Origin: Marsupella aquatica
Taxonomy: Eukaryota; Plantae; Marchantiophyta
DNA: 64,000 nt
Assembly (NCBI GenBank): GCA_973895155.1
Contig: OZ316898.1
Location: 4,637,079-4,701,078, forward strand
Direction: 5' to 3'
Below are positions 1-64,000 of the stretch, piece after piece (within the stretch, counting starts at the first letter, position 1; each line of letters starts with the position of its first letter). Under the pieces are notes generated by a model, which saw only the letters and a list, made by a program, of their open reading frames with translations, had not been told where the DNA came from and did not search any database. The translations under genes were made by a program, and so were the position numbers.

Positions 1-1254
1 ACCTGAGAGTAATGCCTGATAACTATGTATAGACATACAAAGAAAAAATTTTGTGAGGGGTTTACATTTTATGGTAGAGCGTCTCAAAGTTTCATAAGTA
101 TATATAGATGATGATTTGGGGCAATAAAAAAATGGCCAAAACATTTCATCAGATTATGTAAAAGTCATTTTTGCACTATCCTCTAGAGTGACTAATGATA
201 CAGACATATAACCTTTATCGCAAAAAGTCATGGATTATGAATTTGGTAGTCTATAATTGTCTCTGTCAGTAACCTTAACCTGCTCAGTTTAGGTCCATCA
301 AGTTTTGAGATTTGAGGCCCCCTATTCCACTAATTAGGGCAAAACCAAAATACTTCTCTTGTTTTAGTTGTTTAGGTTTAAAATAATGAACTCACTGAAG
401 AGTTGGTGTTACACCTAGATGCTTGCAATATTATTAAAATTTTCATGACAGACTATGTAGAGGTATGTATGGCAAGTACTCTTAAGCACTCTTAAAATTC
501 ATATAAGTATTTGATTTTTGAGTGAAGTGTGGATGGCACTATTGTACAGTATAGCACCTGACAGTGTATCTGTAAAGTCACCCCGCCCCCCTCACCAAGA
601 CTACCACCTCAGTCCTTTGTACATTATCTTCCAAAAGACAGTAGATCTGGTTAGGAGAAATCCAGTGATTTTGGATGAGTGAGTGCTTTAAAAAAGCTGG
701 GAACTAAGTATCAGAAACCTGGGACCTAATAACACCCCCAATTAATAGTGTAGTCCTTAGGAAGAAGGCCCTGCCATGCATACACTAATTGACGGTTAGG
801 GCTATGCCATAAATGGAAACCCAATAGATCGTGCACTTGTAGGTGAAAACTATGTTATAAGTGAAAATGCAATTGTCACAAGTGCAGGGACAAAAACCTT
901 TGCAATCATAGATACTTTGCACATAGGCTCTGCACTCTCTGCGCAAAGTTTCCTCATATCCCTGCCTTACAGGATGGCTTCTATTGGGGCATATTGCATG
1001 GATTAGTGCAGAACAATACTCTATGTAAATATGTCCTGCACTTATCAATAAGGGCACCTCTTATCAATCATGCACTTTTGAGCAATTGCAAGTATACATA
1101 TCCATGGGTTGTACTTACATATTTGTTGTGTGGTGATCATTCCCTTTTTCTACTAGTGCCCACCAGTCTATTTACAAGCTAGGATTAGGATCAGGCTCTA
1201 CAGCAAGACAAAATTGGCAGGTGGTAGTTCCTTATGCAGGGTCATCCCAGACTA

Positions 1255-1558
1255 TGTTAGGAATTGACTCAAGTTCCTGACTTGAGTTAGTTTGACTTTA
1301 CTAGAGTTAGTTAACCATTGATTACATAAGGATAAGATCCACTTATTACTTTAAGGCCCACATATCTTAGCTAGTCTCCCTTGGGGGCTATAGGCTACAG
1401 GGAGAACATTATCTCCCTCATTCTTCATATGTATTCTCTCATGAACTATGGATCATTAAGGAGTTTCTCCATCATGGTGTCTTGTGGTGTGGTATGAGGT
1501 CGAATTTTCTCTCATGTTCCGCATTTGTTGTCTAGTCTGAGCTGATGGTTTTTTTTCA
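1255..1558 (+). mobile_element. Solo LTR of an LTR retrotransposon (304 bp)
   Basis: Begins TGTTAGG and ends ...TTTCA. Flanked by a perfect 5-bp TSD GACTA (1250-1254, 1559-1563). Homologous copies at 52595-52783 and 53785-~54040. Confidence 0.88.
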
Positions 1559-1834
1559 GACTATGCCGCACCCAAACTCAGAGTTGACGCAGGGAATAGC
1601 GATGCAACACCATACAAGACTACAAGGTCCTTATCGACAAACATTGATGGTGGAAATTTTCAGATTTTTGCAAAGACTAGTTAAAATTAGCTGTTTATCA
1701 ATTCTGGACAAGCAGTCCTAGGAAATTTATTGTTGCCCATCACTTGCAAATGGTATGTCTTTACATTTAGAACGCTTCTTGCAGCACGTGTATCCACATA
1801 AGTGCACAGCCTATTTGTCTCCACTCATCCCAAT

Positions 1835-1987
1835 TAAAAAATAATAATTCACAAAGGACCCCAAAGGGAGGGGCGAGCCCGAACACCAGCACGGGGGCAA
1901 AAACCACCCAAGCACCTGGAAACCCAGGAAAACCATGGACCCCCCCAGAGCACCCCAAACCAACCTAATCAGGCCAAGCTGCATAGG
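1835..1987 (-). mobile_element. 5'-truncated non-LTR (SINE/LINE-tail) insertion
   Basis: 153-bp insert between perfect 16-bp direct repeats CTCCACTCATCCCAAT (1819-1834, 1988-2003). The minus-strand 3' end is T-rich (TTATTATTTTTT). Confidence 0.7.
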
Positions 1988-2936
1988 CTCCACTCATCCC
2001 AATAAGCATAGCCCAGTGGTAACAAGCTTCATAAGTCAACTAGTTTTTGCACAAAACTCATCTCCAAATGAGGTTCACCAAACCCTTCACACACAAAAGA
2101 TTTGACACTCTGGAAAAACCTGGAGGTCACTCTTTTATCACTAGATGAAAACTGAAAGACAACATAACCCAAGGGGTTCGGATAAATGAATTTTCCAAGA
2201 ATAGTGTCTGGTGGGGGCCAAGGTGGAGATTTAAATTTTGGGATTGCAGCTAGTCCAACGTACAATATTGGCCACAGGCTAGCTGCAATAATGGGAATGC
2301 TCTTAGACAGTGCAACAAAATGTGCAAATACTCGTAAAAACGTCGGGGAGAAAACTACAGTAGGCCTTGCAATACCCACGTTTTGCACTTATCCAAGGTT
2401 CACCATAGTTTCTTGAGAATTCAATTCAAATTGTTCCCTGTCAAAGTTCCCGCCCTTTTTCCTCGTCTTCTTCTCTTCACTTCTCTTCTCTTCTCTTCTC
2501 TTCGCCTCTCCTTCACCTTCTTCTCAGCCCGTTTCTTCCCATTTCTCTCTGCAAGATCGTTGCCGATTGCCGATTGCCGTTCCAACGCCAGCGTGAGTTC
2601 GTCCTCTGTCTCGATTCGCTCAATTTCCCAACGATGATTGCAATTACCTCGAATTTCCGAATCGCCTTGGTTGAGAAGGCTGACGGAACTCTTCCGAAAT
2701 AGTTTGAAGAGATACGTCTCAGGACTTAGCTCCGACCGAATCATTATTGGACATCCAGCAATTGAAAGCAAATTAGTGTACGTGAGTTTTGGGTTCATCA
2801 TTACACGGGGTGGGTGATCGACTCGTGGGCTCCCACAATTGAGGTTGGACTGGTCTTTACCATAGAAATGGTACAAAAAATTGTCAGCGTAGACGAGTCT
2901 GGAGCCTCGTCACTCAAATAGATTGTCCCACTCGTG

Positions 2937-5900
2937 ATGAGCAATGCAGAGACTCCAGATGAGGAGGTTAAAGAGCTGTACGCCTATGGCGCAGGCTTGC
3001 AGTCTCTCTCTGAAATCATTGGCCTCGACCGGTTCGTCAAATTGGAGTTGCTAAGCCTTCATGGCAACCGTATCGAGAGGATTCAGGGGTTAGAGGGACT
3101 GCCGCTGCTCAAGGAGCTGAATCTGTCGTCCAACAATATCAAGGAAATGGAGGGCCTCGCTCAACTGTCCCAGCTACAGGTCCTCAATTTGTCTTGCAAC
3201 CACATTGAGGATATTAAGGACGTTCAGGGCCTTCGGGCACTTAGGAAATTGCTGCTGTCCCACAACCGAATCTCGTGTCTGGGTGGCTTGTCATCCCTAC
3301 ATGGGCCTCGGTAAAGACTGCTTCAATTCCTCGCATCAAAGCTGGCAACGAGCGTTTCTGTGACGGAATATATATGAATTCAAATTCTTGCCTCTTTCCT
3401 TCGTTTATGGCAGTCCTCTGTTAGTAGTCACGTGTTGGATTCGAGTGAGCTTCCATTATTTTAATCAATGAATCTTGTCATATTGAGGTCACTCGAACAG
3501 AGATTAAGTACAAGATAACTATTTTAGTGTAATAAATGAGACCCGCTTTAAAGTATGTCGCAGTTAATCTTTTGCTCATCCTGTGGATGGAGTGGAATGT
3601 CTGATAGACCGTTCCTGCACTCTTGTCGGGGAATGGCTGAGAAAGGAAACGTTTTTGCTTCAGTTATTCGATAGACATCTGTTTCCAGTCCCTTATAATG
3701 AAGAGAAGGGTAGTCCACTTTCTTAATGCAAAAACTATCGAGCGTTATGAATGAAATCACAAAGAGAATGAGTAAAGTTTTTGGTCGACGGGCCGCGTTT
3801 GGGCGTCAGACCAAGTGCCCATTTAAGCTCGTAACGGAAGGCTTAGATTGAATTGAAATTGACGTCCATGCGTGTCCGATGGGGCAAGGCACAGAAAGTC
3901 TAAGCAGGCAGAATGTAAGCAAGAAGAAAGACAATTTTTGCTCTGTATTTAGGCAAAGGAAAACCCGTAAACGTAGGAAACTAGAAACTATTGTCGCCGT
4001 GGGATTATGTAAGCAAATGTTAGCGTTCAATTCGGGGGTGTGCAGATATGCTCTGCAACTTTTGGATATGCGAGACAATGTGGTCAGCTCTTTAGCGGAG
4101 TTGAGAGTGCTTGCTGGATGTGTCAATTTGACGGAACTGATTTTCTCATGGGGCAATCATAGTAACCCAATCTGTCAAGCTCTTGCTTATAAGTCAGCAG
4201 TTGTTGCCGCTGTACCCCACATACTCAAATTAGATGGAAAGATTCTCTATCCAGGGCCTAGTCGTACGTCTCAAGCCCCATCTCTAATTGAAGGTAATTT
4301 TCAATCTAAGAATGGTGGTTCTCTGCTGCCATCATGGGCGTTGCAGTACAAGGACCATAGTCTGCAGGCTCGTCCTTTTGATACAGAACCGGCCCTGCCA
4401 TGGCAGACCATTTCACGGCCACAGCGAGAGATTCCAATCTCTTCAATACATCAAAAGACGGCTTCAGGGGTCCATGAGACGAGCTCAAGTGACTTGCTAT
4501 CCATGGCCAATCTCTCTCATCCTCACACTGACCAGAAATTACCATCAACCTTGGAGCGCGGTAAAGGATCTGGGCTAGGCATTTCGTCCATTAAGAGCAG
4601 CTCTGGCTTACCTCTGATTAGAAAATCCCCCACAAACTTTGAAACTGGGAAAACCCCAGGTCCTAAAGCTGGTCAGAGGGCGTTGGATGTTCCCGAAGCA
4701 AACCATTCAAGCCAGACAAGTCACGAAGCTTGGTTAGGCGTTCTTGAAGAAAAGATTCTGAATCTGGTTCAACAGCTACCCATTGCGAAGAAAGATCCTC
4801 AAGGAGAATTGATTGGCCAACATGGTGATAGAGTGGTCTCATGTGGTGGCTCCAAGGTCCGAAGGCGTGACACGAGAGATGTTCCCCGACATCACATGAG
4901 AAAAGAAAACGGCAGTGACCCAGAATTGAATGAACTAAGAGATGCAGCCAGCAGCGGTCGAGATTCGTCGGATAGCTGCAAGCCTGGATTAGAGATTCTT
5001 AGTAGGGCACTGTCAAGCAACGAAGATAGCGGAAGTGAAAGTCCTCCCAGACGCTGGGTTCATTTTGGACACAAGAGGAAAGAGATAAAGGTGTGCAACA
5101 TCTCTCCTGGCTACTCTTCCCTTATTCTCCTTTTTCCACCTCATCATCAGCTTGAAGGCCTAAATCAAAAGACTAGATTCAAGCGGACCCTATTAGTATG
5201 GGACAAACAATGAAGAATTGAACTAAAATGATCTAAAATTTTACAGAATCCCCACGATTCCAGTGATGAGAAATACTCATTTCTGCTTGTGGTGATTTCA
5301 TACGAAATTAGTTGAGGTGATTTTCTACATTCTACCTTTGCCCTACATCGCCAACTTCCCAATGTATGAATTACTTGTTATCTCAGTTTCTTTTGGTTTG
5401 CTTGCATTTGAGAGGCCACAGGCATGCACAGGAATGGTAAAACAGTGCTTGCACATTTAGTTTGTCTGCATCGGCGCAAGTGATGTCCTGACCTATGAAC
5501 GGTATCTAAGCTCAGGACAAAAACGATCTCCAGGATCTCACAAGGCCAGGAAGAAACTCGGGCAAGGGGATTCCTGTGACGCCCAATAATGAAGTTTTGG
5601 AGCAATTATATAAAGAGGTCAGCCATGAGCCGTGGGCGCTCCCTCGTCAAAAACACCGTTATCTTGAATGTGTGATTATTGCTTCAATGCTGTACTGTAT
5701 TGTGCAACTTCCCTACATATTCTGAGAAGATGAATCACGTGCAAATCTTAAGTCGTACAGCGTTATTCTTCAGTATTGATTTGATTGTGTCATGCTGCAT
5801 TATTTATTTGTCTCCTGACGAACTGTCTGTCAGCCGCAAGTCTGGTTTGTAGAGAAACGACGATGGCAAGTATTCCTGTACCCAACATTACACTACTTTC

Positions 5901-8900
5901 TGGATCTTGCTAACCAAAAGTGCGGTAGTGCATGTGTCCAAAATGAAGGTTGCCAACATAAAGAGTCCAAAGAAGGGGTCTGCAAGCCATGCAAGTAGTT
6001 ACAGTAAGACATAAGCGGTCCTCTGAGACTTGCTTTCTTTTGTAAGAATCTTTCGTTCATTTCGGTCTAAGAAGAGATTATCTGCAGGTGAGAAATCTGC
6101 AAGCGGGTTTGGCGTCTTTGACCAGTATCCATAGAGGCGGTGAAATTCCTGAGAAGAAGTTAGAGGAACAAACGGAGAGGACAATTGAAGTTAAACAGAA
6201 TGAAAAGGAGGCAGCTCTTTGCAAGTTAAAGAGAGACTTCACTTTGCTGGAGACCAAACTTGCCACTTCGGAGGAGAAATTTTCTGAAGAAAGAAATAAT
6301 TTGCTCAGAAAACTGGAGTCAGAACAGGAAGAAAGAAAGAGATTGCACGAAATTCTCAAGTCAGAACAGGAAGAAAGAAACAAAGTACTTGAAAATCTCA
6401 AAACAGAACAGGAAGAAAGAAACAAATTGCGTGAAAGTCGCAAAGCCGAACAGGAAGAAATGAGTGATTTGCACAACAGCCTTGAAGCCGCAGAGTCCAA
6501 GATATGCAGGCTTGAACGGATGATGCAGGTTTGGGATGAACCTTGGACTCGAAGCAGTCCTGATAAGAGATTGGAAGTGTAGTTTATATGTATGTCGAAT
6601 CTTTTTACCTGATATGTTGGATCAAGAAGCAACTAAACTGATTGTTGCGACTTGTAATGTTTTTCCCTGCACACTAATAACATCAATAAGATGTCATGAA
6701 AGTCATAGCAGAGGATTCTGTTGTAACGCGAAGGCTTCACTCGCGATTATATGGAATCAAAGATAATGTGAAACAGTACTAGTGCGATGATTATGCTATC
6801 ATAACCCTATCGCAGGAGAGTGATGTCAAGGAACAGGAAATGAGCAAAAAGATTGAAAAATTCGTAGCAGAAAGGGCCCAAATAGAATCACTTCTTCACG
6901 AGAAGTATCGCGGGAAGTTTCTATCTCAAAACACACAACTGATTTCCATGAAGGAGGCTCTCAATGTTGCGACTCATGCCCGCCAGGTATATGGCCAAGC
7001 TGGTCTGTCTTTCTGGCAAATGCTTATTTGACAGTCACATTCTGGAATCTCCTTGCCAAGTTCGCTCATTTCTGCTTGATCGATTTGTACAGTAGTTAGA
7101 CATCACAATGGTAAAGCCGGTGGTATAATTGCACAACTGTATTGCTTACCGTTGCAATCCCAGACTCCCTTTAGTGACGTCCACATAAGCTGAACCGCTG
7201 GAGAATGTACTCAGAATGCAGAAAGTGCACTCTTGGATGCAACAGCAGAAAAGGAGAGCAGCAGGCAGTTGGCTGTGTCACTTGGGCAGCTACTCGAAGA
7301 AGAAAAGGGAAAGCTCGGAGTTTGCAATTCAGAGATGGTCTGGAGACATTCTCGTTTCAGCCCATGCTTGTCCATTCATTCTTGTTACCTTATGAACTTT
7401 AGGTGCACCAGAGTTAAGGGAATTTCCTGCGTGTTTACGGACTCAAGTAATGTTCGGTAGGAAAGCAAAGAATTAACGAGTAATTTTGTGGATGTCGACG
7501 TCTTGTCGCAGGAGTGACAATTACGATGCACGGTCTTTTCCATTTCTGCATTGTTTGGTCATTTTCGTTATTCGTCATCGTGCTGCATTCGTTCTGCAAA
7601 TCTCGATCATAATGCAGGGAATTGATGGCTGCATATCTGGTTTTGTTTCGTTACGCTCAGTAGGAGGACTGCAGATCACTCGTTTTGGAACTTCGGGAGC
7701 AGGTTGAAAAATCCTCCAAGGATTTTTTGAATTCAAAGACAGAGCATCAGGAGGCACTGGAACAGTTGAGCAAGTAAGTGGCTGCTTCGTTTTGACAAAT
7801 TATGTGGTTCTATTTCTGTGTTTCAACATTTCCCGAGATAAGTCTTCTTTTTCTTTGTCCTGGGCTGGAAACAATTCTATAAGACATCGGTCAACAGAAG
7901 TACAATACTAAATGGGATTTAGATACTTGTAGGTAGCATCAATAAAATTGAACTGAATATGGTCGGGCAATTCCTTCGCACAGCCAAATTGCGTTTGGGG
8001 ATTTCCCAGAATCTTTACAAGTCTCGTCCATTTGTAAATCATGGCGCTGTCATAAGATGAAGCAAGTTCTGTCATAGCAAGAAGAACAACTAGATGGGGC
8101 TCAAAAATATTCCTACGAACCTGAGGATTTAGAAGAAGCTGCAGTCAACACAACTACACTTGCAACAACTGGGCTTGTGATCACGAGAAGCGCAATCACA
8201 AGATTGGGTTCCGTGGGGATCTGCGGCAACAGAATACTTCCGTATTTTATCAGCGCTGCTCCTGCTGTACAACCTGCAAACAATTTCGCCAAGTATTGCC
8301 AGTCTTCGGATATGGATTGTTGAGAAAGTTTCTCATTGTCCGGAGCATCTCCAAGTCCAGCCCTTGCACGCCCGCAAGCTACTCTCCTGGAAAGCCAAGT
8401 CGTTTGCCTCATCCCTTCCCTGTATCTGTTGGTCGAACCAAAGGGCAACGGGGCGCCCGCTCCAAGCAATGCATTGCGCTCTCCTCTACGACAAACCTGC
8501 AGTGCTGAGCTGTTCGAGAGTGTGGACCCAGCGAGCCCAGTGCTGCAGGCGCAGATGGCAAAACAATTCGCCATGGCTAATGTACTCATAGAGCAAGGTT
8601 TTGCAAGAGATCTTGAGTTTCAGCAAGCTCTGTTGATGTCCAAAGCTTTCGAAGTGAAATGGTCACCTCCATGTCGAAACCGTGATTGAACACACCATTT
8701 CTTGATGCCACCTCAAATTGACTGCGAAGGCAGGATGTGGCTATCAGCACTCTGCAATCCTGCACCTGCCATACACCCACAAATCAACACAAAGGATCCC
8801 AATCAGTACACTTACTTGTCAACATGCACAGGACCATGCCTCACCTATCATAATGCAATCCTAACTCGTGATGCATAGTTTCTAGAATGAGATGCTCCAA

Positions 8901-11900
8901 GACAGACTGAACCATATACACACGGCCATCTTCTCTCTCTTACCATGAAGAACGTTCAAAAATCAGGGCTCACGGGAAGCGTTCAGACACACGTTAGCCT
9001 TATAAGTTTACACCATGACTTCCAAGTGTCGATAGTCACAACTTAGACCAAGGAGCAGCACCAGGAGAAATCCTAGAGTGTAAATCACGATCTCTAACGG
9101 GAACTGGAGCTCTACTTCAGGGTTTGCCAATCGGTTTGCCAAACACGACACTTCAGCAGCTTCCGCCCCTGAGGTGAACGCCAAGTGGATTCTCCAGAGA
9201 GAGCAGTACATACCTCATCGAATCCGTCTCGCATTCAGATTGGACTTGCGAATGTAGGGCTCCACGTTTCCTCTCACATCTGCAGCTCCATATCCATTTC
9301 GCTGTTCCCAGTCTCGAAGTTGACACTAGGAACATTTGATATGTGCTTTACACAAACAAGTGCTCCCAGTAGACAGAGGAATATGATAATTGTTTAAGTA
9401 AATTTTCTACACACAGCTGCTACAAAGGGATTCGTGGCGCAATGGTAGCGCGTCTGACTCCAGATCAGAAGGTTGCGTGTTCGATTCACGTCGAGTTCAA
9501 AGCTCGAAATACCTACCCTTACAATTTGGCAAATTTTTTTCACGTTTAAACGCTGCCGTAGTAGCAATTTGTGTTTTTGGTATCTTAGACATTGCCGTGG
9601 TAGCAATTGTGTTTCTGGTATAGTTCAGGCGACTTACAGCTTCGAGAAATAGCTTAGAAACAAGCATTCACAACTCAGTAGATGAATATACTTACGAACT
9701 GAGGTGGTGAAGAAAATTGTGATGGTTATAATTTAGTGGCATGTTGATAACAAACATCACCAGAACCTTCGTTACTTGCATGTCGGGTTCAAAGCTCAAA
9801 CAACTTGACTTCCCTACATTGTGGCATTTTTTCTTCACATTTCAAAATTGCAGCAGTACCAATTGTGTGTTCAGTCAGGCCATGGATGCAACTTACCCTT
9901 TCTGGAAATACTGAGTGTAGACACATAATAGGCAAGGGAATGTTGAAACAAGCATTCACAATTAGATTAACTAGCCTGGCTGCCCGAGCTTTGCTCCAAG
10001 CCCATGGTTGCCTCCCTGGCCTTTTCCCTCACTGCAAAACTCATCACCACCTCATAGTCATGGTCTACAGGCTTTCACTCTAGAGCTTAGGCTCCAGATT
10101 ATAAGCTTTTGATTGCAAATTATTAGTTGGATATACAAACTATATAAGTGCAAAAAATTGTGATGGTTGTAATCTAGTCTGTTGATAACCATCATTAGAA
10201 CCCTCATTACTTGCTCCCACTTTCACTCACTTTACACTAATAGTCTCTGTTCACTAGATTGTTAGTCCCACTATCTGTTGAATGCATATACTTGCTTAAT
10301 GTTGTCTAGATATCAAACATTTTTGAAGCAGCTTCAATCAAACCTATGTGTTGGTTTATTTTACCAGGCTTCACAAGCATGAGTTGCAGGAAGCCATTGC
10401 ACGTGAGTTTGCAGCTGGAGAGAGTAGAGGGATGCTTGCAGCTGAGAAAAAATTCAATTTGAAATTTGATGAACTTAGAAATGCCATGGACTTGAAACTC
10501 AAGGATGCACAAAAAGAGTTCCAAAAAGCTCATGATGGTGAGGTTTGAAGACTTGGTGCACACAACTCATAAAGTTGCATGAGTACAAAATAGATGACAG
10601 TTGTGTAATTTTGCATTAAGATGGTGACATTGTCAATCCAGATTGGAACACCTACGTGGTTTTAGTTCAAAGCATTGGCCACAAGAATTTGTTAAGCATA
10701 GTGAAATAGATGCAATCTTATCAGTATCAATGTCATTTTGGGTTTGATTTCAGGGTGTTTTCAGGTTTGGCTTTCAAAAATTTGGACAAGCAAAAGTGCT
10801 TATAGTGTTTTTTTCTCTTGTTCTTGCAGAGCTTATCAAGATACGGCAGGACATGGGCAGTCTAAGGAATGAGAAGGAGAGAGAGGAGGTGACGCTCAAG
10901 GAAACGATTCGAAGAGTCCTTCTTAAGGTATATAGTATTAGTACAATATGAATTCCTACCCAACTTTGTCTTGTCAAATAGATGGGATTGATGGGTTGGT
11001 ACAATTGGTTAATAACTTAGCACCTATTGTGGAACATTTATTCTTGCTGCAGGATCCATTTTATTCCACTTAGTCTTGCTATTAGGTGTGAAAAGGTACT
11101 GTCTAGGCATTGGTTCCGACACCCCAAGCTTTTGGGCAGGCACCCATTCTAGACCTTTAGTTTACTTAGATCTGTTGCAATAACTTACTGCAATTCTACA
11201 ATGTGATCACCTAGATGAGGTCTGTTTATATTGACATACATGTTGACGCATTTATCAATGATATTGTAGGAGCAAGAAAAAGAGGCATTGGTTGTAGAAC
11301 TTTCAAGTGTTGTGCGTTCTCAGGTGACCACCTTGAGTTATATTGTGTCCTAGAGTTTTAAATTCAGAAGCCCTTCCAAAATGTTTTGGTGTGCTTTGTA
11401 CTCGGTTTTGTGTTTGTGTTTTTTAAAGGAGATAAAATGGATGAAGGAAGTTGCTTGCATGCGGCCAGAAAGTGATGCTACAGGATGATCTCTCACATTT
11501 ATGTTTATCATTGTGTTTGCAGAAGATAAAGCTACAAACTGCTCAATTTGATTTGGAGAGGCTTGCCGAAGCTGAGGAGGTACTCAGATAAATCACTACT
11601 TGGAGAAAGTGGCTCCTAATAAGAACTTGACGTGGCTCAAAGATATTTCTAATACAAATACCAAGCAGTTTGTGGTATAACCAAAGTTGACATGTGTTGT
11701 CAAGACCAATTTGACAGATAAACAAAGAAATCAACATGTCATCATTTTACCTCCACAAACTGCAAACTCTGGTGGACATAACCAAACTTCAACAACAGAG
11801 TAGATGGACCTCCTCTGCCTCTCTAAAAATAATTCTACAAAACTGTATAAACTTTATTTGATTTCTAAGTTCTGACATCAACTACACCTTAATGATTGCT

Positions 11901-12333
11901 TGCTTCCTAAAGAAAGATTCAGTCTCAAAGATACAAGAATGATTTAATATTTCTGCTTCTACAGGATCTTCAGAAGATGCATCAGGAGATGATAATTGTA
12001 AGACGCAAGGCAGACAAGTGCAATGACCTTACTTTTGAGGTGGAAAGTCTCCAGAAGAAGATGGCAGAAGTCATTGGTGATGCAGAAAAACAGAAAGAGA
12101 GTATTGCAGAGAAGTTTCATGCAAAATTGGTTTCTCTCGAAAATGAGAACAACATACTTACAGCAAAGTTGCAAAATCTTGAATCATCTGAGGATGCCAT
12201 TAAAGTAATTTTTATGATCAGCCTGCCTTATCATTCTTCTATATTGTAAAGGAATTTCAATTTTTGCTAATCCATGGTGCAAATCAGGAGAAGAATTGTA
12301 AGGTGATAATCAATAAGTAGGGATGTTACATCT

Positions 12334-12372
<39 letters not shown>

Positions 12373-25236: not shown

Positions 25237-25411
25237 TTGCCACCAAAGATGTTCTAATTGACAATTATATGATCACTGACTTACTCTAATTACAAATATG
25301 TTATGATTTTTGTATGTGGACAAAAACCTCACCAGCATAACCATACATGCATATTTATAAATACAATAAAATCAGTGATATTATTGTCAATTGGAACATC
25401 TTTAGTGGCAA
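25237..25411. mobile_element. MITE (foldback) copy 2, same TIR family
   Basis: TTGCCACCAAAGATGTTCTAATTGACAAT ... ATTGTCAATTGGAACATCTTTAGTGGCAA; TA dinucleotides lie just outside both ends. Confidence 0.78.
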
Positions 25412-25696
25412 TGTAGTTGAAAGTTGGTTTGGTAAATTTCATAGCTTGTGGGGGCTAATTTGGTAATATTCCCTTTTTCCTATGTACCTATTAAGTTTTC
25501 ACAGCAAGTTCCATGCAAGTTTTTGGCAAGACTTTACTTGGAAAACTTGGCTGGCAGGTGCTTGGTGATAACCAAGGCTTTTTAGGCCTGAGGAAGTATT
25601 CGTTGTAGCAGCAGCCCTTTGGCTTCCCTAAGGAGGGGTCAGTGGTGATTTCTACACTCCACAGTGTTTTGGGGATAGAAAATCCGTCAAGAAATC

Positions 25697-26597
25697 TAGG
25701 ATAGACAAAAGTTTGACAAGATGCCCAGATGGACTCACAAAAGCCCTGATGGATGTAAGGGGCACTTTACAAAACAACAGGTTTTTCACTTGCATCTCTC
25801 TATCTTCAATGTAGATTTATGATCTTTGGCCAAAGTTCACTTAACAAATTGAGAGAAGACCACTTGGTGGGAAAGTTTGATCCTAATTGGACTGAAGTGG
25901 GTCTCTGGCTTTTGTGTATTTGTGCTTGTGTGTCATGGCCTTGCAGGAGGGTGGCGAGTAAAGGTGGGGATTTAGGCAAGTGAGAGGTTGGAAAATTAGG
26001 CAATAAAAAATTGCTGGTGATAACCTACATCACACCTACATAAACTTTATTTTATTTTTTGTGAAAAAGAGGGAGACCATCACACTTATTCCACCAGAGG
26101 GATGTGAATATACCCACTCACAACAGGTTGGGTTTTAAAGCAAAATTCCGTTGTCTCCATTTCCCTTAGCCCATTCTTTCTTATTCTTTAAATGATACAG
26201 TTCAACAAGAAATCTTCAAAAAAAAAATCCATTGTTTTTTTCCTGTTGTTTCCTTGGAGAAATCAAGATAGACAAAAGTGATGCCCGGATGGACTCACAA
26301 GACACTGACGGATATAAGGGGCACTTTACAAAACTGCCACCAAGTGGTTCACTTTAAGATAAAAGAGAAGGGAGGTATCAATTTGCTTGATGGGACCCCA
26401 ATGTGAAAAGTTTTACTTGATAGGACCCCTGAGTGATCCGGACCGTTGATTGACCTTGAATCAACGCACTTAAAACTTCAGGGGTCAATCGAGCAAATAC
26501 CTCAAGAGAAGGCCACTTGGTCTGAAAGTTTACCAATCCTAAGTGGACTAAAGTGGGTCTCTGGCTTTTTGTCTACTTGCACTTGTGTGTCATGGCC
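25697..26597 (+). repeat. Diverged direct duplication of two sequence blocks
   Basis: GATAGACAAAAGT..GATGCCC.GATGGACTCACAA...AAGGGGCACTTTACAAAAC at ~25700 and ~26267. CCACTTGGT..GAAAGTTT...AAGTGGGTCTCTGGCTTTT...TGTGTGTCATGGCC at ~25860 and ~26513. Confidence 0.75.
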
Positions 26598-28423
26598 CCT
26601 CGGTCTGTCGTCAGTTGACGCATTAGGATTGTTGATCTACTGACATTGATTTTAGTCTATCCTCCACCACTGATTCATTTCTGGTGTTTTGGCACGGGTG
26701 TCCTGTGGAGGTCCATGGGAAAATGAGGAAGAGTCCCTAAGCTCACTCTTGTAAAGTCCCCCTAATCCAAACATTAGATTATACTCTCATAACCTATTTC
26801 TTTTGAGTGCTTTAGTTCTGGTAAGTTACACAATGGTTTCAGGGTGTATATCTGAGTCTCTAGAACCAACCTTTGCCTCTATGCAAGCTTTTTCTTTCCT
26901 AAGGTTATCTCTATCCATATTTAGGGGATTTCATATATATATATAGGTATTTGAATCAACCCATTCGTGACACGATACCACAAAAGAGGGTAATGACTTA
27001 ATCATTGCCAGAATATTCTACTTCTATGATTTATGATTTATAATTTATAATTTTTTGTTGTATTTCAATTCTTTATCTCATTGACTTAAGCTCTGACGCA
27101 AAAAAGTACTCATGCTGACGTCGAGAATGAGACCTCGTTCTGAAAACCAGGTTTATGCACGTGTTATTTGTAGAGAGTACAAACATGTGAAACAAGCATA
27201 GAAGCACAAACTAACAAAAGAAGATACTTGATTTATACATATTAAACTTCTCTTCGTAATTCCCTATGCTTGCTTTGTCTCGGGCTCATGTGGTTGACGG
27301 GGTTTACTATCCATTTTGTTTGTCTAGCAAGTTTGATCTTGGAGCTCTGGGGATAAGAGGACCAAGTCCAATAACTGAAAATTTATGCCGAGCCATCCTA
27401 CCCCTATTGCCTAAAATATTTTTTTCTTTATAATAGCAGACAAATCAAAGGGTAGCACACAAACTAAAAATAGAAACCAGTTGCAAGGACCTTCTGTCCT
27501 GCTTGGTTTCACTTAAACCCCCGTCCCCCAAAAAATCTGATTGTACTACTAGGGAGTCTCAAATAGCAATGTAAGATCTGTCTATGTGGGTGTACTTTAA
27601 TATATTAATATAAAAAACACTGTGAAGGAACCAAAGGTGTCATGACAGGGGACCAAGTGACAAAAGAACTCAAGTCCCCAAACACAAATGAAAAATAAAC
27701 TGAAAAGTCTGGCAGAGTTCCACAATAAAGTGCACAGGAGGGTCACAATGATGAATTTGACTTTATGCCCTCAAACAGTCAAACCACTTTCGGTTGTTCT
27801 CAATGAAACCCATCAAGGATCGGGCTCAATGCTATTTCTGGCTCAGAGTTCTAGATGGCAATGTGATGTAATCCCAGAGGGCCTGAGCCTGAGGGGGTTA
27901 CAGCCATTATCCCCAAGTGGGGATGAGTTACAGAGCTTAAAGCCTGAACAAATTTTTACACAACATTCAGCTGACTAACATAGGAAAAGTCTGATTAGTC
28001 AGTGTGCCACTTGCACTTACTCTATTTCTCATTCAAATTTCATAATCCCTAGGCCAAGCTGGCCCAACAGTTTAATGGTTTCACCTAGGGATAATGTTTC
28101 ATAATCTTGTACACACATACAAAGGAAAAAATTCAGGAAGAGATTACTCTATGAACAACCCTGTTAACATTCAGAAATTGAAAAGTTGATTTATATTTGT
28201 TTATTTTATGTGTTTCTAGGTTCTATTAGTAAAGTTGTAGTGTAGATGCACTCTTACTTGAACCCGTTTCGATGACGAGCTCTAGAGTTAGACTACAAAA
28301 ATTTGTAGGAACCACATGAAAGTAAAATAAATATGTTTGGTATTTCCAAAAAGACTAAAACTTTAGAGGTAAAAGGTAGTATACCCTAGTATACTTAAGA
28401 ATGTCTTATAGTATATACATTGA

Positions 28424-28716
28424 TGTTGGGGATAATCCCAATCCCGAGACACCATGCACATGTGAACACCATACAAAGTAATCGACACAGCGAGTACGTG
28501 GTTCACCTCATGACCGAGGTTACGTCCACGGGAAAGCAAGAGACCTTTACTTCTCTCTTTCCCAACTCAAACAATGAACTGAAGATCCACCAAAGACTGG
28601 CACCAACCCTGGCTATATACACAACAGCACTACCGCTAACCTTAGCTAAGTCTTAACCTGAGTTGGACTAATTGCGGTTAGCTATAGAGTCACAAGACTA
28701 AGAGCAATACCTAACA
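28424..28716 (-). mobile_element. Solo LTR (293 bp), probably Ty1/copia type
   Basis: Inverted termini TGTTGGG...CCTAACA and a perfect 5-bp TSD ATTGA (28419-28423, 28717-28721). The GTGGTTCACC...TACGTCCAC motif and a TATA-like TATATAG on the minus strand suggest minus orientation. Confidence 0.88.
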
Positions 28717-31700
28717 ATTGATACACTTAAATAGTTCTAATAAAATATATTATTAGAACATTAAATCTATAAAATAGGGGTGAAATTAAGCTATAATTGC
28801 ATGCCTGATTTTATGTGGTGTACCAATATATACACTAATTAAGTAAATTAACTCCTGAGAAGGTAGGGCTTTTATGATATGAATGGAATTGCTGACATGG
28901 ATACTTTTATGCCTGAACCAATCCCCTTATTATATACCATTGGCTCAATACCTGTGCCTTGCATAAAAGATTTGGTGTAAATATGTCATTAGCAAAAAAT
29001 ATGTGATTGCGCAAAAGATGTGGTTTGAGTTAAAGATGTTATTTGCAAAAAACTATTATGACGCAAAAGATTTTGTTGTGTAAAAGATACCGTTATGCAA
29101 ACAATGTGGTTGTGTAATAAAATATGCACAAAAAATTCCCTCTACAACAATTATCTGTTGTGTTTTGTGTGAGATTTGATGGTGAGAAATAGATATTTGT
29201 GCATGTATCGGTCATCCAAGCATGCCTTCACTCTTGTCCCACACAAGTGTTTACACAAATGCTCACACTCAAAAACAATCTAGAGCTCCAATTTAAGCAC
29301 ATTGAATGGAAGATGTGGGGTGAAGTGGATTCTTCACAGATTTTTCAGATTTACCAAGGTCTCTAACTGGACCCGTCATCATATCTCAGAGGCCCAAGCC
29401 TTTTTACCAGTGGCATGGTACAAATCAATGAAAAGGTTAGATTTATAGAGTGGGTCCAAAATTTGTTTTAAATTCTTGTTGACATAAAATTCCTCACACA
29501 TGCTTATATTGCATGACATAAAGCTAGTAACCTTGTTGGTAAAAAGGGTACAAAACAGTTTCTGGTTAAGTCTATAGATTTTTGAAGGCACTTGAGAAAA
29601 CATATCACCACAAAAAAAATAAAAAATGGAAAAAACAATCATCACCACCATTTCATAACCCCATTTGGTTCACCGTGGTTCTCCTTCCTAAAGAACAATT
29701 TACAGATTGAAGTAGAAGAAACAAAACCCCAATTTGTTGTTTTGTCCTAAGCACATTCCTTGATACTGTATTCTACTATAGTTTTTATTGGTCAAAGGGC
29801 CAAGGCTGGATTTCCATTTGTTCACAAATAAGCGCTCATAAGCATCAACGAAAGAGGGGTTGAATTGTGACACTACCAAAAAATCTCATAAGAATCAAGA
29901 ATAATCAGCAAACTTTATATCCAATGCCACCCAATTGAGGATGACCCAGGTTGACACACAAGTAAAGATCTGGAGCAGAAGGGGCCATGAAGCCCAAACA
30001 TAAGTAAAATATCAGCAAGTTCTTAAGAGAGGACACGCGAGGCGTGGCTTTCTTTTTGTTTATTTTACGTTACTTCTGTTTGGAAACCATACGTTACTGA
30101 CAAAGAAAAGGCAGTCATGAAACGAACCCCTTTAATTTTGGTTACCTTATTTTCTTAGGAGGGGGTGGCTTTGTCCACATCACTTTGAGGGTGGTATCAA
30201 GACATATCTATGTGGATTCACAAGGGCATCTAGACACGAACAAGAATCCTTATACCATCCCATTGAATCTATCGCTGGAACATTAAAACAGCCAACCATA
30301 AGTGGGGAAAAAGGCATTGACAAATTTCAAGGTTGTCTTTTGCATCTCCCAATGCAGAATCTAGCAAGAAGAAACAGAAAACTTGACTTTGTAGCAAAAG
30401 AATTCTGATTGACTCCCAATGATGTTCCCAAGAGAAGAGAAGACGAAAATAAAACAAAAAATCAGTGGGTTAGCCCAGAAACCCCCAAAAGGTCCCATTT
30501 TATTCCAAAAATGGCTAATATAAATATATAAATAAACCAGTCAGCAAGCCCACCATGAAGCCGGCAGGGCTTTTATTAGAACTTTGCTTCAGGATATGGC
30601 GCACGTGACTAAAAAAATCATAGTCATGGTGAGGAGGTGGTGAGCCATCTTATGCTTGAACCCCATACTGCTATTGAAATACTCCCAAGTTTAGTTTGGG
30701 TTCCTTAGGACAACAATTAGTTTGGAGGGATACAGAAAGTCTTTGAATCTATTCTGTACCTGGAAATGTCTTATTTAAAATTGAAAAGAAAATAGTCTTA
30801 TAGTCTTCCACTCTTGTTGGTGAGATGAAGAACAACATTTTATACTAAAATTTTGGAAATGCTTTGTATACATCGAGAACAATGGCTTGTTAAATAATTA
30901 CAGACCTTCATGAGAAGTTCTCTCCAAACTCCTTGGCACCACATGCAGCCACATGATCACATTTGGTAACAAAGAGAAACAATGATGTTTTAAACAAGAA
31001 ACAAACACAAGTGTCCGTGTTTGATGTGAGGCAAGGGAAAAAACCCAGTAACTGTGAGAAAAATAAAAAATTGAAAAATAAAATTGAAAATATAAATAGA
31101 AGGGTAAAGCAAAGTAACCCATTGGCTATATTGTCAGTGATGTATCAGTGTTTTACATCAAAATGATTATATATATGTTTTTGTTTATAACAATGTTGTG
31201 GGTTTTAGAGTACATCTGTCAGTCTTGTCTTTCACTGTTAATGTAGGAGACTCCAGCCTGCAAAGCGATAATATGGCGTTCTGGAAATGGCACATTATAA
31301 AGCAACAACACTCCCTGATATAGAGAACAATGGGTTCTATCATGGCATGGAAAATTCATTCAACCTATGGGCACATTCCACGTGACAATACATTGTGTGC
31401 TATTAAGTTTTGATGTACATTTGCCACAAAGGCTTAATATGGAGTCTTAACGCACAATATACCCCCTTTTGTGTAATATGGATTTACAACTTGGCATAAT
31501 TATATATATCTTTCAGGTTACATACCCTAGAGTCGTCCCGGAATGCACAGAATCTCTGCTAAACATTACTCAATTTAAAATTCAGGAAATTTGTCAAGGC
31601 CAACTATTATTCTCCTTTTTCTTTATCATTTTTTTGAAAACAATGTGTACACTGAATGTGTTTACATCAGGATGCTTAGAATGTTCTTAAAGTTTACAAA

Positions 31701-32479
31701 GAATATTTCTTTGGAGGTTTCACAAGGGTCCCAAAATATTTTTTGTTGAGTCCAAATTTTTAATAATGATTTATTTATTGGGCAGACAGGGATGGCACTG
31801 CAGAAGTCTTTAGGTAGCTGCTATGCTATCTGGCCGCTTTGTCCTCCTGGTGCTGCCCCCCTTTGCTCTCCCCTGGAGGACTTACTTACTGCTTGCTGCA
31901 TGAATGTTCCTGTGCCTTTTGGGTCCGTTGGGATTACCTAGGTAGTGGTTCTATAGGTCTATAAAAATGGATTTCCAATGCAATTTTCATGGATTGCCAG
32001 GACAGTTTTACAGAATATCAAGATTTTCTCCATTTTTTTGCAAGGATATAGGGGTTCCTCATGAATATTATTGACAATGTTCTCATAAAATGTGCATTAT
32101 TCTGATCTGAACTCTCTCCCACAATATAACTCTGCCTCTACAGCAATTGCCAAATCTCCCAGGAATTTATGTTTCGCAGAGTCTCTATCCTTATAGACTC
32201 TCTTGTGTACACGGGGACAGGGTTACACCACCTTATGACTGGGTTGATTAGGGGAATATTTCACAAATTGGCCAACTTTAAGGGTTATATTGATAGCTTT
32301 GCAACTTGTAGGATGCTATGGTGATTTCAGAGTTCTTCCAAACCAGGGGATGGAAACCAAGCCCCACTCAAAATGCCACACATCTACACAACAGCTAAGG
32401 GAAACAAATAAGTGGCTTGCCATATGACTTCACTTCAATTGCCTGTTATGTATTAAATTGTCAAAGAACACAAACGACC

Positions 32480-32982
32480 AAGCTGGGAGACAGGATCCCA
32501 AAGTCAAAATACCCAATAAAAGGAAGGGGGAGGAAGAGAGAGAGAGAGACCCCAATGAGGCCCACTAGCCCAATTGCCTGACTGTTTGATAAATCTGGGC
32601 AATGTTTTCCACCTCAATACAAGTTTCCTTACCTTGCCCACACTTTGAGGCAAACACTCTTCACGCTTGACCATTTGAGCAGTTGTTCTTGGCTTTGAAC
32701 CTTTCTTCTGTTTGCCTTGAAAACCTAAAATTGACCCATCCAATAGAGGATAAACAATCAACTCCGGAGCATGCACTTCTGTAGAGTAGCCCACAAGGGA
32801 GATCATACCCAGGACCAGGAGGGAGAGAGGGTTGGACCACAGCCCAAAGTGGACCAGTCAGGGCTGAGAAGAAACCAGTACTCCCACCAGTACACCCCAC
32901 CCACACACACACTCACCCTCCACAAGGGAGATTGAACCTGGAGCCTCTCGGCTGATCCCCTGGCCAACTGACCACAGCCAGT
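32480..32982 (-). mobile_element. Putative tRNA-derived SINE
   Basis: Minus-strand head has A-box TGGTCAGTTGG and B-box GGTTCAATCTC ~25 bp apart. The 3' region resembles 62005-62050 (GGGAGACAGG..TCCCAA....AA.CCCAAT). No TSD found. Confidence 0.45.
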
Positions 32983-34048
32983 CAATTTTAAGCCTTTTGT
33001 TTTCAGGCTTCAGCTCTAAATCACATGTTTGTGTAGCAAGTTTGATACTGGATACTTTTCTCTTTTCCTGTGTTTCAGTCATCATTCTTTCCATTTGTGA
33101 GCACTGTCTTAATATCACCCGACTCAGAACGATACGAGTGGCCCACATTTGTCTATTGAATCGCAAAACTTTGACTATAGCTCGTATGTGGATGGCTATT
33201 GCCAACTATGATATGCTTCCACGATTTTTTGGAGACTGCTTAGACCAAGGAGGAAACAATGCTTCAGTAGGCAATGTTCTTATCGAAGACTAGCAGACAG
33301 GTTGAATGCTCCTACCTAGAGTCAGAGGAAGGTTACTAAAACTACCACTTCACAAGAAAAATCCAATCTGAGAGACACAGCTACAGAATGACCCCGGCAA
33401 ACAAATGAAAAATTGGTCAACAAATTGGACGGCACCATCACTCAAATGAGCAAGCCTTCAAGCCCAACAGAAAACATAAACCTGTGTTGAGACAACTAAA
33501 CAAATGCTCATTGCTTTGAGATTCCATTCAGACTTTCATTCATGATGAATCAGAGACATGGAGAGAGAATGTGCATGTAATATGTTTTCCTCTGGTTTCA
33601 GTCAAGTATGATCATTCTTTCAAGCCCATCTCCCCGACGAGGCGACTGGTCGAACCCTTGTGCACAACCCTTCGTCTCCTAATCTAACGACTACATTTAA
33701 AGGAGGCACCTAAATAATGTTTTAAATATCAACCCAAAAGCTTGATTTTGCATCTGTGATTTAACTGTCAAGAAGCAAACCATAGAAACTTTCAGTTGTG
33801 TTATCCCCTGAACCTAGAAATTGAATGCTTGTCAACATTCACTCTGACCAATGATTTTCTTCCCGATTGTTGGTCAGTGAGAGTACCTGCAAGATTGAGG
33901 ATGCACCCATTGCTCACAAAAACTAGCCCTTACTTCCTAGCAATGAACCCTGTCTAGTACTTTCAATTGGCCACATAGCAGCATGTCTGAAAATAGTCAT
34001 CCATGACCCTAGGGATCTGATTGCAGCGCCAGATGCTGTTGGACTTTG

Positions 34049-34757
34049 TTAAGTCTGTTCAAATACAGATTCACACCGTCTAAATACACTGCTTCCTGAA
34101 GGTTGCGTGACCATGTCATCTTCATCCAGATAATCAATTTGGTCGAAATATTGGAAGGCACTGCCCCTTGCAGCATTTTGGGCCGTCAGACTCTTTGTAT
34201 GCTTCCAGATGTCAAAAGAAACGAATATTTTCTTGGTGTAGGCCTTCAAGATCCTGCGAAGAAAAGGAACATAAATTGTTTCATTTTTGGCAGCCAAGAG
34301 ATCTGAGACCTTGGCTGCGAAGAAATCAGGCTTTATTAAATCATCTGGGCTTTGAATGTCTCAACAGTCCATAACTCCTGCGAGAACGAGAGTTTCATAT
34401 CCACCATTCTGACCGAATAGAAAGTCAGTATCATGCATGTGTGTCTTGCTGATTTGGAATTTGTTTCCAATACAATCCTTCATGCAAAGGCCTTTGAACC
34501 ACAACAGGCTCCCTGTTTTAGGAAACCATGGTCCCTCCGCTGCCCATGAGTTTACTGCTGGCGGGTCAACTCTGGTGCACAAGCTCTTCTTCCAGATGGT
34601 AGGGTCTAATCACAACGCCAACTTGCATTATCTCAATGTCCCTGTCACAGAACTGCCATCGCGATGGCTGCCAATAAAAAACCTCTCGAAAATAGTGCTT
34701 GTCGGAGGTATGCCCTTGATCAAGCAAACCTAGAACCTGATTGTAGCTGCGCTGCAA
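34049..34757 (-). pseudogene. Possible decayed ORF of unknown family directly downstream of the PPR gene
   Basis: 34582-34049 is one reading frame broken by a single TGA (34361-34363). It overlaps 34757-34566 through one frameshift, giving ~235 protein-like codons. Confidence 0.4.
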
Positions 34758-34811
34758 GCAAGTGCTTTATGCAGTCACAGTCCAGCCAGCGAAACACAGC
34801 TTCCAATCTGG

Positions 34812-37800
34812 TCACCAGTAATCACCACAAGAACACACGCCATCTTTAAAACGATGAAAGCGATTTGCATCCCTAGCTATAATCTCGCGTCCCGTCACCT
34901 TGGAGATGAACTTGGTTGCTGTGTGGCAATCCGAACACACCCGAAGGTTCTTATATACACAAATTGGTTTTTCCCGAGGTATGCGCATTAGTCCGTACAC
35001 AATAGCCAACTTCTCACTATGAGAGCAAAGAGCTAGTTCTTTGTCCTCCTCATCGATATTCTGCAACACAAGCTGGGTATCGGGAATGTAGCCTTCAACC
35101 TTCAGTTTTTCAGTCAGATTATTCAGCTCAGTATATATATCCTTCGCTTCTGGGTGAAATGTATCCCCTACAACAAATTCATGGATCTTGTTATCAACTT
35201 CAATCCAGCTCCGCCCTGGCTCCTTCCGAACACCTCTCTTGTGCATCATAGTGCGCACCTCTGACACCTTCTCCCATTTGCCAGCTGCAGCATAGATGTT
35301 GGAGAGGGATACATACGCAGCGGCATTATTGGGTTCCAACTTGAAAAGCTCTTCAGCGGCAAGCTCGCCCAACTCCACGCTACCGTAAGTTTTACAAGCG
35401 CCAAGCAAGGCTTTCCAGGTTACATCATCTGGTTCAACTGGCATGTCACTAATGAAGAGCTTTGCTTCCTCCAAGTGTCCAGCCCGCCCAAGAAGATCCA
35501 CCATGCAGTTATATTGCACAACGTCAGGCTCGATGCCATAATCTTGCGTCATAGCTAAAAAGAGTCTACGGCCGTCATCAACAAGGCCTGCATGACAACA
35601 GGCTGACAACACTGCCACGAATGTAGTCCCGGTTGGCTTCACCAGGTCCGCATTCATTTTCCTGAAGAGTTCCAGAGCCTCACGCCCACACCCATGCTGT
35701 GCAAGCGCACCGATCATCGTATTCCACGTGACTACATCGCGTTTCTCCATTCTCTCAAAAACTAGTCGGGCGTCGTCTATACTGCCACTCTTGGCATACA
35801 TGTGAACAATTGCATTGCCCACACGCAAATCCGACTCCAGTCCCGCTTCGCTAGCATGGCCATGAACCTCCTTCACCCAATCCAAAGCCCCTGCACTTTC
35901 AGATGCGTTCAGGATGCTCATATAAGTGATTGCATTTGGTTCTAAGCCTTCCCGTCTCATTTGGCGAAACAGTCGATACGCTTCCTGATGGCGACCACGT
36001 TCTGCATACGCGCCAATCATTATGTTCCAAGTTATTACATCAAGTGTCTTCAATCTGTCAAAAATCAATCGGGCATCATCCAAACTACCACTTTTCGCAT
36101 ACATGTGAACAAGTGTAGCGCCTACACGCAAATCCGACTCCAGTCCCGATTTACTAGCATGGCCATGAACCTCCTTCACCCAATCCAAAGCCCCCGCACT
36201 TGCAGATGCGTTAAGGATGCTCAGATAAGTGACTGCATTTGGTTCTAAGCCTTCAAGTCTCATTTGGCGAAACAATCGATATGCTTCCTCACCGCGTCCA
36301 CCCTCTGCATAGGCGCCGATCATTATGTTCCACGTGATTACATCGAGCGTCTTCAATCTGTCAAAAACTAGTCGGGCGTCATCTATACTGCCGCTCTTTG
36401 CATACATACGAACCAGTGCATTGCCCACACGCAAGTCCGACTCCAGTCCCGCTTTGATAGCATGGCCATGAACCTCCTTCACCCACTCCAAAGCCCCCGC
36501 ACTTGCAGATGCATTCAGGATGGTCATATAAGTGACTGCTTTTGGTTCTAAGCCTTCCCGTCTCATTTGGCGAAACAGTCGATATGCTTCCTCACCGCGA
36601 CCACGTTCAGCATACGCGCCAATTATTATGTTCCATGTGATTACATTGCGCTTCTTCAAGCTGTCAAAAGTCAATCGGGCATCATCAATACTACCACTTT
36701 TCGCATACATGTGAACAAGTGCATTGCCCACACGCAAATCCGGCTCCAGTCCCGCTTCGCGAGCATGGCCATGAACCTCCTTAACCCAATCCAAAGCCCC
36801 CCCACTTGCAGATGCATTAAGGATACTCAAGTATGTGATTGCATCTGGTTCGAAATCTTCCCGTCTCATTTCGAGAAACAGTCGAAATGCTTCCACACCA
36901 CGACCACTCCCTGCATATGCTCCAATCATCATATTCCATGTGATTAGATCTCGTTTTCTCATTCTCTCAAACAGTCGCCGGGCATCATCCACATTGCCAC
37001 TTGCGGAGTAGGCACCAATCATGACAGTCCAAGTCCTAAAATCTCGATTATTCAATTTGTCAAAAACTCGCCTTGCCTCCGTGATGCACCCACACTTTGC
37101 ATACATCTGAAGGAGGGCAGTCCCTACACGTACGTCTGATTCAAAGCCGGCATGTCGAATACACTCATGAACTTCTTTTCCCCATTGTAAAGCTAATGGG
37201 TTGGCACATGCCTTCAGAATGCTTAGATATGTGACCTCATTAGGCCGCGCCCCTTCTTGGCGCATTAGTTTGAAAAGTTCCAGCGCGGATCCAGCATGAT
37301 CACTCTTAGCATATCCTGCAATCATCATGTTCCAAGTGAGAACATTTTTCTTCTCAAATTCATCAAAAACTCGACGTGCATCCAACAATTCCCCGCAGCT
37401 GATATATACATTCAGGAGGGTGTTCGCCACATATGGATTCTTATCCATTTTACTCTCGATGATGCACTCATGAACCTGCTTGGCCGCTAAAAGGTCTTTC
37501 TGTTTCCAGCACATTTGCAGAACTTGAACATACGTGTACGAGTCTGTAGGAATGCCTCGTTGTAGACGATTCATCAAAACAGCCATTGCTTCACTCGTGG
37601 TACCAGCATTATCCATGTGCCTACTGCCACTCCCTCGTGCAGCGTCTTGGGACCAAGCTCTGGTGCCATGACTAGCATGAGACTGCAATCTGCTTCCAGT
37701 GATCAATTTGCGCCTTGCCTTCACCCATGTTGATGTTGACCGGCCATCCACCCAAAGTGCTTTCCTTGTCACCTTATGATTAAACTCGGGTGCTCTGGGG

Positions 37801-37979
37801 TTCCGCTGTCGACACCACACCGTCCAAGTATGGATTTCCTCGTATCCCTTGCTCTGCTGCGATCTTTGGTACGGATAACTCGCAAAAGTGATATAACTCC
37901 GTTTCAGCTGAGAGTAACGGCTATCTGTCAAGAATGCCATGGTGTTAGAATAGAATTTCAAAGTAATTGTGACAGGCAT
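34812..37979 (-). CDS. PLS-class pentatricopeptide repeat protein with E1/E2/DYW cytidine deaminase domain (organellar C-to-U RNA-editing factor), moss PPR56-like
   Basis: 1055-aa intronless ORF with ~21 P/L/S motifs, PG box PGRSWIEV, HSEKLA, CSDCH and terminal CSCGDYW. The AGALEWVKEVH..LRVGNALVHMYAKSGSIDDAR repeats are typical of moss editing factors. Alternative ATG at 37940. Confidence 0.97.
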   Translation of the reverse strand: MPVTITLKFYSNTMAFLTDSRYSQLKRSYITFASYPYQRSQQSKGYEEIHTWTVWCRQRNPRAPEFNHKVTRKALWVDGRSTSTWVKARRKLITGSRLQSHASHGTRAWSQDAARGSGSRHMDNAGTTSEAMAVLMNRLQRGIPTDSYTYVQVLQMCWKQKDLLAAKQVHECIIESKMDKNPYVANTLLNVYISCGELLDARRVFDEFEKKNVLTWNMMIAGYAKSDHAGSALELFKLMRQEGARPNEVTYLSILKACANPLALQWGKEVHECIRHAGFESDVRVGTALLQMYAKCGCITEARRVFDKLNNRDFRTWTVMIGAYSASGNVDDARRLFERMRKRDLITWNMMIGAYAGSGRGVEAFRLFLEMRREDFEPDAITYLSILNASASGGALDWVKEVHGHAREAGLEPDLRVGNALVHMYAKSGSIDDARLTFDSLKKRNVITWNIIIGAYAERGRGEEAYRLFRQMRREGLEPKAVTYMTILNASASAGALEWVKEVHGHAIKAGLESDLRVGNALVRMYAKSGSIDDARLVFDRLKTLDVITWNIMIGAYAEGGRGEEAYRLFRQMRLEGLEPNAVTYLSILNASASAGALDWVKEVHGHASKSGLESDLRVGATLVHMYAKSGSLDDARLIFDRLKTLDVITWNIMIGAYAERGRHQEAYRLFRQMRREGLEPNAITYMSILNASESAGALDWVKEVHGHASEAGLESDLRVGNAIVHMYAKSGSIDDARLVFERMEKRDVVTWNTMIGALAQHGCGREALELFRKMNADLVKPTGTTFVAVLSACCHAGLVDDGRRLFLAMTQDYGIEPDVVQYNCMVDLLGRAGHLEEAKLFISDMPVEPDDVTWKALLGACKTYGSVELGELAAEELFKLEPNNAAAYVSLSNIYAAAGKWEKVSEVRTMMHKRGVRKEPGRSWIEVDNKIHEFVVGDTFHPEAKDIYTELNNLTEKLKVEGYIPDTQLVLQNIDEEDKELALCSHSEKLAIVYGLMRIPREKPICVYKNLRVCSDCHTATKFISKVTGREIIARDANRFHRFKDGVCSCGDYW

Positions 37980-38460
37980 ACCAGGTAGCTCAAAGAATCT
38001 ATAAGCTCGTTCGTACTACAGTAATCTTTTGCAGAGCAAGGAAGTGAGGAGTTGCTACGATCGTTCAAGTTCCACAACGTAAGGCCAGTACTTATGCTGG
38101 ACACGAAATGTAAACTCAAGGCCAATGCAAAATATCAGCATGAGCTCGTCAGTACCCCATACTGCCAGGAGGGAAAGCAGGTCCTTTGGCAACTCGGTGA
38201 TAAACAGCTTCTGTAGTTGTCCACAGTTGGAGACACTTCAACGAGGCAAGAGACAAAGTCAGAAAGCCAACTTACATAAGATCGATTTCTGCTCCCACGT
38301 CGGCGACGGCAAAATCATGCGATATAAAATACGCATATACTCTTGCGCGCTACGAAAAGAGGTATCACGTTAGTAAATCCGTCTTACGTACCATATAAAT
38401 CTCTTGCTGTAAAGTTCCCGCATCTCCCATCAAGTCTTGTGACCTAAATTAAATTACAGA

Positions 38461-38526
38461 TTCCGGAGGGGTTATGAGTCCGAGGTGGTTTTTCTTTGTG
38501 GACCTCGGACTCATAAACCTCCGGAA
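38461..38526. other. Near-perfect inverted repeat (25-26 bp arms, 15-nt loop)
   Basis: TTCCGGAGGGGTTATGAGTCCGAGGT ... ACCTCGGACTCATAAACCTCCGGAA. Confidence 0.9.
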
Positions 38527-38793
38527 AAGATAAATCCCGGGAGCTGATTTATTCGCTCATTAAGAAGACCCTGTCGCAGACATTCCAATGACAAAGACAC
38601 AAAATAAAGTCCTACAAATTGTGGAGAAGAATAGATCGACAGCCAACAAGAGCAAACGAAAGATAAACCCAGGGAGCTGATCACTTATTTCGCTCACTAA
38701 GAAGACCCCCTCTCTCAAACATTTCAACGACGAACACAAAACACAAAGCCCTAAAAAATGGGGGAGAAGAATAGGCTGACAGCCGAGAAGAGC
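38527..38793. repeat. Diverged ~133-bp tandem duplication in the PPR leader region
   Basis: AAGATAAA.CC.GGGAGCTGAT...TTCGCTCA.TAAGAAGACCC...GGAGAAGAATAG...ACAGCC...AAGAGC occurs twice. Confidence 0.8.
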
Positions 38794-39393
38794 GTACGGA
38801 GAAATCTCACCTTGTGGCAGACACAAAAGATGTCTCTGCCCTCTGCATTGTCGCTGCTGCTGACTGCTTGTATACTGACTTCAGCACGAAGCACTACTGC
38901 GAAACCCTAAACAAACGTATCTCGTCTGTCGGGCAGAATGACGGTTAGAAGACCCGACCTGATCCATCCCAACCCTGTGAAGCTCTAGTCTTGTTCGCAC
39001 GCCTTCTCACAACTCAATTTGAGGGCCGCTCCGCAAAACCATCGACCTTTCGTTCAGCCTTATTCAAGCTCGCCGTGAGCTTCAACCTGGTTAGGGAAAG
39101 GTTGTCAACCGAGCGAGGCAATGTTTCATCAACTTCGTCAGGAGGAAGTTCTTGCCTCCTATGTACTGAAGCATACTCGGCCATAGATGCAGTACTTACC
39201 TACCTGCATATCGAGTGGATTGAGTTCCGTCAACACAAACCAAACGTAGCGGAAAGCAGAAATGCAACAGAATAAATTTGGCACTCATCATATCAGAGTG
39301 CCTTCCGCAATCAATTCATCAGTTCCTCGCTATTCCTCGCTTTTTCATCGCAGATTTGGTGCGAGCTACTCGTAATCCATGCACAGGTAAGAA

Positions 39394-39580
39394 ACCTATT
39401 TGCTGAGAATCAAAACAAGTCTGGGCTAAATCAACCAGATGATCACACCAATGCCGGACTAACGTAACCAGATGGTAAAAAACACCTATTCGTTGAGAAT
39501 CAAAACAAGTCTGGACTAAATCAAACAAATTATCACACCTATTTGTCGAGAATCAGAACAAGTCTGGACTAAATCAACCA
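39394..39580. repeat. Three copies of a ~43-bp motif
   Basis: ACCTATT.G..GAGAATCA.AACAAGTCTGG.CTAAATCAA at ~39394, ~39485 and ~39537. Confidence 0.85.
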
Positions 39581-40278
39581 AATGCAACCAAATGCATGCA
39601 AAGATGCATTCATCCATTCCACAATAGAAAGCATAGTGTTTTAACTCCAATAAACTTCCTGGAAATGCGGGTCTGGAAAATCATGCTGACCTCCACTTGA
39701 TAGAATCTCCATTCGCGAAGCTCATCATGCTGACCTCGACTTGATAAAATCTGCATTCGCAAAGCTCTCAGCGATGGCACGAAGAAAAAATGGACGTAGT
39801 AACAAATGGAGGTCCGGAGGTGAAAAATTCCAATGTGCAATTGACGGTACAGCGCAGTAGTGTTAGAGATGCCACCGTCGGGAAATCTCCCGACCACCGT
39901 CGGTCAGGGTAACCCATCCCCTCGATGTGGTTATCTGCTATGGGTTGTCATACTTGAGGGTAGTCAGCCTGAGGGGTTTGGGCACTCCCACCGGTACACC
40001 ACCTCCCCATTTGAAGGTTTAGCAAATTGGAAACAAGATCTCGCAACTGGTTTGAGTACTGCCTCAAGGGTGAACCCCATTGGTCCGAGCACTCAAACAT
40101 GTTGTATAAATTTGAATTTGGGGCGCAACAATTTGTAGCAGTGGGATAGATGTGCTCACATCCAATCTTTGACGACCAGGCAGGATGGCAAACAGTTTGA
40201 GGGCCTCACCAGACCCACTTTTTGAGTGTAGGAGTATTTAGGAGGGTGGGGGGGCGGGAGGCAGATTGAGAAGAAGGT

Positions 40279-40508
40279 GGGTTCTGACTGCTATGTTTGC
40301 AATAACGGAGAACAAAGGGAGGCAATTTTTGGCTATGGGGAGCCAAGCCCACCTTAAGCTCTCCGGTCTGCTCTGTTGGCAAACCAATGAAAAAGGCGGG
40401 CTCTGATCGCTGTGTTTGCAATACACAAGAACAAAGGGAGGCCATTTTTGGCTATTGCGAGCCAAGCCCATCATAAACTCTCCGGAGTGCTTTGTTGGCA
40501 AACCAATG
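40279..40508. repeat. ~120-bp tandem duplication
   Basis: GGG.TCTGA..GCT.TGTTTGCAATA...AGAACAAAGGGAGGC...AGCCAAGCCCA...CTCTCCGG...TGTTGGCAAACCAATG occurs twice. Confidence 0.85.
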
Positions 40509-43500
40509 GGGGAGTGCTCTTACAGGACATGGTTCCCAAAGAGGGGATGGGATATTGAGCGTAAATTTGGTGAGTGAGTAGTGCAAAAACTACATATGTT
40601 TGTGGAAAGAGTGGCACTCTGATTCACACTAATAACATAGATTCAAATCAAAGAATCCCCTACCATTATTGTGACAAAGTAGGGTTGACACGCAAGTATA
40701 TCGCTCCACCAGAGTTTGGTTGGGGAAAAATAGTTTCTAGGCAGTTTTCAAACCAAAACAGGCTAACCGTGGTTATGACTCAGTGACCACCCCCTTAGGC
40801 TAGATGAGGCAGTATTAGGTTTAGGGTTTGCTTCATCATATGTACAAAGTGTACAGAGACTGTGTTGGACCCTCCTTCACTTCTTGTATTCAATGAGAAA
40901 CCCATGACTTTGTGCATGCCGAGTGTTTCCAAAAAACTTTACATACCGATACATTCTCATCCTACACACTTATGAATGCCAATTCCTTATTATTCCACAA
41001 ATGGATACAATGCCAGACTGAGCTTGTTAGTGTGATCCCATACTTGCTTCAGAGTAAACTCCAGACCATCCACACTTGCTGTGGTTACAATGCCTTGTTG
41101 GTAAATCCCAGCCGCTGCAAAATTCCATGCCCCAACCAACAGATCAGGAAAAAGTGCAGCCCTATGAGAAGTGTGATCAGTCCGTTGGCTTGCATCTCTT
41201 TACTCGGTCCACACTTTGATGTCCTGACAAGAGAGAATCTGCTCTGTTGAGTTCTAAATTTCCTACATCCCCTGTTTGATAAAAAACCGGCTGTCTTAAC
41301 TGGAGTTTCGGGGCCAATAGCCTAAGTGATTCAAACGCTAAAATTTATCCATCATGACAAAATCGGCCAGAAATATCAGAAACCGTTCGTACAGTAGATG
41401 ACAGGCAGAGTGGAGTTCCATTCCCGCGCTTCAATGACATGGGTCAACCATCAGAGCCCATTCACATGAAAGGAGGTACCCTGAACTAATGTAGAGACTT
41501 CAGTCGCATCACATTCGCAAACTAACGGACATCACATCGGCAGCTCATTTTCTGTGGCAGAAAATCAAACCCTAGTGTTGAGACAAGCTGATAGGAAACC
41601 CTTGTCACAAACTCACTGCTTCACCTACTACTCTAGAAACTGCGTCGCTATTGTTAGTGCCTTCAAAAATCCAAGTGCTAAGAAGATTGCAGGCAGCAAG
41701 TTACACAGCCGCGGATCCATCTTCTCAGGAGTAAATTGAAACATCTGACACTTCGTCTTGAACAGCAGATATTCAGAGTTAGACAAGGTTCCCCTTGATC
41801 AGCGCAAATCAATAGAATCCTTGTGACCATGTACCGTGTGCAGTTTCTCTGGTAACACAACATCCACCGTAAGTTTGATAAATGGAGTTTTGAAGCAAAC
41901 ATAAGCAGCTGGAGTGACAAAGTACTTCTGATCCAGTATGACAAGAAAACTTGCCAACAATCGGAGCAGCGACTTCTCTCCAGTGCACTGCGGGAAACGA
42001 AAAGGAATGAGAACACGAGTCCGGTGTGCCTGAGCACAAGGTTGATGGTCGTCGAGTGTGCAAAGCATTGTTCCCTGTAAATACGGCCTCTTCCACCCGT
42101 TAGCCGAATGAGATAGGTACGACTCGATAGACGTGCAAGGCTGATGTCACATACTTGTGCTCTAGATGCTATCTCTTGTGACGAGTAACCTGGCAAGAAA
42201 TACCCACTGGTACTGGGGAAGTCCGACACGGCTTGTCATATCCAGGACCTACGCAAGTTACATTTCTGAGGGAAGAAAGATGGCAGTCGTATGTCACAGT
42301 TCCATCACGATTGACCATCATCTTGGGTGTGAGAATGGTGGCACCACTTTCGCCGAGGCGTCTCCATGCAGCTTAGGGATTGGCGGCGGTAGTCGTAGCA
42401 GAAAGCCCCCAAAGCAAGCGTAACCAGTCAGAAGTTGCCTCTATATTTTATGAACATGCACAAGGTCATCTCAAGAAGACGATCCTTGGTCATTCCAGTG
42501 ATGACGAAGAATAGGAAAACAGATATAACGATCTGCAAAGACCAAACCCAGATATCCCAAGAAACTGAAAAAAAGGCCCCTCCCTCACTTTGCAAAGTAG
42601 CGGGGCAATTTTCGAACTGTATAGTAGTCCGCAAGACTCCTTCTCTGGAAATTCAAATCCGGTCCCACTCCGATTGCAGTATTGGATGCTCCGAGGGCCT
42701 GATAGATATCAATCGTGTATACAGCAGTAGAGCATTTAAAGTTTGACAAATGGATCCCTGAAAAAGTAAGAGGCTTCTTCTACAGCCAGGTTACTCTTTC
42801 AATATCCAAAACCTTAATGTCCAGTCCATTTGCTGCAGGCCATTGAGTTAGAAGTGACCGGCAAATAACCAGGTCAACACGCCCAGTCGAGAGTGGAGTA
42901 GCCGGAGCGATGCTACCTCATCTCTGATACGTGGACACAAACGCTGTAGTCAGGCTGCAAGTGGAATGACACTTCACATCAGGCTAGTTCAGGCCTGCCT
43001 TCAGCTACCTGAGAAAAATCCTGGAGAATGATGTATAAGCCCCCAAAACACTAAGACCTCTATTAGCTCATTGAGCAGCGGGATGGCTCAGTGAGTCAGT
43101 ATAGGAAGGTCCAAACCACACCGCAATTGCACTTCAGAAGACGACTAAATTGACTGACGCGACGACAGAGGACTTACAGTGACACAAGAGACACTCCCCT
43201 CCGTGTCGGTGCAATAGCTTTAGAGTAAATTGGCTTCATGTGTGGGAAGGTCTAAACTAATTTCATGATCGCGATTGTAATTCAGCTCCAGCTCCACCCA
43301 AGTACCTTCCTACCAAAACTTTCCAATCTTCACACGTTGTCTTCACAAAGATCTGTGTTCAAAGCCAAGGAGCCATCCCGGGCGAAAGGACATATAGACC
43401 TGCTCATACCGTTCTTCCTCAATCTTGTAGGAAACACTTGTTTTGTCCACAGTGCCCTTGGCCAAGGCAACCGTGGCAACCGTCTTGGTGGACACAATAG

Positions 43501-43796
43501 TAATAATCTGACCAGCTTTCTCTTCCAGTGACACGAGTTGAGCCACCCCAGATATCCAAGGCATAGGTACCACTCCAGGATTTCCAAGAATCGCTTTTAG
43601 GTTGCATATTGATCGCAATATACTCACGCAGGAGCTCACAAAAGATCAACCTATAGATCTCATTTCAAGGCTTATCAAGTTCAGTTGGTCGTTCCACTTA
43701 CCTTCTGATCAAAAGGCCATTCGGCGAGTCACGTCACACTACCCACAACCGTGCCCCACATCCAACATGTCCCACCAAAAGACTTCGTCGAGATGA

Positions 43797-46700
43797 TCAA
43801 GAAGACATGTTATCTACCATGTTATCCACCATGTTATCTACCATCTTGTCCACCATGTTATCTACCATCTTGTCCACCATGTTATCTACCATCTTGTCCA
43901 CCATGTTATCTTCCATGTTATCACGCCCCATCCTGTTATAATGATACTCGTCTGCCACGGAGTTGAGGTCACGGCGAGAACCCCGAGGAGTGTTTCCAGT
44001 TTCCTGTGCTTCCATGGTGGAAATATCCAAGTCAATTGAACCCGAACGGCTTTTATACTGTGCATGAGTATCCTCAGCGTCGTCAAGCGTTGGGGCCCCA
44101 ATGGAGGGCCTCACCAATTTCCTCCTTCCTCCGTTAGCATTGGCAAACCTACCGTGGTGAACGGGTATACGAGATTCATCACCAGAATTGACCAGTGATG
44201 CTTTCTTCCGTGTCCAGCCCTGAAGATCATTAGAAGCCTTACCCATTTCCTTGTCACTTTCCCCCGCATGATGATCATCATTCAGATAATCTTCGCCTTC
44301 AAGGACATCAGGTGAATTCTTGATATTCTCATCAAACCCTTCCGAGGCAGCTTCAATTTCACTCTCTGTCTGCTGTGGTCGTGGCTTCTTATTCTTGTGT
44401 CCATATGTGTCGTCTCTGCGTTCAAAGGATGAATTCATGCTCGGCCCTAGTCGACTGAAGACACGTCCCTTACCCTGTGGTCCAGGGCCCTTTTGTCCGG
44501 GACCTTTCCCAGGAAGACTAATACGGGACCAAACACTAGTCTTTTTCTTCCGACCCTGGCTGCTAGATCCACCGTTACCAAATGCTTCTTGTCCCCCAGA
44601 ACGGTAATTGTCTTTATCCAACATTGTCACAACCCTCTCATTCACCATTGTCACCACTCTTTCTGATCTTCCCCTTTCGGCTGTTTGTAGGTTAGCCTGT
44701 ATTTTGAAGACAGGTGCCTTGGCACCTCTCAAACTAGGCTCCCTAATGTACAAGTCCCTTGCCGGGACAGGTCGTTTCCGATTTATTGGGCTTGGGACTG
44801 GTTTGTTATTGGAAGTATTCTTCGTTGTTACAGTTCTAGACTGAAACTTTCCATTCGAGTAACTGTTTGACACAGGCCTGTTTGCCTCGTCGGCCCGCAG
44901 AACGCCGTACTCTTTGCGAGTTGCCTTCACCATATGCCTCGAATCCAGCCTCGAGTCATCATCATAGTCTTCGAGAGCTTCAGGGGATAATAGATGGTCT
45001 GGTATTGGCATTGAGGAGGAACCACGTAGAAGCGAACCTTTGGGAGGGGATACTGAGTACTCCTTCTCCTCTTCCTCGTCGTTGAGCCAAACCCTTCTTA
45101 ACCCTTTCGACTTCACGTCATGCAGGTGAGCAAGCTCTCCGGTTCCCATCTCCAATGGAATGTTGAGGTCGATATCATTGTGACGGCGTCTTCTACTGGA
45201 TAGATAGGACGATTCCTCCTTGTACACACCTTTCCCTGGTCGATCGTAAAGTTCATCGACGGATTCTTCGACCATTGGGTGCAAATCCTTCCAGGACGGG
45301 CTAGCAGAGAGGCCTCCTCTCTTGTACTCGTCGATAGGGCTCGGAGACAGTGCCTGCCTCTTCCTGTACAAAACATCTCTTGGGTCGACACCGTCCCTCC
45401 AGTTTGCTTCCGTCAGCCCTAGATTCCTCGAGCCAGAAAGATTACGAAGAGATGGTTGCTTCCCACGAGAAGTGGAGTAGGGAGAGGAACCTGTCGTTAA
45501 CCGGGTACTGACAGGCAAATCCTCTATGCCTTCGTCGTCTACAAAATCATCCAAGTCATCGAATGCTTTAGCAGGAAGGCTCTGAGCTGGTGGTTTCGAC
45601 GAGAAACGAGCAGCTTCCTGAGAATGGTACGGACCACTGAGCGATCTGGTATCCACTGTACCTCTCCTCCATCTCTCCTTCCGATACGACGTTTCATCTG
45701 ATATATTGTGAAACTCCTGGCTACTCTGGGACAGACCAGAATCCGAAACGCGTCGAGATGTGGGCAAGGATGCCTGCACATTGCGAGCTGTATCAACTTG
45801 ACCAAACGTTTGAAGCAGCTTCATTACCTGCAAAGATTTTATCGAAAGCCAAGCGACGTTCAACGATTGCAAAAGGTGACAACGGGAATGAAAACCAAGT
45901 AAACAGAGAGTATACATGTAATAGACACGGTTCCTGTGAATGATCGCAGTTTAAAAGTAAATGTCTGCCCCCATCGACAGAGAGATTGGATAGAGACTCT
46001 GTGGTCACAAAATGGACTGCTCAAATCTACCAGGGGAGTGGACTTCGAGGGCACCAACGTTGTCTCAAATAAGTTACACAAAAATCCAACTCTAGCTGTA
46101 ACCGTGGAGTGAGATCTTCGCCGTTTTAGTACCTGTTCCTTAGTGAGATGATTGGAGAAATTTATGGGGTCATAGTAAAGTTCGTGCAGGATCCCCTTGA
46201 ATTGTCTTTCGGTGAGTGGTAAACATTCCTTCACAATCCGAACACGTACCTGCAACAAAGCCCCAACACATTAGAAGCAAACATGAGGCGCATTCCACGT
46301 CTGATATCAAATCAGGGACCAAAACAGGGAATGTGTCACTATCCCTGTTCAAAAAGAACAGGATGGAAAACAAATATACAATGTATGACACCCATCCCCT
46401 CGGCTTTTGACCACCTTCTCGTTGTCAGCGACATCTCTCTCCAAAGCAATTAGACAGGGGAGGAAGAGTCCAGAAAGCAGAAAGAACGGTCTCTGGGAAA
46501 AAACACTGATGCTCCACAGGTGCACCAGCGGCTCCCACCGGTCACTAAACATTCTAGAATAGGTCCTCATGAATTCACAGACAGTCTCAGAGATCGTGAG
46601 AGTAAGTTTGAAGACTGTTTCGACCCAAGGTCTGTATGCACCCTGTCACAAAATTGAGGTGTGGGTGACCTAAAGTGTGGTTGACCTAAACATGAGTTGC

Positions 46701-47772
46701 AAGATCACGTCAGGTCAGGAAGAACAAAAGCACCCTATCTATGTCGAAGGAGAGCTATTCCAACTTCGCTCTGTTTCCGAAGAAGCAGGTCAAAAGTAAA
46801 GGGAATGTCTCAACTGTAAATCCCATGGGAAAAAGAAGTTAATCTGCACATTCAAAGGACCTAATAATAACAGTAATACATCATTGAGTAATATTCGACA
46901 CACGAGAATAACAGTAAGTCATCCAGATTAGCTTTATAGGAGACATAATAAGGCATCGACGACTCGAAGTCAGGAAGAAAGGAAAGATAAGGTGAACATA
47001 CCCTGGCAGGAAGTCCCTGAGGGGCTCGGTATGAATGCGACTCTGCCTGGAAGACGCCATGGAGCTCTCTCGCACTACGGTCAAACATGAAAATTTTGGT
47101 AGTCGGGCCTACTTGCTCTTCCAAACGCCGGTCGTCGATAGGCAAAACGAAATTCCCCAACCGTCTGGAGCATTCGGCGATCAAGCGTCTGGAACATTCG
47201 ACAATGAACCCAGGAAGGGAGTCCCTGGTATTAGAAACATTTTTCGTCACGGCATACCCGTCCACCTCGCGAAGGCTCCGAGCTCCGCTATCGTAGCCAA
47301 AGTCACCATAATTCCCATTCCTGACCAACTTCCCGTCGTCGGAATACGGAGCAGGTCGAATGACTCTTTCACCTCTGCTACTAAGGCCATCACGGAATCG
47401 ACCGCCACCCTCTGCTCGTAGTGGGGCTTCATCTCCACCCGGACCCAGTTTCCACAACGAACTATCCTCCCTGAATCCCCTTCGCTCCGTCATTGTCGCA
47501 TAGTGACTATTGTCACCGGCCCGATGGCGGTTCGCGTGCTCTACACTGCCACGGAACTTGCCTGGTGCGCCCGAGAAGCTCGGGACCCTGAGATCACTTC
47601 CTCTGCTGCTGCCTAGTCTAGTGTCTTCGTCCACAATTGCTTTGCCTCGGCTCGCGCGGGTGTTGTGGTCATTGGCCCCACTGTAGACAGGCTTTCTAGA
47701 CATCGTGCCATAGTGAGGAAGAGAAAATTCCTCTCTTGTATCGACGGCCCGTGGACCGCGTGCTCCATACAT
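43797..47772 (-). CDS. DCD (Development and Cell Death) domain protein with long disordered flanks, 3 coding exons
   Basis: Exons 47772-47002, 46249-46133 and 45827-43797 join in frame: LPGFIVECS..ECS..FVLP...VGPTTKIFMFDRSARELHGVFQAES...LPAR|VRVRIVKECLPLTERQFKGIL..YY....FSNHLTKEQ|VMKLLQTF. This is a divergent but recognisable DCD domain. Confidence 0.85.
43807..43925 (-). repeat. Coding 12-bp minisatellite (MVDN/MVDK)n at the DCD C-terminus
   Basis: About 9-10 units of ACCATGTTATCT/ACCATCTTGTCC. Confidence 0.92.
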
Positions 47773-49540
47773 GTTTGATTACCTTCACAAGTTCCTCGAC
47801 TAGTCACAAATCATCACTTTCTGCCTGCCCGGCTCCTCAAGTACCCTCCAATCCCCCTTGGTAACTACTGTACCGATCTACAAAGTCTAAAGACGAAATT
47901 CAGCAACCAGTTCAACACGGATATCAATCACGTCAACAAGAACCTGCCCCTCTTTGGTTCGCAGGAAGAGGAAGCGGAGGCGCGAGGCGGAGGCGAGGGC
48001 GCGACGGAGGCTGGTCGCGGAGGGAGGGCCGGGTGTTTGGGTGGGGGCAGCGCGCGTGTGCGCACCCCTAGCTTGGAGGTCCGGCGAAAAGTCTGAGACG
48101 CCTCATATTTGAGACGCCCTATTAATGCAGGCGGGTGGGCCTCGCCGGTGTGAGGTCAGCTCTTTCGAAACAATCGATAAAACTCTTTCCACAGAATCAG
48201 AAACTAACTAGACACAAAACAAAGTCACGAGGTCACTGACTAGACACTAGAACCGACCGAGAAAGACTGAGAAAATCTAAATCAATCCTGAGGATCAGCG
48301 GGAATGTAGCAAACCAGCAAGCGAAACACACCAATAATTTCGGGTACAGGAGAAGTAGCAATCAGCAGGAACTTAACCAAGAAACTAGGCTACAAACTAC
48401 AGTCGAACTAACAAGCAGAAAACGACCACACAATCCAAGAATAGTCTAAGGAGTAGTCCTAAACGACCTGATGAACACGAAGCCGAAACAACGGACCCTA
48501 ACAAACGAAACAACGAATGACAACGAAATCCTCATCACTAGCCCATTCTAGTCCCCCGCACCAAGAATCCTTCATCCCGTGATATCCAATTGGTAGTAAT
48601 CAAGCCGAACTGAACACTAATGGCTCCAATAAGTTCCTGGTCAAAGCAGTTCTCTCTGACGACGACGAAGGAGGAAAACGGATCATTGGAGGTCATCCGC
48701 GTGGTCAATCGCTCAACAGGCCGTTGAGTTCCAATCTTCCATACTGGCTCCAGAACAACGTTGCCTTCAACTCGAGGAGTTCATCATCAGCGGCGACGAC
48801 AACAGCGCCAATTAAAGCAGCAGCGGGAGGACGAGAAGAACCACCTACAGTTCCAGAGAGGATGTGCACCACATTCCCCCGAAAGAAAAGAAAGAAAGAA
48901 AGAGGTTCGCTGCACCTCTGTGTGGAGAGAGCTAAGTCAGCCGTGATTGTACACTCCTGGGCGCTGAGATGTTCACCTCATTCCTGTGACGCTGCTCCAC
49001 ATATGACACTCCCGGCCAGAACAGAACTCAGGAGATCCGTCAAGAGAACGGAGAACAATTCATTACTGTGTCAACATAACGGGCCGCCATCCAAGAGAGC
49101 CGACGATTTACAGACACAAACTTAACCAGCCGCGGCATCTTAAGAAAACCTACTGATCACGCGCGTACGAGAGATCGAGGAATTCATCAAAAGATACAAA
49201 ACGAGGCCGCCATGCGAGCGAGAGAAGCATCGTATGCATCGGTGAAAACTACAGCGAATGAAAAATTCCTCAAAAGAAGCTTTTCAGTTATGGAGCCGCC
49301 ATCATCACAGAGAGAGGATCATCAATGGCGCAGGGCAGAGCATAGCGGCACTAACTGGCTCCCTCCAGACCTCCACCTCTACTCACTGTACTGGTCGAGA
49401 AGTAAATGATGCCGCAGCGACAAGCCTCTCGAGTCCGGATGTGTGCGCCGACGATTGCTTCGACCAACAACGCACGCACATGTTTGTAAAGGGCGAGGAA
49501 GGTGAATGGCTAACCTCAGCAGCGCTGCGCGCGCGCGCGG

Positions 49541-49670
49541 TACTCCTTTCCTTGGTTAAAATATATACTTGGTACTCCTTTCCTTGGTTAAAATATGGTC
49601 TGAGTACGATTACGCGTGCGCGCTTCTCCTTTCCTTGGTTAAAAATATAGTCTGAGTACGATTACGTGTA
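49541..49670. repeat. Short tandem duplications near the DCD transcription start region
   Basis: CTCCTTTCCTTGGTTAAAA three times and GTCTGAGTACGATTACG twice. Confidence 0.85.
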
Positions 49671-50325
49671 CTACCCCCATTTTAAATCGCCACTGGCCAT
49701 ATAAAAGGGGCCACTAGCCATATGATAAAGGAAAGTGTCCAATATTTCTCCTCTTTTGCACTTTCGTCTCATTCTTTCTCCTCTCCATTTCCATGTGGCT
49801 CCACAAGGTCAGGAAAGGATAATATGTATATGATGAAACACTGTGTAACCAGGTTTTTGTCATGGCTAGTGGTCCGTGGTTTAAATGAGGGATGGGTTAT
49901 TTATATATAGTAGTGGGACGTCTCAAAGTTAGGCAAACATTTTTATCCGCCGGTTTGAGAGTTCATGGGCCGGGAAGCATACTCCAAATGTGGTTACCAC
50001 ATTTTTGCGCCATGGCATTTTTGTTGACTTTAGGCCAGTTCTAGGTTAACATTTGAGGGTTAAGTTTACCAGTTTAGGGTAGTTGGCTCGCAAATAAAAC
50101 AGAGGCTGACCATTTATGTACAAGATGCACACCTGGTCTAGGTTTACTAACCTGTAACCCTTTGACCAGAAAGTTTAAAAAAAACCTCACTGGTTGCTTT
50201 CTTGGAAGTCACGGGATTCGACTACCCTAACACTTAACTCCAGCGTCAATGACTCAGATGCCAAGCTCCTCTATGGTCCAGGCCTCTAGAACGGCCATCC
50301 GGTGGAGAAATTGAAACACTTTGTT

Positions 50326-52593
50326 AGACGTCAGGAAAGTGTGTGGAAGGATGTGGAGAGGGCCTTTGGCGTATTGAAAGCTCGGTTTGAGATAGTGAAG
50401 AGGCCGCTAGATCTTGGTTTGAGTCCAACATCACGAAGATCCTCATGGCCTGTGTCGTATTACACAATATGATTATAGAAGATGAATGGGGAGACAACTT
50501 TCCTCCATATTTAGGGGTGAGGGCACCAAGGGTGAGAAGAGGAAATTTGCCCTGGCTGGATTTTCTAGTAGCAACCAAGGAGATTAACAAGGACAATCAT
50601 TTCAGGTTGATGAATGATACAGTAGACCATTTGTGGAGTAGGAAGATTGTATGAAGAATCTGTTTTCTGTTTCTCAAGAATTGATGGGCTTTTTTTGCCT
50701 TGTTTCCTCTGAAATTGTTGTTCACAGGTCTTGATTAGCATTGCTTGCTCAATTCTGAATATTTTTTAATATTCAAGAATGAGCATCCCTTCATCTGATC
50801 CAGACTAGTTGGCAATCAAAGGGAAAGAAAGCAGCACATGATCTCATTGTGTGGCAATTAAATTAATAGCAAGCAGTGAGATCCCTAAGCTGTTTCTGCA
50901 CATTTTGATTTTTGAGCTTGAAAAAATGAACGTTCATTGGACATTTGAAGCCAGATAAAGCCAATTTCAGACAAGTGATAGAATTGACTAGGAGACAAAA
51001 ATCTGACCACCTCAATTAACATTATTGGGAGTATAATCAAAGTTCAATCGAGCTGCTGCTCCTCAAAATTCTGAAACTAAAACATCGTCTCTACGTCTAC
51101 AGCAGGGTCTTGGTTGTAAAACTGTGGTCTACCCTCAATGTGATACTCGTGAGCCCATGTATTCTGGTTTGTTCCTGTGTCCTCGACCATATTCTCCCGA
51201 CTTTATTCATTGTCCGACTCATCCACATTGACATTGGGGTTCGTAGCTTCTTCAGTGCCAACTGTTTGCACAACAGGCGGCTGTCTTACAAACGGTGGTG
51301 GATTTGTGACAGCAAGCGACCTCACAGAGGAAACTTGTTTTGGTGTCTACATCATGGGCTCAGCCAATTTCCTTGTTGCCTCCAAGTTTGATTGTCTCAT
51401 TATTGCTTGGACCTCTGGCTCCATTCCATCGATTGGCATTGTCAGCAAATTCATCAAAGAGTTATGCTTCATAATGGTCACTCGGTCTCAATTGGTAGCA
51501 ACCATGTCTTTGCTGGCTTGAGTTGTTATTTTCAGGGCATCCTCCTGTTGTTTCGCCCTCTTCAGCTCCTCCTTTGCCCTCTTGGTTCCTTGGGGTCTCT
51601 TCCTGCTAGCAAACATCCCGTCATCGTTTGCAAATCCATTGTCGATGGTGCCTCCCCGTTCTTCTCCTTTATTGTCCACTATAGGAGAGAGGATGGAGTT
51701 CTCTCATTCTTCTGTTTCTTTGTGCTTGATTTCCTCTTCTTCCCCTTTGCCATCCCGTCAGCAGGATTACCCCACCTTGGGCAATCCTTCAAATCCAGAA
51801 CCAAGATTCAACGCAAAATTCTTATTTTTTGGGTGATTTTCCTTGTACAGCTCCTTGGCTTTAATTAGTGTCTTCAGCGTTTGCTCCCAAAATTTGCAAG
51901 CCATCAACCTAATGGTAGCAACTGATGAATTTGGAGATGTCGTGCTTAATGTCTGCCCATTCCCCTCAAGCGATTTTCTTCCTCTCACCTCAGCGCCCTT
52001 GCGTTTATGTTTCTCATAATTTTCTGTCACCTTGTCCCAAAATTTCTCCACTCTTTGTCCAACACCAACACATGGATCTTGTGAATGTGCGGCACACTGT
52101 AGCATACTTGTTTCAACTCCTCTGAAGTGTAATTCTTGCCATAACTTGCTGCCATCCTGATCACAATTGCATGCGGGATTGTGAAAGAAGATTGAACAGT
52201 GAAAAACGTGCAGAACTCGTGGGTTCTACTGTCCCACCACTCATACACTGTGTGCTCTTGCTCTTCAAGCTTCTCTTGCGGGAAACTTGATGCTCAAAAA
52301 CAATCCAAAATCTGGCGTGATGCTTGTAGTACAAGCAAGTGGACGCTTCTAAAGCGAGATTCCGCCACGTGGGCTGCCGTTGGCCATTGATGCATATGGG
52401 GGTTTGGTCTCCAACACAGATTGCCGACCTCCTTCTACAGCAAATTTTGTGACAGCAAGGCACATAATGAACATCGGGCCTCCAAACTTTTGGAGGTTAC
52501 GAGGTACAGTGGGAGACTCAATTTGCAAAAAGCGACCACTATGTAGATTTTTGGTGGATAGGGGGTGAAAAAACCAGACTGTTGGAGATGCTC
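50326..52593. mobile_element. Decayed, left-truncated PIF/Harbinger DNA transposon
   Basis: Plus strand 50326-50654 gives a DDE transposase C-terminus: KDVERAFGVLKARFEIV..[frameshift]..ILMACVVLHNMIIEDE. The convergent minus strand (~52155-51488) gives a frameshifted Myb/NAM-associated ORF1: YTSEE....C...SQDPCVGVGQRVEKFWDKV..NY. Right TIR TTGGAGATGCTC at 52582-52593 is followed by TTA. Confidence 0.88.
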
Positions 52594-52594
52594 T

Positions 52595-52783
52595 TAGTCC
52601 CCCTTGGGGGGTATAGGTTGGAGGGAAAGCATTCTCTCTCTCATTTTTTCAAATGTACTCTCATATGCTATGGATCCGTCATGAGTTTCTCCACTAGAAG
52701 TGTCTCGTCCATGTAACGTTTGATTGAGTGTCTCTCTCATGTTTTGCATTTGTTGTCTAGTCTGGAGCTGATAGTTTCTTACA
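52595..52783 (+). mobile_element. 3' part of an LTR (family of 1255-1558), truncated by the Harbinger insertion
   Basis: TAGTC.CCCTTGGGGG.TATAGG...CTATGGATC...GAGTTTCTCCA...CTCTCATGTT..GCATTTGTTGTCTAGTCTG.AGCTGAT.GTTT..CA matches 1372-1558. Confidence 0.8.
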
Positions 52784-53784
52784 TGAGGGTGCCTTTGGGT
52801 CTCGAGGCTTGCGAGGGCTATCTTGTCCGCTTGCCAAATCCTGCGAAAACAACAATGAAACCATGTTTAGTTTCCCACGGGAGCTTGCGTTGGGGAGACA
52901 ATGCAGAGTAGTCATGGGTGTTGAGGTCCAAGTGCATTTGGCCCCTAGACTCTAAGTCAGGTTGGAACCTTGGAGATGGTTGCTATAGTCGGGATCAAAA
53001 TGGTCCTGGCATTTAGGACAAACTTTGAGACAAGCTAGCTTACTTGGGCCATGAGCATGTCCAGGGGGAAGGGCGGTCAGCCAACTATAAAGAGGAAGTG
53101 GAAAGCACAAACGACACCAGATTGAGGAACAATCCTGGATAAACAATGGGTGTCGACTCTAGTTTTGGCTTATGGCGAGACCACTCGGGCCCAACTGAAA
53201 GGGTTCTATTCGCTGACCTACTTACCAATGTCTAATGAGTTTGAGTGGCGACACTAGTCTTGGAGCTCCTAAATCCTACAAGGTTACTTACCTAGGTGTT
53301 TGGTTGCTTGTGCAGATAGTGAGGACCATTAAGCGAGAGTAGAGTTAGGGAACGAATGTGACTTCCTATGGGAGTTGCCGTAAGATGTGCTCAAGGTACC
53401 AAGTTGTTTGCACAAAGAGTTCTGTGTAAACATTAGGGTACCAAGGGCACTTAGGTGAGGGTGTTGGGACTGCTCATGACACTCGGTGACAAGATCCACC
53501 ACTTGCTCTCTCCGTTGGGGAGTCTTTAAGGGTAGCACAAGGCCCTATGCAAGGCTCGATTGTGGCTTAGGGCATGTAAGGAAGGGATCGAGGCCCTATT
53601 TGCAAGGAAGCATCCTGGAGGGGAGGCGGTTTCGGCTTCCACAAAGGTACATTAGTGGCAACTAAGGCCCTTTAGCGAGGGACATATGCAAGAGGGCGAG
53701 AAAGGAAGGGCCAAACCGAATATCACTTAATTACATATTGTATATCACCTAACTTATTGTATAAATTGGAGTGAACATGGAGAT

Positions 53785-54040
53785 TGTTCGGAATTGACTC
53801 CAGTTGGTGACTATAATTTATTTGGTCTTAATATTAGTGACCCCTTGATGACATTAGGATAAGACACGCTTAGGATTGCCCACACATCTCATCCCCCCTT
53901 GGGATATAGGTTAGAGAGAGAACATTCACTTGCTCATTCTTCACATGTTATGGATCCTTCGAAAGTTTCTACACTTATGTTGTCTTCTCAGTGCAGCGCT
54001 ATAATTGAGCTGCTTGTATGTTTTACATTTGTTGTCTCTA
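53785..54040 (+). mobile_element. Degenerate LTR copy (same family)
   Basis: Starts TGTTCGGAATTGACTC, compared with TGTTAGGAATTGACTC at 1255. Colinear through CCCCTTGGG.TATAGG and CATTTGTTGTCT. Confidence 0.75.
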
Positions 54041-54794
54041 AAAATCAAATGACAACACCTCTAAGAATTTGATTTCCTTAGGTGCTTTGCAATCTGGTGG
54101 ATGATCCCTATAATAGTGTTGATGATTGCCATGCCAATGATAGTTGAAAGTCCCCATGCCAATGGATAGTTGATAGTCCCAACTCAACTGTCAGCTATTG
54201 AAACAAAACAACTATATTCTAATCAATAGATGGATAGATAAGGATGCTGCTATGTAAATACAGTGGCTATGTAAAATATAGTGGCTACGGTCGTGAGCAA
54301 TCTGGGCCAGGGTCAGCTCGAGATTCAATCCTAGGAGACAGCAACACCACTAATTAGATTAAAGGCTAAACCAAGGTTCGGTGGATAAGAGGATCAGTTT
54401 CTAGTGCAAAAGAAATCACAGGGAGCCAGAAGGAAGAGAACTGTATCCAACACAACGTACTTCCAACCAGCACTGGATATTCATCATTGAGGACACATTA
54501 TGCCAAGATTGAAAACCTCCTAGTACACTGCCGGTAGATAATTTTACATATCCTATCGGGGATGCTACACACCTCGTTAGCTTGGCTAAGATCATGAATC
54601 CCAACCACCTCTGCTTGGCAAGCCCTACTTTGGAAATCTAAAGGGCAATATCATCACCACGATCGCTGTGCATCATGAAATCCCACGATGATTAATCCTT
54701 GAGACGGCTCACAAGACCATAATGCAGAAGTTTGACAGACAGTAATGACAAAGTTGAAAGCTCCTTCACATGATTCATGATTACAACAGGATTT

Positions 54795-54852
54795 GAAGAG
54801 AAGAGAAGAGAAGAGAAGAGAAGAGAAGAGAAGAGAAGAGAAGAGAAGAGAA
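54795..54852. repeat. (GAAGA)n microsatellite
   Basis: About 11 pentamer units downstream of the coiled-coil gene. Confidence 0.95.
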
Positions 54853-55254
54853 GCCCAAATGTCCTATTGCTGAAGAGATGAAGAAACTGCCTGCCAATCT
54901 GGAAAACACAATGATGTAGATTCACAGAGCACGCGGATTCATTGTCAACTGACGCAGTTTAGGTGTCAATTTTCTTTGCCAAGGGTGAAATAGTGAGTTG
55001 AGTTTTTTAGGATGTTTTACCATTTTGTGAAGTTGGACAGCAGTAACCCACGAATACACTTATACCATTCAATCAGTATACACCCTCCATGGAAGGCTGG
55101 ATAGGGGCATAAATATCCTAGAATGTGGAGAGAAGATTGACAACCGCTAATCAAGGGTTTCAACTCTCAAATAATTTCGTGAAGGTGCACAATGCACCTC
55201 CTCCCTTTTCTACAATATGAAGAAAAAGTCCTTTCTAACGAACTGCAGGGTCAA

Positions 55255-58200
55255 CTACACCAAAGGATCCAAAAGCTCCTCCATCTCTGCTGAAAGCTGT
55301 GTGTCGTGTCCTCGTCTTCCCCTTCCTCGCAACCAAGGCAAACACCAATCCAACAACCCACACACACGATGCTCCGATTTTTGTTCTAACTCTTCTATTT
55401 GTCTGTTCAGTTCTTCCAATCTGTCCCGCAAGTCCGCAGCTCGTTCATCGGCAATCTGGCGGGATCTCTCAGCAGCATTAAGAGCAGCAATTGCAGCCAG
55501 CGCCATGTCTTCTTTGGAGCCGACTTTGGTGTTGGCCTCTTCTACTAACTCTCTGTACTTTGCTGATCGCTCATTCAGTGCCGCAATCTGATACACATGT
55601 CAACCAAGAATACCCCAATTTTTAGAAGTTATACACAACTAGACAAATTGACACTAAAATCTGACATATTCTTAACCACATTCTCAACTGCGAGGGTTAC
55701 CAAAGTTTTGACAACAAGCTTCAACCAAGACAGGAATGGTAAGTGGCATAAGATGACCAGACTCTTGGAAGGAAGATCAACGCATAAAAAACTTACCTCC
55801 TTGTTGCGTATTTCAACCTCCTCCAGCATTCTTGCCCCAGCAGCAGCTTCCGCAGTGGCTGCCTCTTTCCATCTGGAAACCTCCTCTTCAGAATCTAAAA
55901 GTTCACCTGTAACAGACTCAACCTTTTGGCAGAGGTGACAAACAGATCGAAATATTGGTCTCCGGAAAGAATCACATACTAAAACCTTTCACGTGCGCTT
56001 CGCTGTGCCCGCCTTCATGAGAAAATGCTTCTAGCTGGATCTGCCTTACAATATGTTTATCAAGATTGCTAGAGAACTTCTTGTCTTATTCTATGACTGA
56101 AATTTTGAAATGAACGACTGAAATTTTGAAATGAATGAAACTTGCAATCAAGAATGAGTCCCAGATGTCTTTCAAATACTCACATGCTTCTCTAGTTCTA
56201 AAATGCGTGCCGCCTTCCCTGCCAGGTCTCTCCCTTGGACTGTCAATTGCTGTTGTAATCTTTCAATTTCCAGCCTACAATCATGCTCAAGTAAGAACAA
56301 CTCTCACAGTTCAGGCTCGGTGGTAGAAAACTTTACAAGATTCAAATCTCAAATAATTCTAGTTTTACTATATCAGATTGTTGTAATTGGCTGGGGATGA
56401 AGCACGCTACAGCAGTGGGCTGCGTTGTGATTGTGGAGTGCAGTGACCAACTTAAAGCTCTGAAAAAAACAAAATCCATCCTTCTGGACTAGCAAGCCAA
56501 GCAGGCCTGGGACAGTTCAGGAACGTCCTGGGAGCCTTAGAACAAGAGTACATCCACAGGCCTGTTGGTATTTACTATCTAGCATTAAGGTGGCAGATGA
56601 AAACCAGTAGTACATGAGCAATAAGTTCACCCGCTTAGGTTCAGCTCAAGATAAGGTATCTAATGTTCCAAGCCAGTTTACAGCAATTCTCCACCTCAGA
56701 TACATCAAAGATGAACAATATGATTCACGAAAAATGCCATGCCTCGTGAAACAATCTTCCTTGTTAGCAACTGTGCAGACCCTAATCTACCATCGCCGTA
56801 CAGAGAAAATAATATAATTAGGGCACACAAGAGCAATGTGTCCAGCATGAATCCTCAATCATCAGACTCTTGAAATTTTTAGGTTATCAGATCTGTCAGA
56901 CAGACCTCAAGTATGAAGACTTTCTCCGCTTGAAAATTGCCAACCCCAAAACTGAGCGTATTAAATCATTTTTGCCTATAAGTGACAAATAATGGTGTAG
57001 GAAAGAACGAAAAGAAAGCAAACTGGATGATGCGATAGTTTAACGTACTATGGTCCCTCACACCAAGAACACGGCAAGCCCCCAAACGGATAGCTGCTCA
57101 AGTCAGCAGTCTCACACCAATGAGCAAGAAAATTTCATCGTCCAGAAGGTGCGAAAGTTGTCCTCATTTCGGATTATAGAGATTGGCATATCAAACACCT
57201 CAAAAAAGTGACCGCAGCGTTACTCTCATATCATGGATACAGTTACCAACCCAACGCTGGTCATACCTTGCTGAACTCACTGTTCGCTTGACCTCCTTCT
57301 GCAAGTTCTCCACGTCTTGCTCCAGAAGAGCCACCTATAACCACCCAACACAAGATTTTCAACGACGAATCCTCAGCTTAACGAAACTGAACATACTTCA
57401 ACTCTAGCAGCCAATTGCAGTACCAGTCTACGTATCACTAGGAGCCAGCAGGATGGACATGGATCCTTTTAGCATACTGATCCAGTAGCTTAGTTAGTAA
57501 GTTCGCCTACACTCCACACTCTGGTCAGGAATGCAAAAATCTGAAGGTTAGTAAGGGCCACCAACCTTTGAAGCTGTCTGCTCTTTCATTCTCTCATGAG
57601 CAGCCAGTTCTGATTGAAGAAGCTTAAGGGAAGTCTGCTGCGGACCTTCCCCAATAATCTGGTATTTTTCTGTATTATCTTGACCAGTACTTTCTTGAGG
57701 TGAAGAGCTTTTGCCGTCAGCCATTTCTCCTTCCTGCGTTGATTCTGTTTGGTTGTCTTCTGTCTCGTCTGTCGATCCCACCTCAGATCCTTCAGGTGAA
57801 GCCTTTCGATGGTCAGGAAATGAAAGTTTCTGCAATATGTCACCTTTCTCTGCATGTAGCATCTTGACCGTGCTCTCAAAGTCTTTCCTCTCTTTTTCTG
57901 CTTTCTGTTGATTTTCTTTCCAAAGCTGAGCCACTCGGCTGGCGAGATCCATAATCTCCTGTCCCTCTGCAAGGAATCCCTTCTTCTGCGGCTCAGCTTC
58001 ATCTTGTGAACTCCCGACCAAATCAGTTTGAAAAGAGGCAAACGGATTATCTGACTGCATCAGACCTAGAATATCCAGGAGTCGAGTTCTTACTTTGGCT
58101 GCACACTCTGTGTTTTGGACAGTCTCAGAATTCACGATCTCTAACTTGCTTTCAACTTCTTCAACTCTCTGTCTCAATGCTTCGGCTTCCTGCCTGGTCT

Positions 58201-59149
58201 TACCCAGCTGCTCGAGCATTTCACGCTCTATGTCCGCTATTCTGCCATCTTTACCAGCGGCTACTTTCTGCCATCTCTCTAATTCTGAGGACTTCTTTGC
58301 CACCTCCTCTTTCATTTGAGTAATGGAAGCTTCTAACTGGGAGACCTCGATGGCTATGTTTAAGTTTCGATGCTCCATCTGCATGTGAAGTTCGTTACTT
58401 CGTTTAAGAGCAGCTTCTCGCTGTCTGAGAACTTCGTCAACAACCTCTTCCACTCTCTTCGCAAAACCGAGGGCAATGGCGGTCAGACCAGTAGAATTTT
58501 TAACCCTCGGAAGGCCCCCAGAGAAGCTTTTCACCCCATTACTCATAGACATGATCTTTTCAGCTTGGGTGACAAGAATTCTAGCGACTGCCTCAATCTC
58601 GGCTTTGGCAGAGTCCCGGGCTCGACTCATGTCATCCTTTTGTCTCTGAATCTCGTCCCTCTGTGCGCTGATTTCATCCTTCTGCCTGTTAGCATCCTCC
58701 TTGAGCTTTAGTACTTCCTCCAGCTGCTTGGATCGGTCTTCCTTGAGCTGTAATGCTTCTTCCAACTGCTTGAATCGCTCATCCTTGAGCTGTACTGCTT
58801 CCTCCAGCTGCTTGGACAATTCTTCCCTGGCTCTCAAGGCTTCATCCTTTCCTTTCCAAGCGTCATCTCTCTGCTTGATGGCCTCATGAACGTAAGTTTT
58901 AAGTTTTACCACTGTGGCATCTGCGTCTGCCTTCGCAGCTTCAGCAGCTTTTCGAGCCTGCCTCTCTTGCTCGAGGTTAGCCAAAGCGGCCTTCAGGCTC
59001 TCCACAACCTTCAGACCATCAGGTTGTGTTGTGACCGGTCGTACTGGTGCTGCGGCTGGTGCAGAGAGCACCATGGGCGCCGCCTCTAAATCATCATCCT
59101 CAAAGTCACTGAGTGCCGCCTCCTCCTCGCCCCCATGAGAACTATCCAT
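55255..59149 (-). CDS. Plant coiled-coil protein of the At1g24560/At3g49055 family, 5 coding exons
   Basis: Exons 59149-57566, 57334-57267, ~56275-56185, ~55922-55797 and 55587-55255 join in phase. Motifs recalled for the family: AALSDFE, KSFSGGLPR..TGL.AIA.G..KR.EE.V.E..RQ, QMEHRNLNIAIEVSQLEASI, EEEVSRWKEAA..EAAAG, ADERAADLRDRLEELNRQ, WCLPW, EMEELLDPLV. Confidence 0.88.
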
Positions 59150-60506
59150 CCCTTAATTTCCAAAGGACCTAATTATTATCTCATCATTTTTATAACCAAA
59201 CTGACTTGGACATCAATCCGCGAAGTAATGCATGGAAGTGGTCAACCAACTGCATTACTTGGAAAGGTCCACCAGGGAGTTTCACGCAGGGACAATTTTC
59301 CCAAACAGTCTAAATTATAATGCTCAGCTATTTCCTTCTTCACATTAACAAACAGCTCGTCCCAATCCTGCGGGCTCATCTCCTGGCGTTGTGGACAAGA
59401 AAGAGGGGCAATACAATATATTGCGAAGCCAGCCGGCCATCCGACGAGTCCCCCAATTCAGCCCTATTGCAAAAGTCCACAACGACTCCGCTTCCGGTTC
59501 AATAGCCGGAAGCTCCTCCTCAAGAGATCCACTGCCAACGAAGAGAAGCAGAAGATCAACAACGACAATAAGGCCTGATGATTTCACTTAAAATTACCGC
59601 ATCGCTTGATACTCAGCCAGACCACCAATTGAAGTCTAATCCGAATTGTCAACCACGTCCTGTTCACATTTATCGTCTCACGACAGAACAAACCACTTGA
59701 AGTTCGAAAGAATTCCTTTCATAACAGTCGATTCGACCTGCAGAGCGAGGGACGGAAACAGAGTGCATGAGAGAAACATGCACGAAAGATGCGCCGACTA
59801 CTCGCCCCCCTACCAAATAATCACTGTTCTATCCCGTCCTTGTCCCTTGGGTACGATTCCTAAGCTACAGAAGAAGACCAAGAAGAAGAAGACAAGAAGA
59901 AGAAGACGAAATTGACCTGATCTCCAAAGAAGAAAAATTGCCGCACTTGGAAGGCAGGAACAGATGATGTACAGGAGAGGCGCACCGTCAAAAAAAATCA
60001 TCATTGTCCACAATCCGCGCTAAAATCGGCGATTGAAATGCATATCCAGTCCATTCTTCTTGAGACTCAAAACACACTCAGAGAAAGACAGAATTCAGCT
60101 CGAATTCAGCTCAGTTCAGCTCACCAAAATTGAGAACGCTCGCCGGACGAATCGAATCTAGTACAATCAAATTCGGACAAAGTCAGGCCGTGAATCAAAG
60201 AATCGAAACCCAATCCGCAGCTCCTTCTCCAGCCAGCCAGCACTGTTTCTGCCCTATACCAAATTCAACATCAAAATCATCCGTCCGTCAACCAAATCGG
60301 TCCCCGAACACATCAATCGCATCGCCTTGCGCTGAGCATGCCGTATGAACCGTCTCCTTGGCCATTCCCGTTCGTCCAGTGACCAGCCGATCGATCGATC
60401 ATCGATATGTCTATCTCCGTTGCGTTCCTTTCTTCTTCGTGAAGACTTCGGAGACGGAGGAACTCTGTTTTACAAGTTTTGCATAGTCATTCTCCCACTC
60501 AGCCGA

Positions 60507-60635
60507 CTTCCCTTGCTAAAGTTAACTGACCCGGTCTCCGTTGCTAAAGATAGCTGGACTCCCTTGCTAAGACTAGCTGACCCGGTCTCCTTTATCTAAA
60601 GGTAGCTGCACTCCCTTGCTAAAACTAGCTGACCT
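60507..60635. repeat. ~51-bp tandem repeat (about 2.5 copies) upstream of the coiled-coil gene
   Basis: TCCCTTGCTAA...TA.CTGACC(CGGTCTCC) at ~60509, ~60560 and ~60612. Confidence 0.85.
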
Positions 60636-60690
60636 CCTAAAGTAGCTCTCCCGAGTCTCGACGAGGTTTCCTTTCGCCAGTACTAGAGTA

Positions 60691-60905
60691 CCCTCCCTAT
60701 AAGTGCACATACATAAGTGCAAGCCCTGAATAATTGCAAGGTGTCCCTTCTTCCCCTTTTCAAACCTTTTGCACTTTCTCTAATCCAAACAGGGGCAAAC
60801 TTTCAAGTGAAGTCCTTTATAAAGAGTTAATGCACAATCCCTTCAATTATAAATAAGTGCAAGTCATTTAAGTGAGAGAAATATTTGCACTTTTGGGGAA
60901 GGGGA
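60691..60905. mobile_element. Possible Stowaway-like MITE
   Basis: TA|CCCTCCCTATAAGTGCA ... TGCACTTTTGGGGAAGGGGA|TA gives degenerate TIRs with TA flanks. Confidence 0.45.
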
Positions 60906-61080
60906 TAATGTTTAGGGTGGTGACATACGATTTAATAAGGAAATCAAGATAATTTTGACAGAGAGGTTGCATCACTAGTCCAGGCACTATACACTCTTAT
61001 TGATAAATGCACAATCCACAATTTGCACTTATGCTATAGTGCAAAGCAGTGGTAACTGCAATCCAGATGCATCTTCCTCG

Positions 61081-61680
61081 GAGTGGGTGTACACTTAGAG
61101 AGACACAACTGTACTGTAGTAAACTGTTGTCCTGATCTGTATTAACTGGGGGCGCCACCAAGTCAGCATACCCAAAACAGGCCGGGCCAGTAAAGCTACA
61201 GTAGTCCGGGTGGCTAATTAAGCTGCACTTATGATACAATGGTGCAAACCCAAGTTAAGTGCACATCGGATGCTTCGTCCCAAGAGTGTGCACTTAGAGA
61301 GACACAACGGTGGTACTAGAGTAAACTGCTGTACTGTACTGTACTGTACCGACTGGGGACACCGCCAAGTCAGCGGCAGGAGGCTCACCAACAACGGGCC
61401 CGCCAGTGAAGGTCGTCCGGGTGGCTAATTTGGCGGACCATGCGGTGGAGCAGACCAGCATCGGCGTTTGGACCCATAATTCCATTCCCTCGTTCGCCTC
61501 AGAGGCTCAGAATAGTAGAATACCGTGTAGAGTTTGTCCTTTGCAATAATGAGCCCCCCCAAAACGGGAGCCAATTAGAGTGCTCAGGCTTGAGGGAGGG
61601 CATAATCTCTGATTCCTTTGCAATAATGACCCTCGCCCCCAAACGAGGACCCAATTAGAGTGCTCAGTTGAAGGAGGGCA
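61081..61680. repeat. Two adjacent tandem duplications (~200 bp and ~77 bp units)
   Basis: CACTTAGAGAGACACAAC...CCAAGTCAGC...GTCCGGGTGGCTAATT occurs twice. TCCTTTGCAATAATGA...CCAATTAGAGTGCTCAG...GGAGGGCAT occurs twice. Confidence 0.82.
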
Positions 61681-62319
61681 TCAAGATTGGAATGCAAGGT
61701 ATACTGTATTTTAGGGCATCATCTTCGATTGGATTGGCCCCACCTTATTGCTCTTTTCATGGAAAATATTTTTTTTTCACTTGCCATGAAACAGTGAGCT
61801 CTTTCGGACCCTATAATTGCACATCAAAATTTGAGAAACACATAAGTATTTGGAATAATCCTCACTCTTTCGAATAGAATAATTGGTTTATTGATGGTAT
61901 GAAGTGCCATAATACACATGTTTAGAGATGCTTTCCATCTATATTTGAACCATGTGTTTAGAGGGTATTTATATACTTCTGCTAGATAACGAAAAGGGCC
62001 TTACTGGGAGGGAGACAGGGGTCCCAATAGGAAGAAGCCCAATTAAGAGAAAAAAAAGCCCAAGAGAAAAGCCTGGTAGAGCTCAGGAGAAGTTTAATTT
62101 TTAGGTGCAAATTTTAGCCAAATTCCATGTCCCCAAAAGTGTGCACCACTTTTGGCTAACAATGTTTTTATGCCATTAGCCACTTTCCCACCTAATCATG
62201 AACCCCATTTGTCAGAATTCAACCCTCATCTGTAAATCGAGGGATATCTGATGGTCATGATGTAATCCAAGAAAAACAGACAAAGAATATTCTTAGCATC
62301 TCCTCCCTTAGTGACCCAC

Positions 62320-62487
62320 CACACTGGCTAAAAGTAAAAAACCTTTAAAAAACTGGCTAAAATTTAAAAAACCTTAAAAAATAAGCTTCTCAAGAGGGGA
62401 ACTCACACTGGCTAAAAGTAAAAAACCTTTAAAAAACTGGCTAAAATTTAAAAAACTTTAAAAAATAAGCTTCTCAAGAGGGGAACT
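62320..62487. repeat. Near-identical 84-bp tandem duplication
   Basis: 62320-62403 and 62404-62487 differ at about one base. Confidence 0.93.
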
Positions 62488-64000
62488 TTGCAGGAGGGTC
62501 ACCACAGTGTATGTATTGCTCCCCATGACCTATTCTAAATGAAGCCCAGAAACGACAAAGAACCAGAATGAATCATAGTAACCCAGATAGAATGTCTTGC
62601 AACCTGCTACTCAGATAGTACTTTTCCTTCAAACCAAAGTCTGGTCTAACTTGGTGATCTAGGCATGAGGTCCTTCTATTTTAGATAGAAATGCACAAGG
62701 TATTAAAATAGAAGTGCACAAGGGAACCCCAGACTGAAGACCAACCCCTACACAACCAGGTGAAGTCTCGAGCTGGCATGAGCTCCTCAAAATAATTCAA
62801 GTGGTATGATGTGTGTATTCATTTGTCATAGGTTTCCACATTGAACTATGTTGGCCCTGTTTATGTCCAAATAGAGGTATTATTCAAATATACAGAGATT
62901 GTGGCATCTCTCGAGTTCTAATTTGGGGACATTGCGTCTTGTCAGAGCATTGATTTGTAGCGAGTAGGGCACTCGAGAGTTTCTCACTGCCTTGTACAAT
63001 CGTTACTTTCGTCACTACCGTCGTCAAAAGGTCTATTTCCAATACTTCATTATCTGACAGAAACTTTTGGGATGGAGAACCCATGCAAGCTTATAACTCA
63101 TACTTAACATGCCCATTTCGTAGATCCCATCCAAGCAAAACATTTGCGATGGAGATCCCATCCATGCTTATAACCGAGAAAACTAGGAAAACAGAAGACA
63201 TTTCGTTAACATTACTGCCGGCAAAAATAAATTCACGCTTAATGCTGTATTTACCGATTTAGCACTCCTGAGACACCTGCACTCGACACCTACTGGGGCA
63301 TTAGCAGCATCTCCCGGATTACAACGAGTGCTGAATCCTGTAGAAAATGTGGCAATTCCTTTCTTGATATAGCATTTGTACAAGAAATTCAAGCTTCTGT
63401 TCCTCCTCTCTTTCAATAAATGGGTTCTGTACATGACAAATTGTCTGAAGTTGCACCTAAGCATCGAGGACAGAACCCTGCTCCTGCAAAGTTCGACGTT
63501 CTAATGACTTCACTAACCCATCACTATACAACTTTCAACACTTGTTGCACTACTGGTGTACGATGGAGCTCAGTATTCGTAAGCAATACAAGCTTTCGCC
63601 TTTCATGGTGCGTAACAAATGATTAATAAGCTCATTTTCTGACGAGCTTCAAATGGGAACCTGCCATTTTCATCCCCAACTCAAAGACCTGATACAAACA
63701 ATGATATTACATCTATCTTACCACTGGATTCAAGGCAGTCGAGTCTGCCACCTGCTCCTAAAGTGCAGATTGGGATGCCCAACAAAAATGTTTGGCAAGC
63801 ATGTAAACTCCAGAAGGGGGTGTCAGCATCTCACAGCATCAGCGATACACTACATAATACTGCAATTTGGTTGCCCGCCAGATCCAAGTGCTGAGAAATC
63901 TGGAAGCCTGCCATCAGAACAATACACCGACCAAAGAGGGTAAGGGACTGATGCCCAAAGAAAATGCTTCTTTCAAAACAGCACTGCAGTAGGGGAGTCA

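Follow-up and report, generated by a model that had tools for sequence, protein, structure and literature searches.

A partial OSB-type PDF motif in the N-terminal extension of a predicted PLS-class PPR-DYW editing factor from Marsupella aquatica

The PDF motif, a stretch of about 50 residues reported to bind ssDNA with nanomolar affinity in OSB proteins, is regarded as the signature of this family of organellar DNA maintenance. An RNA-editing factor of early land plants is usually seen as self-contained, comprising a PPR array and a DYW deaminase. In canonical PLS-E-DYW editing factors (e.g. Physcomitrium PPR56), recognition and deamination reside on a single polypeptide with a PLS array, E and E+ motifs and a DYW domain carrying HSE and CSDCH. 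In OSB proteins the PDF motif is C-terminal and is accompanied by an OB-fold/SSB domain, and the newest OSB survey retained solely proteins that also contain an OB fold (PMC13393729).

A gene in a 64,000-nucleotide window of Marsupella aquatica (contig OZ316898.1, positions 4,637,079 to 4,701,078) shares the architecture of the canonical editing factors, from which it differs by a PDF-derived segment in its N-terminal extension. This segment is probably what survives of an OSB-type PDF motif, namely its C-terminal three-fifths, on an otherwise ordinary, intact PLS-E-E+-DYW editing factor.

Domain organization and homology of the N-terminal segment

The gene occupies positions 34812..37979 of the window on the minus strand as a single open reading frame of 1055 codons plus a stop, and all of the features described below lie on this strand. 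A Pfam scan of the 1055-residue protein returned PPR_2 (2.3e-127), E_motif (5.7e-21), Eplus (1.9e-5) and DYW_deaminase (6.5e-39). The PLS-type PPR array extends over residues 140-864 approximately (35388..37562), with nine to 16 stretches matched by each of the PPR, PPR_1, PPR_2, PPR_3 and PPR_long models. It is followed by the E (865-927; PF20431) and E+ (932-959; PF20430) motifs at 35103..35387, the E+ match being barely above threshold (24.8 bits versus a cutoff of 24), and by the DYW cytidine deaminase domain (PF14432; residues 963-1055, 34815..35093). The deaminase motifs HSE and CSDCH are present at residues 987 and 1015 and the terminal DYW at 1053-1055, while a PG box at 921 falls inside the E motif, upstream of the DYW domain. 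With its PLS array, E/E+ motifs and a DYW domain containing HxE and CxxCH, the protein is assigned to the PLS-class PPR-DYW editing factors, and the gene is intact as judged by its complete Pfam domains and the retention of HSE, CSDCH and DYW. The product would be imported into an organelle, find its RNA site through the PLS array and deaminate the target C through the DYW domain.

Upstream of the array, residues 1-53 including Trp52 (37822..37979) form an N-terminal segment that was delimited by tblastn and DNA alignments to three Calypogeia fissa loci (L001, L002 and L009). The next 16 nt (37806..37821) derive from the 3' end of an otherwise deleted intron; they continue the reading frame and were recognized by DNA alignment with paralogues. 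Residues 59-88 (37716..37805) constitute the C-terminal part of an OSB-type PDF motif (profile positions 20-49), as defined by an OSB-only PDF HMM, phmmer and dN/dS, and a basic, Ser/Thr-rich linker identified by paralogue alignment (residues 89-135, 37575..37715) leads from this half-motif to the first PPR.

A first-pass annotation had placed an OSB-type PDF motif at residues 52-87, ahead of the PPR array. Positions 37719-37826 are exactly codons 52-87, with a translation identical letter for letter, and the segment does precede the first PPR (start near residue 140). A phmmer search of 1.84 billion proteins, with residues 36-135 as the query, yielded 98 matches at E<=1e-3; the top matches include the OSB3 proteins of Chenopodium (1.3e-17) and Amborella (2.1e-13), each of which was matched three to four times at query positions 17-59 (residues 52-94). 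The Pfam SSB domain occurs in 18 of the 43 long non-PPR matches, these counts being taken from Pfam because a jackhmmer-based SSB call had drifted into the PDF motif and was discarded. A PDF profile constructed from the non-PPR matches alone (142 repeats, 51 positions) aligned positions 19-49 with residues 58-88, of which Gln58 is intron-derived, at 33.2 bits and a domain E-value of 2.4e-11, so that the profile comparison suggested at first pass yields a significant match. The library-wide E-values rule out a chance resemblance, and on this sequence evidence the likeness to OSB proteins is real homology, far beyond chance.

The features retained are NP, P-E-F, H-K, T, A-L-W and W-V. The Asp of P-D-F, which is nearly invariant in the motif, is replaced by Glu, in agreement with the earlier description of the motif as degenerate. 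The extent first given needs correction, since the homologous stretch is residues 58-88 and residues 52-57 lie outside it; the protein lacks the first 18 positions of the profile, and a profile scan detected no PDF N-terminal half anywhere in the window. Thus, residues 58-88 align with PDF positions 19-49 of OSB proteins with conservation of core residues, but they amount to only about 60% of the motif, which here is N-terminal rather than C-terminal, and the remainder of the protein is an RNA-editing factor, with no OB-fold/SSB domain (PF00436) in the whole-protein Pfam scan.

Searches of other resources returned nothing further. The N-terminal 140 residues gave no Pfam match at E<=1, evidently reflecting the lack of a Pfam model for the PDF motif, and ESM Atlas searches with residues 40-100 and with the Ceratodon PDF region gave no usable match. 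A PDB sequence search with the N-terminus produced CasPhi as its sole row (E-value 0.92), which was dismissed as chance.

Intron remnant and the origin of residues 52-58

The nearest proteins are paralogues from Calypogeia fissa with 59-65% identity (CAM6107871.1, P0006; CAM6123894.1, P0013; and P0001, P0002, P0174, P0238 and P0250), and a word-index search with the PPR region found no protein above 65% identity. They have in common with the present gene an unrelated upstream exon, the half-motif and the linker, P0001 and P0002 being 59-60% identical to it over the N-terminus, with dS values of 0.3-0.5. Their half-motifs are weaker (9-22 bits) or reduced to a stub of about ten residues. The Calypogeia gene models conflict over the 5' exons.

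In the three Calypogeia loci compared at the DNA level (L001, L002 and L009) a GT..AG intron is retained at this spot, with the borders GAG|GTACGC...CGACAG|AGG in L001, whereas in Marsupella some 190-215 bp of the paralogue intron, including the GT donor, have been deleted. The 3' end of the intron is conserved with L003, and in L009 it reads LWCWQ. DNA alignment assigns Val54-Gln58 and the last base of the Thr53 codon to 16 nt of this former intron. Residues 1-53 correspond to an exon annotated upstream in the Calypogeia paralogues; the ATG at Met1 is conserved in L009. Trp52 falls in this upstream segment, which is unrelated to the PDF motif and gives no PDF profile signal, so the earlier reading of the region as an altered WWDNR does not hold: its Trp and its Val54-Gln58 come from the unrelated segment and the intron, respectively. 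A deletion of about 200 bp took the donor and most of the intron, leaving the half-motif in frame with the unrelated exon and separated from it by 16 nt of intron. Its net effect is +12 nt and hence in frame, and the other indel in the motif region is of 3 nt, all indels here being multiples of three.

The exon encoding the first 19 positions of the motif (LW..F..P..WWDNR) is absent in the Calypogeia-type paralogue family, and the unrelated exon stands in its place. A by-eye similarity of this exon to the PDF N-half exon of L003 (F-A-x-P-x-Q) was rejected, as neither DNA-level homology nor a profile signal was found. An upstream first exon like those of the Calypogeia models P0002 and P0006 has no credible tblastn match in the window.

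An intron at PDF position 19/20 in phase 0 is present in L007, a real OSB gene with an OB-fold exon and two PDF half-exons, and in the PPR-linked loci L001, L002, L009 and L003/L004; the two PDF half-exons of L003/L004 and of L007 were scored separately. The same position and phase are supported by comparison of the Diphasiastrum isoforms P0145 and P0072. The former intron of the present gene lies at the spot and phase at which the true OSB gene splits its PDF motif. Since a true OSB gene is divided identically, the PDF module is, by its gene structure, derived from an OSB-type gene at the DNA level, and the first-pass suggestion, that an exon captured from an OSB-like gene persists here as a relic, comes close to what the gene structures indicate. 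The module with its intron at 19/20 occurs in OSB genes as well as in certain PLS-PPR genes from mosses, liverworts, lycophytes and ferns.

Constraint, predicted fold and competing explanations

The half-motif has a dN/dS of about 0.22-0.45 (30 codons; three non-independent pairs, one of which is not significant), compared with 1.25-2.3 for linker residues 89-116 and 0.25-0.37 for the PPR and DYW regions. Values of 0.2-0.45 indicate that the half-motif is not neutral. AF2 models a complete PDF motif as a helix, two short strands (with a third strand-like stretch suggested) and a helix at a pLDDT of about 90. For the present N-terminus only the hairpin and one helix are kept (pLDDT 70-80; AF2 confidence on a piece of 30 residues is weak evidence either way); residues 1-55 are predicted to be disordered (pLDDT about 50), and a helix at 84-101 is followed by disorder. 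Foldseek with the AF2 model of the complete motif returned no row at E<=0.001 and the best VIA-align Z was 3.0, giving no solved analogue and no proof of a new fold. Without helix 1 and strand 1, the copy studied here lacks one third of the predicted fold, and autonomous binding of ssDNA by the half-motif is for this reason unlikely.

This bears on the first-pass proposal that the motif, acting as a functional module for binding ssDNA or nucleoids, anchors the deaminase to organellar DNA and permits co-transcriptional editing or DNA-directed activity. The homology to an ssDNA-binding motif is real, the half-motif is under purifying selection and retains the core P, F, H, K, T, A-L-W and W-V, and the hairpin and helix are still predicted. 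Set against this, 18 of the 51 positions are gone, WWDNR among them, and with these positions helix 1 and strand 1 of the predicted fold, the substitution in P-D-F affects a nearly invariant residue, and the further decay of the motif in the sister paralogues is a pattern unlike that of an indispensable domain. The moss PPR-DYW factor PPR56, moreover, edits correctly in Escherichia coli without its N-terminal region (PMC10482289). A working tether in this protein is thus considered unlikely, though full-length modules of the wider family may act in this way. There is similarly little probability that the segment is a neutral relic within a cleaved targeting peptide, translated and then removed at import and contributing only a basic and hydroxyl-rich composition. 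Long plant presequences can extend as far as residues 58-88, the first 135 residues contain 21 R+K, 8 D+E and 30 S+T, residues 1-55 are predicted to be disordered, and half of the segment has been lost in other Calypogeia paralogues, all of which would suit such a relic. A purely compositional constraint, however, should affect half-motif and linker equally, whereas only the linker has a dN/dS above 1, and Leu75, Trp76 and Trp85 are invariant in 34-46 related fragments.

The choice of initiation codon provides another alternative, in which translation starts at Met122 or Met133 and the segment is a 5' UTR that owes its coding appearance to the recent past. The start at Met1 and the translation of residues 1-121 are predicted from conservation of the frame, the ancestral splice donor was destroyed by the deletion, and the Calypogeia models disagree over the 5' exons. 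The frame nevertheless runs open from Met1 across the motif and on into the PPR array, it is preserved by both the deletion and the 3-nt indel, dN/dS is below 1, the Met1 ATG is conserved in L009 and a start at Met122 would leave no room for a targeting peptide, making a downstream start very improbable. Under the preferred reading of a surviving C-terminal three-fifths, the half-motif would no longer be an autonomous ssDNA-binding domain but would persist as a conserved part of the N-terminal extension, either within the presequence or through weak contacts, lacking specificity, to nucleic acid or a partner.

PDF motifs ahead of PLS-PPR arrays in other plants

Proteins of mosses, lycophytes and ferns, as well as bryophyte-like metagenome contigs, carry one to three complete PDF motifs ahead of a PLS-PPR E/DYW array. 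Full motifs with a PLS-PPR array are found in Ceratodon P0191 (82.6 bits), P0149, P0237, P0243 and P0240, all with DYW, in Diphasiastrum P0058, P0063, P0145 and P0199 and in Adiantum P0020, and three PDF copies precede the array in the transcript-like Logan contig P0040. Among these unnamed proteins are KC19_1G285400 and M758_12G068300 of Ceratodon purpureus, O6H91_09G020300, 01G051500 and 01G119900 of Diphasiastrum complanatum and GOP47_0023879 of Adiantum capillus-veneris. In a tree of the motifs the PPR-linked copies cluster, with seven label changes versus 20.9 in shuffles. A word-index search with the PDF region of Diphasiastrum P0063 gave three candidates, of which only the query itself was recovered, the index being too insensitive for a 57-residue motif.

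The present gene has the same layout, with the PDF-derived half-motif N-terminal to the PLS array in one open reading frame, and it resembles these proteins in the succession of N-terminal extension, PDF, short linker, PLS array, E and (mostly) DYW and in the motif flavour K-V-T-R/K-K-A-L-W-V/I-D-G...T-P-x-W-V-K; the Ceratodon proteins are among its closest PPR homologues. It differs in having one truncated copy at 33 bits with a deleted intron, whereas theirs are one to three complete 51-position motifs at 66-83 bits. The module is therefore not a special fusion of this gene, since full PDF modules precede PLS-PPR arrays elsewhere, and its absence from canonical PLS-DYW factors, taken as established at first pass, is not general for PLS-DYW factors, as judged from the moss, lycophyte and fern proteins covered. 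Relatives with complete motifs (as many as three) probably still bind single-stranded nucleic acid through the module. In the literature searched, no paper linking PDF motifs to PPR proteins was found and the PDF and PLS-PPR arrangement had no description; the architecture is delineated here and is not a curated family.

The locus itself is a decayed copy, and following it led to the complete PDF motifs, up to three, ahead of PLS-PPR E/DYW arrays. It is also relevant to annotation, as gene models in this region conflict, a number of them cutting the motif or yielding a truncated gene. It is conceivable, although this broader proposal is offered tentatively and as the less probable case, that in land plants without seeds the PDF module has long served PLS-PPR editing factors as a functional accessory, having been taken over from an OSB-type gene through exon-level shuffling prior to the divergence of mosses, liverworts, lycophytes and ferns. 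Complete copies would then bind single-stranded nucleic acid or organellar nucleoids and so enrich the factor locally on nascent transcripts, and the present gene would represent a late stage of module loss. In seed plants, such a helper role is supplied in trans by other proteins. If the architecture is functional, it would link the toolkits of organellar DNA maintenance and RNA editing and would provide a testable candidate for how editing factors gain access to their substrates in lineages without the seed-plant helpers.

The PPR-DYW gene and its OSB-type half-motif

The minus strand carries an uninterrupted open reading frame of 1055 codons (34812..37979) encoding an intact PLS-E-E+-DYW factor, with a long PLS-type PPR array (Pfam PPR_2, 2.3e-127), an E motif (residues 865–927), an E+ motif (residues 932–959) and a complete DYW deaminase domain (residues 963–1055, E 6.5e-39) in which the zinc-binding HSE (987) and CSDCH (1015) and the C-terminal DYW are all intact. 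Upstream of M1 an in-frame stop is reached after 12 sense codons, and no second copy of the gene occurs within the window. A Pfam scan of the first 140 residues gave no domain match. Codons 52–87 occupy exactly positions 37719–37826 and translate as read in the first-pass annotation, which proposed that they hold an OSB-like PDF motif, possibly tethering an editing factor to ssDNA or nucleoids.

In OSB proteins the PDF motif is described as the part that binds ssDNA (PMC6963530, PMC4166229). When residues 36–135 were searched with phmmer in a library of 1.84 billion representative proteins, 98 reached E<=1e-3 (13 reached E<=1e-10), the top ones each matched two to seven times over query positions 17–59, with NCBI-named OSB3 proteins from Chenopodium quinoa (1.3e-17) and Amborella (2.1e-13) among the best matches and a Pfam SSB domain in 18 of the 43 long non-PPR matches. 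Conserved in the pairwise alignments is NP-x-AP-D/E-F-x-H-K-x-T-x-x-A-L-W-x-D...W-V-K-A. A 51-position profile built from 142 repeats, taken from non-PPR matches only, has a consensus that agrees with the one given in the first-pass annotation, and it matches the window protein significantly (33.2 bits, domain E 2.4e-11). The alignment is limited to profile positions 19–49, corresponding to residues 58–88, and no exon for positions 1–18 turned up when the whole window was scanned in all six frames. The OSB resemblance of this half-motif is real, and the proposed degeneracy of PDF to PEF is borne out: the D, kept in over 90% of related fragments, is replaced by E in the window protein.

Intron loss and the ancestry of the module

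The nearest proteins with a common N-terminus are two PPR-DYW proteins of the leafy liverwort Calypogeia fissa (59–60% identity). Comparison of the DNA shows that about 190–215 bp present in three Calypogeia paralogue loci (L001, L002 and L009) are missing from the window gene. In L001 and L002 the extra stretch starts with GT, ends with CAG and is spliced out in the protein models P0001 and P0002; L009 has a matching gap relative to the window gene at the same spot. The deletion point lies exactly between the counterparts of T53 and R59, where 16 nt (37806–37821, minus strand; the last base of T53 plus V54–Q58, VWCRQ) match the final 16 nt of the intron, whose ends in the paralogues, if translated through, give LWWRQ or LWCWQ. 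The net effect in the window gene is +12 nt, with the reading frame preserved. The window gene alone has lost some 200 bp of this intron, GT donor included; the intron is kept in the three paralogue loci examined. The intron span compared with 37806–37821 is 3634–3813 in L001 and 4865–5075 in L009, and L002 was compared likewise.

The upstream segment bearing W52 is unrelated to the PDF motif by both profile and DNA comparison, and at the W52 position the paralogue loci carry W, R or L, while two further models carry G. Since W52 lies in this unrelated segment and V54–Q58 derive from the intron, the earlier reading of an altered WWDNR is a coincidence, and the homologous part of the motif begins at R59.

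The annotated 214-residue Calypogeia protein P0006 (CAM6107871.1) is a truncated model of L009 (CBCUJL010000026.1, 4001–7507); a tblastn match of the window protein runs on through the full PPR-E-DYW region to 7507. The 5' exons differ among P0001, P0002 and P0006.

Two metagenome contigs (L003 and L004) carry a relative of the window gene in which both PDF halves are encoded in two exons, the N-terminal half ending ...WWDNRIDK before gtaatt and the C-terminal half beginning RNPGSPDF... after ...ctgcag about 223 bp on, with the PPR-E-E+-DYW region downstream. An angiosperm-like contig (L007) has an exon for the OB fold and one for each half of the PDF motif, the N-half ending ...NRKTK|gtaggt and the C-half starting ttgcag|KNPKYPDF. 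L007 is a true OSB gene, and its phase-0 intron interrupts the motif where the intron of the PPR-linked copies does; the exons of all three contigs were each scored alone by reference. Many short library matches are gene calls that start at profile positions 19–21, directly after a translated ...LQ (ctgcag), and a first exon joining at this same point distinguishes two Diphasiastrum isoforms of a single PPR-E-DYW locus. The intron common to the OSB gene and the PPR genes shows that the PDF module of the latter came from an OSB-type gene in the form of genomic DNA, intron included.

The OSB gene of L007 (ENA ERZ27276008 k141_34558, 3098–4189) adjoins an AUX/IAA gene on its contig, and its phase-0 intron of about 497 bp splits the motif at position 20. 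In L003 (3421–5904), L004 (2954–5740) and a JGI contig of 11 kb, gene calling breaks the PPR-E-DYW region up into three or four overlapping ORFs, suggesting frameshifts from a pseudogene or assembly error; the longest of these contigs has a DDE_1 transposase gene ~0.8 kb downstream.

Distribution of PDF motifs ahead of PLS arrays

Complete PDF motifs ahead of PLS arrays score 66–83 bits, on a par with those of OSBs themselves. They occur in the moss Ceratodon purpureus (P0191, P0149, P0237, P0243 and P0240, all with DYW and among the closest homologues of the window PPR region), the lycophyte Diphasiastrum complanatum (P0058, P0063, P0145 and P0199, with one or two copies), the fern Adiantum capillus-veneris (P0020, two copies) and a transcript-like 4.7 kb Logan contig (P0040) whose single continuous ORF has three copies and PPR-E. 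Two of the short metagenome matches checked (P0012 and P0015) lie 200–650 bp upstream of same-strand PPR-E-E+-DYW coding DNA. The architecture is widespread, and the list of PDF-PPR proteins is a minimum that favours close relatives, as the sole whole-library search used the degenerate window copy. PPR-linked copies group together in a tree of 159 motif copies (seven label changes, where shuffled labels average 20.9; 0/500 shuffles as low), and the neighbours of the window copy are bryophyte PPR-linked copies. The poorly resolved tree is compatible with a single origin, which it allows but does not show.

The PDF motif is described in reviews as restricted to green plants. Proteins with 5–9 tandem PDF repeats were observed in the dinoflagellate Effrenium voratum (P0014 and cluster mates) and the chlorophyte Sanguina aurantia (P0005); transfer, contamination or older ancestry could account for the dinoflagellate proteins. 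An OSB-like protein of Kingdonia uniflora (P0008, KAF6142360.1, 1160 residues) has 13 recognisable repeats, well above the range of one to five given for OSBs.

A survey published in 2026 covered 182 OSB genes, keeping a protein only if it had both an OB fold and a PDF motif; PPR proteins are mentioned nowhere in it (PMC13393729). Full-text searches, with most subscription journals outside their scope, found no paper linking the PDF motif or OSB with PPR, DYW or editing; one review contains both sets of terms, unconnected.

Constraint, predicted fold and possible function

All Calypogeia-type paralogues lack the PDF N-half and share the same unrelated upstream exon. The C-half decays from 33 bits in the window gene to 22 in P0006/L009, 17 in L002, 10–14 in L001 and 10 in P0013 (CAM6123894.1), ending in a stub of about ten residues in three further models. 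Within the family, Nei–Gojobori dN/dS over the 30 half-motif codons is 0.22–0.45, similar to the PPR region (0.32–0.37) and the E-DYW region (0.25–0.37); it is 1.25–2.3 in the 28-codon linker directly after the half-motif. The synonymous excess in the half-motif reaches significance in two of the three pairs, which are not independent (p 0.015–0.027), and L75, W76 and W85 are invariant across 34–46 related fragments.

AlphaFold2 predicts a complete motif (P0045; 46-fragment alignment) with high confidence as a compact unit of a helix, two short strands forming a small sheet and a helix (pLDDT about 90, residues 11–50), with a third strand-like stretch suggested. No solved analogue of this model (m4f2f6a2ccff2) was found (Foldseek, no row at E<=0.001; VIA-align best Z 3.0). 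The N-terminus of the window protein is predicted to be disordered to residue 55, followed by a hairpin and helix (pLDDT 70–80); according to these models, the window copy is missing helix 1 and strand 1, the elements that bear the conserved LW...F and WWDNR.

The window protein would work like any bryophyte editing factor: imported into an organelle, it would read RNA upstream of the target C through its PLS array and deaminate that C through its DYW domain. In E. coli, a moss factor of the same class still edits faithfully after removal of its N-terminal region (PMC10482289), so that the PDF-derived piece is not expected to be needed for either recognition or catalysis.

The half-motif is probably a conserved but non-autonomous remnant, serving as part of a presequence or as a weak accessory contact. 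That it still works as an ssDNA or nucleoid tether, as OSB homology might invite, is unlikely, the predicted first helix and strand being absent. A neutral relic within a cleaved presequence, with which the decay among paralogues could be reconciled, is improbable in view of the low dN/dS of the half-motif, and a location of this region outside the translated protein is very improbable, the frame having been preserved across the deletion. What the N-terminal extension of the window protein contains is a truncated, family-conserved PDF remnant, and the locus encodes an editing factor of the PPR-DYW type that carries a module of OSB origin, truncated in the window gene. In the wider family, complete modules are conserved to a level that would make retention of OSB-type single-stranded nucleic-acid binding the natural expectation.
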